From: Zancudomyces culisetae HAW-14-8
Lineage: Eukaryota; Fungi; Kickxellomycota
Direction of reading: 5' to 3'
NCBI GenBank assembly: GCA_052426225.1
Contig: JBNJNM010000021.1
Span: 124,001-188,000 of the forward strand
DNA: 64,000 nucleotides
The translations under genes and the position numbers were made by a program. The notes beneath the pieces are model-generated. The model was not told where the DNA came from, made no database searches, and saw nothing but the letters and a program-made list of their open reading frames with translations. Below, in pieces: positions 1-64,000 of the stretch (position 1 is the stretch's first letter; the number at the start of each line of letters is the position of its first letter).

Positions 1-352
1 CGGAGTTTTGTTTATCTAAAGCCACCGAATTTGCTACTTGCTGCGTTAGAATGGTCAAAGTTGATGTATTCTCATTGACGTCATTTTGGCCCACTTCAAT
101 GTTATCTTTCACATCCTCCAGTTCACTAGACCTAAATGTTTCAATTTGTGCCTTGGATATCCCTAAAATCATTGGTACTACCGATGATGATTGTTCTATA
201 TGTTTAACATCTAATCCCACTGTTTGCACAACGCTATTGGTGTTTGTGGGTATTTGCGTAGAATCTTCTGTGTTATTACCTCCGGCTGTGAGTGTACCCT
301 GTCCCACAACAGTGACTAGAAAATATAATATTGCTATTCCTTTTGAGTACAT
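1..352 (-). CDS. 5' part of a putative secreted protein (runs off the window edge)
   Basis: ATG at 352 on the minus strand opens MYSKGIAILYFLVTVVGQGTLTAGGNNTEDSTQIPT..., with no stop before position 1. The N-terminus looks like a signal peptide. Confidence 0.6.
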   Translation of the reverse strand, partial: MYSKGIAILYFLVTVVGQGTLTAGGNNTEDSTQIPTNTNSVVQTVGLDVKHIEQSSSVVPMILGISKAQIETFRSSELEDVKDNIEVGQNDVNENTSTLTILTQQVANSVALDKQNS

Positions 353-2108
353 ATTTAACTGAATGTATGCTTGTTTATATATACTGCACAATGTTTAGCT
401 GTTAATGGTATTTAGTTGAAGATGTTATTTTTTAACTATCTTCAATACTTTTTATATGAAAACCATAGTATATATCTTTTCAAATACATAATATATCAAG
501 GATGTATCCAGAAGCTAAGCCATGTCTTTAGAGTACTAGTATTCAGTATGGATAAGTACAACCAAGAAAAAAAACAATGAGCAAGGAACAGGGGACAGGA
601 GACAGGAGACAAGTAGCAGAGAACAGGGAATAAGGAGCAATGAACAATGAACAATAAAAAAGAAACAGGGAACAAGAAAAGGGGTACAAGCGATAGCATA
701 TTGTGTTTGTAAATCATCAATTTTGGTGTGTATGATCTACAAAAGTAACTTTTTGAACACAGTGACTGAATACTAGCTGTATTGGATATACTTTATATTC
801 TTACACATCAGCACATATACAAATGCTTACGCCTAGTTTTTTTACTTTTTTTACCAAAAAAGAATAATAGTAAATAAAATAAACGTTAATCATCATTTCG
901 GGCCTAATTCCAGTAAACTACTCCGATATGTCCTTTAACAATCACATTATTAATAATGAAACTGTCATTTCAGTTTGTTTTATTATTTTTGTTTTTTAAA
1001 ATCGCACCTGGCAAATAAATACACAAAGATTTTCCCAATGATTAATTTTGGTTTTTAAATCATTACATAATTACGTATTTGGAAATATGAAAAGAGCAAA
1101 GCCATTTGAATTGCTGGGAAGCCTCTCATTGGTAATTAACATGCGCGGAAAATTAAGCCTTCTCATTTTTGTCTTTGTTGAAAAAACGGATAATTTAAAT
1201 TTTGCTGAAATGAGGGATTATCAATTCAGATGAAATTTCAGTTTAATGAAACAGTTAGTGTTTTTACCAAGTAAAATCAAGATAAACAGCAGGTATAGCA
1301 TAATTAAATATACCAGGGTCCTTGAAAAGCTACTTTAATCATCAACCCAAAGAAATTTGGTACTTTTTTGTTTGTGAAGAAACGTATATTTGGAGATGAG
1401 TGCATATTAAATGTACTTAATTTATGCTACGCATTTTTGTCCAAAGCTCAATATTTGGATAGCACGGATTGTCTGTTTGAGATAAGTTTCTTCCGTGCCA
1501 TCACTATGATCAATTGCTCATTATTGGTGTTTTTGAGTAATACCAGCCTTTCCGAGTGAGGCTCTCAAGTCACCCATTTAGATTAAAAAATGGTTGGTTT
1601 ACCCTATCAATTTAGCACTTCTGGTACTAGACAATGTAAACGGGTAAAATATTGAAAATATTACTTATTTTTATGTTTTTACTTTTACATTTGCTCTGAA
1701 TGTTGCTCTCATTTTGCTGTCTATTTTTTTTCATAAGATTTGGTCTATTTATTAGCAAATAATGTACATTTAAATTAGTTGAGCTGTGTTAATAATTAGT
1801 GTCTTAACTTTGTTAACCATCCGCTCTTTTATGTTACACAGTTACTTTATTGCATGTGGACGCGATTCCAGGTAAAAAAAAAAAATTATTAAAAGTGCTA
1901 AGTAAAAAATAAAATAAAAAATGAATGAAGTTTCTTTTAATTTTTTTTTGGGGTAAACGCAAATTTCAAATAAATATCAAGTTAGATCCACTATACTTCC
2001 ATTGTACTAAGTAAAACTAATTTCCTTCATTGCATTTTCAGATTATATTAGTGCTATCTATCAAAATTTCGATTAATAGTGGAATACTTCTTAAAGGAAA
2101 GGTTGAAT

Positions 2109-2741
2109 ATGACAAGCTTCAAAACTGAGATAGCTGCGCATGTAAAAAGAGATGCAGGTGTTAAGAAAGGAGTATTATGTAGATATTGCAACCACAACAT
2201 ATCAAGCGACTACTCTGAGCGATGGAGGAGTCACCTTGCAAACTGCATTTCCGTTCCTGATGAAGTTAGAGCAAGGATGAGATATTTAAAGACATTAAGA
2301 GTTCAAAACTATGGTGTAGGAAAAGAGTATGATAAAAGACTTAGAAATAAAGCATCTGACACCCGGCAAAGCGATAAATACACAAAGAGGGACGCCATGA
2401 GGATTCCCAGAATATCATCTTTACTTTTACCCAATACTGATGAGAGCGAACTAAATGATTGCTCGAGTAAGGGTTCGAATATAAAAGTGGCCATGAATAT
2501 GGAAAATCAGAACTATGAATCTACAGTTGACCCCGATTTATTTAAGCTGATTGACTTTAGAATGGCAAAATTTGTATATGAAAATAACCTCCCGTGTGAT
2601 ATTGTACAATGTTCTTCGTTTGTATCATTGATAGAATTACTAAGACCACCTTATCAGTTGCCTTCTCCGAAAAGAGTACTGTCGTTAATAAGAATGATCG
2701 AAGGGGGATCACTAAATGAAGAGAATGTGTTAAAGGGTTAA
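2109..2741 (+). CDS. BED-type zinc finger protein derived from the N-terminus of a hAT transposase; no catalytic domain
   Basis: CRYC...WRSHLANC resembles a BED finger. MAKFVYENNLPCDIVQCSSFVSLIELLRPPYQLPSPK resembles the hAT DNA-binding/dimerisation segment. The ORF stops before any DDE domain. First ATG is at 2109. Confidence 0.65.
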   Translation: MTSFKTEIAAHVKRDAGVKKGVLCRYCNHNISSDYSERWRSHLANCISVPDEVRARMRYLKTLRVQNYGVGKEYDKRLRNKASDTRQSDKYTKRDAMRIPRISSLLLPNTDESELNDCSSKGSNIKVAMNMENQNYESTVDPDLFKLIDFRMAKFVYENNLPCDIVQCSSFVSLIELLRPPYQLPSPKRVLSLIRMIEGGSLNEENVLKG

Positions 2742-3812
2742 TTTGATAAGGACACCAGCTTGTGTGTGTCTCCTGTCTTTTTTTTTTTTTTGCAAAAAAA
2801 AAGAAAAAGCTAGATTTATTAAAGGTGCTGCAGAGCAGTTGCTTTGGTATGGATGTATTTTAGAAATCTATAACACAACAATTAATTATTTAATAGTAAA
2901 GGTATTAACGTCATGTGTTGAATATGGCTGCTTTGGTAAATAAACACAACCATGTATCTCGTAACTCTAATAATCGTTGAAAAGGCTCAACTTTCATCAT
3001 TTTTCTTTTTAAAGCTGGCTTGTTTTCAAATATAGCACATCCATCTAACTTGTATAACTGCTTTGCTGCCAATTTCAGCACAAAATCATAACTTTAAGGA
3101 ATAGCAATGTGTGATTTTACTTTTTTTAGGGTATGTTCACACTTTATCCGCTATTTAGAGTCTCTTTCTTTTCACAGGTGGGTTTTAAGATAAAGCGTTT
3201 AAAATAGTGGTGATAAAATACAGTTGATGTGTATTATCAATCAGAAAAGTCACCAGAGCCAAAAAAAACCCCCAGTAAAGAATTGATAAAAAAGCGTAAA
3301 AAAACACCATTATTACCAAATAGATAAGCAATTTAATTCTTAAAATCAAGTGATCTGGGTTCGATTATATCTTGAAGGATAAACTTTACAAAATTCCAGA
3401 CTCATTAATTTGGTATTGATGTATACTATTCTTTGTTGTTTCAAGATCAGACTCCCCGCCATACACACCCCGTGAGTAATAAATAAGCCATCAAAGCGTA
3501 TATAGGCTTCGTCGACTAGGAGATACTAGAATATGCACACCTATTCTTTATAATATATTCCTGCAAAGTTTCTGTAGCGTTTTGCATACCTTTGCACAAC
3601 AACGTATTAACTTGCCAGAATAAGAAGATATTTTACTAGATTTTTTTTCCCGGAAATTCAGGTTAAGACAAAGCTTTATTTATACAAGTTGCTTGTCTAT
3701 GTTAAGCCGAAAAGTTAAAAAAAAAAAGTCGTTAAAAAAAGTCAACCACAGGTCCAGCCATGGTGATCTTTACGATAGATATTAGTTCCTTTTTGACAAG
3801 CACCGGTATGTA

Positions 3813-4262
3813 TTAGAATAGGGATACAGAAAGAATGCATACTGCTAATGCTAACGTATAAACCACGGGTTTATTTGATTGACCAGCACTGTTAGCATTA
3901 GGTGTGTTTGATTGACTAGCGCTAGTAGCACTAGGTGTGTTTGACTGACTAGCGCTATTAGCACTAGAGACATTTAATTGATCGGTGCTATTAGCACTAG
4001 GTGTTTCGGTAGCCTGATCCTGCAGGGTACTGGTGGCTGCAACTTGTGTATTCCTTCCACGTATAGTGACTGTAGAGTATTGGGTTTGTGTTACTGTAAA
4101 CAAGGTTTTACTAGGATCCTTATACATCTCATCAGTGATCGATGAAACTACTTCTGGTGGAAAAGCTGCAATGTGCTCAGGAACCGCAAACTTCGATGTT
4201 TGGGAATGGACCACGCTCACAAGCAGGTTGATCAAGATTGTTGCGAACAAATATAGCTTCAT
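3813..4262 (-). CDS. Small secreted Ser/Thr-rich, probably GPI-anchored surface protein
   Basis: Signal peptide MKLYLFATILINLLVSVVHS, internal ~12-aa repeats (SANSASQSNTP), hydrophobic C-terminal tail VVYTLALAVCILSVSLF. Confidence 0.75.
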   Translation of the reverse strand: MKLYLFATILINLLVSVVHSQTSKFAVPEHIAAFPPEVVSSITDEMYKDPSKTLFTVTQTQYSTVTIRGRNTQVAATSTLQDQATETPSANSTDQLNVSSANSASQSNTPSATSASQSNTPNANSAGQSNKPVVYTLALAVCILSVSLF

Positions 4263-6393
4263 TATTTCGATAGTTGTTTCCGATCCACAGAATTTTTCTT
4301 TATATTTAATTAGCTTTTAGTCGAATGTAAGCCGTATTTGACATCAATAATATAAATCACAATAAAGGGTGAAAGTTTGAAAATGAGTAAACTGAACACC
4401 ACATTTTCCTTATATATGAAACCACTCGTTTTATTTTGTACATTGTGACGGATTAATCCAATTTTTTTTTGTAAATGTTAGTAGCCTATTAAAAAACGCG
4501 ATAGACAGGGATATGTATTAATAAAAGAGCTTGATCCTGCCATGGCTATTGGTAAACTATATTTTTGATTACATAATTAAAAACAAAATTTCACCATTTG
4601 TTTTTTACTCGCGATTAAAAAAAAATTTTTTTGATACAAGTTGGAGTCCACAAACTACTCTGAAAACATCCAAATGTTGGGTATACCAAATTCTTTACTG
4701 AGCTCGCTAGAGCTTACCAGTATTGACCAAAAAGCGTTTTAAATATTTGGTGTTTCATTTTGACCGAACTCCCGTCATCACCAATTATGGTAGCAATAAA
4801 TTGACTACATTTTTTGCTTTGTAATCGATAATTGATATTTCTAAAAATAATTTTCCACTTTATGTTTTTTTTTTTTTGGTAATCATGTTCAACTGGATTT
4901 TCAAGTAGCGGTGCTGATTAGTTTAACTTGGTAGCTTGAGTTGTTTTTTGCCAGCTATACCCAAAACATTAGCTCAAAACTAATGAATTTAATTTTTTTC
5001 TTATTTAGCAGAAAAAGGTTATAATGGTTTAGGGAACACAAGAGGATATTTTTCCATCTCCTCGTTAAGCATTTTTTTGTAATCTTTTATTATAAATTTT
5101 TTTTGATTAATAAGCAGGAGGGAGAAGATTATTATACCTTAATTTTTTTAATAAAGCCTATTTAGGGTTATTTGTAATATGTCGCTAGTTAATACAGCAA
5201 AACTAGTTTAAATAGATAAATTAACATATTATATTGTAATAAAATACCAAATTGTCACTATTATTGTGTATTTCGCTAAACTGGCAATCATTTTCCCAAA
5301 CAACAATAGCTTTTTAATTTAAAAATTGATGTATATTTGTAACATCGACATATCGGGAAAAAGGTGATTTTTTTTCAAAACTGAAACGCCGTAGTCGAAT
5401 GGTTTGATTAACCAAGAATCAATACATTTGATCGTGTTCTTGTAGCCATTTAACATTGTTAAAAAAGATCATGTCTTTACTTTTGAGTAAAAAATAAGCA
5501 AAGTAAAAATACGAAATAAAACTGCCACACCAGATGACAGAGTTAATCGCGTCAGACTGTGTTTTTTCATATTGAATTGAATAGAATTGTATTGAATTGA
5601 AAGTAAGACGTTATTTTACCTTTTTTATATCGTTATTAACAGGTGCTGAGTAAACAGGAGAGATTCTAGGTCAAAAACTATTATGAAGTAAGTACAAGCT
5701 ACTTTGCCTTGTAGGTATAGCATTATTAGCTTATCAGTCGAGATATAATGTAATAGTTGTTTAAGTAATACATACGCCTATGTCTTGGGGTTTTCTGATC
5801 ACTTATTTATGGTTGACACCTATTAAGATAGTACCTATATAGAAGATATAATAGTATCACCAGAGTGAATATACTACGCTAAAAGAACATCCGAGTACTA
5901 TAAATTCGTGTAGCTATACAAACTTGTGGTTAATGCATTCAAGATATAAAGAGGAAACAAACATTACTATCAGAGGTTAACCACAATAGTTAGCCATTGT
6001 TTTTTTTCGGGGGAAGAAAAGCTATAGTATCACATAATAGATTCATAAAAAACTTTCCCTGGTTGAATTTACCAGCTATGAGTTATTTTACTTGAAGTTA
6101 TTGTGGCTCATGTTGTAGATGAGTATACACTGGTGTATTTTTTATTTTTATTCTCTATATAATGCTTTTAGGCGTACTTTGTTAGGGCTTGGTCAAAAAT
6201 TATCAATATCGGGTATAATACATGTGAGAAAGTTGTTGTAAATTTATAAACGCGCAATTTGTTGACACCAATTTTGATCAAGAAGCCGAGGATAAAACTT
6301 TAAACTCAAGCCTTGATCCTTAAGCACTTTCCTCACAGAAAACATGGTACGTATTTTAGGTGTGTTGATATACGCCATTCTTTGACTCGCTAA

Positions 6394-7098
6394 GTTCATA
6401 AAACTTCGTTATTTTTTTGGGGGGGTTTTGCGTATCTTGATAAATAATCATTGTTTTTAAAACACTTCTTTTAATATAGGCTGGTTCTTGCAGGTGGCCT
6501 TTGATTATCACAACCATTAGATATACCCAGTGCACAACTCGAGTAAACCCTTATATTGATATTACTATAATCTCATTATTATGTTGGGTCTATAAAATAC
6601 ATTCATAAGGGTCATACAATTGTCGGTATTTCAAAGTTTATATTCAGATTTGTACCAATATATTTACTTTTACAACCAACCAACATAGAAATAAAACCTG
6701 CACACCTCATTTAACGAGCTTAATCTGCATTCATTAACATGAAGGTGGTTGGTGGTAGCGAAGTGTTAACCTAGCTTTACAGCTTAAAGTTGGTGTATAG
6801 AGTCTTTCACTAATGTAGCCATCTCAGTAGACTTATTTGGTTAGCGAACCTGCGATTTGGAACCTGGATATGAAATCTGGAATATACTTGATTGCTACAA
6901 CCCAAACAGTTTAACAATCAGAATCAAATGAACTGAATTGGAAAATGAGAGATTCTATAGGCCAGCTCTAGAAGAAATTGCGAGGATTATTGAACTACTG
7001 CCTCGAACTTGGTTTATGTAAACTGCAAGTTGGTAAATGGATAGAAATACCAACAAACCCTTGAACTCTTATTTGTGGCGTGAGTTGATAAATGTGCA
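6394..7098 (+). repeat. ~700-bp dispersed repeat, copy A (inverted copy at 26035-26739)
   Basis: The reverse complement of 26035-26739 aligns end to end by eye, with only a handful of substitutions. Confidence 0.95.
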
Positions 7099-7330
7099 GG
7101 TAGGATATAAAATTCAATAAAAATAAAATAAAGTAAAATAAAACACGCATATATAGAGATCAAGCCTGCTCCAAGTTAAGAGTAATTGAAATATCTTATG
7201 TTCCAGCCCAGTTTCGTAAAGAATTAACTAGGAGCAGCAAGGGTAAACGATCCAGACTTACAGGATATTTAGATATTGGTGAAACAAACGAAGCCGTCTT
7301 TTCAAGTGGTACAAATATACAAGGTTGATT
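6796..7330 (+). pseudogene. Degraded RNase H-like coding relic
   Basis: A stop-interrupted frame reads ...LEPGYEIW...ENERFYRPALEEIARIIELL...DRNTNKPLNSYLWRELINVQ..., then KLRVIEISYVPA after an A-rich stretch. This resembles the RNase H1 'KPVxNxDLWxxL...xxWVxxH' region. Confidence 0.4.
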
Positions 7331-8293
7331 TTTATGTAGTAAACATTTAGTACTGCATATAATCAAAACTTAAAAGTACCTGGGCAAGTAAGTTTATGAA
7401 TCAGGATGGCTATCCTTAAATGTAATAAAGTATAAACATACGTGATGGTAGGAATTGGGTGGTCTGGATATGAATAAAGTGTGTTGAGGGATATTTTTAC
7501 TGTTCAATGAAATTGAACAATTTGGTAGTGTTCAATTTGCATGTGTGGACAAGTAATTTTGAGCTCCAAATCAGCATTTGAGTAAGTGATTGCGGTTTCT
7601 AATTCAGTTTATCTTGAAAACGATTTGTGCACTTTTGTTTTTTTTAATATTTTTTTTACTTGATTGAAAACGTCAAACAAATAAAATATTTTCAGCAAAA
7701 AAAAAAAAAGTTTTCATTTTACCTTGGTGGATATGGCTACACTTGGAAGCGGAAAGAAAAAGAAGGAAAAGGAAAACACCAAGTGACTTGGAAAAAAAAT
7801 AAAAAATTTCATGATTATTCATATAATCTACGCACAGTTTTGGCTTAGTAATCAATCCTGATAAATAACATGGATTGGTCAATTACACCTAAAATTTTTT
7901 TTATTGAGTACTCAGAAGCTATATAGACTAAATTGATGATAATGTTTATGAAAATCTGGAAAAAAAAAATACTGAAAAGTATTTATAAGCCAGATCTTGG
8001 CCTTTTGTGTGTATATTTTAGCTTGTAACGCACAAAACACTGTATAGAACCAAAGCATAGCTGTACGGTTCTAATTTGTATATAAAGATCATATAAACTA
8101 CTTTGTGATAACGCTGTAATCAACAACTAATAAATAATTTGTTAACTCTTTTCTATAAAATATAAAAGACAAGTTGGAAGTTAGATCCTATTAACCATCA
8201 ACTGTGGAAAGAAATACAAACAAGGAAAAGGAAAAAGACGAGAATTGATGAATACTGAAAAATAAATAATTAATATACAGTAAATAAAAAGAA

Positions 8294-11200
8294 ATGAGCC
8301 AAGAACTCGGTGGGTTTTGTATTGATGGAAGGGGGTTCCAGCTCCTTTATAGTGAAAATGGCGTATATATACCGTCATGCTTTCTGAATGTGGTGGTGGC
8401 ACAAGTGTTTAACCTTGTGTTCCTTTTGGCTGCATGTTGGAGAATCTGGCAGTTAAAGACAACACGCACAATTATCAACCCTAAATTGACGATCACGCCG
8501 ATATACTACGTAAAATTTTTACTGTTGACAGTTGTGTGGGTTGCTATTGTAGCAGAAGCAGTTACTTCTGTAAAAATAGGTTCAGGAGGCGCGAACTCTG
8601 CAACACTGAGCGCCATAGTTGGAGCAATTGTAACGCTTGTGGCAATAGTGCTTCAATACTTTGAACAGACGAGATATTACGCACAGGCACACACATTGGT
8701 GCTATTTTGGAATGTCAGACTGATATACTTGGGATTGTGGTACTGGACACAAGCAGAAATAGGAATGGTTAGAACTACCAGTACAGAAAAAAGTTATTTT
8801 TACACAACAGTCGTTGAGGGGGCTGTAACATTAGTTCTATGGGGCGTCGAGGTATTTTCAAGCAAAAAAAATATCCAAAAGTATTGCCTAAAAAATAAAC
8901 TTGGTGGAATTGCAAACTCACCAGAGCACGTCAGCGGTACATACTCTCGATTAACATTCCATTGGATGACAGGATTGCTGACTTTGGGCAAGAAAAGAGT
9001 ACTAACTGTAAAGGATGTTTGGCCACTGCCAAGGTACCTTGAGATTGATAAGTGTTCTGAGGTTTTTGAAGAGCAGTACAAGAAGGCAGTAGCTACTAGA
9101 GGAGAAAAGGTGACTGGAATATGGCCGATATTGTTTAAGACATACAAAGCACCGATTGCGGTAGCAATGACACTCAAGTTGGTACAGGATTTGTTAGCAT
9201 TTGCGCAAGTGTTTCTGTTTTCAGCACTTTTGGATTTCGTTACAGAGTACACAGATGATACACCAGCTGGGTCGGAAAAACCATCTGTGGGGAGGGGATT
9301 TGTGATATCAGCAACAATGTTTGCAGTGGCAGTTTCACAGACAATGTTTCTTCAACAATATTTCCACATTATGTTTGCGGTAGGAATGGAGGTTAAGGTC
9401 GCGTTAACGTCGATAATATATAAAAAAACAATATATCTTTCAAATTCGTCACGACAAAAACTGAACACCGGAGATATAGTAAACCGAATGTCAGTAGATG
9501 CGCAGCGGGTTTCAGATGTATTTACGTACATCAATCTGTTGTGGAGTGGGCCCTTACAACTAATAATATCAATTATTCTTCTTTTTAAAACAATTGGATG
9601 GAGTTCACTTGTGGGAATAAGTATGATGGTTATTGGACTACCGATTAATACAAAACTGTTGGGATATATGCAAAATCTACAAAAGAGTCAAATGAAAAAC
9701 AAGGATATGAGAGTGCGGGCAATTGAGGAGATGCTTACCAGTATAAAAACATTAAAATTCTATGCATGGGAACGTGCGTTCATGAACCGAGCAAACAAAA
9801 TCAGAGAGAATGGCGAACTTAAAACGTTGAAAAAGTTTGGAGTGGCATATGGTTTTCAGAACTTTACCCTGGCTATGATATCGTTTTTAGTGAGTTTTGT
9901 TACATTTTTGTGTTATGCATACTTTGATGGAGTCTCGCGCGGACCGTTGACAGCCAACCTTGTGTTTGTGTCACTTACACTGTTTACAATGCTTCAATTC
10001 CCAATATTTATTGTACCAATGACAATTGTATCAATGGTTGAAACTACAGTATCAGGTAAAAGAATAGTAGAACTGCTCAGAAGTGAGGAGCTGCAGCGCG
10101 ATGCAGTAGAGCGGTTGGAATATCCAGCAAGCGATGCACAAAATACAGAGGTGGTTAGTATAACGTCAGGTAATTTTACATGGGGTAAGTTACTGATGGG
10201 AAAAACGGATAGGGATGATGATGGTGGTGAAAAATCCAAAACCGGAGATGGAGAAAAAGCTGAAAATGAAAAATCCAATGATAGTGGCAAAAAAAAGAAA
10301 AGCGAAAAAGGTAAAAAAAATAAAAAGGGTAAGAGCGAAGCCGATGATAGTTCGGATATTATGGAAACTGAAGCTGATAAGGTAACACTCAGTGACATAA
10401 ACTTTGTGTGCAACAAGGGCCAGTTGGTTAGTGTAGTTGGTCGTGTTGGTAGTGGAAAATCATCACTTGTATCAGCAATGCTTGGAGACATGAAGAAGCT
10501 GTCAGGTAAAGTCACAGTAAGAGGAAGAGTGGCATATGTTCCACAACAGCCTTGGATTATCAATGCTACCCTTCGTGAAAATATATTGTTTGGACACAAA
10601 TACGACGAGGACTTTTACAGAAAAGTAGTCAAAACTTGTGAATTGGAAAAGGATATCGAGATGTTGAAAGGAGGCGATATGGCGGAAATAGGTGAAAACG
10701 GAATCAACTTATCAGGCGGCCAAAAGGCCAGAGTTTCATTGGCACGAGCGGTATACTCAAAGGCACAACTATTTTTGTTTGATGATCCATTATCGGCTGT
10801 CGATGCCCACGTAGGTCGAAACCTTATGAAGAATGTTATTGGTCCATCAGGGCTGTTAAAAAATAGAACAAGGATTTTAGTTACACATGCACTCCAATAC
10901 TTGCCCGTATGTGATAATATATACGCAATGAAGGATGGAATGATAGTAGAGTCAGGTACATACTCAGAGTTGATTGCTGATAGTCAAGGATTCTTATCGG
11001 TATTCATGGGAGGAGTGGGTGAGCTGACCGCACAGGGTCAAGAAAATATGGATTCCGAAACAAGCTCAAATGTAGATATGAGTACAGATGCTAGCAGCAA
11101 GGATGTAGACGGTGCAACAGGTGCCGAACCAGACTATAATGAGATTGTTCGTAGAATCTCAATGAAAAAACGACTGTCGATTGGAAGTCTAGGAAGCTAC

Positions 11201-13228
11201 GCTGGACTGAATATCTTGGAGCAGCTTGAGGATGATGATGATGAGGGCAGTAGTACTACTAAGGACAAGATGGTTGTTACTAAACAACAAAAACCTGCGG
11301 GTGAGTCATCAAGTGAAGAAACTAAGGATGAAGGTGCATTGATACAATCAGAAGAGTCGGAAAAGGGAAATGTTAAATTGTCAGTCTTTTGGAGTTACAT
11401 AAAGGCAAGTTCAATCTCAGGAATGCTTCTGTATGTGATTTTCGCAGTAGCCAAATCGGGATTCATGGTAGGTGCTAGTCTATGGCTTAAGCAATGGTCC
11501 AACAACAATTCATTATCACAATCAATGCAAAGCGGACATTCAAAGACCTATTATCTGTTGATATACGGTCTACTCGGCTTTTTACAAGCAATTTCGGATT
11601 CACTGGAAAACTTCATTATCTGGGCTGTCTGTGCAATTCGTGCTGCTAGATCTACTCACGACGGTCTACTTAATGGTGTAATGCGATCACCCATGTCCTT
11701 CTTTGATACCACTCCCACTGGTCGTATTTTGAACAGATTCAATAAAGATCAAGACTCAATCGACCGATCCATCCCGCGTGCCTTTAACATGTGGATCCAA
11801 TCAATGATCTCCGTAATTACCTCCCTGCTAGTCATTATGGGTTCCTTCTGGATGTTTGCAATCGCCGCTGTCATTATACTGATCATATACGCCTACATTC
11901 AACGCTACTTTGTGACCTCTAGTCGTGAACTCAAGCGCCTAGAATCTACAACCCGCTCCCCAATTTATGCCCATTTCCAAGAATCACTTTCTGGCATGTC
12001 TTCCATTCGTTCTTATGACCAGACCGACCGCTTTTTGGCCCAAAACAGATTGTTCCTTGAATTGAACACCCGCGCATCTTTCCCCTTCATCTCACTCAAC
12101 CGTTGGCTTTCTATCCGTCTCGAACTTATGGGCGCCTGTATTATCTTCATGGCATCCTTCTTTTCCGTCCTATCTTCTTATCTATCCCTTTCATTTATTA
12201 GTGCCTCGTTGGTTGGTTTGGCTGTTTCTTACTCCCTCGATATTACTCAGCGTTTGAGTTGGGGTGTTCGACAGGCTGTTGAACTTGAGACTAGTATCAT
12301 TAGTATTGAACGTAACTTGGAATATGCCAACTTACCACCAGAAGCTCCTGAATCTATTCCCGATACCAAGCCACCCAAAGATTGGCCTCAGCATGGAAAA
12401 ATCACTTTCAATAATTATTCTACTCGCTATCGCCCTGGACTCGACCTCGTGCTAAGAGATATCAATTTAACCATTGAGCCCAGCACAAGAGTTGGTGTTG
12501 TCGGAAGAACGGGTGCTGGTAAATCATCCTTGACTCTCACGCTATTCCGCATCATCGAAGCTGCTGCCGGATCCATTCAAATCGATGGTGTTGATATTTC
12601 AAAACTTGGTCTTCACGATCTACGTTCCAAACTTGTCATTATTCCCCAAGATCCTGTATTGTTTGGCGGAACTTTGCGCGAAAATCTTGATCCGTTTAGT
12701 CAGTATACCGATGCTGAAATCTGGATAGCTTTGGAACATGCTCAGTTGAAGCCTTGGGTTCTTGATTACGGAAAAACAAGTGCTTCGAACAACGCTGGCT
12801 CGTCATCTTCATCTGTCGCTTCTGAGGCCCAACCAACAATCACCAGTAATTCTGCAACCTCATCAAATGTCGGCCTAAATCTCCAAATTCAAAATAACGG
12901 TTCCAATCTCTCATTGGGTCAACGCCAACTCGTTTGTCTTGCCCGTGCTCTTCTTCGCTCACCTCTTAAAATTCTTGTCCTTGATGAAGCCACTGCTGCA
13001 ATCGACGTGGAAACTGATAGAATGATTCAACAAGCAATCAGGTCTGAGCAGTTCTCGGATTGCACTGTTATTACCATAGCTCATAGGTTAAACACCATCA
13101 TGGATAGTGATAAGATTCTTGTTATTGATGCAGGTCAGATAGCTGAGTATGACTCCCCTGAAAATTTGCTGGCCAATGAAAACTCGTTGTTCAATCAACT
13201 GTTACAGCATGCAAATGACAATACCTAG
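8294..13228 (+). CDS. ABCC/MRP-family transporter (YCF1/MRP1-like, with TMD0)
   Basis: 1644-aa intronless ORF. Walker A GRVGSGKS and GRTGAGKS, signatures LSGGQ and LSLGQRQ, Walker B FLFDD and LVLDEAT, two TMDs and an N-terminal TMD0. Confidence 0.95.
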   Translation: MSQELGGFCIDGRGFQLLYSENGVYIPSCFLNVVVAQVFNLVFLLAACWRIWQLKTTRTIINPKLTITPIYYVKFLLLTVVWVAIVAEAVTSVKIGSGGANSATLSAIVGAIVTLVAIVLQYFEQTRYYAQAHTLVLFWNVRLIYLGLWYWTQAEIGMVRTTSTEKSYFYTTVVEGAVTLVLWGVEVFSSKKNIQKYCLKNKLGGIANSPEHVSGTYSRLTFHWMTGLLTLGKKRVLTVKDVWPLPRYLEIDKCSEVFEEQYKKAVATRGEKVTGIWPILFKTYKAPIAVAMTLKLVQDLLAFAQVFLFSALLDFVTEYTDDTPAGSEKPSVGRGFVISATMFAVAVSQTMFLQQYFHIMFAVGMEVKVALTSIIYKKTIYLSNSSRQKLNTGDIVNRMSVDAQRVSDVFTYINLLWSGPLQLIISIILLFKTIGWSSLVGISMMVIGLPINTKLLGYMQNLQKSQMKNKDMRVRAIEEMLTSIKTLKFYAWERAFMNRANKIRENGELKTLKKFGVAYGFQNFTLAMISFLVSFVTFLCYAYFDGVSRGPLTANLVFVSLTLFTMLQFPIFIVPMTIVSMVETTVSGKRIVELLRSEELQRDAVERLEYPASDAQNTEVVSITSGNFTWGKLLMGKTDRDDDGGEKSKTGDGEKAENEKSNDSGKKKKSEKGKKNKKGKSEADDSSDIMETEADKVTLSDINFVCNKGQLVSVVGRVGSGKSSLVSAMLGDMKKLSGKVTVRGRVAYVPQQPWIINATLRENILFGHKYDEDFYRKVVKTCELEKDIEMLKGGDMAEIGENGINLSGGQKARVSLARAVYSKAQLFLFDDPLSAVDAHVGRNLMKNVIGPSGLLKNRTRILVTHALQYLPVCDNIYAMKDGMIVESGTYSELIADSQGFLSVFMGGVGELTAQGQENMDSETSSNVDMSTDASSKDVDGATGAEPDYNEIVRRISMKKRLSIGSLGSYAGLNILEQLEDDDDEGSSTTKDKMVVTKQQKPAGESSSEETKDEGALIQSEESEKGNVKLSVFWSYIKASSISGMLLYVIFAVAKSGFMVGASLWLKQWSNNNSLSQSMQSGHSKTYYLLIYGLLGFLQAISDSLENFIIWAVCAIRAARSTHDGLLNGVMRSPMSFFDTTPTGRILNRFNKDQDSIDRSIPRAFNMWIQSMISVITSLLVIMGSFWMFAIAAVIILIIYAYIQRYFVTSSRELKRLESTTRSPIYAHFQESLSGMSSIRSYDQTDRFLAQNRLFLELNTRASFPFISLNRWLSIRLELMGACIIFMASFFSVLSSYLSLSFISASLVGLAVSYSLDITQRLSWGVRQAVELETSIISIERNLEYANLPPEAPESIPDTKPPKDWPQHGKITFNNYSTRYRPGLDLVLRDINLTIEPSTRVGVVGRTGAGKSSLTLTLFRIIEAAAGSIQIDGVDISKLGLHDLRSKLVIIPQDPVLFGGTLRENLDPFSQYTDAEIWIALEHAQLKPWVLDYGKTSASNNAGSSSSSVASEAQPTITSNSATSSNVGLNLQIQNNGSNLSLGQRQLVCLARALLRSPLKILVLDEATAAIDVETDRMIQQAIRSEQFSDCTVITIAHRLNTIMDSDKILVIDAGQIAEYDSPENLLANENSLFNQLLQHANDNT

Positions 13229-13354
13229 TTTGACTTTTCCTTATTAATTTATTTTTACTTGCTTTTATTCATTTATTATTGTTATATTGATCTTAACAAA
13301 TAAAATATATTTGTTGGTAAAACAGCATTCTCAGTGTTGCAGCCATATTTGCGG

Positions 13355-16230
13355 CATTCTGTTCCTTGTTACATTTGTTTGGTTGGATTCAAGTGTAAAA
13401 AAATACATGTGGAACACATTCCCGATATAGGCAATTAAGTTGGCTTGTGGTTGTTGTACTACACGGGCTTCTTTCCATTATTACTCCGCATGCCTTTTAT
13501 TATTATAATTACTATTATTATTGTTTCCCAAAAAAGTCAACCTATCAACACACTAGCAAATAAATCTGGTTTGGATAATAAAATACAATCTTTAACACCA
13601 CAAACCAAACCAAACCAGGACTTGTATGATAAAAATGGATCAAAACCTACAAGATATTCTCTACTTTTTTTTGTACGCTTATGCTATACATACTATCCAG
13701 ATGATATTAGGGCAAGACAGTTGTGTTGTGATAGTGTCTGAAATGGTTTTAATAAGCTCACATTAGTTATTATGTGCTCAGCAAACTTATTTCTCAACTG
13801 TTCTAAAATAACTTGGTCGCATATCTCTGACTCACTATTGTTGTTTGCTCAAATATGTTGCGCGTATTCATTGAAATATTCCTATTGGAATGCCAACTAT
13901 TTATTACACAATATATTGTTATGATTGTTTTGGTACGAGGCTATTTAGCAAAATAATGTATGTATATAATGTATGTATATAATGTATGTATATAATTATG
14001 CAGAGTATTGTGCTGTAGTTTTTCACAAACAAGCAGTTATACATCGCACTTTTTACTTTCCTAGCATTTTTATGATTGATTATCATAACCAACAACCGAA
14101 TATACCTGTATGAGCCTGTATTGTTTGGATTTGACTTTTTATATATTATTTTGGCGCATAGATAGTAGTAGTATTCTGTGCTAAAAACTTGGTATATATT
14201 TGAGATTTATTTGTTTTTTACGCTATTGTTATTTACACATTGTCTTTTCAGCTGATTCCTAATGCATTTTTAGAGAAAAAAAAATAGGCGGAGCTGCGGT
14301 TTAAAGTTAGTTGAAAATACTTTTATTAGCAAAGTATAGCAGGAAAAACCACACATTGATTTTTTGATACACTTTATTGTAGTGTAGAAGAACATTAAAC
14401 AAGGAGGAAAAAAATGAGCAGAGCAAGCCGACCACAATCAATAGTGGCAAATTGCTTCACCAGTTATTCTGGAAAACCTTTTGTTTCCTAACACTTTTCC
14501 TAACATCTCTCACAACATTTCTCCCAACATTTCTCCCAACACTTCTCCCAACACTTCTCCTCACCTCCTTTGTATCCCAAAAAAACGATGTTAAGATTCA
14601 CCAAGAATATTGTTTCCTATATCCTATTGTTGCAGCCAAATCCAAGACGTAAGCTTGAAAAGACAACCAACAAAGTCAGCTAGTTTAAGATGGTTAATTA
14701 TTCCGCCAGTTTGTTTGTGGTAAACAATCTAGCATTGCTAAATCACAGTTAATATTGTTCTCGAGTTTTTTTCCCGTCTTTTTTCGTGTTTTTCCGTCTT
14801 TGTTTTATATATATATTTATTTCCGAGAAATCGATAGTCGCAAAATGTAATAATTCAATAAAAACAATCAGGTTGAAATGTGTAGAAAAAAAGCAATATC
14901 CACTTTAAACTTTGGGTGGTAATAATGGTATCCAAACAATACCGTAGAGGTGCATCAGTACAACAATACAGTAGTGCAATGGCAACCTGGAAAAATCATT
15001 AAAAAAAAAGAAATCGTACAACAGTGGAAAAATAAAAGATTAAAAAACATAGAGTAAAACAGCAGACCATCACCACAATAACACAGTAACACAATAAAAC
15101 AATAACGCAGGCTTATGAAAAGCTAACCCACTGCCATGGTATTTACATTAATACAAACCTAACACCAATTCAAATATGATAGTAACAAGAAAAAGCATAA
15201 ACGTTTGCCACACACAATTGTTACGCCAAAAGCTTTGTTTATCGAAGAAACGTGGTGTGGATTAAAATATACAACCAATTCTAGCATTTTTTTTTAAACA
15301 ATAAAACTACCTTGCTCATAGTACTGGGCACCAAGTCGATTTGGTCAAAGCAATACGTGTATTTTCATTAAACAAAAGTTTGTTTTGCACAGATGTTTAA
15401 ATGGTAGATAGCCTCTAAATCACATACAGATACTCTCAAATAGTGTGCTTTTTATGTTTGACAAAATAAATGTATATAAACTCAAATATTCTGCTACAGT
15501 ATCGGTTCTATAAGCTCCAAATAAATCGCTTTATTAGTATATACACTCGAACAAATTAAAATGAAATCCTTAACCCTTTCCCTCGTCGTATTGGCAATTC
15601 AAGTTGGAACCGCCCTCGCAGCAAGAGGCGGAGGTGGTGGTGGTAGTGGAGGAGGTAGCGGTGGTGGTGGAGGAGGAGGTAGCGGTGGTGGTAGCGGTGG
15701 TGGTAGCGGTGGTGGTAGTGGAGGCAGTCACGGAGGCAGTGGAGGTAGTCACGGAGGCAGTGGAGGTAGTCACGGAGGTGGGCATGGTGGTGGACATGGT
15801 GGTGGACATGGTGGTGGTCACGGAGGTCGTTATCACGGTGGCAGAAGACACAGGTACTGGAGAGATGGAATCTGGTACGATTACCCAGTTGAATACGCAG
15901 TAGCTGTACCAGTAGCTGTAGGAGCTGTTGGAGCCGTCGGCGCAGTAGGATATGATAACTCAGTAGTTGGTACTGCCTATGGAGCTGGAGCCGTCGGTGC
16001 AGTAGGATACGATAACTCAGTAGTTGGTACTGCCTACGGAGCTGGAGCCGTTGGTGCAGTAGGAGCAGTAGGAGCAGTTGGTGTTGTTGGTGTAGAAACA
16101 TACCCATTGTACGGTGACTTCTACTTTGATAGCTTTGGTAGAAGAAGACGCAGATACAGAAAATACCACAGAGGAGGTCGCGGAGGACACCACTATAGGG
16201 GTCGTCACTGAGGATGAAATCTCGGATGTG
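13355..16230 (+). repeat. ~2.9-kb segmental duplication, copy 1 (direct copy at 48590-51432)
   Basis: Near-identical from cattctgtt..ttgttacatttg to ctcggatgtg. Differences are mostly repeat copy number plus a divergent patch near 13470-13530. Confidence 0.97.
15561..16211 (+). CDS. Secreted Gly/His-rich protein with hydrophobic GAV-repeat core (family A, copy 1)
   Basis: Signal peptide MKSLTLSLVVLAIQVGTALA, GGGS/GGGH repeats, GRRHR, Tyr/Val/Ala core, GRRRRRY, basic tail. TATATAAA at 15473-15480. Confidence 0.85.
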   Translation: MKSLTLSLVVLAIQVGTALAARGGGGGGSGGGSGGGGGGGSGGGSGGGSGGGSGGSHGGSGGSHGGSGGSHGGGHGGGHGGGHGGGHGGRYHGGRRHRYWRDGIWYDYPVEYAVAVPVAVGAVGAVGAVGYDNSVVGTAYGAGAVGAVGYDNSVVGTAYGAGAVGAVGAVGAVGVVGVETYPLYGDFYFDSFGRRRRRYRKYHRGGRGGHHYRGRH

Positions 16231-16552
16231 GCAGACATTAAAATGAAAACCCATACCATTTCTCCTGTTTTCTATATACCAGCTGTCTTTTGGCTTTATG
16301 AAGTAACATGAGACCCTTTTGTAGTAAACTATTTCCGTTTATTTATTGTTTTTCTTTTAATAAACAGTAAATAACCCTTCTACTCACTTTGGAGCAATAT
16401 TCTTGTTTAGACACTTGATTTCCTTTATTAAATGATATTCGATAATACCTCTTTAATTGTAGTTTTCTATTCTTTGATGCGTGTACTATTGATACCGAAA
16501 AATGCCTTCTACAACTCTTTTAATGATGCATTAATTGGAACTAACTTAAAAA

Positions 16553-18445
16553 CTAAACAATATTCCCAATCGTAAAAACATTGGAATCAAACAATAAAAC
16601 ACTTTCGCCCGTAGGATTCCAAGAAAGCTTGGTAAAGTTTAAATTCTCCTTGGGTCTCAGCTCAAAGCCTCTTATTGAGGATTCAATGTCGCCTTGGTCG
16701 TGTTTGTATATATATACACTTGCATTGCCACATACAAACACCAACACTTCTGACTCTACAGGGCTCCATTTCGCCATTTTAACGGAGGCTTTTGCTTGGA
16801 TAATGGTTTGAATTCGCATTCTTATCATGCTCCAAATCCATATGCAATTTGGTGTGTTTTCTATTTAATTACATTATGCCATGTATTCACATCTGTTTAG
16901 TATGATCTAAAACGAGCTAAAAAAATACATGTCACTAGGTTTACCATTTATTATCATGAGAAGCGTGCCGTCGGCGTTGAACGCTAGTCTACTGACGCCA
17001 GCTCTTAGTTGGGTCTTTGTCAAGTCAGAGCTAACTATCTTGCTTAAATGTAAACACGAGGTTTTTGATTCAACTATTTATGATGATAAATTCAATTCGT
17101 TATTGAATATAGGATTGTTTTAGATAAACTTAAGAAGCAATCAAAGATATGCAGAGCTTACACTTGATCAATCCAATTTCGCCGCTATAGCCAGTGTACG
17201 ATTCGTTGTGCCCGAAAATCAATCCGGTGTCTGTCAAGAGTTCCTATCGAGTTTTAGCACACATTAAAATGGCAAAAATGGTTAATAGCCAATAAAATAT
17301 CCTGTTGCTTGAGTTTGTTCAATTACATTGCCATCATATCAGTAATATGCAACAAAAGACTTACGATCCCCAAAGATAATGCATTTCCTTTGGTGGTAAA
17401 CTCAGCAACTGAATCCCATGTTAGACTATTTAAAATTCGGACGCCTTGGTCATAACCGCCCAGAGCTATGAACTGTCCGGATGGAGACCAACAAAAGCAT
17501 TGTACTCCTAGTTCATTCTCTGGAATACCAATATCCCTTTTTAATATCCCAACACTGTTGTATATTTCTACATGGTACTACGTTTAGGCATGAATTATTT
17601 TAAAAGATGTACTTGAGTTCAACCATAAAAAGAATCTTACATTTCCGGTGGTGTCAGTAATACATATCGCATTTCCATCAGGCGACCATCCTATTTCTTG
17701 AGAATCTAATGTTCCTACCGAAAATACCTATCGAGGAAGGTATATGTCTTAATGTAATTTCTTGTGATATAAAAATACATTTTTATACCAATATTACCTT
17801 TAGGCATTTCCAACTCTCAGTACTAAAGATTCCCACTTGATCCCGATTTTCGTTTCTGAGTAATAATGCCATAAATTCTCCGGAAGGATGAAAAGAATAG
17901 CCTATTTATCCATTATGTAAACTGTGCTTAGCTTGATGTCTATATGTTTGCAGTGTAAAATTGTATGGGAACGAACCTTTGTGAATGTGCTTAGGGTTTT
18001 CTATATATTTTTGGGTTTGATTAATTATGTTCCAAAACGTCATTCTTAATTTGAACTCGCTCCATGTAATAATACAGTTTCCAATTGGAGACCATTTGGC
18101 CAAAACTATCCCTCGCACTTCGTCAGTGAGACCACATATATAGTCTTTGCTACTTTCATTGCTCAAAAAAGCCTCATTAGCACCAAAGCCATTTTGTTCT
18201 AACTGCCAAACATGGACTTTGCTTTCTTTGTAGTTGGCCGAGAGCAAACATAAGGAGTCCTGTGACCACTGAATATCGGAAATTTCTGGCTTGTAGACAT
18301 AAGGGGTTTCAAATATTGTTACTATTTTCATCGTATCTAGCTTACGAACAACTATCCTCTCATCAATTGATATCGCTACATACTTGCCATCAGGGGAGAT
18401 ACATCCTATTTTATTTTTCTGTTTGAATAAATTCGAAAATTCCAT
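16553..18445 (-). CDS. WDR8: WD40 protein WRAP73/WDR8 (centrosome/spindle-pole protein), about 7 exons
   Basis: MEFSNLFKQ...SPDGKYVA...RIVVR start, plus spliced motifs GWSPDG and LGVQCFCWSPSGQFIALGGYDQGVRILNSLTW. GT-AG introns, e.g. 17976-17902, and exon 17901-17798. Confidence 0.85.
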
Positions 18446-19039
18446 ATTTACTGCCCAGCCCCAAGATTTTAGAATTAGCAGGAAGAATCGGTAGATTAAA
18501 TGATTCAGGATATCAATCAAAATGTAATATTATTACAGTTTATTATTTTCTTTTTCTTATTGTAATTTGTAGGTCATCAATTCACTTGGTTGTATTGATT
18601 GAGATATCATTTAGAAATTTGTGGTTCAGCTCTAATTATAGTGTGCTCAATCTTGTCAGTTTGCGAAATCCGCCAATTGAAATAATTCCAAGCATTAACT
18701 AAAAAAAACTGGTAATGGTTCAACTATACGAACTGTCATTCGCTAGTAAAGTTTTGTTTTTGTTATTCCCATTGTTTACACTGTGCGCATAACACAACAA
18801 TCCAGTCATCGTTTTGTAGTTGTTGAGAGTTCCTTTATTTGGCTAATTTTTTTTTCAGGATAAAAAAAAGTTTGAACAAACTTAAAGGATTTTATATAGT
18901 TAAATAAGTTATAGCATTCATTAAAATACAAACGAAATAAATTAGTGCCGGGAGGCATTAAAAGGGTCAACGATTGCCATCATTTAATAGAGGATAGAAA
19001 GCCAAAGGATAATTTAGATTCAAGACCGCGAGAAATAAA

Positions 19040-20005
19040 ATGCAGGAATTTGATTTGTTTGAAAGCATAAAGCCGGAAATAACGAGCATTAACGAATCGC
19101 TAGGTAAAATAAAAGATGTGATGCCGAATTTCGAAAGGATCCAAGACAATCTAACATCATTTAATAAAAGCTTTGGCTTTTACCTACAAGGGTTGAAAAT
19201 ACAATCTAAAACATTGGATTTTCCCGGAATACCTACCGAAGATTCGACAACATTAGTTGGAGAAAATACGGAAACTCTGAAACCTAGAAGTGAGACAGGA
19301 AAACCTGGTATGAATTCTGGCTCTACATTAGAGGAATCTTTGGGTGCTTATAATGCTGATGATACAATTCATAGTCCTCTGCACACTGTTGATAGTGGAG
19401 ACAATTCTCCTCAAAAAGCTGGAGTGAACGAACGTAGTATAAACGTTTCACCAAGAACTATAAAAAATCAAAGCGGAGCTATGGGCACCAAAAATCGTAT
19501 AAACGATGGTATGCGTGACATAGGAAGGGGTGTGGCGATGGGTGTGGAGAAAAACCTTCCAACTCCGCGCAGACACGCTACGGGTATTGGTCCAAAGGTA
19601 CGATCCAACTTACAGCAGGGAATCCCGAGAAAATCACTAAACACACAAAAGCCTAGAGCATCTGTAGCTGGTCTAGGCAACAGAGCGCAGAGCGGGTTGT
19701 CAGCTTCTGGCACAAAACCTGCATTCAATCCTCGGAAAAGAAAGATGGCATTTAATTCACGAAAATCCCTCAATATGTTACCTTTGAGATATCGAACGCA
19801 GCCACATAAAGTTATTATTGAGGGCATTCTGAAAGAGCTGAATCAGCATACCGATGGGCGATATCTTGAAGAAATAATTCGAGGAATAAGCGGAGGAATG
19901 TCTAAAGGAAAATGTACAGAGTACATGAATATTCTGGTAGAGTCTGGTGTGGTTTATCGGGTTAACGAGAGGGGAATGCTGTATTTTCTAAATGAAACTG
20001 AATAA
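19040..20005 (+). CDS. DAM1: DASH/Dam1 kinetochore complex subunit Dam1 with C-terminal extension
   Basis: N-terminal ..IQDNLTSFNKSFGFYLQGLKIQSKTLDFPGIP matches the Dam1 core pattern (L..FNESF..FLYGL..N...VDFP..P). A disordered middle region is followed by a folded-looking C-terminus. Confidence 0.7.
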   Translation: MQEFDLFESIKPEITSINESLGKIKDVMPNFERIQDNLTSFNKSFGFYLQGLKIQSKTLDFPGIPTEDSTTLVGENTETLKPRSETGKPGMNSGSTLEESLGAYNADDTIHSPLHTVDSGDNSPQKAGVNERSINVSPRTIKNQSGAMGTKNRINDGMRDIGRGVAMGVEKNLPTPRRHATGIGPKVRSNLQQGIPRKSLNTQKPRASVAGLGNRAQSGLSASGTKPAFNPRKRKMAFNSRKSLNMLPLRYRTQPHKVIIEGILKELNQHTDGRYLEEIIRGISGGMSKGKCTEYMNILVESGVVYRVNERGMLYFLNETE

Positions 20006-20845
20006 TGCTATTTCTACGTTGTATAATATTTATTTTTCTACAAACTCTATCAAATTGAGTTATTGCAATATGAGTTTAAATTTATAAAGAATCTAAATAC
20101 GATTATTGTAAAAAGGTAAAAGTGGAAGAAATAGTGTTTTGGATATATTTCGTTTACAGAACGAATGCAGCTTTTGATGTGTGGTAGCATAGTCAAAAGG
20201 TATTGTTATGGTCAATAAACCCATTTGATTCTCCCATCAGTTATTACACAAACCCTATTCACGGACGTTTTTGTTGGATTTTGTGGAGGGGAGAGGGGGG
20301 AAAGGGTATCGCAGCTTTAAAAGTAAAACAGATAGATATCTGTTTTCAGTAGTTAGTATTAGTAGTTTTGCGGCCAACTACTGTGGTTTTTTTTATATTT
20401 TTTTTTGAAAAATATGGATATAAAATTTTTTTTTGATTCGCTTGGTATTACTGGAGATTTAATTAAACTTTTTGTATCGATAAAATGAATATCTCTTAAA
20501 GAATAAAGACAGATCTCCATTTTATTCAAGCAAAAGCGTACTCGTTTAGTGGTTTTATACATTTTTCATGATAATTGCTTTTGATGTAGTCATATAGCCG
20601 ATACTTAACCGAGCACCTATACATTCAAGATAATTTTGTACACATTCGCTGCTATTACTCAGAAACAACTCTGAGAGAGATAGAACTTACTACTACTACT
20701 ATCGAAATCTTGTACGACATTGTCAAGGGAACTCCAAGGACCTAATACGTCACAAATTAAAAAGAAACAAGAATAAAACGTACATGTATATTGAAGCGAA
20801 ACGAAACAAAAAAGAAATTTGGGAGACAAGAAGCGGGATATATAA

Positions 20846-23797
20846 ATGCAAAAATTTACTTTTCTTAATTTTCTAAAAAGCAAAGTAAATCGACAAAACA
20901 GCAAGAGAACATTCCAAAGCAGCTCTATAAACACAATGAAATGGGGAATCCAGATAATCAATCCGCCCAGTAATAATGCGAGGGTTAGCAGTATTATGAT
21001 GTTGATGGAAAAGACTCGATACATGATAAACTGTGGAGAGGGTGTCCAAAGAATATGTATGGAAAAGGGGGTAAAATTGATAAAACTACACAACATATTC
21101 TTCACTAGAACGAGCTGGGAGAATATAGCGGGTGTACCGGGAATGTTATTAACTCTGGCAAATGCAGGGGTGAGAAAAGTGGACTTGCATGGGGGGGAAA
21201 ATTTGATGCATGGGTTGGCAACAACTAGGCATTTTATTCTACAAAATACTGCAACAATCCGGTGTAACGAGTTTGAATATACTGAGAAAAAGGAATCGGG
21301 TATGACTGAAAGTGGACTTGCTAGTTGTAAAGCGTTTGATAATGAAGAAATCAGGGTGATACCAGTCCATATATACCCAGTGGAAAGTGTAGAGGAGGAA
21401 GAAGATATAATATCAGGAAGGATTAAAAGGCAGAGTAATGGAATGTATTTGCGTGACAAGATGAAACGTGAAGAAATTCTAAAGGATATGTATTTTGAAC
21501 TGAGCAAAAGCAGCGCTGAAGCATGTGATGGTGGATCAATACATGTGGAAAGTAGCAGTTACAGGGGCCAAGGCTACGATGGAAATGGAAGTATTGGCAA
21601 AAGTAAAAATAAGGCGCATGATAGTGGACTTGGTGACAGAGAGGCGAAGAATGTTGTAAAAAGGGCCAAAAATGCGAGCAACAGTGGTGGGCAAGGGAGG
21701 GTTGTAAACACAATCGGGCACGGCAGCGCAGAGCACAAGATTAGGCAGCACAATAACTCGAATAAGGTATTGCCACCGACTCAACACAGCAATCAAACGA
21801 CGTGTTATGTAGTGGTGGGGCCACAACCGGCTGGTAAATTTGATCCGGTAAAAGCGAGGGAGTATGGGTTGAAACCAGGACCACAGTATAAGGAATTAGT
21901 AGCTGGAAAGAGTGTTTTCAACGAAGAGGGGAAAGAAATCAAGCCGGAAATGGTGGTCGGAAAAAAGAAACCAAGATCAGTATTTTTGGTAGTGGAATGC
22001 CATGATTCAAGATATATTGAGTCAATAGTACGCAAAGAGGAGTTTTTAAAATATCATATTAAGACTGTAGGAAATGGGAAAGGAGAAAATGCAGAAAGTG
22101 ATGAGGAGTTGAAGTTAATAATCCATTTGCTGGATGATGTCAAGGTACTAGATAACAGCAAATATTTAGAATGGATAAAGGGATTTGGTCATGGGGTGAA
22201 GCATATGATCTGTAATAGAGAGATTGCAATGGAAGAGTGTAGTACTGAGCCATTTGAAAGATTTTACAATCTTCAAAAGAAGCTGGGAAAGATAAATAAC
22301 AGGGTATTCAGAGTACCAGAGGAGAGCAATAAGAAAAAGGGATCAAAACCAATCAAGCACAGAAACATTAATGGCATTGAGTTTCTGGTGGCGGACTACA
22401 ATTTAAAGATTGATTTTGAGCCTAAATTTGCGATTGATACGACTTTAATGTCGCAGCCTGTCCAACAGACAAATAATGTTGCCGAGGAAAATAGCTTTAA
22501 TGATGATGCTGGAGTGGGCGCCACTGAAATGTTGATGGATAAGAATGAAAATTTTATTATTTCCACACTTGGAACCGGATCTTCAATCCCATCGTGTCAT
22601 AGAAATGTGTCATCAAACTTGGTATACATGAAGGGTAGCGATAGCTATATACTACTGGATTGTGGGGAGGGAACTTCAGGTCAGATAAAAAGACTGGTAA
22701 GTAATGATATGCTAGCTGGTAGTGGTGTAGATGGGGATGAAGCTCTAGCAGGCAGAAGATTTAACGAAAAGGAATATGCCGAGATAATTAGAAAGTTGAA
22801 AATGTTGTATATTTCGCACATGCATGCGGACCACCACTTAGGAACAGTGCAAATACTACTGGATTATCTCAAATATAGCAATGCACACAATGCCCAAAAA
22901 GATGCAGCGTTGGTAGTTGTTGGGCCACTCAAGTTTTACAAGTTTCTCAAAGAAATAGAAACAATGCTGGATGTAGGTTTTGGAGACAAAATTTTGTTTA
23001 TAAACAACCACGATTTGCTAATGGCAAACTCAGTGTCACAGTCTAGTGCCATAATAGCTCACCGCCACCGATGGATATATGATAAATTATTGAAAGATCT
23101 GAATTTAAAGGAACTGAAGACGTGTCTAGCCAACCACTGCTTACACTCCTACTGTTTGCTTATTTCAGCTCACTCATCACCATCATCACACTCATCATCT
23201 TCCTCGGAAATGATGGTGGAGGCGAACAATAACAACACCTTTCAACTTGTGTATAGTGGTGATACTAGACCAACTAGACGAATTGTAGATTTAGTTGTAT
23301 CAGGTGGTAACAACAATGATGTGACCTTACTTCACGAAGCCACGATGTATGACGACATGCTCGGTGATGCCATTGCAAAGAAACATTCCACATGTTCCGA
23401 GGCCCTTGCTGTGGCCATATCAATGGGCGCGAAACGCCTTCTCCTGACTCACTTTAGCCAGCGATATATTGGTATTCCTCGTTCGTTTAACGTGGAAATG
23501 GTCCTAAACACTATTCTTTCTGCTGGTAGTGCAGATTCTCCATCGATCAAGGTCTCTGAATATTTGCAGCACAAACTCTCTGACCCATCTGGAAACAATG
23601 ACATAAACGATATTAAGAGCGAACACTTGGGACTATCTCCCAAGTCATATGTCGAAAAATACTTGGAATCTCGATACCCTGCGTTTGCGTTCGATTTGGC
23701 TATTTATAGCCCGTCTGATATCGAAGAGTTTGTTCGTCTTGCACCCGCAATATATGATGCAGCTAGTGACGAAGTTAACCCTGATTCTACTGTATAG
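20846..23797 (+). CDS. TRZ1: Long-form tRNase Z (ELAC2/Trz1)
   Basis: NCGEGVQR pseudo-motif, GP flexible arm GKFDPVKAREYGLKPGP, LGTGSSIPS, LLDCGEGT, SHMHADHHLG, YSGDTRP, HEAT, HST and LTHFSQRY motifs. Confidence 0.95.
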   Translation: MQKFTFLNFLKSKVNRQNSKRTFQSSSINTMKWGIQIINPPSNNARVSSIMMLMEKTRYMINCGEGVQRICMEKGVKLIKLHNIFFTRTSWENIAGVPGMLLTLANAGVRKVDLHGGENLMHGLATTRHFILQNTATIRCNEFEYTEKKESGMTESGLASCKAFDNEEIRVIPVHIYPVESVEEEEDIISGRIKRQSNGMYLRDKMKREEILKDMYFELSKSSAEACDGGSIHVESSSYRGQGYDGNGSIGKSKNKAHDSGLGDREAKNVVKRAKNASNSGGQGRVVNTIGHGSAEHKIRQHNNSNKVLPPTQHSNQTTCYVVVGPQPAGKFDPVKAREYGLKPGPQYKELVAGKSVFNEEGKEIKPEMVVGKKKPRSVFLVVECHDSRYIESIVRKEEFLKYHIKTVGNGKGENAESDEELKLIIHLLDDVKVLDNSKYLEWIKGFGHGVKHMICNREIAMEECSTEPFERFYNLQKKLGKINNRVFRVPEESNKKKGSKPIKHRNINGIEFLVADYNLKIDFEPKFAIDTTLMSQPVQQTNNVAEENSFNDDAGVGATEMLMDKNENFIISTLGTGSSIPSCHRNVSSNLVYMKGSDSYILLDCGEGTSGQIKRLVSNDMLAGSGVDGDEALAGRRFNEKEYAEIIRKLKMLYISHMHADHHLGTVQILLDYLKYSNAHNAQKDAALVVVGPLKFYKFLKEIETMLDVGFGDKILFINNHDLLMANSVSQSSAIIAHRHRWIYDKLLKDLNLKELKTCLANHCLHSYCLLISAHSSPSSHSSSSSEMMVEANNNNTFQLVYSGDTRPTRRIVDLVVSGGNNNDVTLLHEATMYDDMLGDAIAKKHSTCSEALAVAISMGAKRLLLTHFSQRYIGIPRSFNVEMVLNTILSAGSADSPSIKVSEYLQHKLSDPSGNNDINDIKSEHLGLSPKSYVEKYLESRYPAFAFDLAIYSPSDIEEFVRLAPAIYDAASDEVNPDSTV

Positions 23798-23950
23798 AGC
23801 CTAGAGCCTTTTTTTTTTACATTTCCTTTAATTTTAATGATATAAATAAAATCTGGAAAAAAAATAGCTAAATGGATTTGATATGTTAGAGTAAATGAAA
23901 AAAATAAAATTGAAATGACTATAAACAGTATAGAAAATTATATACGTAGA

Positions 23951-25270
23951 CTACTGCAGCGCCATTTGAAGCTTTTGGGATTGTTCTTTACCTAGATCTC
24001 TATCAAACATTTCTGCTTCACGTTTTCTCCAGGCAACATCCCTGTACTCAACTACGTTGTCTACAAAGTCTCGAACCATATATTCCGTATCCAGAGGACC
24101 GCCCATCGCCTCTGGATGGAATTGTACAGAGTAGTATGGCAAGTACTTGTGTTTGATGCCCTCCACGCTCCCATCGTTCGCATTGACAAAGCTGACTTGC
24201 CAATCCTCTGGAACGTTTTTGTCACTAAGTGCGTACCCGTGGTTCTGTGAGGTAATAACACACCGCCCAGTTTCAGTGTCTATCACTGGCTGGTTATGCC
24301 CACGATTTCCAAATGGCAATTTGTACACTTCGAATCCTGCTGCCATCCCCAGAACTTGGTTTCCCATACATATCCCAAAGATTGGGCGCTGGTAAAGTTT
24401 TATTGCTTGGCGGAGGTGCTGCACAGTCTCAACACAATGGACAGGTGATCCTGGCCCATTTGATATAAATAGACCGTCAAACTTGTCCAGATGTGCAACA
24501 AAGTCGTAATCCCACGGAAGTACTGTCACTCTTGCTCCTCTTTTGCATAGCAATCGAACAATATTGTTCTTTGCCCCACAATCAATCAATGCCACATTGA
24601 TTTTACCACCAGGATTGTATACGCGAGGTGTCTTTATCGAAACTTGCTCCACCAGGTTCATACTTGTTGGATCTCTCCACTGAACCTCTGCTTGGATGTC
24701 CATAACATCTTGTCCTATGTTTATTGCCCCAAGAGTTGATCCTTGACCTCTAAGCAAATGTACCACTGCTCGTGTATCCACACCTGATATTCCAGGAACA
24801 CCAGATCGTTGACACCATTCAGACAGCGATTCCACCGCATTCCAATGCGAATACTTCTTTGCTATGTCACTAACAACTACTCCTGCACACTGGATTTTCT
24901 CTGATTCAAAGTGCTTTAGCAGGCCAAAATCATCCCGCGTTCTCTTTGGCACTCCATAATTACCTACAAGAGGCTGGGTAAACACTAGAATTTGGCCCTT
25001 ATATGAAGGATCAGTCATTGATTCTGGATATCCAACCAATGATGTTGTAAATACTGCCTCCCCAATACATGCTGTGTTTGCACCAAATGATACCCCTGTA
25101 AATTGTTCACCTGTTTTCAACTGGAAGTGCGCCTTCTCCTCGCCATCTTGAACAGGGAAAACCGCTTGTAGTTTTCCGGTAGCCATTCTTCTCATGTTCA
25201 ATCCTGTTGCTTTGAATGCTGGGCTGAGACCCCTGATCTTTGAAAATGTTTTTACAAGATTTAGACTCAT
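23951..25270 (-). CDS. CPA1: Arginine-specific carbamoyl-phosphate synthetase small chain with mitochondrial presequence
   Basis: GEAVFTTSLVGYPESMTDPSY, SNGPG, GICMG (catalytic Cys), GNRGHNQP, SQNHGY, VQFHPEA. The N-terminus is basic and lacks acidic residues. Confidence 0.96.
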   Translation of the reverse strand: MSLNLVKTFSKIRGLSPAFKATGLNMRRMATGKLQAVFPVQDGEEKAHFQLKTGEQFTGVSFGANTACIGEAVFTTSLVGYPESMTDPSYKGQILVFTQPLVGNYGVPKRTRDDFGLLKHFESEKIQCAGVVVSDIAKKYSHWNAVESLSEWCQRSGVPGISGVDTRAVVHLLRGQGSTLGAINIGQDVMDIQAEVQWRDPTSMNLVEQVSIKTPRVYNPGGKINVALIDCGAKNNIVRLLCKRGARVTVLPWDYDFVAHLDKFDGLFISNGPGSPVHCVETVQHLRQAIKLYQRPIFGICMGNQVLGMAAGFEVYKLPFGNRGHNQPVIDTETGRCVITSQNHGYALSDKNVPEDWQVSFVNANDGSVEGIKHKYLPYYSVQFHPEAMGGPLDTEYMVRDFVDNVVEYRDVAWRKREAEMFDRDLGKEQSQKLQMALQ

Positions 25271-25429
25271 TTTGATAATTTTTTTTAAATTGTTTTGTAT
25301 GTACGTAGTTTTTGTTTTTTCTATTTGTTTGTGATAATTTTAATATAATTTTTTCCGAAAACTTTTTTTATTTTCGTTTCTCTGCCGCTTATGTGAGTTT
25401 AACAGATTGTTCACCCCTTTTTATCTCGT

Positions 25430-25507
25430 TCAGTTATTTTTTCCTGTTTTCCAAATCTGACAACTCAAATAATCTGCTGCGCACTCTTCTGATGTATGGT
25501 AGTACAT
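25430..25507 (-). promoter_or_regulatory. uORF encoding an arginine attenuator peptide (AAP) homolog, MYYHTSEECAADYLSCQIWKTGKNN
   Basis: 25 codons plus TGA, ending ~160 nt before the CPA1 ATG. DYLSCQIWKT aligns with S. cerevisiae DYISDHIWKT and N. crassa DYLSDHLWRA. D12, Y13 and W19 are at the same positions as in N. crassa. Confidence 0.88.
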
Positions 25508-26034
25508 ATAGAAAGGCTATATGAATAGTTTCCCGTTGGGTTTAATTTAATAATGTGATTATTAAGTATTGTATCTGTTGTTAATTACACCTTAGCAAGA
25601 TTGCAAAAAGCTTGTAAATAAGTTTAAAAGGAAAAAGGAAACACTATGGTGATATCAAAACGCAACTTTTTAAAAATAAAAATAAAAAAACTAAAAAATT
25701 TTTTTTTCATTAACCCTGCACTGTAGTATAGCTTTAACTTGGCCCTGAATTGAAATTCGTTCTTTCAGAAATCCATAGAAGGGCTAAATTTGTCATTATT
25801 ACCATCCAGATTAGCTATCTGAATGATTTGCTGCCATCTTGCTTAATTTTTTTATCTCCTTTCTGAACAGCTTTTGGATATATTTTATAATTTTCGCTAA
25901 AACCAACCATACAAACCAATACTGTTGTCTGATAACAATCTTGATTCTCCTTTTTTTTTTGTAAAATTTAAACGGATAATTGAATTATTTTCACAAAAGC
26001 TTTTTGGACTTTGCAATTCGACCACCTATTTATT

Positions 26035-26739
26035 TGCTCATTTATCAACTCACGCCACAAATAAGAGTTCAAGGGTTTGTTGGTATTTCTATCCATTTAC
26101 CAACTTGCAGTTTACATAAACCAAGTTCGAGGCAGTAGTTCAATAATCCTCGCAATTTCTTCTAGAGCTGGCCTATAGAATCTTTCATTTTCCAATTCAG
26201 TTCATTTGATTCTGATTGTTAAACTGTTTGGGTTGTAGCAATCAAGTATATTCCAGATTTCATATCCAGGTTCCAAATCGCAGGTTCGCTAACCAAATAA
26301 GTCTACTGAGATGGATACATTAGTGAAAGACTCTATACACCAACTTTAAGCTGTAAAGCTAGGTTAACACTTCGCTACCACCAACCACCTTCATGTTAAT
26401 GAATGCAGATTAAGCTCGTTAAATGAGGTGTGCAGGTTTTATTTCTATGTTGGTTGGTTGTAAAAGTAAATATATTGGTACAAATCTGAATATAAACTTT
26501 GAAATACCGACAATTGTATGACCCTTATGAATGTATTTTATAGACCCAACATAATAATGAGATTACAGTAATATCAATATAAGGGTTTACTCGAGTTGTG
26601 CACTGGGTATATCTAATGGTTGTGATAATCAAAGGCCACCTGCAAGAACCAGCCTATATTAAAAGAAGTGTTTTAAAAACAATGATTATTTATCGAGATA
26701 CGCAAAACCCCCCCCAAAAAATAACAAACTTTTATGAAC
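26035..26739 (-). repeat. ~700-bp dispersed repeat, copy B (inverted relative to 6394-7098)
   Basis: Reverse-complement match to 6394-7098. Confidence 0.95.
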
Positions 26740-29218
26740 ACAGCGGTTATAATATAGAACAAATAAGACTAGACTGTAGTTTAACAAAGATAAACATTTC
26801 ATCATATAACACGAGTACGCTCTGTAACAACATAGAAATATATACAAAATTTTTGGGTCAAAAATCACGTTTATGAGACTATACTTTCAATTATGGCTTG
26901 TAAATTAGGCGATTTTAGTGATGTTTAGTGCTATAAAAATATTTTTGACAAAACGAAAAGGTATATAGAGATCACTTTTAAACCATTGTTCTTTATTTAT
27001 TGTTAAATCAAAACATACTTAATATACCTTGTGTGGTACTACTCTGATTAAAATAAAATTTATGTTTTAGTGCTTAGAAGAGGTTTAAATCCATTACATA
27101 AATACATATGGAGTTATTTCTCTTTTCTTTCTTGTTATATTTTAGAGGCGGGATTACTATCCCTTTGAAACTATTCCATGTATTCATTCACAAAAAATAA
27201 CACGAGGTTATGTTCATGCAAAATACTTGCCTCTCATTTTATTTGGGTTTATTCTAAAGTATTTCTTACCTATTAGTATTCTCCAAATTCAGAAAGCAGT
27301 TAAAAAACCACTTCTCTTATGAGTGCAACATACAAATCCATCTTGATAAGATAGATTTACATATTTGCCATTTTTCACATCAGAATAATAATGCATCGTA
27401 CAGCCAAAAGTTGAAACCTCAACGTAACCCAACTAATCAAATATACAACAAATCGAAAATAAGGGTGTACTGTTAAACTATCTCAACCAAAAAAGATTTT
27501 TTTTTAGAAGCCGCATTACCAGTTTTACCATATATTATAAGGGCGTATAGCATGGTCTTTGTTTAAAGTGTAAGATAAGGGTACTACAAATGAAACACAA
27601 CTGCAATATCATTTGAACCAATCGTAAAAACATCTCCGGAGTACAACTAACATCCATATCTGTCACATCGGAAGCTTTTGTCCAGACCGCTCTCATGCAT
27701 ATCACAAAATTAGATATACTCCCTGTTACGGGAGAGTACTGTGGTGCGGTGTTTCTGATAGCCATAGTCCTTAGTATGCGCATAATTCTTGATTTTTTCA
27801 ATATTATAATCTTTTATTCATTATCGTGCTGAAACTTAGTAAAAAATCTGATGTTTCAAAAATTAGCTACTCTTTGACCTTGTACAGCTAAAAGTACTAT
27901 ACACGTCATTTTAAATATATAGACACCCAATTAGCGCCATAAACTCCACTATCAATAAGGTTGATAGATTATCGAAAAGTGGTGGGGTATGTTTTTTTAA
28001 TTTTAGAGAAGTTATTAAACTCAAGTTAAAATTTTGTTGCTTTACAAACATTTGCTGGCTGATCGAAATATAGATGCACATTCCAATGCTTTACGTTATT
28101 ATCCCCGTAAATCTAGTCCCAGGGTTACATTCATTTTTGTACATTGGAGCTCTTTGTCGCAACCTAGATTTCTTATTATATTTAATAGAACTTTTTTAAG
28201 AAAAAACAAGTTTTTTATTGAACATGTATTAACTATACCACTGGACTAAACATACTATGGTGCTTTGTTGATAGCTGCTAGTCGGTTGATTGAAACGATA
28301 CCTGGAAAATGCATTAAAACTCCCCTTTTTTTTATAACTTAGGTGGGGCAAGGGTTAAGACTTTGAAATATACACTATACAAAAAATATGTAAATATAAG
28401 TACATCGTTAGAAACAATCCGTTTTCTGCTTCCTTGCAAATGTACACTGAACACGTTAAATATGTTAAATCTTTCTAAAAAAAAGCAGCTGAAAAAATTT
28501 CTATTTAATGTATATTTTTTCCTTTAAGCTAATACATAACTTGATGTTATTTTTCAGAAATTACTGGTTTTAATTGATTTTTTTCATAGAACAAATGTAC
28601 AATTGATGCACCATCATTATTAGTGATTGTGATGAAAATGACATTAACCTGATAGTGACGGGAGCAAAAATGCTGCATACTCGACATATTTTTATGAAAC
28701 GTTTTGTTTGGTGTGTAAAGAAGCTATATCTCTAACTCGTTTTGAATTCCTTGCCCTATTATTCTGTCTCCGCATGTTGATAAACCCTGGTATGTTTTAA
28801 TGTTTATTAATGTCCACTCTACAAAAAGTAGTAAAATAAAACCGCTCACTGAGCGGAATTTTTTGTTTTGTCTGATTTCTACTGATCGTTCCATTATGAC
28901 CTTGCACCATTTTAATTCTATCATTCACTCAAATTTTGCGAAAAGCACTCTTTAGACCAAATTTCAATGAAATAACGGTTTGGATTGTAACCTAGTAAAA
29001 ATGGGGAAAAAAATGTTCTTTATTTACATAATAACGCTTAGTTTAAAATAATATACGATACGATACATGTTATTTTGAGAGCACATTACAGCAAAATAGC
29101 TACCAAAGTTGAAAGTATTGTGTTTTTAGAAGATACGTTGTATTTGTGGTGGATTGATATAACTCAACTTAAGCGTTTGCACTCTCAAATACGAGTAATA
29201 TATGCGCTTGCAAAAAAG

Positions 29219-29226
29219 TATAAATA
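29219..29226 (+). promoter_or_regulatory. TATA box of the 29393 gene (identical box at 33333-33340 for its paralog)
   Basis: TATAAATA lies ~170 nt upstream of the ATG and is conserved in both duplicated promoters. Confidence 0.55.
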
Positions 29227-29392
29227 GGCCATCATCGACGTCACTACTTAACAGCATAAAGCTTCACAAGTATACTCTACTCTGACGTTTATTCATTACT
29301 ACAATAGCAATAAAGACAAGTAAATTATATTTCAGCAGACCAGCTTAAACTAAATTGTATATCAATAGAGCCGATACAAGCAACATTTAAAA

Positions 29393-31090
29393 ATGAAAGT
29401 TTTAGTACTCACGCTGATACTCTCTTCACTGAGAGTAGGAGTAAACGCAGCCGCAATACGTCATGAGCCAATGCATCTTAGAGACTATGAACCATCTACA
29501 TCTCAGGATACGGAATACTCACATACAGTAGAAGATGTGTATCCAGTTGCCACATATGTAGAATCTGTAACCAGCACATATGAATCATATGACTCAGACA
29601 AAAAGACTGACGCAGAGGAGTACCAATCAGAGGTTCGTCCAAAATACTACCGAAGAAGAAATGGTGGTGGCGGTGGTGGTCGTGGAGGAGGTGGAGGTGG
29701 ATTTAGCGGGGGACGTGGAGGAATGGGAGGAGCTGGTGGATTTAGTGGAGGTCGAGGAGGAATGGGAGGAGCCGGTGGATTTAGTGGGGGACGTGGAGGA
29801 ATGGGAGGAGCCGGTGGATTTAGTGGGGGACGTGGAGGAATGGGAGGAGCTGGTGGATTTAGTGGAGGTCGAGGAGGAATGGGAGGAGCCGGTGGATTTA
29901 GTGGGGGACGTGGAAGTAATCAAATTAGCGGAGGAAGCCGTGGAAATGAAGCTGGAAGCAAAAGCTCAAATCAAAAAAATTTAGGATCTAACAGCAGTAA
30001 CAGAAGTGCTAATGCTGGAAAGATTGGTGCCGCAAGTAGTGATTCAAGTGGAACGGTAAAAGCAGCTGGAAATGGTAATGGCAATGGCAACACCGGAAAT
30101 GGTAATGGTAATGGCAACACTGGAAATGGCAATGGTAATGGCAACATCGGAAGTGGTAATGGCACTGAAAACACCGGAAATGGAAATGGCAATATGAACA
30201 GCGGAGATAATAATGGTATCGGCAACAACGGAAATAACAATGGTAATACCAACATCGGAGATGCAAATGGTAATGGCAACATCGGAAGTGGAAATGGCAA
30301 TATGAACACCGGAGGTGGAAATGGCGATATGAACACCGGAGATGGAAATGGTAATGGCAACACCGGAGATGGCAATGGTAATGTCAACACCGGAGATGGC
30401 AATGGCAACGGCAACATCGGGGGTGGAAATGGTAGTGGCAACAACGGATCTTTGAATGGCAATGGAAACATCGGAGATGGCAACGGAAATTTCAACAACG
30501 GAAGTGGCAATGGTAACTCCAACAACGGATTTCTGAATGGAAATAGTAATACCGGAGATGGTAACGGAAATTTCAACAACGGAAATGACAATGGTAATGG
30601 TAACACCGGAGGTGGTGGCAGTGGAGGAAGTGGAGGAAGTGGAGGAAGTGGAGGAAGTGGAGGAAGTGGAGGAAGTGGAGGAAGTGGAGGAAGTGGAGGA
30701 AGTGGAGGAAGTGGAGGAAGTGGAGGAAGTGGAGGAAGTGGAGGAAGTGGAGGAAGTGGAGGAAGTGGAGGAAGTGGAGGAAGTGGAGGAAGTGGAGGAA
30801 GTGGAGGAAGTGGAGGAAGTGGAGGAGGTCAAGGAGGTGGAGGAGGTCAAGGAGGAGGTGGTGGACATGAACATGGAAACGGTCACGGTCACGGACATCG
30901 TGGAATTGGCATCCCTGTACTTGCAGATGTGGTTGGAGTTGGGGTTGTTGTTGATACTGATGGTCATAATAAAGACTGTACCAACAATGAATACGGCGAT
31001 GGTAAGAAGTGTAGCGCAACTTATACAAGCGATCATGAAACATATACCAGCAAACATGAAACCTATACCAGCAAGCATAAAACTTACTAA
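29393..31090 (+). CDS. Secreted Gly/Asn-rich repetitive protein (family B, copy 1)
   Basis: Signal peptide, acidic Tyr-rich pro-region ending YYRRR, 13-aa GGFSGGRGGMGGA repeats, GNGN repeats, (GGS)n, HGHGH, hydrophobic VVGVGVVV, a Cys pair and HETYTSK repeats. Confidence 0.88.
   Translation: MKVLVLTLILSSLRVGVNAAAIRHEPMHLRDYEPSTSQDTEYSHTVEDVYPVATYVESVTSTYESYDSDKKTDAEEYQSEVRPKYYRRRNGGGGGGRGGGGGGFSGGRGGMGGAGGFSGGRGGMGGAGGFSGGRGGMGGAGGFSGGRGGMGGAGGFSGGRGGMGGAGGFSGGRGSNQISGGSRGNEAGSKSSNQKNLGSNSSNRSANAGKIGAASSDSSGTVKAAGNGNGNGNTGNGNGNGNTGNGNGNGNIGSGNGTENTGNGNGNMNSGDNNGIGNNGNNNGNTNIGDANGNGNIGSGNGNMNTGGGNGDMNTGDGNGNGNTGDGNGNVNTGDGNGNGNIGGGNGSGNNGSLNGNGNIGDGNGNFNNGSGNGNSNNGFLNGNSNTGDGNGNFNNGNDNGNGNTGGGGSGGSGGSGGSGGSGGSGGSGGSGGSGGSGGSGGSGGSGGSGGSGGSGGSGGSGGSGGSGGSGGSGGSGGGQGGGGGQGGGGGHEHGNGHGHGHRGIGIPVLADVVGVGVVVDTDGHNKDCTNNEYGDGKKCSATYTSDHETYTSKHETYTSKHKTY
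30624..30821 (+). repeat. Perfect 9-bp coding tandem repeat (ggaggaagt)n, about 22 copies, encoding (GGS)n
   Basis: Directly visible homogeneous array. Confidence 0.95.
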
Positions 31091-33506
31091 TTCTTTACGT
31101 AACTTTATTTCTTTATTTTTATCCTCGATGTTGGGGTTGATACTACATTTCAAAAAGGCTTTATTTGCCGGATTTCCTCCTACGATTCATAATTAGTAAT
31201 TTGACAAATATAAGTTCATAAAAGCTAATAAATATTTAAAACATAAAAACCGTTCTGCCAAGTGCATGTAATATCCGTTTCTCATATTTATAAATACCTT
31301 TCTTGCCTTCTCCACTTTCCAAGACAAGGCAAATTGCGTCTTAAAAATACTATCCCGCTTTTTTTTTCCACCCCCATCACTTTTTAATTGTTCTAGCAAA
31401 GAAGAAAGGGAAATTATTAAATAATCCACAACAAAGCTGAACAGTAAAACCATAACCAAAGACTGTTTTTTATATACAGTAGTTTGTAACTTATATATTA
31501 TTGATATACTGACATACTCAAATCAAAAATTTTGGTTCATCGAAGGATGGTATGGCTGGGGCCACGAGAAAAATGGTGCGAGTTAATTACCAAAAAGATC
31601 TGCCCGTTTAAATGAGAAATATTCACTTTTTTGTTTCATAAACACACTTTTATAGTGCTAATTATCAATAAACTCAAAAAATTGCAAGAGTTTTGACTAT
31701 TACATTAATATGGTCAAGGAATAATTATAAAATGTATTTGCTAGATAAACCTATTGTTGACTTGTAATAAGTAACTTGATAAAAAAAATATACAGCATAC
31801 TATGTTCATAAAAAACGCACGGCCACTAGTGCTCAGGCACTCACGTTTATGGCCAGGCATGTTACTTTTTACAAAAAACAGGGTTTTGTTCCATAGTTTT
31901 CTGGAAGAATTTGAGTAGTTGAAGGCACATAACTCTCAAGTGGTTCATTACTAACCATAATTCAGTATTCAGGTGAACTATCTTGTATCTGATGTATGAC
32001 TTTATTAGTGTATATATTAGCTATTGAGCGATTTGTGTCAAATGGTTAAAATCTCATAAACCAGGCTGGTTAGCATTGGAGTTAATTGAATAGAAGCCGG
32101 TAAAAAAGTGGGACCTTGTAGCCAGCAATGAAAAAAAAAGTGAACAGGGCTTTTAAAGCTTTCATAAAGGATATGGTTAGAGTCGAACAACTAAACTTGA
32201 ACTTGAGTGGAATAAGAAAGCAGGCTTCATTTGAACCAAACTGGTTTTGTGATTTGGGAATTTTGTCAATTTTTGTGTACTTTGTCTTTTTTATCATCTT
32301 TAGCATTTTTTCTATTTTTTCCATTTTTTCACTTTCTTTATACTTTTTTGGGACTCTATAAACATTGGGCTCTTATAGAGTCACTATTTTTTTGTGTAGC
32401 ATTCTGTTTTTCCATATACTTGCATCCATTTTTTGTCATCTCAAATTAGGGTTGGTTGATTTTCCTAAACCCATAACAATTATCATCCCAATATCACTGT
32501 TCTAAACAATATAACAACAAAAAAGAGAATCCGCAGGTTGTATTTTTTGCAAGTTAACATGATCATACGATTTTATTTTTTAAGTGTCGCTTTTTTTCAG
32601 TTGATACACCATCATTATAGGTGAAAATCAGGTTAAGAAAAGAGTGGTGTAGTTAGCTTGACTGCTAACAAGAGTTGGTGTTGCATATTTCACTGTTTTA
32701 TAGATTTTTTGCTAGGAAATATGAATGTTTGATTTCAGCTCGATTTGATTATCCTACATCATTCTTCTATCTCCGCTTTTAAAACTGTTAAATTATGGTA
32801 TCGCTTTTTTACAGCATATTATTAGCCATCGTACATAAAAAAGCAGTCAATTTAAAACCAGTTAAAAAATGTAACCTTATTAATTTTTTTCTGGTTTGTT
32901 TATAAAGCTCAAAATAGATCGTATGTATTGTAAAGATTAGCATTCATTCATACTTTGCGAAAAGCGTTCTTTAGACCAAATTTCAATGAAAAGTGAATTT
33001 CAGCAATTATAAGAAAATAGATGATCAATTCTCGAAGCCTCAAAAAGTGATACATTAATTCAATATCAAAACCACATTTTTTGAAATAACGATTTGGATT
33101 GTAACCTAGTAAAAATGGGGAAAAAAATGTTCTTTATTTACATAATAACGCTTAGTTTAAAATAATATACGATACGATACATGTTATTTTGAGAGCACAT
33201 TACAGCAAAATAGCTACCAAAGTTGAAAGTATTGTGTTTTTAGAAGATACGTTGTATTTGTGGTGGATTGATATAACTCAACTTAAGCGTTTGCACTCTC
33301 AAATACGAGTAATATATGCGCTTGCAAAAAAGTATAAATAGGCCATCATCGACGTCACTACTTAACAGCATAAAGCTTCACAAGTATACTCTACTCTGAC
33401 GTTTATTCATTACTACAATAGCAATAAAGACAAGTAAATTATATTTCAGCAGACCAGCTTAAACTAAATTGTATATCAATAGAGCCGATACAAGCAACAT
33501 TTAAAA

Positions 33507-35090
33507 ATGAAAGTTTTAGTACTCACGCTGATACTCTCTTCACTGAGAGTAGGAGTAAACGCAGCCGCAATACGTCATGAGCCAATGCATCTTAGAGACT
33601 ATGAACCATCTACATCTCAGGATACGGAATACTCACATACAGTAGAAGATGTGTATCCAGTTGCCACATATGTAGAATCTGTAACCAGCACATATGAATC
33701 ATATGACTCAGACAAAAAGACTGACGCAGAGGAGTACCAATCAGAGGTTCGTCCAAAATACTACCGAAGAAGAAATGGTGGTGGCGGTGGTGGTCGTGGA
33801 GGAGGTGGAGGTGGATTTAGCGGGGGACGTGGAGGAATGGGAGGAGCTGGTGGATTTAGTGGAGGTCGAGGAGGAATGGGAGGAGCCGGTGGATTTAGTG
33901 GGGGACGTGGAGGAATGGGAGGAGCCGGTGGATTTAGTGGAGGTCGAGGAGGAATGGGAGGAGCCGGTGGATTTAGTGGGGGACGTGGAAGTAATCAAAT
34001 GAGCGGAGGAAGCCGTGCAAATGGTAATGGCAATGGGAACATCGGAAATGGAAATGGTAATGGCAACACTGGAAGTGGCAATGGTAATGGCAACATCGGA
34101 AGTGGCAATGGTAATTTCAACAAAGGAAGTGGCAACGGTAACTTCAACAACGGATTTCTGAATGGAAATGGCAACACCGGAAGCGGTAATGGTAATTTCA
34201 ACAAAGGAAGTGGAAATGGTAACCTCAACAACGGATTTTTGAATGGAAATGGAAACATCGGAAGTGGTAATGGCAATTTCAACAAAGGAAGTGGAAATGG
34301 CAACCTCAACAACGGATTTCTGAATGGAAATGGCAACACCGGAAGCGGTAATGGTAATTTCAACAAAGGAAGTGGAAATGGTAACCTCAACAACGGATCT
34401 TTGAATGGCAATGGAAACATCGGAAGTGGTAATGGTAATTTTAACAAAGGAAGTGGAAATGGCAACCTCAACAACGGATCTTTGAATGGCAATGGAAACA
34501 TCGGAAGTGGTAATGGCAATTTCAACAAAGGAAGTGGAAATGGTAACCTCAACAACGGAAATGGTAATGGTAATGGCAACACCGGAAATGGTAATGGTAA
34601 TGGAAACAACGGAAATGGAAATGGTAATGGCAACACCGGAAATGGTAATGGTAATGGCAACAACGGAAATAACAATGGAAATGGTAACAACGGAAATAAC
34701 AATGGAAATGGTAACGGTGGAGGAGGTGGAGGAGGTGGAGGAGGTGGTGGTGGAGGAGGTGGTGGTGGAGGAGGAGGTGGTGGTGGTGGTGGAGGAGGAG
34801 GTGGTGGTGGTGGTGGTGGAGGAGGTGGTGGTGGTGGTGGTGGAGGAGGTGGTGGACACGGCCACGGACACGGCCACGGACATAAGGATAAGTACGGCCA
34901 TGATGGTGATCGCAGACATCGTGGAATTGGCATCCCTGTACTTGCAGATGTGGTTGGAGTTGGGGTTGTTGTTGATACTGATGATCATAATAAAGACTGT
35001 ACAGACAATGAGTACGGCGATGGTAAGAAGTGTAGCACAGCATATACCAGCAAACATGAAACCTATACCAGCAAGCATAAGACTTACTAA
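33507..35090 (+). CDS. Secreted Gly/Asn-rich repetitive protein (family B, copy 2)
   Basis: N-terminal region matches copy 1. Six ~27-aa units GNGN(T/I)GSGNGNFNKGSGNGNLNNG(F/S)LN, a 47-Gly tract (34716-34856) and the same C-terminal module. Confidence 0.88.
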   Translation: MKVLVLTLILSSLRVGVNAAAIRHEPMHLRDYEPSTSQDTEYSHTVEDVYPVATYVESVTSTYESYDSDKKTDAEEYQSEVRPKYYRRRNGGGGGGRGGGGGGFSGGRGGMGGAGGFSGGRGGMGGAGGFSGGRGGMGGAGGFSGGRGGMGGAGGFSGGRGSNQMSGGSRANGNGNGNIGNGNGNGNTGSGNGNGNIGSGNGNFNKGSGNGNFNNGFLNGNGNTGSGNGNFNKGSGNGNLNNGFLNGNGNIGSGNGNFNKGSGNGNLNNGFLNGNGNTGSGNGNFNKGSGNGNLNNGSLNGNGNIGSGNGNFNKGSGNGNLNNGSLNGNGNIGSGNGNFNKGSGNGNLNNGNGNGNGNTGNGNGNGNNGNGNGNGNTGNGNGNGNNGNNNGNGNNGNNNGNGNGGGGGGGGGGGGGGGGGGGGGGGGGGGGGGGGGGGGGGGGGGGGGGGHGHGHGHGHKDKYGHDGDRRHRGIGIPVLADVVGVGVVVDTDDHNKDCTDNEYGDGKKCSTAYTSKHETYTSKHKTY

Positions 35091-35637
35091 TTCTTTACGT
35101 AACTTTATTTCGTTTATTTTCACACTCAGTACAGGGCTTAGTGCTACATTTTAAAAAATATTTAATTGTTTAATTTTCTCCTGTGGATTAGCCATGGGTG
35201 CTTTACAAATATAATCGCATAATAAAAGATAATATAAATACTTACAGTTTATGGAATGTCGAATCATATCAGAAACTTTTAGCGTTTATTACCTGATAGA
35301 GATGTAAGCATTTGAACCAACTACATATCTTTCTGTTGTAAATACACATGATTGTCCTGAAAACATCATCTTGCGTTTTCCTCTACTTTCAATCTAACCT
35401 TTTTTCGTCACCGTGACAAATGTAGATGGTAGAATACTTAAACCTTGATGTTGATGGAAATAAAAACGTGAAAATTTTTTCTTGGTGCTCTGTACTTTGC
35501 AATGCAAACAGGTCAAGTTCTGTTAAATATAGACAGGAAACGATAAGATCATTATTTATGGATACCGAAAAAAGCAATCTAAAAAAATACAAAGATTAAG
35601 GTGTGGGGACTTGCAAACAAACGCGCTAAGCATATGG

Positions 35638-37049
35638 TTATTTTATTGATTTAGAAAACTCTTGAGGACTGACATAATCAGGTCGACTTTCGTTCCTCCC
35701 TTGCTCTATAGCCATCTTCGCAGATTGACCAGGATTTATAATCTTAACATAGTTCGATGGAAATAGTCCCTCACACCCATCCTTAGTCTTTCCTCGCCAC
35801 CATTGTGTGGGTTTTCCCCAAATGTCTACTTTGGATGTGATTGCTATTACATCACCAACTTTTAAGCTCAGCTCTGCTAGACTTTCCCCTTTGAAGTCAT
35901 AAATAGCTACCGCAAAATCATATTTAAACCGTTGGATGTTGTCACTTCTATTTTGCAGCTCTTCCTCCAATGGAATTCTACCTCCATCTTCTGCTAGCAA
36001 TTTATGCATCATTGTTATTCGTTGTTGCCTAGAAGCTATGCCCTTGATCAATCTAGTCAATAGATACGGAACACCGATAAGTACCGAGAGTAGTAGCAAT
36101 ACAATTTTTTTGTTTAACACACCACCACTTTTGGTTTGCTGTTTCTCAAACTCTTGAAACCCGTCTACGCTTATCTTATCTTTATCTACTGGCATCTGTT
36201 TGCGTGTTAGCCAATACCAGAATCTTTTTATTGTTGCTATACTTTCGTTATCGCTTAGTGCTTTGCCTAAAAATCCTTTAAGCAGGCCAAATTGCTCGAT
36301 TACACCCAAAACTGCCATAAATGACGAGTGCGTTGCAAAAAAAGTTGACTCTAGCATTCTGGAAAATCCTCCAAACGCCCCTACAACACTTTCGACAAGT
36401 TGAAAGGTCGCGCGAGTGTTTGCATCTAATGTTTGTGTCAAAGACATTGGTCCTCCACCTAATGCACCTTGTTGCCCTGGCTGATAGTACCCGCCGCCCA
36501 TACCACCGCCCATACCACCATACATACCACCACCCATACCACCGTACCCATTATATCCACCGTATCCGCCATACCCTCCTCCATAACTTCCAAGTCCACC
36601 ATATCCGCCATATCCTCCTCCATAACTTCCAAGCCCCCCATATCCATTATATCCATTCCCATACATCCCGCTATTATTTAATAACCCACCAGTTCCTAAC
36701 CCTGCAGGCTGCTGGTTTTCTGCTGGTGATCGTTCTATTTTAGTTTTAATATTACCATCAATAAATAATCCACATTTTTTAACTCATAGCCAATTCATTG
36801 AAAAAATAGAAACAATAAAATTATTAAAGAGGGGAAGGGGGGGGGGGGGTACTCACCAATGCCATTAGCACCATTATTTCCTAAAGCTGGGCTCGTGCCA
36901 TCCGCAACACCGACATTGAGCGTTTCTGTTGTTGGCTGTGACTGAGATGATAAATTTGAAGACGAGGTTAAATTCGTATTGCCTACTGCTTCACCCATCT
37001 GTGTAGTTGTTGCTCCCGAAGTTTCCCATGGTTTTGGGGGGGAATCCAT
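35638..37049 (-). CDS. PEX13: Peroxin 13 (2 exons: 37049-36857 and 36734-35638)
   Basis: SPPKPWE N-terminus, YG-rich region, TFQLVESVVGAFGGFSRMLESTFFATHSSF and a C-terminal SH3 domain. The intron GTGAGT...TAG keeps the frame. Confidence 0.95.
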
Positions 37050-38672
37050 GTTGTATGTACACAGGTATATATGTTTTTTCTCTCTACTTACTAGGTACCA
37101 ATCGTGGTGTTGAGATTATGATCCAACCCTTGTGGCCTGGAGTAAAACGATAAGGATGCGGTTTGTATTTTTGACCCTGCTGGAGTCTTATGATTCAAGG
37201 TTGTTGTATTTTATAAGAAGGTTATAGCTTTTAATTAAATCCACCTTTAGTAGTTGCTATTTTTTAATCTGATGAGCATTGCAAATGCGAATTAAATAAT
37301 CATTCAAGTTTTATGAAAATTTCGAAACTTGAAAAACATAAAACAATTAAGAAATTACAGGAGCAGTTTGAGTTTTCACATGTATAACAGGAAGAAGTGC
37401 TCATTTAATTGGCAGGATAAATCTGGTTTTCGTATTTCAAGCCAATAGAAACAATGTTTTACAGATGTTTTACTAACCAAAAGTGTTAGCAAAAAAATTA
37501 TAAAAATTGAATAATGGTTTTAATGTTAGTGGAAACAGATGATTACAGAATATATGTTCTTATCTTTCACAGCATATTGTGTGGTTTAGTCGAAACACAG
37601 ATTCCAGGGTCTGTTATACATTTCAAGTATAAATAGCTGAAAACACCTTATTTTATGCTCCAGACTAATATTAAAAAAAATGTAATAAAGGCTCGGAAAA
37701 AATGATTTACAATACTCAGTTGCTGCCATTCCTTTTCAAAAATCACCAGTATTATACACGAGAACTAAAGCTACAGTCCTTAACTGTGGATAGGTATCAA
37801 AATATGTTATCACCATTCTCATATGTAGAATTGTATAGTACACTCTCCCAAAAAGTACATCCCTTCTCAATTGTAACTGACTCTCACTATTCGGCCTCCT
37901 GTCAACCACACTGTTGCTGCTACTCTAGCTAGTAGATACTGCTTTTTCTATCCATCATCTTGTTTGACATTATGCATTTATATCACCCTATGCACCATTA
38001 AAATAATTTTACCTTTACCTCATTTAACTACTCTCTTATCAGCCTCATTTTGCTAGCTTTTTTCAAGCGGTGATATGGAAACAATATATATCCATAAAAG
38101 ATAGGCACCATACATCCATTGAGTGCCACTACAGACGGAAATTCGGAGTTTGTTACCACATCAGTGACTCTTCATAGCGTATAATCAAGTGTTAGAGAGC
38201 TTACAAGTGTCAATCTTTTGTTTTAAAGGGCCTCTTTACCCCCCCCCCCCCTTTTTTTTTTTTGATTGACTTTATTGCATCCACTGTTGAGGTTGTTTGT
38301 CATTTACAGATGAAACTATGGTGTCTGCCCAGTATTTAAGATAATCAAATATTTTTAACACATTTTCTTTGGCTTCAATATATGGAAACTGCTAATTTTT
38401 CATTGTGTACTTTCGATTAGCTATAGAAACAGGTATAGTTAATAAATAAACAAGCAAAACAGACTAAACAAACAGTAGTCGCGACATGCGATATGTAAAC
38501 CATCCTCTTTAAATCTAAACTCAATGCTACAAGAGATCTCTCTAAAACGCAAAAAGATAATTATGTAAACTAAAATATTGGGATGGAGGTGTATTGGGTA
38601 GATGAAGGCAAAGTAATGCTATGCTCGTTTGAAATGAGCAATGTAAAACAACACGAGTAAAACCATAGTGGC

Positions 38673-40085
38673 TTAATTTCCGAGTTTCATTTTTGAAAAA
38701 AGAATCTCTGGTCGAACCCTATCGTGGTAGCTCCAAACGGACTTGTTTTTTTCTTTTTTCAAAAGATCAATGGGCTTATCAACTTGGGTCATACAGAAAT
38801 GACTTCCACAGGTACCTTTGTGCTTTTTGCGGCAGTTTTCACATTGTATAAATAGAATGTTGCACGACATGTTCGCACAATTTGTAAATGTATCACAAGG
38901 TTCATTGCATTGATCACAGCGACCAACAATATCTTGAGTCACTGGTTCACCCAGCCTTTTGTCGAATGTGAAGTTTTTCCCTATAAACAAAGACTGGATT
39001 TCTCTCGATTCAGAACTTTTTTCTTTTGACACATTTTTCAACCACTTTCCATAGGCAATTACACCACCCTTCAATGTTTTTACATTAGAAAAGCCCTCAG
39101 ATTTAAGTATTGCTCCAGCTACTGAGCACCTGATCCCACCTGTACAATACATGTATATCTCTTTCTCTTTTTTATCACCATATTTCTCCCTGACATAATC
39201 CATTTCTTCTCTAAAGGTATCAACGTCAGGACATTCAGCATCTTTAAACTTACCTACTTTAAATTCGTATGTATTGCGCATGTCTATCAATACTTTCTCT
39301 CCCTGCTTTTCTTCCAGTTGTTCGTGCCATTGCTGCGGGGTTAAATATTCAGGTTCATTTTTAAGTGTTTCAAGATCAAGCGTTGTCCCAGCAGCTACAA
39401 GTGGGCGTATTCTAACATGAAATCTTTTGAATGCTCGTTCGTGGCTCAGTCCAAAGTTAAATGGAGGAATAGTACCTCTTAGAATTTCACTTCTTTCAAT
39501 CAACGCCCGCAAAAGTCTTACTTTGCTACCTAAAAGACTCACTTGCGCATTTATCCCATTTTCGTCGATATAGATTCTCCCTGTTATTGCTCTAGTATCC
39601 ACTGGTTTGGCCTTTGTAAGCTTTCTGATCTGACTCCTTATTCTATCTTCGTACTCAAAATTGTCCAGTGCCCTTTCTATATCACTGCTATTTTCTAAAT
39701 CATCTTGTGCCATTATTTTACTCCAGGATAACAATTCTTTTTTCAATTCCTCCAGCTTGGTTTTTTCGATAGCTTTAAAAGCATAAAATGAAGCTGTAAT
39801 ATACCCATCCTTGCTTTCAAAATCCTTTACGCTACCATCCATATCTATATTATAATTTTGAAAATTCTCTTTTGAGTGTAAATAGCTATACGTTTTCGAT
39901 TTCCCTAGCTCGTTACACCCACTGGTAGTACTACAAAGCCTGAACTTGATTGACGTGATTGCATTCTTTGCGAGTTTGACAGACTTCGCCACCTTGAATG
40001 GTTCGGTGTGCCGACCAAGATGCTCCCATTTGTTAGCCCCGATATTTTTTGAGAATGAATATAAATTCTTACTTCTTGAAAGCAT
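38673..40085 (-). CDS. TrhO/YceA (UPF0176) rhodanese-domain protein, putative tRNA U34 hydroxylase, with putative mitochondrial presequence
   Basis: GRIYIDENGINAQ, IDMRNTYEFKVGKF, YCTGGIRC, LKGGVIAY, FIGKNFTFDKRLGE and a Cys-rich C-terminal domain. Confidence 0.85.
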   Translation of the reverse strand: MLSRSKNLYSFSKNIGANKWEHLGRHTEPFKVAKSVKLAKNAITSIKFRLCSTTSGCNELGKSKTYSYLHSKENFQNYNIDMDGSVKDFESKDGYITASFYAFKAIEKTKLEELKKELLSWSKIMAQDDLENSSDIERALDNFEYEDRIRSQIRKLTKAKPVDTRAITGRIYIDENGINAQVSLLGSKVRLLRALIERSEILRGTIPPFNFGLSHERAFKRFHVRIRPLVAAGTTLDLETLKNEPEYLTPQQWHEQLEEKQGEKVLIDMRNTYEFKVGKFKDAECPDVDTFREEMDYVREKYGDKKEKEIYMYCTGGIRCSVAGAILKSEGFSNVKTLKGGVIAYGKWLKNVSKEKSSESREIQSLFIGKNFTFDKRLGEPVTQDIVGRCDQCNEPCDTFTNCANMSCNILFIQCENCRKKHKGTCGSHFCMTQVDKPIDLLKKEKNKSVWSYHDRVRPEILFSKMKLGN

Positions 40086-42707
40086 CTTTTCTGTACCTGC
40101 GTATAAAATTTATATTTTATCAATGAAATTTGGATTGCTTTGTGCACGTCTGTTGTCTTTTCCAATCTAGATTCTTGAAGCGTCTGCTTCTCAAAGAATT
40201 TTTATCCTCTTATATGAGTAAAGAAACCAGAAGAATGGTATTTTCTAATTAACCCCAAATATCCAAGTGTTTCTAGGTGTATTTTTCGTAGCGATATGAT
40301 ATTGATCCTGCCAATTGACTAATTAAAGATACAAGTAGATGTTTGACCCTTGCTTTTAAAAGCAACCAAGCTTTTGTTAAAGTAAATGTAGGAAATATGG
40401 AAAACAAAGATGGAATTTCATGTTATGCTCTTGGTTAAACATCCCTATCCCATAAACCTTATTTGATTTTTTTTCCTATTAACCATTCTGGGGCTCTAAA
40501 ATTTTTTGTTAAGTTTGGATCATACTTTTTTTATGGTGATTTATTACTACAGGCTATGATTGGGTTAGTTGATCCCACATTATTTGAATATGTTGACAGA
40601 TAAAAAATCAGCTGTTATTTTCTATAATTTCTAGACTTTTATTGGGCATTTCAATAACTGGAAAAAAAATAGGCACCGCATTTAATGAATCGGCTGGATT
40701 CACCATACTTTTCCCGTTTTTATGTTGACAAATTCTTGGTATTATGTCTTTGAATCCGGTTTTTTCTTTCTTGACTTGTTTGTGATAGTGGTAGTTAAAA
40801 GTATTTCCATTATGGCAGACAAAGTGAATGTGTGGCTGGTAAAGTTAGTACTATAAAATCCACTGAGCACAGCTTTGCTTATATTGATACCAAGTTGTCT
40901 TGTACACATTTACTTCCCATCTACTCCCCTATCCAAAATATCAACGCCCAGAAAAGTGAGTATATCTACACTTCCAAAAAAAAAATGATGGGTTATTATT
41001 CTTTGCTTTTTCTGGTTTCTGTCACTGACATATATTCCCAGTCGCTGAATAAAAACCATAAAGGCGATTATCTCTTGTTTTTAAAATGTAGTAGAAACAG
41101 ATGAACTAAAATTAGTTATGACTAAGATAAAATATATATATGTGCATTGGATAAAAACGCTAAAATACAAAAAGGAAAAAAAAAACTAAGTATCATTATT
41201 AACCAGGTTGCACTAGGAGGCTAGTAGACCTCTATTTTAACAGGTACACAACATGAATGTTTTGCAAAAAAAAAAAGTGTGATTTGTATTGTATTGCGCT
41301 TTTGTACATTTTCCTTTCATGATTCCTGTTTAATCTTAAGATAAAAACTTTACAAATACAACTTTGGGAAAGCTTTTACACCCAGAATAAAAAAAAATAA
41401 AACCCCGCTATTCTTCTTGGTATCGAGTTTTCTTTTTTTACAAAAGAAAAAAGGCGAGCACTACGTACTGCCACGTTCTATTTCTATATAACCAACTATA
41501 ACACAAGTAAAAGTGGCAGTGGTGCTAGCGGTAGAGGAAAAGAGTTAGATACTGACCAGCGTCCTTTTTTTAAAAAATAACTATGTCTAGAAAAAAGAAA
41601 ACGGTGTTGTAGTGATAATAGACTAAAACAGAGTTCTTTTTCCCAGTAGCACTTTATGGTGTACTTTTTGCAAAGTATAAAAACCTGGGACAAACACTTA
41701 TCAAGTGGTGGATACGATTTTCTTTATTTTTCTTTCACTTTATTTTTCTTTTGCTATATTCATTGTTGATATAAGCTTTAAAGGGTTGATTTGGAGTTAC
41801 AATATTGCTATGGCGCCTTCGGGCTGAGCAAATTGAAACTCTGAAAATTGAACACTCGTTGAAAAAGCAACACCAGTTTGAATGGAGGTATCACTATTTG
41901 TTGTTATCAAAAGGAAAAAAGCAAAAAAACACCCTAAAGTGCTTTAAACACCGAATGACTGGTGAGTTGGTATCAACTATCAGTATGTCAAGCAATCCAG
42001 AAAAAGATGATTGATTGCTCGAATAGAAATTTCTTTTCCAACTCATTTTTGTTTTTTTTTATGGGAAATGCTAATCGCGACCTTTGTTGTTTTGATATCT
42101 AAAATCACACGACATCTCTACTGGAACTCATGTTATCCCATTTAACTTGTGTTTAGCAAAAAAATTAAATATGGCATCACAAAAGAGTTTTATTTAAAGA
42201 TAAAATGTGGTATCATTGTTTTGGGAAATCAAATAAACATTAAAGAAAAAGTACAAAATAATAATAAAAAATCTGAGATATCAACAAAAATGGCCCAAGT
42301 TTGATAATGCTGAAAATATAAACGAAAAACATCTTTCTTTGGCAAATGGAAACAAGTGCACTAGGTAAAAATCATAGCGAGGCTATCCACTTTACCATTA
42401 TTTTTTTTTTGCTCTAGTATTTATGAAATCCTACTTTGTTATTTTTGTTTATCGGTAAAAAGATAAATTATCAAATGTTCCTAAAAAAAATGAAAAATGA
42501 GAATTTAAAATGAAAACTAAAATGTAATAAATAAAAACAAATACATTAGATTAAGATAACCGAAAAAAATAATATTTTTGTTTTTTCAAGACACTTTTGA
42601 TTATAAACTTCGATAAAAAAAATTATTGCAAGTAAACTCAAAAGCTACCAAGTAGTATAGAAAACTAATTCCTAAGGTCTTAACAAAATCAGAGTAAATT
42701 TGGAAAC

Positions 42708-43768
42708 ATGATTGCGGGTTTGAAGTCAATGCCTTTGGCAAGAATGGTAGGTGAAACATAGAGGTTGTTTTAGACGAAAGTATATTGATGGTCCATATCC
42801 CATACTTACTTAAAAACAAGAGTAGAAATATAGTATTATATGCTTGAGCTAATGTAATCTCTGAATCATATTCTGATTCTAAAAAGAAGCTATACTAGAA
42901 AGCAACGTTATGTATTAAGCAAATGAGAAGTTGAGTGTGTGTGTGTGTAGAATTCATGGATTTGGCTACAGAATAAAGCGTAATTTATATATGATAGGGA
43001 AAGGATGTTCTTGTAAGAAACTTTGGAAGTTCTACAACATTGAAGATGGCGGCAGCACAAGCATCAAACATGAAGAAGTTCAAAGTGTACAGATGGAATC
43101 CAGAAAATCCTACGGAAAAGCCCAGAATGCAGGAATATGATGTGGATGTATCAGGAATTGGACCAATGGTACTTGATGCCTTGAATAAAATCAAGAATGA
43201 CATTGACCCAACCCTGACATTTAGACGCAGTTGCAGAGAGGGTATTTGCGGCTCGTGCGCAATGAACACTAACGGAGATAACGGATTGGCTTGCATCACA
43301 AGGATCCCAGATACACCTGAAGTCAAAATTTACCCACTGCCACACATGTACGTAGTGAAGGATTTGGTTCCAGATATGTCTTACTTCTACAAGCAATACG
43401 AATATGTTGAACCATGGCTTCAAAGAACCGACAAGGACGTTCCTGAAAGAGAATACCTACAATCAATTGCAGACAGACAAAAGCTTGACGGTTTGTACGA
43501 GTGCATTTTGTGTGCCTGTTGCAGCACAAGTTGCCCAAGTTACTGGTGGAATCAAGACCAGTACTTGGGTCCATCTATTTTGTTGCAAGCATACAGATGG
43601 ATGGTGGACTCCAGAGATCAGAATGGACCAGCAAGAAGAGTGAAGTTCCAAAATCCAATGAGCGTTTACAGATGCCATCAAATCATGAACTGTACCGCCA
43701 GTTGTCCAAAGGGCTTGAACCCTGGTGAGGCTGTTCAGAAACTCAGAGTGTTGATGTCCAAGGATTAA
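42708..43768 (+). CDS. SDH2: Succinate dehydrogenase iron-sulfur subunit (exon 1 42708-42746, exon 2 42998-43768)
   Basis: [51 protein letters not shown] phase-0 intron GTAGGT...ATAG joins the presequence [13 protein letters not shown] to [12 protein letters not shown]. Confidence 0.95.
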
Positions 43769-44100
43769 GTGATCTTTCTAATGTGCGCATAAACTCATAC
43801 GCGTATTTTTGGAACAAAGAAAGCATTAAAAACTTGAACAAGGAGGAAAATTGTCGGCTTTTTTTTTTTAGTTTCTCTATATCTAGCCTATTACCCTACC
43901 CTCGTTATTACTTGTCGGGCCATAGTTTTTTTTATATTTTTTACTTTTATCCTGAAAAATGGGAAAAGGGAATAATAAAGAGAGTATGTGGTAATATTAA
44001 CATTAAAAGAATATAGTAAAGACGCAATTATGAAGAACAAGGGAAAAGAGTAAGATGGGAAAGGTTGGTAGGTAGGAGGGAGTGGTGAAAAGAATGAAGT

Positions 44101-46722
44101 TTACTTGAGTTCGGATTTCTTGTATTTAATAAAATTCATAAGGTTCACCACTAGGAGGTCGGTTTGTGCCCTGAAAGAACGAGATTTGCGTTTATCGATG
44201 GTCTTTGCAAATTTTTTAAGAGGAACAACAAGGGACTCCAAAAACGAGAGGTAGTTGTTGCTGACAAACACAGGGCCGTCGTAGACGAAAGCTGCATCAG
44301 CATAAATGTCAAATATATCATCGATGACTTGGACCACAATTATTTTTTCAGATTGTTTGGTGCCTTCGCTTGTTAGTGCTTTTTTACGCTTTATGATGTT
44401 ATAATCTGGTTCGAAATCCGCAGATGGCACCGTGGAACCCGAAAACATGATTGGTTTAGTGACATTATACAATAGGAATTGTGAAATTGCAGAGTTTAGC
44501 TGGACATCCTGGATTCTAGCAAATCTACCCAATATCCCGACAATGCATACTTTGATATCTACTTGTTGTTTTTTCAAAGCGGCGTTGTCGCCTTTGGCAG
44601 TGTAAGCAGATAGCAAATTTTCTATATTGTTGTACAAATCGATGAACCCACCAATTATAACAGCGCTAACCTCCACACATTTAATGTCAATTCTGGCTAG
44701 GGTCCAAACACAACTCAATAGTCGCTCTATCAACTCTGCCTGTAGCTCCAGGTCAAATAAAATAGCCGAATCCAGGCTCGATTTGTTGTCGACAATGTCC
44801 ATTTCGGTGGCGCAGGGATATGATTTTTGCTGTTTATCTTTGAGCGCGAGTACTACATTTGAAATTGTATCTATCAACACCTTAAACCAGGCAATACATG
44901 TTGAATAGAAATTGACACCACCTTGGCTCAGTAGTTTAATAATTCCACTATTGTTGCTCCCTGTTGCTGATGCATCCAGTAAGGATAAAAAGTTATTAAG
45001 ACATATAGACGCTGTGGTATTTAATATAAGTAGACTTTCGTGAAGGATCAAGTTTTCTGAAAAGCCGGCTAGCCCAGTGGTTCGGTTTGGATAGTATTCT
45101 AAAAGTTTCAGTATTTGTGGAATAACCACGCCGACAAACTGCTCAATTAACCCAACTACATCACCCTGGTCTTCTGTGGTTCCATCCGATACTCCCTCTG
45201 TTCTCATTATTGTTTCCATATCTTCAAACTCGTCGTTGTCCACCCACATGTCATCATCCCCCTGATCATTTCCGTTTTCATCCTTGCCGTTTTGTTCGTA
45301 GTTCTCATCTTCATCAATTTCTTCTTCACCTTCTTCACCTTCCTCGCCTTGCTCGCCTTCTTGATCCATACTATCCACATTTGCGTCATCCTCTTTATCA
45401 ATATCATCCACCGCTTCAAAGTCTCCTACTTCTCCGTCCATAAATATATTTGAGGCAATCTCCAAACATATTTGGTAATTCGACATTTCGCGATTTACAC
45501 ATTCCATCTTGTCCTTTATAATACTTAAACCAGTATTTACACCGTTAGCCAGCTGCTCTTGTTCCTCAGCTCCCTCGTTCTCCTCTTTGCCCCCATCCTT
45601 CTGCGTCTGTCGCTGTTGCTGCCTCTTTTGCTCTTGCTGATATGTATCAACCACCTCGTTCATATCCTTGTACAATTTATCTACGTTCAGATACTCTCCG
45701 ATTAGCTGCATAATCTTTTTCTTTACCTGAAATTCAATTTCACCCTTTGTTTCGCTAAACAAACTAGTCTTGCTGAATTGTTTACAGCTCTTTATCATAT
45801 TTATGATGCTTGCCCCAGTTAATACTTTTACAACACTGCTTTGGTTCAAACTGTGCCCATCACCTTCAACCAAATCCAAAGAATGCATCAACGCCCTAAC
45901 CACACCACCATTTGCACCTGCCATCTCCTGGCTTTCAAATATCATATTTGCCATTTTTTCGTTATTCTCTGTTATCGTATACATTAATTGTGCTGCAAAA
46001 TATACCAACCCCCGCCCCAGAGCCAAGTATTGACTATGTACCAATATTTCGGCTGCAAGTTCTATTACTCCCAAATCGTTCACGTAGTATAAAGCCTTAT
46101 CGCCATAACCTTCGCACATTGTGTTTATCAGTACAAATATATTTTCAACAATCCCGAATATTACTCTTTGCTCACTTGCGTTTAGTTTTTCTTTGTTTTC
46201 ACTTTGTAACACATCACTAGCCCTATCTTTGGCGCCGTTTTGTTGTAAAATCTCGCCAATGTGTGCTCTCTGGCCTTCGAAAACTAGTTTAATGTTATTC
46301 AACAGCTGTTCCGTGTATATCTCTTTTCCATACTCACTTGAACCATTTGCCGCCAGATTCCTTAGCACACCACTAGCTTCCAAGCAGACATCCTTACTAC
46401 TATCTAGTAGTCTATCTATTACCTTTTCTATTACACCGTTTGCCAACAACCTCTTCCTAACCGAAATTTCGCTATCTTCTCCTAGCAGTTGCCCTATACT
46501 TGCGCAAGCCCATACCCGTTCGTTAACTTCTTGCGACTGGATTTTCTTTATCACTACGGGCACTTGCTCTTCGTTACCACGATTGTCACCCTTGTGTTGA
46601 TCCTGTTCAAGCGCATTGGTTTCTAGCAACTTTATATTTTTCAAACTCTGGGTAACTCCCAGAGATGAGCTGGCGTTGAATCTTATTTTGCGAGATTTCT
46701 TTATTTCGACCGTTTTGCCCAT
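44101..46722 (-). CDS. SYO1: Symportin Syo1/HEATR3 (ARM/HEAT import adaptor for Rpl5/Rpl11)
   Basis: Basic MGK..KKSRK N-terminus, ARM motifs ERVWACASI and ASGVLRNLA, a central acidic loop, and C-terminal DIFDIYAD...IDKRK...NLMNFIKYKKSE. Confidence 0.8.
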   Translation of the reverse strand: MGKTVEIKKSRKIRFNASSSLGVTQSLKNIKLLETNALEQDQHKGDNRGNEEQVPVVIKKIQSQEVNERVWACASIGQLLGEDSEISVRKRLLANGVIEKVIDRLLDSSKDVCLEASGVLRNLAANGSSEYGKEIYTEQLLNNIKLVFEGQRAHIGEILQQNGAKDRASDVLQSENKEKLNASEQRVIFGIVENIFVLINTMCEGYGDKALYYVNDLGVIELAAEILVHSQYLALGRGLVYFAAQLMYTITENNEKMANMIFESQEMAGANGGVVRALMHSLDLVEGDGHSLNQSSVVKVLTGASIINMIKSCKQFSKTSLFSETKGEIEFQVKKKIMQLIGEYLNVDKLYKDMNEVVDTYQQEQKRQQQRQTQKDGGKEENEGAEEQEQLANGVNTGLSIIKDKMECVNREMSNYQICLEIASNIFMDGEVGDFEAVDDIDKEDDANVDSMDQEGEQGEEGEEGEEEIDEDENYEQNGKDENGNDQGDDDMWVDNDEFEDMETIMRTEGVSDGTTEDQGDVVGLIEQFVGVVIPQILKLLEYYPNRTTGLAGFSENLILHESLLILNTTASICLNNFLSLLDASATGSNNSGIIKLLSQGGVNFYSTCIAWFKVLIDTISNVVLALKDKQQKSYPCATEMDIVDNKSSLDSAILFDLELQAELIERLLSCVWTLARIDIKCVEVSAVIIGGFIDLYNNIENLLSAYTAKGDNAALKKQQVDIKVCIVGILGRFARIQDVQLNSAISQFLLYNVTKPIMFSGSTVPSADFEPDYNIIKRKKALTSEGTKQSEKIIVVQVIDDIFDIYADAAFVYDGPVFVSNNYLSFLESLVVPLKKFAKTIDKRKSRSFRAQTDLLVVNLMNFIKYKKSELK

Positions 46723-47531
46723 TCTTTTTCACCCTTGCCTGTCTCTTTTGACGTTTCCCTGTAACTTTGTTTAACAGCTTATATTTATATAAAAAATTTT
46801 CCTGCCTATTTTTCTAACAAACTGATCAATTTTTATTTTATTTTTTCAATTCTGATTTTTGAAAATTTTTTATTATTTTTTTTCTGTGCTTTGCGCATAA
46901 AGTAGAGAGAAAACAACTGTCTACTGGTTGTCTTTCTAAGCAAATCCACCAAAAATAGCTTTTTTATATAGTACAAGTCGTTATAAACAAAGCGAGATTG
47001 AGATCACTAGGACTGTCGTGTATCCCTCCTCCCCCCCCGCCACTGAACCTAAATATGTAGAGTAGAAATAAAGCTATTTTTTTTCAATTCATTTTCTTGA
47101 CTCCAAAACTTAGCTAGTATTGTTTCACCATAAAGAAACCTGTCGGTCCTTTTCTTTTTTTCTGTTCGTCTCCCAGTATTCCCTATGTTCTGTACAAAAT
47201 GTTTGCGCTTTCCCCTTCTCAGATGGGTAAAAAATAATAGTCACATGTACTCATCCTTATGCACATTTTGGTGGGCAAACCTATGGTTTACTTTTGTTTT
47301 CGTTATTGAAATCTGATGAAACAGCCAAAAAAAATAAAATAAAAAAGTAAAAAGCGGAACTATCGAACTGATTTTTTAATTGGTTTCAATTTGTTAAATG
47401 TGCTCCCCCCTTAATATTTTCTATTGTTTTCGTAAAGATAAGCTATAGAAACAAGAATATATCTATTCAAATAGCCTAAATCAAGCTAAGAGTAGCAGAA
47501 GAGGATCTAGTAAGCGATAAAAAGAAAAAAA

Positions 47532-47819
47532 ATGGGAGAATACTTGGTTTTGGTCAAAGATTTTACTGATCCAGACTGCGTTAATCGCCGTTTAAAAGTC
47601 AGGGACATTCATTTGGCAAATTCAAAGGCTTTGAAGAAAACAGGCACATCTCTGAGGATGGGCGGCGCCTTATTGGATGGTGATGGAAAAATGGCTGCAA
47701 GCTCAATGGTTTTTGAAGTGGAATCCGAGGATGTCATAAGAGAGCTTATTAGCAACGATATTTATGCAAAATCTAATGTATGGGATTTGAGTACTCTAAC
47801 AATAGCAAAAATAAAATAG
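47532..47819 (+). CDS. YCII-related small protein
   Basis: D..D...RRLKVRDIHL...GGALLD..GKM..S.MVFE.ES........NDIY....VWD fits the YciI-family pattern. Confidence 0.8.
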   Translation: MGEYLVLVKDFTDPDCVNRRLKVRDIHLANSKALKKTGTSLRMGGALLDGDGKMAASSMVFEVESEDVIRELISNDIYAKSNVWDLSTLTIAKIK

Positions 47820-48589
47820 ATATAACCCTCTTTTTTTTGGCTAGTACGTTTTTGTACTAATTTTCAGTGAAAAATGGCTATAAGCCGAAATAAAAAAAAG
47901 TTGTGTCGGCTTCTCAATTAGCCTGGAGAGCACATTTCCTCATTTGTATCATGTTATGCCTTGAATAATGTGAATAAGAACACCAGGTTAGATGGATAAT
48001 GGTAAGCAAAAAAGAACAACCTTAACATTGATAATACCAATCCCATGCATATAACTGTTCTGTAGCGATGCTAAAGATGTTATCACATAGTTTGCGTCGA
48101 GGTGCATAATGGACAGGGCTGGAACTTGGACAAAGAATCATATCAACGTGATGTACTTTTAATTTGTGTTTTTTCAGGGTTTTCTGCTCGCGTTTAACAC
48201 CCACCAACCTATACTACCCATTCTCAAAAAGGTCTTATGATTGAAGGATTTATATATGCTGTTCTTTTTATGACTAGAAACTTTTTGAAAGAGAATGAAA
48301 TAACAATTAGCTACAGAGTTGGCTAATCAAAATACCATTGATAGCTGGTAATTTTAGGGTTTTATCTGCACTAAAACGATATTTAGCTTAGAAATGCGCA
48401 TGGATTACAATGGTTTTCTGACAACGCAACTGATTATCTATTTTTGGGTATGGTAAACTCAATAAATAAATACCCTTTCGACAAAAATAAATCCAGGAGT
48501 ATGGCAAGTTACGCCAAAAAAAACTGGTAAAATCAGAATCAGCACTTGAATTGGAATACTAAACTCTTGAAATGCGGTCGTTTTGGTAT

Positions 48590-51432
48590 CATTCTGTTTT
48601 TTGTTACATTTGTTTGGTTGGATTCAAGTGTAAAAAAATACATGTGGAACACATTCCTGATATAGGCAATTAAGTTGGCTTGTGGTTGTTGTACTACACA
48701 GGCTTCTTTCCATTATTATTGAAGCTGTTGTTGTTATTGTTTTCCAAGAAAGTCAACCTATCAACACACTAGCAAATAAATCTGGTTTGGATAATAAAAT
48801 ACAATCTTTAACACCACAATCCAAACCAAACCAGGACTTGTATGATAAAAATGGATCAAAACCTACAAGATATTCCCTACTTTTTTTTGTATGCTTATGC
48901 TATACATACTATCCAGATGATATTAGGGCAAGACAGTTGTGTTGTGATAGTGTCTGAAATGGTTTTAATAAGCTCACATTAGTTATTATGTGCTCAGGAA
49001 ACTTATTTCTCAACTGTTCTAAAACAACTTGGTCGCATATCTCTGACTCACTGTTGTTGTTTGCTCAAATATGTTGCGCGTATTCATTGAAATATTCCTA
49101 TTGGAATGCCAACTATTTATTACACAATATATTGTTATGATTGTTTTGGTACGAGGCTATTTAGCAAAATAATGTATGTATATAATTATGCAGAGTATTG
49201 TGCTGTAGTTTTTCACAAACAAGCAGTTATACATCGCACTTTTTACTTTCCTAGCATTTTTATGATTGATTATCATAACCAACAACCGAATATACCTGTA
49301 TGAGCCTGTATTGTTTGGATTTGACTTTTTATATATTATTTTGGCGCATAGATAGTAGTAGTATTCTGTGCTAAAAACTTGGTATATATTTGAGATTTAT
49401 TTGTTTTTTACGCTATTGTTATTTACACATTGTCTTTTCAGCTGATTCCTAATGCATTTTTAGAGAAAAAAAAATAGGCGGAGCTGCGGTTTAAAGTTAG
49501 TTGAAAATACTTTTATTAGCAAAGTATAGCAGGAAAAACCACACATTGATTTTTTGATACACTTTATTGTAGTGTAGAAGAACATTAAACAAGGAGGAAA
49601 AAAATGAGCAGAGCAAGCCGACCACAATCAATAGTGGCAAATTGCTTCACCAGTTATTCTGGAAAACCTTTTGTTTCCTAACACTTTTCCTAACATCTCT
49701 CACAACATTTCTCCCAACATTTCTCCCAACACTTCTCCCAACACTTCTCCTCACCTCCTTTGTATCCCAAAAAAACGATGTTAAGATTCACCAAGAATAT
49801 TGTTTCCTATATCCTATTGTTGCAGCCAAATCCAAGACGTAAGCTTGAAAAGACAACCAACAAAGTCAGCTAGTTTAAGATGGTTAATTATTCCGCCAGT
49901 TTGTTTGTGGTAAACAATCTAGCATTGCTAAATCACAGTTAATATTGTTCTCGAGTTTTTTTCCCGTCTTTTTTCGTGTTTTTCCGTCTTTGTTTTATAT
50001 ATATATTTATTTCCGAGAAATCGATAGTCGCAAAATGTAATAATTCAATAAAAACAATCAGGTTGAAATGTGTAGAAAAAAAGCAATATCCACTTTAAAC
50101 TTTGGGTGGTAATAATGGTATCCAAACAATACCGTAGAGGTGCATCAGTACAACAATACAGTAGTGCAATGGCAACCTGGAAAAATCATTAAAAAAAAAG
50201 AAATCGTACAACAGTGGAAAAATAAAAGATTAAAAAACATAGAGTAAAACAGCAGACCATCACCACAATAACACAGTAACACAATAAAACAATAACGCAG
50301 GCTTATGAAAAGCTAACCCACTGCCATGGTATTTACATTAATACAAACCTAACACCAATTCAAATATGATAGTAACAAGAAAAAGCATAAACGTTTGCCA
50401 CACACAATTGTTACGCCAAAAGCTTTGTTTATCGAAGAAACGTGGTGTGGATTAAAATATACAACCAATTCTAGCATTTTTTTTTAAACAATAAAACTAC
50501 CTTGCTCATAGTACTGGGCACCAAGTCGATTTGGTCAAAGCAATACGTGTATTTTCATTAAACAAAAGTTTGTTTTGCACAGATGTTTAAATGGTAGATA
50601 GCCTCTAAATCACATACAGATACTCTCAAATAGTGTGCTTTTTATGTTTGACAAAATAAATGTATATAAACTCAAATGTTCTGCTACAGTATCGGTTCTA
50701 TAAGCTCCAAATAAATCGCTTTATTAGTATATACACTCGAACAAATTAAAATGAAATCCTTAACCCTTTCCCTCGTCGTATTGGCAATTCAAGTTGGAAC
50801 CGCCCTCGCAGCAAGAGGCGGAGGTGGTGGTGGTAGTGGAGGAGGTAGCGGTGGTGGTGGAGGAGGAGGTAGCGGTGGTGGTAGCGGTGGTGGTAGTGGA
50901 GGCAGTCACGGAGGCAGTGGAGGTAGTCACGGAGGCAGTGGAGGTAGTCACGGAGGTGGGCATGGTGGTGGACATGGTGGTGGACATGGTGGTGGACATG
51001 GTGGTGGACATGGTGGTGGTCACGGAGGTCGTTATCACGGTGGCAGAAGACACAGGTACTGGAGAGATGGAATCTGGTACGATTACCCAGTTGAATACGC
51101 AGTAGCTGTACCAGTAGCTGTAGGAGCTGTTGGAGCCGTCGGCGCAGTAGGATATGATAACTCAGTAGTTGGTACTGCCTATGGAGCTGGAGCCGTCGGT
51201 GCAGTAGGATACGATAACTCAGTAGTTGGTACTGCCTACGGAGCTGGAGCCGTCGGTGCAGTAGGAGCAGTAGGAGCTGTTGGTGTTGTTGGTGTAGAAA
51301 CATACCCATTGTACGGTGACTTCTACTTTGATAGCTTTGGTAGAAGAAGACGCAGATACAGAAAATACCACAGAGGAGGTCGCGGAGGACACCACTATAG
51401 GGGTCGTCACTGAGGATGAAATCTCGGATGTG
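48590..51432 (+). repeat. ~2.85-kb segmental duplication, copy 2
   Basis: Direct near-identity to 13355-16230. Confidence 0.97.
50751..51413 (+). CDS. Secreted Gly/His-rich protein (family A, copy 2)
   Basis: Same protein as 15561-16211 except one fewer GGGS unit and two more GGGH units. Confidence 0.85.
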   Translation: MKSLTLSLVVLAIQVGTALAARGGGGGGSGGGSGGGGGGGSGGGSGGGSGGSHGGSGGSHGGSGGSHGGGHGGGHGGGHGGGHGGGHGGGHGGRYHGGRRHRYWRDGIWYDYPVEYAVAVPVAVGAVGAVGAVGYDNSVVGTAYGAGAVGAVGYDNSVVGTAYGAGAVGAVGAVGAVGVVGVETYPLYGDFYFDSFGRRRRRYRKYHRGGRGGHHYRGRH

Positions 51433-52659
51433 CTAGCACCTAAATATATAGCGTTGGTTGCATTATAGTTAATGATACTATTTATTTCTTACTTTTTCAA
51501 ACGTATGCTTTGTTTTGCTTAGAATGTATGTTTATATATGCACCTTTAATAAACTATAACATTTTTGGTTTCATGTAAATTTTGCCTCTATCGCTAAAAC
51601 TTGTTTTTTACAAAAGCCTTGTCGCTATAGATCATACACCCAATATAAAGCTGATTCTATTTTTTTTTAGTTTAGTTTACTTTTAATTACTATTATTATA
51701 TTTTGTTTATACTTTTCTATGTCTATAATTTTGCTAGGTGGTAATGTCAACCTTTGTATCCATCACGTTTGACATATATTCAATCCGCTGTAATAATTCT
51801 TTTTCGGTCATCATTTTCCTTATGTCAATATTTAGAAACTTACTTGTTAAAACAGGTCATGTTTATTCCACCACAACCAAGTTCCAAATACTTTCCACCC
51901 CCCCCCCCCCCCCCCCCCCCTCAATAGTTTGACTTTACATTAATTAACCCAGATTATCAAAAATTATTGGGATTATTTGTCTAAAAATCATCAATCAATG
52001 CAATGGCTGTTATTATAAACATCGCTTTTCTGTTTTTTCAGTAGATATAGTATCTAATGCTAGAAATGCCCATTGTCTTCTATATATACGCCCATCACTA
52101 TCGTTTTTTTTTAAAGTGATAAAATGCCTAAATAAAGTTGGTACTTGTATCTTCCTCTTTTTATTTCATTTTGCCCGCACTGCTTTATCACTTTTACCAA
52201 GCTTTAATGTTATTATTTATTCACAAACCCACATGAACATTTGTCTTTATGCTTTTATTCTACTTTCTTTGATAATGTATGTTTGCCCGTTTGTAAATGT
52301 CAGTGTTAAAACCAATTTTAAAATTTAGAGAGACCATTCTACTAGAAACAATCAGGCCAATATGTTTAAAATATAGTGAATTGGTAATAAAGCATAAGAC
52401 ATATCCTACTAAAAGTAATTCTTTGTACTGTATTATTAATTAAACGCATTACCAGAATGGTTTATTGTTTACATTAAAACTGCAACCAGTATATACTCAA
52501 CCCCTTTACAGCAAAGGTTCAATCCAAATAGCCATAGATATATTTTAAGTTTCGGCTTTGCAGAAAGCAAAAAAAGTATATAAGAGGTACTTTTTTCATT
52601 CTCAACCTCTCCTCAGATCTATTAAATCCTCGGATTAGTACATAGTTGTTTTAAGTAAA

Positions 52660-53574
52660 ATGAAATCCTTAACCCTTTCCCTCGTCGTATTGGCATTTCA
52701 AGCTGGAACCGCTCTCGCAGGAGGACGCGGAGGTGGTCATGGTGGTCATCACGGTGGCCGAAGACACAGACACAGATACTGGAGAAATGGAATCTGGTAC
52801 GATTACCCAGTTGAATACGCAATAGCAGTACCACTAGCGGTAGGAGCTGTTGGAACCGTTGGTGCGATAAATGGAGTTGGGTCAGCTTATGAAAATGGGG
52901 CAGCTGTTGTAACAGGATACGATAATGGAGTAATTGGCACAGCCTATGGAACTGGAATAGCTGAAGCAGGAATCGTTGGAGCAGTTGGAGCGGTTGGTGT
53001 AGATACATTCCCATGGTCCGATGACTTTTTCATTGACAGCTTCGGTAGAAGAAGACGTAGACATGGTGGAGGCCACAAGGGAGGACATCACGGAGGAGGC
53101 GGAAATGGAGGAGGGGATGGTGGAAACGGAGGTGGTGGAAATGGTGGAGGGGATGGTGGTGGTGGAAACGGAGGAGGCGGAAACGGTGGAGGGGATGGTG
53201 GAAATGGTGGAGGTGGAAACGGAGGTGGTGGAAACGGAGGAGGCGGAAACGGTGGAGGGGATGGTGGAAACGGAGGAGGTGGAAACGGAGGTGGTGGAAA
53301 TGGTGGTGGTGGAAATGGTGGTGGTGGAAACGGAGGAGGCGGAAATGGTGGAGGGGATGGTGGAAATGGAGGAGGTGGAAACGGAGGTGGTGGAAATGGT
53401 GGTGGTGGAAATGGTGGTGGTGGAAACGGAGGAGGTGGAGGAAATGGAGGTGGTGGAGGAAATGGCGAGAATAGCAGAGGATTTAGTGGAACTAATAGGG
53501 GAAGCCGTGGAACTAGCAGGGGAAGTCGTGGAAATAGAAGTGGTGGTGGGAGAGGCAGGGGTGGTAGACATTAA
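52660..53574 (+). CDS. Secreted Gly-rich protein (family A, diverged paralog with GGN/GGD tail)
   Basis: Near-identical signal peptide, the RYWRNGIWYDYPVEYA core and DSFGRRRRR, followed by (GGGGN/GGGD)n and an Arg-rich end. Confidence 0.85.
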   Translation: MKSLTLSLVVLAFQAGTALAGGRGGGHGGHHGGRRHRHRYWRNGIWYDYPVEYAIAVPLAVGAVGTVGAINGVGSAYENGAAVVTGYDNGVIGTAYGTGIAEAGIVGAVGAVGVDTFPWSDDFFIDSFGRRRRRHGGGHKGGHHGGGGNGGGDGGNGGGGNGGGDGGGGNGGGGNGGGDGGNGGGGNGGGGNGGGGNGGGDGGNGGGGNGGGGNGGGGNGGGGNGGGGNGGGDGGNGGGGNGGGGNGGGGNGGGGNGGGGGNGGGGGNGENSRGFSGTNRGSRGTSRGSRGNRSGGGRGRGGRH

Positions 53575-54394
53575 TGCAATTTTTGCATTAACTGAAATGT
53601 AAACTACACTCATACAGAAATACAGATATATTCCATATATTTCTTACTTTGTTGTGCCTTAGTTTTTATTCTTTAAAATGCCATCAGTTCTGTTTTATTG
53701 AAACTCTACAATAAATTCATCTTGTTTTATGAAATACTTTTGTGCAAAAGCTATATTGGTAGAGTGCTCAAAGTCATTCTTTAAAGAATTCTATAGCATA
53801 TAATTTGTGTTTCAAGTCTATTTACTAGATGATGTAGCTGCCTTCTATTCATTTTGTGATAGCGTGTAGTTATCTTGAATATATTCATATATATACATGG
53901 GTTTGCTCTTTCTACAAAAAAAATTGTAACCACGATATGAAATAAAGGGGTAACGTGACATATTTATGAACATCTCAGCAAGACTATACATGAAGATATT
54001 GTGAGTTATAAAGTTATACTTGGCGATATTCTTTTGATTCAATTAGATAGATTCAGTTCAAAGATTTTTTTAAAAGTAAACTTTAATGGAAAAAGAAGGA
54101 AAATGGAGCAAATCGAGATTTGAAATTGTTCATTAGACCTTGGATCTAAATAAACACTAAGAAACAGCATTACTATTTACGCTTTCGGTCACATTATCGT
54201 CAAGTTGAAACAATAAGAACTTGGTAACTGCACAAAGAAAATTGAATTTATAAGGGGGGTTAGTACTATCACATAGGCGCATTGTAAGTTTTTAGTAGAA
54301 AAATTAAAATATCGCGTATGAATGTGATGAAAAAGTGGAAAAAGAAAATATTAATAATATGGGAATAGGCTGTAAGTCGTAGATTAGTAGCAGT

Positions 54395-54960
54395 ACTGGA
54401 CGGATAGAGGTAGTCGTACTTAGAGCAATCAAGAGTAAATTAAAAAAAATTCCTACTGTTTCTAGCAAGAAAAAATAAGCCGCCATCAGCGTAGCAGATA
54501 CATTATGGTTAAAAAATACACCAAAAAACACAATAGGTACCACTAAAGAATCCGATATAAGGAATAGTGCAGAACATTCCGGTGGTAGTGCATGGCTTTA
54601 GCATGGGTGCAGGGATGGCTTGATAACATGGATAGCTTACTTGTAGGAAATCGAACTAAAAAAAAAGACTCGGTTATACGTGATTCTGGTTCTCGTTGGT
54701 GACATGAATTTGAAATCTGCAAGACTATACTAGTATGATATCTTAGGAACGAATTAATAATGAAATGGCAAAAAGTAATATTAAGTACAAGATGTGAATG
54801 TATCGTAGGAATAACCACATTTTTGACTATAAGTATGATCAAGAGAGCTCGATAAGCATGATATTTGTAGGAGATACGAACTTCCAGCGTTAAAAACTCA
54901 AGAACCAGATTTTCTATGGATACTCAGTACAGGTAAAATCATACCATGACTTTAAGCGCT
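54395..54960 (+). mobile_element. Possible highly degraded non-LTR retrotransposon AP-endonuclease fragment
   Basis: Interrupted frames give VLRAIKSKLKKI..KK*AAISVADTLWLK..HSGGSAWL and VLVGDMNLK. The order matches the NVRGL / IALQET / GGVA / GDFN motifs, but similarity is weak. Confidence 0.3.
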
Positions 54961-56360
54961 GAGAAAAGATTGCTTTCAAGATATTTTTGCATTGGAGTTT
55001 TAGGGAATGAATATAGTATAATTTCAAGACGTAAATAAAGGAAGTCTATAGCGACTAGTGATACGAGAAAAATGAATTTACCAAACTGCCGAACAATTAA
55101 TATCACTTGTAGATTGTTTTTGATTCAAGGTTGGGAGTAAAATTTACAAAACAGTAAAGCTACCACTACTGTTTTGCTCTCCAAAAAATATGTGGTCCCA
55201 AGTATATTGCTTGTACTTTGTAATTGGATTTAAATTGGGGTGACCTGGTTTTGATTGGGTAAGTAAGCTTTGTCTTGTTCTAGCAAATATGGCGTACTTC
55301 ATTGGTTTTTATCACCAAAATAACTAATACAAGTCTATTGGTAATTTTTGTTCTGCAAGTCATTGCAGATCCACACTAGGTACAAAGAGTAAGGCAATCC
55401 GAGCCTTAACGGAAAAGAAGGGTGGGGGGGGGAAGTATTTCTTTAATAGAAAAAAATCAACTATAGGCGTTATTGTACAGATCAAAGTAAGCGTATTGTT
55501 TATGATCACAAGTTATTTGGAGCAAAGACACAATACCCAGAAAAAATAGACTGTTTGCAATTGAGTAGAAAAGCGGAAAGTAAAAAGACTAAGATATCAT
55601 TTGTGTTTGTGTATGCAGTTACAGTTTAGTTTAGCTTTTTACAACTGACTATGTTGAATTAAATGGAGGCTGGTCTATTTGTAAGTCTACACACTCGTTA
55701 TTTTAGGCAGGGGATAGATTGGTTTCCGAATAGAAATTCAAACGAGTACCACGAGAAATTAAGTGAATAAAACTATTACTAGCGTACTTTTAGGCGTTGA
55801 AAATCAATGAAACGGGCAAAAATAGACACATAAATGGAGGGAAGGAGCAAGTTCCAAATCAAGAGATTGTGCAGTGCAAAAAGAATTTATTAAAAAGCTA
55901 ATTAGTGGGATACAGTTTATAGTTACCTCTCACGAGGGATACAAAATTATTGGTAGCCAGTAAAAGGAAAATCAAGTGATATTTTCCATTAGCTGTGATG
56001 CAGTTAACTTTCTTTTTAAGTTGAATTTACAATGATACACTACAAGACGAGAAGGAGTGTTATATCTCGTTCTAAAGATATAGTTTTACATACTTTCTAA
56101 TTATATAGCAATGACACAAACCCCTCCCACCCCCCAAAAAACTATAAATACAATGTGCTGAGTTCAGTTTTTTTTCAGTTAAATAATCAAGTTAAAATAA
56201 TAGCTATTAATTACCAAAAACAACTACTATTTATTACAAGTTACTTGTAGTGCAAACTAAACAAGATTAATATAGAACATATATCTTTTTACACCGCTGG
56301 TTATATCTAAAGTATATCCTGTTACAAGTAACAATACAAAAGAGGAACAAATAAAAAAAA

Positions 56361-57161
56361 ATGAAAGTACAAACTCTATACATGTGTGTGTCATCATTGT
56401 TGGGGTATGCAGCGGCTCAGCAAGGGAGTGCCAGAATTGTTGGAGGCACTGATGCAAGTATTGGAAAGTATCCATTTGCAGTATATATTATTAACAACGC
56501 ATCTGGATCGCTATGCGGTGGGTCGTTGCTAAGTGGTGATTGGGTGATCACAGCAGCGCATTGTGCAAAGGATGTAAAGCCTGAGGATTTGAAAGTAACT
56601 GTTGGGGAAACAAAATTTGTAACTGACAAGGGGATTGCAGTGACTCAAAATATTATACATCCAGATTATGGGAATGCAGGCGATAAGAATGACATAGCAC
56701 TCTTCAAACTAGAAAAAAAGGTGGATTATCAACCAATAAAGATATACACAGACAATTTGGGTGATGGAGAGCAAGTTAAGGCATTGGGGTGGGGATTAGA
56801 ATCCTCAACCGCAACAACACCCTCCAATAATCTAAAGGAGGTCACTCTAAAGCTTATTTCCACGGATGAATGCAGGAAACGAGTTAGTTCCTTTGAAGGA
56901 AACGGTGTGGGATCCCAATACTGCACTGGGGGTACGCCCGGAAAGGATACATGCTCGGGAGACTCAGGTGGACCGCTAGTTAAAGAAAAAGATGGTAACT
57001 GGAGGCTGGTTGGGCTTACTAGTTATGGTGCATGGGACCAACGGGCCGACGTATCTGATATCTGTGGCACTGAAGAGATTGTAGCAATATACACCAGAGT
57101 TTCGAGCTTTATGGATTTCATAACATCCAATACGGGGTTAAGCAGCTCTGACATTTCTTAG
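56361..57161 (+). CDS. Secreted trypsin-like serine protease (S1A)
   Basis: Signal peptide, R/IVGG activation site, TAAHC, NDIAL and GKDTCSGDSGGP (Asp in the S1 pocket). TATAAATA at 56143-56150. Confidence 0.95.
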   Translation: MKVQTLYMCVSSLLGYAAAQQGSARIVGGTDASIGKYPFAVYIINNASGSLCGGSLLSGDWVITAAHCAKDVKPEDLKVTVGETKFVTDKGIAVTQNIIHPDYGNAGDKNDIALFKLEKKVDYQPIKIYTDNLGDGEQVKALGWGLESSTATTPSNNLKEVTLKLISTDECRKRVSSFEGNGVGSQYCTGGTPGKDTCSGDSGGPLVKEKDGNWRLVGLTSYGAWDQRADVSDICGTEEIVAIYTRVSSFMDFITSNTGLSSSDIS

Positions 57162-58201
57162 ACGACATGTGTATATACTTTCTATCAATAGACTTACTAG
57201 TATTATTATTTATACAATTGCCTTGTTTTCTTTTTTTCTCAAAAATGTAAATATATTTTAGAGTTGTTTAATAAATATGATGAAAAACAATATTAAAGAG
57301 GGAAAAGCGGTGTTGTACCTAGTTTTTATTCCATTGCATGGGCTGGGCGAGTATTTAAAAAAAGAGAACTCCCCCCTCAAAAAAATAGTTAGTGAATTGG
57401 ATGTTTGAAGGAAACATAACGATACTATTTGCATTTTCATGGTGAAGTGATATTGGTGGCGAAGAAGATATCATGTAGTTTGATCATATAAATCATAGAA
57501 CCACGCTTGGGAATATATTCTAAAAGTCCTGGGGAGGGATTACAAGAGGATATACATTCCAAAGCAATTAAATAGGCCAAAAATATGGTATTTCGCCACA
57601 TCTTTTGTTGGTGGTTTCAGCTAGGAAAGAATGGCCAAAAACCCGACAGTTTGGATGGTCAGTAACTGGCTGTATAATTTTGAATTGAGTTGCCCAATAG
57701 TTTCAGGGAAGAGTTTTTGTGAAATAGGTGTTTACTCGATTTATTTTTTGGAGATGAGTTTGAGAGTTAAGTGGAGGGATGGTATTGAAAAATAAAGCAA
57801 ATTGAGAGGTAAAAATAGGGAGAACAATAACGATATTTCAAATTCAAGGCTATTTTGCAAACAATATCGCTACATTTCCGAGAGTTATTTCTATTCCCCC
57901 CTTCCCCCTCCCCTCCCCCATCAGTATTTTCTTTGTTGGGCATCAATATCAATTCTTGTGTACGAAAATAACAACAAAAAAAAAATTTTTTTTTGAGTTT
58001 GTAATTAATATTTTGGTTTTTTACACCAGGCAAATCCCAATTGATTAGAGTCTGGTATTTTAAGGAGCAATAATAAATCATTAAAGTTGAGGTTGTAAAT
58101 TCCAATAATTCATAAATTTGTTACAAAAACAAAATAAAATACGTTAAAACAAAAAAAAAAACACAAACTTGCAACAATAGCAAAACCAAAAAGAAGACTA
58201 A

Positions 58202-60388
58202 ATGACACGCGTCGGGGATATCGAACAAATCTGTGAACAGCTAAGAGGTTTAGGACTGACTAGACCGATGGTAAGCCACGAAAGTGTCGAAACAGTCGAT
58301 GCTTGGGCCAAAGCACTTGATGAACTTAAAAAGGGAAATGCAAGCGCAATTGAAGGCGAATACCAGCTAACAAAGACGCTGATTTTGAAGCCAAAAGTTG
58401 CAAAGGGGGCAGATCCCATCCATGTGATGGTGGTAGCAGCAGCAGATACAGCAGTCAACATGACAAGTCTAGGAAAGGAGCTCAAATACAAAGATTTGAG
58501 ATTTGTGAACGAGGATGTATTAAAGGGAGTTTTCAACACTACAAAGGGTAGCGTGTCACCTTTTGTATTGACAGGAATGGAGGAAGAAAAAAAAGGTACA
58601 GTGCATGTGGTGGTAGACCAGAAGCTTAGCATAGGGGAACAAGGCAAAGAGATAGGGTTTCACCCATTAAACTCTGCACACACAGTGTTTATCGCGGCAG
58701 AGACCCTAAAACGGTATCTGGATGGAGTAAGTGGAGTTAAGGAGGTTAGTGTGCTAGATTTTTCAAAGTTGGCTGCAGGAGGGGCACCAGCAGCACCAGC
58801 AGCAAAGAAAAAGGCAGAGGCAGCACCAGTAAAGGAGGCTAAGATGGATGTTGGGGGAACAAAGTTGGGATTGAGTGCGGGTAAACTAGAGGATTTCCCA
58901 CGGTGGTACCAGCAGGTATTGACATATTCCGAGATGCTGGAGTACTATGATGTTTCAGGGTGTTACATCTTGAGACCATGGGCATATTGTGTGTGGGAGG
59001 AGATCCAAAAGTTCTTTGATGAAAAGATTAAAGAAGCAGGAGTAAAGAACTGTTATTTTCCAATGTTTGTATCATCAAAGGTGTTGAACAAGGAGAAGGA
59101 TCACATTGAAGGGTTTGCACCAGAGGTAGCGTGGGTGACTAAGGCAGGTAGTTCGGATTTGGAGGAGCCAATAGCGATTAGACCAACATCAGAAACAGTG
59201 ATGTATCCATACTTTGCTAAATGGATCCGCAGCCACCGTGACCTTCCACTGCGGATAAATCAGTGGTGTAGTGTAGTGCGATGGGAATTTAAGAACCCAC
59301 AACCATTTTTGCGAACACGAGAGTTTTTGTGGCAGGAAGGACATTGCGCGCATTTGGAGAAGAAGGGAGCAGATGATGAAGTACGACAAATCTTGAAGTT
59401 CTACAAACAAGTGTATGAAGAACTGCTGGCGGTACCAATGATTGATGGAGTAAAATCCGAAAAAGAAAAGTTTGCGGGTGGACTATACACCACCACATTG
59501 GAGGGATACATCCCTGAGACAGGGAGAGGAATCCAGGCAGCTACGTCGCACAATTTGGGACAGAACTTCTCCAAGATGTTCAACATCACAGTTGAAGATC
59601 CCAGCAAACCAGCAACAGCAGGCGAAGAGGCAGGCAAGCTGTGGGTATGGCAAACATCATGGGGGTTGTCGACTCGTGCGCTTGGAGTAATGGTAATGGT
59701 GCATGGAGATGACAAAGGGTTGGTGATTCCACCTCGAGTATGTGGAACTCAGGTAGTGGTAATTCCAGTGGGGTTGACAGTCAAACATACACAAGAGGAT
59801 GGCCGACGTGTACACGACATGTGTTTGGAGATTGAGAGCAGACTACGTAGCTCTGGAATCAGAGCCGAATGCGACTTGCGTGAAAACTACTCACCTGGAT
59901 TCAAATACAACCACTGGGAACTCAAGGGCGTACCGGTCCGACTGGAGGTTGGCCCCAAGGATCTGCAAGCCAACACATGCATTGCTGCCCGCCGTGATAC
60001 AATGGCCAAAACCACACTACGCTTGGACGCCATTGCCCAGCAAGTTGGAGATCTGCTGGAGACCATCCAGGCCGACATGTTTGCTCGTGCCACACAGCGT
60101 CGCGATGAAGGCGTTAAGCTGGTTGAGTCATGGACTGAATTTGTTGCTGCACTTAACGACAAGAAGTTGTGTTATATTCCGTGGTGCCAGGAAACTGAAT
60201 GTGAAGATGCCATCAAGGAAAGGTCTGCTGTGGTTTCAGATGAGCCACAAGATGAACGAGCTCCAAGTATGGGTGCAAAGAGTTTGTGTATTCCTTTCTC
60301 CCAACCCAAAGAACTTACTTCTTCCACCGTCTGTGTACAGTGTGGCAAGCCTGCAGTTTCTTATACTTTGTTTGGAAGATCTTATTAG
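58202..60388 (+). CDS. Cytosolic prolyl-tRNA synthetase with N-terminal YbaK/ProX-like domain
   Basis: KTLILKPK...GSVSPF...FHP N-domain, EGFAPEVAWVT, IRPTSET, FLRTREFLWQEGH, QTSWGLSTR and C-terminal FGRSY. Confidence 0.96.
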   Translation: MTRVGDIEQICEQLRGLGLTRPMVSHESVETVDAWAKALDELKKGNASAIEGEYQLTKTLILKPKVAKGADPIHVMVVAAADTAVNMTSLGKELKYKDLRFVNEDVLKGVFNTTKGSVSPFVLTGMEEEKKGTVHVVVDQKLSIGEQGKEIGFHPLNSAHTVFIAAETLKRYLDGVSGVKEVSVLDFSKLAAGGAPAAPAAKKKAEAAPVKEAKMDVGGTKLGLSAGKLEDFPRWYQQVLTYSEMLEYYDVSGCYILRPWAYCVWEEIQKFFDEKIKEAGVKNCYFPMFVSSKVLNKEKDHIEGFAPEVAWVTKAGSSDLEEPIAIRPTSETVMYPYFAKWIRSHRDLPLRINQWCSVVRWEFKNPQPFLRTREFLWQEGHCAHLEKKGADDEVRQILKFYKQVYEELLAVPMIDGVKSEKEKFAGGLYTTTLEGYIPETGRGIQAATSHNLGQNFSKMFNITVEDPSKPATAGEEAGKLWVWQTSWGLSTRALGVMVMVHGDDKGLVIPPRVCGTQVVVIPVGLTVKHTQEDGRRVHDMCLEIESRLRSSGIRAECDLRENYSPGFKYNHWELKGVPVRLEVGPKDLQANTCIAARRDTMAKTTLRLDAIAQQVGDLLETIQADMFARATQRRDEGVKLVESWTEFVAALNDKKLCYIPWCQETECEDAIKERSAVVSDEPQDERAPSMGAKSLCIPFSQPKELTSSTVCVQCGKPAVSYTLFGRSY

Positions 60389-60457
60389 TCTTTTTTGTTC
60401 ATATTTATTTTATTTTACTTTATAATAAACTCTTTAAATTTGTGCTAATATAAACAT

Positions 60458-62502
60458 CTATCGCTTGTATCGATAGTCCCCTTCTCTCCGTTTATTTCTA
60501 TCACGATCCCTGCCTCTATCCCAATCTCTGTCTCTGTCTCTGTCTCTGTCTCTGTCTCTGTCCCTTTCTCTGTCTCTGTCTCTGTCCCTGTCCCTATCTC
60601 TGTCTCTATCCCTATTTCGTTCTCTATCCCTCTCGTATGGGTAGTGGTGGTAATCCCGATTATTCATTCCCTCGCCTTCTCGCCTTCGTTTATTTCCATG
60701 GTGGTAGTTATGGCCACCCACTTCTTTATACTTGTTGTAATACTCCTGATTATTATCATTATTATTGTTGTTGTTGTTGTTGTTTTCATAGTTGTTGTTG
60801 TTTACTGGTTTCCTTATCATATTATTAAGTTTCATGTTAGCATTCGAATTAGCATTGACATTGGTGTTTACATTAGCACTAAGGTTAGAATTAGGATTGA
60901 CATTTGCATTTGCATTCACATTAGCTGCTGCTACCGCTCTTCGATGATTGTATTCATGTGAAGACTCATATTTCGGCATTTCACGTGGATCTGCTGGATA
61001 TGGTGGCGTTACAAATAACTCGTGCCGCAGTGTTTGCTCTGCCGTTAATCGAAGTTTAGGATCCAGTACCAACAACTTTTCTAGAAAATCTACAATCACT
61101 TTACCATACTTTTTAAAGATATCTTTGATCCCACTACCTCCATTATTGCTGCTTACAAACTCGGTAATCACTCCAACATCCGGTAACGTCTCCCACCCAG
61201 GCCAGTTGTTCTTTGTAGGCACACCACACACTTTGAATATCAACTCTAGCTGTTCAATGTCCGAACTTCCTGGAAACAATGGCCGCCGCAACAACATCTC
61301 CGCAAAGATGCATCCAACCCCCCACATGTCTATCGCACTGCCATACCGCCGATCCCCTAATAACAGCTCTGGTGGTCGGTACCACCGTGTAACCACACAT
61401 TTCGTCAGATCCCTTGGTATTTCTGGATTATGCGGCCGCGCTAGTCCAAAATCTGCTATAAACAACTCGCCCATATTGTTGATCAACAAGTTTGATGCTA
61501 TTCACACATCATTTATTGTTATTATTCGTTTGTTTTAATCATCATTCACTTTTCTAAATAGCTCTTTACCTTTCATATCTCGGTGTATAATATGGTTCTG
61601 ATGTAAATATGTCATTCCCTCACATATTTGTCGCAAATACAACTTGATTTGTGGAATCGTCAATTTAACCTTCGGATTGTCTAGCAGTCCTGTAAGATCA
61701 TGGTCCATATACGGAAATACCATATAAACCGACGATGTCAGTTGCCCGCACTCATCCTCCTCTATTTTATTTAATGCACTCTATTAGTTTAATCTTTCCA
61801 CCTCTTTACAAAAATCTCCACATTTATCCACTCACCATGCTTAACTGCCATATCTAACAATTCCACAACATTCTTGTGTTTCACCGACTTTAGAATCTTG
61901 ATTTCTCTAACTGCCGTTATCGGTATCTATTTTTTTGTATTTTATTTGTCATTTTTACTCATTTGCTCTCATTATCCATTTACAGATAAAATATCTTTTA
62001 ATTATTCTCGTCTTTTTCTTTCTTTATTACCCCTTCTGTCTTGTTTCGTATAAGTATTCTTTTTAGTGCGACTATCCTTCCAGTCTTTCGATGTATCGCT
62101 TTATGCACTTCCCTATTTTATTTACAAGTATTATTATAATCTTTACAAAAAAAAACATTCCTTTAAAATTTGTTTCGAGTACTGTTCATCCATCTAACTA
62201 TATACTTATCTTTCTAATGCTTACCCAAATGTTCCTTCTCCAACTTTTGTCATCAATTTGTAATCTGAAAATTGTGAACAACCTAAAAATACCGGCTGTT
62301 CGGCATCTTCCCTCTCATTAAAACTTTCTTTCTCTCTTTGACCCGCTTGTATTTTTGCCACAGCGGCACCGGAATCATAAGCAGGCGTGCTCCGTGTTGT
62401 GCCCTTATTCTCAGCATAGGTACCATTCAATCTTTCTATCTCCTCCCGCGTTGTGTTCATTTTTTGAAATTTTGTATATTGGTTGTTGTTTACACTCGCC
62501 AT
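60458..62502 (-). CDS. BUR1: BUR1/CDK9-type cyclin-dependent kinase, 5 exons, with Asn-rich and RD-repeat tail
   Basis: Spliced reading gives VGEGTFG/EVHKA, VALKRI, EG/IPITAVREIKIL, YMVFPYMDHDL, HRDMK/ASNLL, ADFGLAR and VVTRWYRPPELLLG. Four GT-AG introns lie between about 61500 and 62224. Confidence 0.85.
60498..60635 (-). repeat. Coding hexamer microsatellite encoding Arg-Asp dipeptide repeats
   Basis: (tctctg)n on the plus strand; protein RDRDRDRDRDRDRERDRDRD... Confidence 0.9.
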
Positions 62503-64000
62503 TTCTAATTCTTCCCGTGATCTCTATTTTACAATTTTGTTTTCGCGATTTCTATGTCTGTAGAAACAAAAAAATAAAACACCCTAAGCCTCTGTATTTC
62601 TTTCTTACTTCTTTGTTTAATTTAACCAGATTTGATAATTGATGTTTTTTTTTGATATTTTGATACCTCTGGATATTTAGCCTTTCTTATTGTGCTCCAC
62701 TTTTTGTTTTGGAATATGGTAACATTCAAAACAATTTGTGCTTTCGGTAGCTAAAGTTCATAAAATAAATACTTGATCCAACACAGTTGTTCTTTTTTAT
62801 TCTGTCCCGGCTACTTTTTAAATATAATTCGCGCGTCCTTAAAGTTTACAATTCTACCTGTCCATATACATCCGCAACGTCTTTGTATCGCTTTAATTGA
62901 ATCTACAATAATATGGAGGTAAGGGAAAAAAGCGTTTCTGCAGCGAATTTTATCATTAATAACTCGCATCATAAATACCAATAAACCAAAAACCAAACCA
63001 CTAATAATCCCAACATGTTTTCAAGACCCTAGTTTACCCCATCCCACTCCCCCCCCCCCCCACGATAAAAATATTTTAATTTTTCCAAATATCCTTCCCA
63101 AGACATGTATTGGCGAATGACAACTTTGGGCGCTTGTTTCGCAGTATTCTCGATAATTAGGTTATATGCACTTTTCAATCATTTCCAGCCTTTTTCTTGA
63201 TGATCAATCCTGTTATCCAGGTTCCTTTGTGTGTACTACACACAGATTCTTGACTGTAAGACATTACTGCGCAAGTATATATCCCATACTCCACCACTAT
63301 TAACTTTTTTTTTTCTTTTCTTTCATCATTCTTTCTCCTTTCCCTCCTTTTTTCGTATTGCAAAAGGTATATTTTTCATAACATTCATTTCGGTCATATT
63401 ACAATACACTCTACTGTAATATACGTCAGTCACCTGTATTTACCTTACCTTGCACTTCTTACTACTACTTCACACTTTTGAGTAATGTGTTCAAGACCAT
63501 GCGTAGTCTTTACTTGCTTTTTATTACTCAATAAGCATGCATTTTCAATTTTTTTGTTTGCTTAGAATGATTTATACGCATTTGCAATATACACATGATC
63601 CACTCACATGTTTTGGTGTTCTACAACACTGACCGAAACTTTCCTCATTTTTTTTTCTCTACACTGACTCCTTCACCCCCCCCCTCCCCCAATTGACCCA
63701 GACAAAACCCTCCCCATCTAAACAAGTCTTTCCAAGCTTTAGGTCGTTTTAGTACATATTTTTGCCAGCTCCTGTAAATCCCATGAATTTTATTTTCCTC
63801 GTCATTCTATTTTTATCATAAATGCCCAATAAATCACGGTTTGCCTCGACACACTTGATTTTGTTCTCCCCTCTCCCGAAAAAATCTGGCTTTCAATCTA
63901 ACTTATATTATACCACTACTCTTTTTTGAATTCCCACCAATCGGAGCATTTGAAAATACATCCGCTTATTAACCATAAACATAAATATCATAATTTATTT

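Follow-up and report, generated by a model that had tools for sequence, protein, structure and literature searches.

A predicted arginine attenuator peptide with a cysteine at position 16 upstream of CPA1 in Zancudomyces culisetae

Few eukaryotic peptides sense a small molecule while still nascent in the ribosome, and the arginine attenuator peptide (AAP) is one of them. Its minimal active core comprises residues 9-20; alanine scanning reportedly singled out positions 12, 13, 14 and 19, and D12, Y13 and W19 are the residues reported to be absolutely conserved. Known AAPs come from ascomycetes and Cryptococcus (PMC7049704), and many fungi are described as conserving the peptide (PMC11550727). 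At high arginine, the nascent AAP stalls the ribosome at the stop codon of its upstream open reading frame (uORF), so that translation of the main ORF is blocked and NMD is possible, while at low arginine CPA1 is made through leaky scanning (PMC11550727). The D12N mutation abolishes the arginine response, and D12 and W19 touch the tunnel (PMC7038982, PMC3299997).

The AAP of Neurospora crassa arg-2 (24 aa; PDB 2XL1; PF08252) is likewise encoded by a uORF ahead of the CPS-A small subunit gene and shares D12, Y13, L14, S15 and W19 with the peptide described here in identical numbering, but has D16-H17, L18 and R20 where the latter has C16-Q17, I18 and K20 (compared over residues 10-23). The 25-aa AAP of Saccharomyces cerevisiae CPA1 (YOR302W) shares the D-Y-x-S-x-x-I-W-K-T core (gBlock, PMC8370653 supplement) and the inefficient uORF start context (PMC7969011), whereas its register is shifted by one residue, its first ten residues are unrelated and it has a D-H pair. 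Furthermore, a 33-aa uORF of Toxoplasma gondii ApiAT1 confers arginine-responsive repression that needs the D12 equivalent; its peptide has a D-Y-L...V-W-K core with Ile/Ala at positions 16/17, and is thus also without Asp16/His17, and carries an Asp at position 15, but it controls an arginine transporter, not CPA1, and is probably convergent according to the authors (PMC8370653). No paper on an AAP of Harpellales was found in the literature searched, and zygomycete or chytrid sequences may be listed in Hood 2007 and Spevak 2010. Since an AAP ahead of a fungal CPA1 is expected by specialists, the present finding extends a known system and overturns nothing.

The CPA1 locus and its upstream reading frame

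The following features were annotated on the minus strand of the window, which is the whole 64,000-nucleotide stretch of DNA analysed here:

23951..25270, minus strand: CPA1/arg-2 orthologue, carbamoyl-phosphate synthetase small subunit, 439 aa (domains, homology)
25271..25429, minus strand: uORF-CPA1 spacer, 159 nt, ATG-free and A-rich (sequence)
25430..25507, minus strand: predicted AAP uORF, 25 codons plus TGA, intronless (reading frame, profile search)
25448..25474, minus strand: putative AAP core, codons 12-20, D12 Y13 L14 S15 C16 Q17 I18 W19 K20 (alignment)
25460..25462, minus strand: codon 16, TGT (Cys), two bases from GAT; Asp in relatives, GAT or GAC where codons were printed
25487..25507, minus strand: N-terminal M-Y-x-H-x-x-E motif, codons 1-7 (invariant in the early-diverging fungal AAPs collected)
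25504..25513, minus strand: uORF start codon in a weak context, U at -3 and U at +4 (context comparison)

The uORF, which runs from an ATG at 25507 to a TGA ending at 25430, encodes exactly the 25-aa peptide of the original prediction, and the distance from its stop codon to the CPA1 ATG at 25270, given there as about 160 nt, was measured as 159 nt. Its start is the last ATG ahead of CPA1, and the next ATG further upstream lies 203 nt beyond it, as read on the near-identical locus of a second assembly, GCA_001969505.1. On the plus strand of the same stretch, translation is interrupted by a stop codon. The second assembly, which we take to be Zancudomyces culisetae as well (Harpellales, a gut fungus of mosquito larvae), has the same uORF and an identical CPA1 protein in a locus identical to the window at 1948 of 1950 positions; therefore, C16 and Q17 represent real bases. 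Sequencing error as the source of C16 was ruled out by the agreement of these two assemblies, which may be from the same or very close strains. Between uORF codon 1 and the main ATG, predicted RNA folding was no stronger than that of shuffled sequences (z = -0.29), and the leader matched no RNA-structure element or Rfam family. A bacterial promoter scan, whose model is bacterial while the host is a fungus, stayed at chance level.

The protein encoded by the downstream gene has CPSase_sm_chain and GATase domains and most closely resembles proteins of Furculomyces and Smittium (63-72%). The genome contains a single stand-alone gene for the small subunit, and a CAD-like frame of 2516 codons lies apart from it; the downstream gene is therefore the arginine-specific CPA1. 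Its basic, acid-free N-terminus suggests mitochondrial import. No second CPA1 or second AAP was found elsewhere in the genome, and the arginine pathway is intact, with CPA2-like, OTC and argininosuccinate synthase genes present. As well, the CPA2-like large-subunit frame (1231 codons) occurs in two near-identical copies (3230/3240) on different contigs (C6 and C12; L039 and L040), which reflect either a recent duplication or assembly redundancy.

CPA1 lies tail-to-tail with TRZ1 (tRNase Z) at 20846-25270 of the window, an arrangement conserved in Furculomyces, S. culicis and S. megazygosporum as well as in one of the S. mucronatum copies. The approximately 3.9 kb upstream of the uORF (25508-29392) hold no ORF longer than 92 aa and no Rfam match; Furculomyces and S. 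simulii have a divergent SYO1-like gene upstream, but none is evident in this interval.

AAP identity and conservation in early-diverging fungi

Among 11 CPA1 loci of early-diverging fungi fetched by protein homology alone, 10 carry the uORF, whose start is the last upstream ATG or nearly so. They include Harpellales (Furculomyces/S. angustum, S. culicis, S. mucronatum, S. megazygosporum and S. simulii) as well as Coemansia reversa, Dimargaris, Rhizopus, Ramicandelaber and the chytrid Polychytrium. A DNA pattern with M1, Y2, H4, E7, D12, Y13 and Q17 fixed and positions 15 and 16 free added six metagenome contigs, with five distinct peptides and CPA1 downstream in five of the six; the other seven of the 13 pattern matches, without CPA1 or the AAP C-terminus, were dropped as chance. 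The uORFs of these relatives have 24-34 codons and their peptides are 38-52% identical to the window peptide, with which they share M1, Y2, H4, E7, D12 and Y13, mostly Q17, W19 and K20, and a weak start, but all of them retain Asp16.

M1, Y2, H4, E7, D12 and Y13 are invariant across the 15 peptides of relatives. The D-Y and W residues, whose conservation in CPA1 leaders of relatives had been proposed as a check, are thus constant at positions 12 and 13, but W19 is replaced by Phe in Polychytrium only. The original prediction had described the core as atypical for D16C and H17Q. Gln17 is present in 14 of 15 relatives (five of which were chosen by a pattern that requires it) and in nine of the 10 homology-found peptides, Ramicandelaber having His, and Q17 is therefore the normal early-diverging state. 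By contrast, Asp16 is invariant in the same 15 peptides and in those of S. cerevisiae and N. crassa, so that, among the sequences compared, D16C alone is private to the species. The N-terminus, which had been called unrelated, is unlike that of yeast, yet M1, Y2, H4 and E7 are conserved from the chytrid to Harpellales. The N-terminus of the AAP is dispensable in Neurospora. The H4 and E7 codons vary synonymously across relatives although the residues of the M-Y-x-H-x-x-E motif are invariant.

A profile built from 11 uORFs of relatives, with the window peptide excluded, found the window peptide in the 27-Mb genome with E = 4.0e-8 (next match, E = 1.4). Of the 949 open stretches of 21 codons that start with ATG in the window, the peptide scored highest (67, next 16, z = 10). 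When the window peptide was included, the family profile had a single match among 177,635 PDB sequences, the N. crassa AAP 2XL1 (E = 0.037), which aligned residues 10-23 on 10-23 in exact register and so confirmed the placement of D12, Y13 and W19 in N. crassa numbering. The window peptide alone gave only a chance match against the PDB, and it had no match to PF08252 (Leader_CPA1) in either the Pfam scan or a search of its own genome, remaining below the curated cut-off of 18.5 bits that marks family membership. Nine of the 10 orthologue uORFs match PF08252 in register with 13-22.5 bits, and three of them reach or exceed the cut-off; the tie of the window peptide to this model runs through these orthologues. 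The model is insensitive for the window peptide, and the miss is no evidence against AAP identity. As a whole, the early-diverging form, M-Y-x-H-x-x-E ... D-Y-I-x-D-Q-V-W-K, is only partly caught by the Pfam model.

The uORF is short, lies on the same strand directly 5' of the gene for the arginine-specific CPS small subunit, carries D12, Y13 and W19 in register in a core that ends a few codons before the stop, and encodes a peptide conserved across orthologous loci. Judged by where it lies, by its core and its start context and by its orthology, it is well supported as a fungal AAP orthologue, as had been predicted; it is a real and mostly ordinary example with one unusual residue, and its response to arginine is likely. 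The locus and its relatives indicate that Zoopagomycota, Mucoromycota and a chytrid have all retained the switch.

In Dimargaris, Rhizopus and a Mortierella-like contig (L015, L016 and L022), the uORF is split by a shared phase-1 GT-AG intron within codon 18, which is absent from Harpellales, Coemansia, Ramicandelaber and Polychytrium. The three intron-split peptides were read by joining two exons, and the search alignments hold uninterrupted uORFs only. Contigs L021 and L025 carry uORF and CPA1 together without this intron (compare L022 and L016, respectively), which suggests that they represent spliced mRNAs of these relatives whose leaders include the uORF. That the window uORF is a chance ORF or lies outside the mRNA is extremely unlikely, considering these apparently spliced contigs, the conserved position and the genome-wide E value of the profile match (4e-8).

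Start contexts and the proposed arginine switch

The uORF start has a pyrimidine at -3 in all 16 contexts compared (U in 15, against a background of 28%, and C in Polychytrium), although these are related sequences and not independent. The main CPA1 starts have a purine at -3 in 10 of 10 tabulated cases, and the window CPA1, with an A at -3, has a strong context. As judged by the -3 rule only, a weak uORF start is thus followed by a stronger main start, and this anatomy fits leaky scanning with arginine-dependent stalling.

According to this scheme, most scanning ribosomes would pass over the uORF ATG, whose context is weak, and begin translation at the CPA1 ATG in its strong context, while some would translate the uORF. 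At high arginine, the nascent peptide, with D12, Y13, L14 and W19 in contact with the exit tunnel, would arrest the ribosome on the uORF stop codon, and the arrested ribosome would block scanning and reduce CPA1 synthesis, possibly through NMD too. The place of the uORF in the mRNA leader, its translation and arginine-dependent stalling are likely from what is known of the AAP family. With the ORF, its orthology, its conservation, the selection described below, the start contexts and the intact pathway observed, we consider a working arginine attenuator switch to be the probable reading of this locus, in which the species would tolerate its private D16C change, with a possible effect on the strength or the threshold of the response.

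Sequence change and selection on the Zancudomyces branch

The CPA1 four-fold sites differ by 0.68-0.81 from those of other Harpellales, which is near saturation, and the leader DNA showed no alignment above background with other Harpellales. In the uORF, 10 conserved residues are still in place, and 4-7 of their codons differ synonymously in each pairwise comparison. Because neighbouring silent sites are saturated and the conserved residues are kept, the uORF is considered to be under purifying selection on this branch. In a neutral simulation under a simple model, started from the Furculomyces sequence, all 10 residues were kept with a frequency of 1.3e-3 at 0.25 substitutions/site, 1e-5 at 0.5 and 0/200,000 at 1.0; this result excludes neutrality over a long period but leaves room for a recent relaxation.

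The window uORF has changed faster than those of its relatives: nine or ten of its 20 compared residues differ from those of other Harpellales, which differ among themselves at 3-6, and its family score of 67 is near the bottom of the family range (66-87). The core changes among Harpellales, I14L, D16C and V18I, all fall on the Zancudomyces branch (rough P = 0.017 versus CPA1 branch lengths, post hoc). Two of the three lead to residues that functional AAPs carry, namely L14 (N. crassa) and I18 (S. cerevisiae).

This concentration of change, together with the invariance of Asp16 elsewhere, could point to a weakened or recently relaxed attenuator, namely a translated AAP orthologue in which D16C, K8E and N9C have largely removed arginine sensing, and whose remainder acts as a constant mild brake or is an element early in decay. 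An older D16N allele of N. crassa, which reportedly impairs regulation, would agree with such weakening, and the AAP has been lost once in the order. Smittium mucronatum has two sister CPA1 copies, one of which (L010) retains the AAP, while the second (L014:2830-2900, beside TRZ1) has an alignable AAP relic with no ATG, two stops and D12 lost, at a four-fold distance of only 0.32. The L014 duplicate evolves faster than its sister L010 (branch 0.15 vs 0.021) and seems to have escaped arginine feedback. The window uORF, in sequence, is unlike this relic, a natural control for decay: its frame, 25-codon length, ATG and weak context are intact, as are D12, Y13 and W19 and M1, Y2, H4 and E7, and it precedes the sole CPA1 copy in the genome. 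Moreover, its other changes reach residues found in relatives (C9, A11 and I18 in Rhizopus), and no stop or frameshift has arisen so far, though only long-standing neutrality is excluded by the simulation. Hence, we regard loss of most arginine sensing as unlikely, if still worth weighing.

The Toxoplasma peptide responds to arginine without Asp16, and Asp16 is thus not strictly required in an AAP-like peptide; by this analogy, D16C probably adjusts the switch rather than abolishing it, although Asp15 of the Toxoplasma peptide may substitute for Asp16. It is rather doubtful that the loss of Asp16 with K8E and N9C has changed the arginine threshold or the ligand range, with selection retaining the stall. 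Still less expected is a retuned sensor, whose stall is kept under selection while its ligand range or threshold has changed (e.g., to other basic amino acids, ornithine or citrulline) and whose acidic side chain has shifted from position 16 to position 8; we hold this to be very unlikely. Selection does persist while an invariant residue has been changed by two bases, and the window peptide still has three acidic residues (E7, E8 and D12, as against E7, D12 and D16 otherwise), but the regulated gene is unchanged and the minimal active core does not include position 8. If true, a retuned AAP would be a natural probe of arginine recognition by peptide and ribosome, for which no high-resolution account was found in the literature searched.

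Along with D16C in a probably working switch, the loci compared here offer further natural variants for structure-function work, namely the decayed Smittium paralogue copy and W19F in Polychytrium. In the AAP of Polychytrium aggregatum (L042:1703-1777), Phe replaces W19 while D16 and Q17 are kept, and this substitution is arguably a stronger natural variant than D16C.
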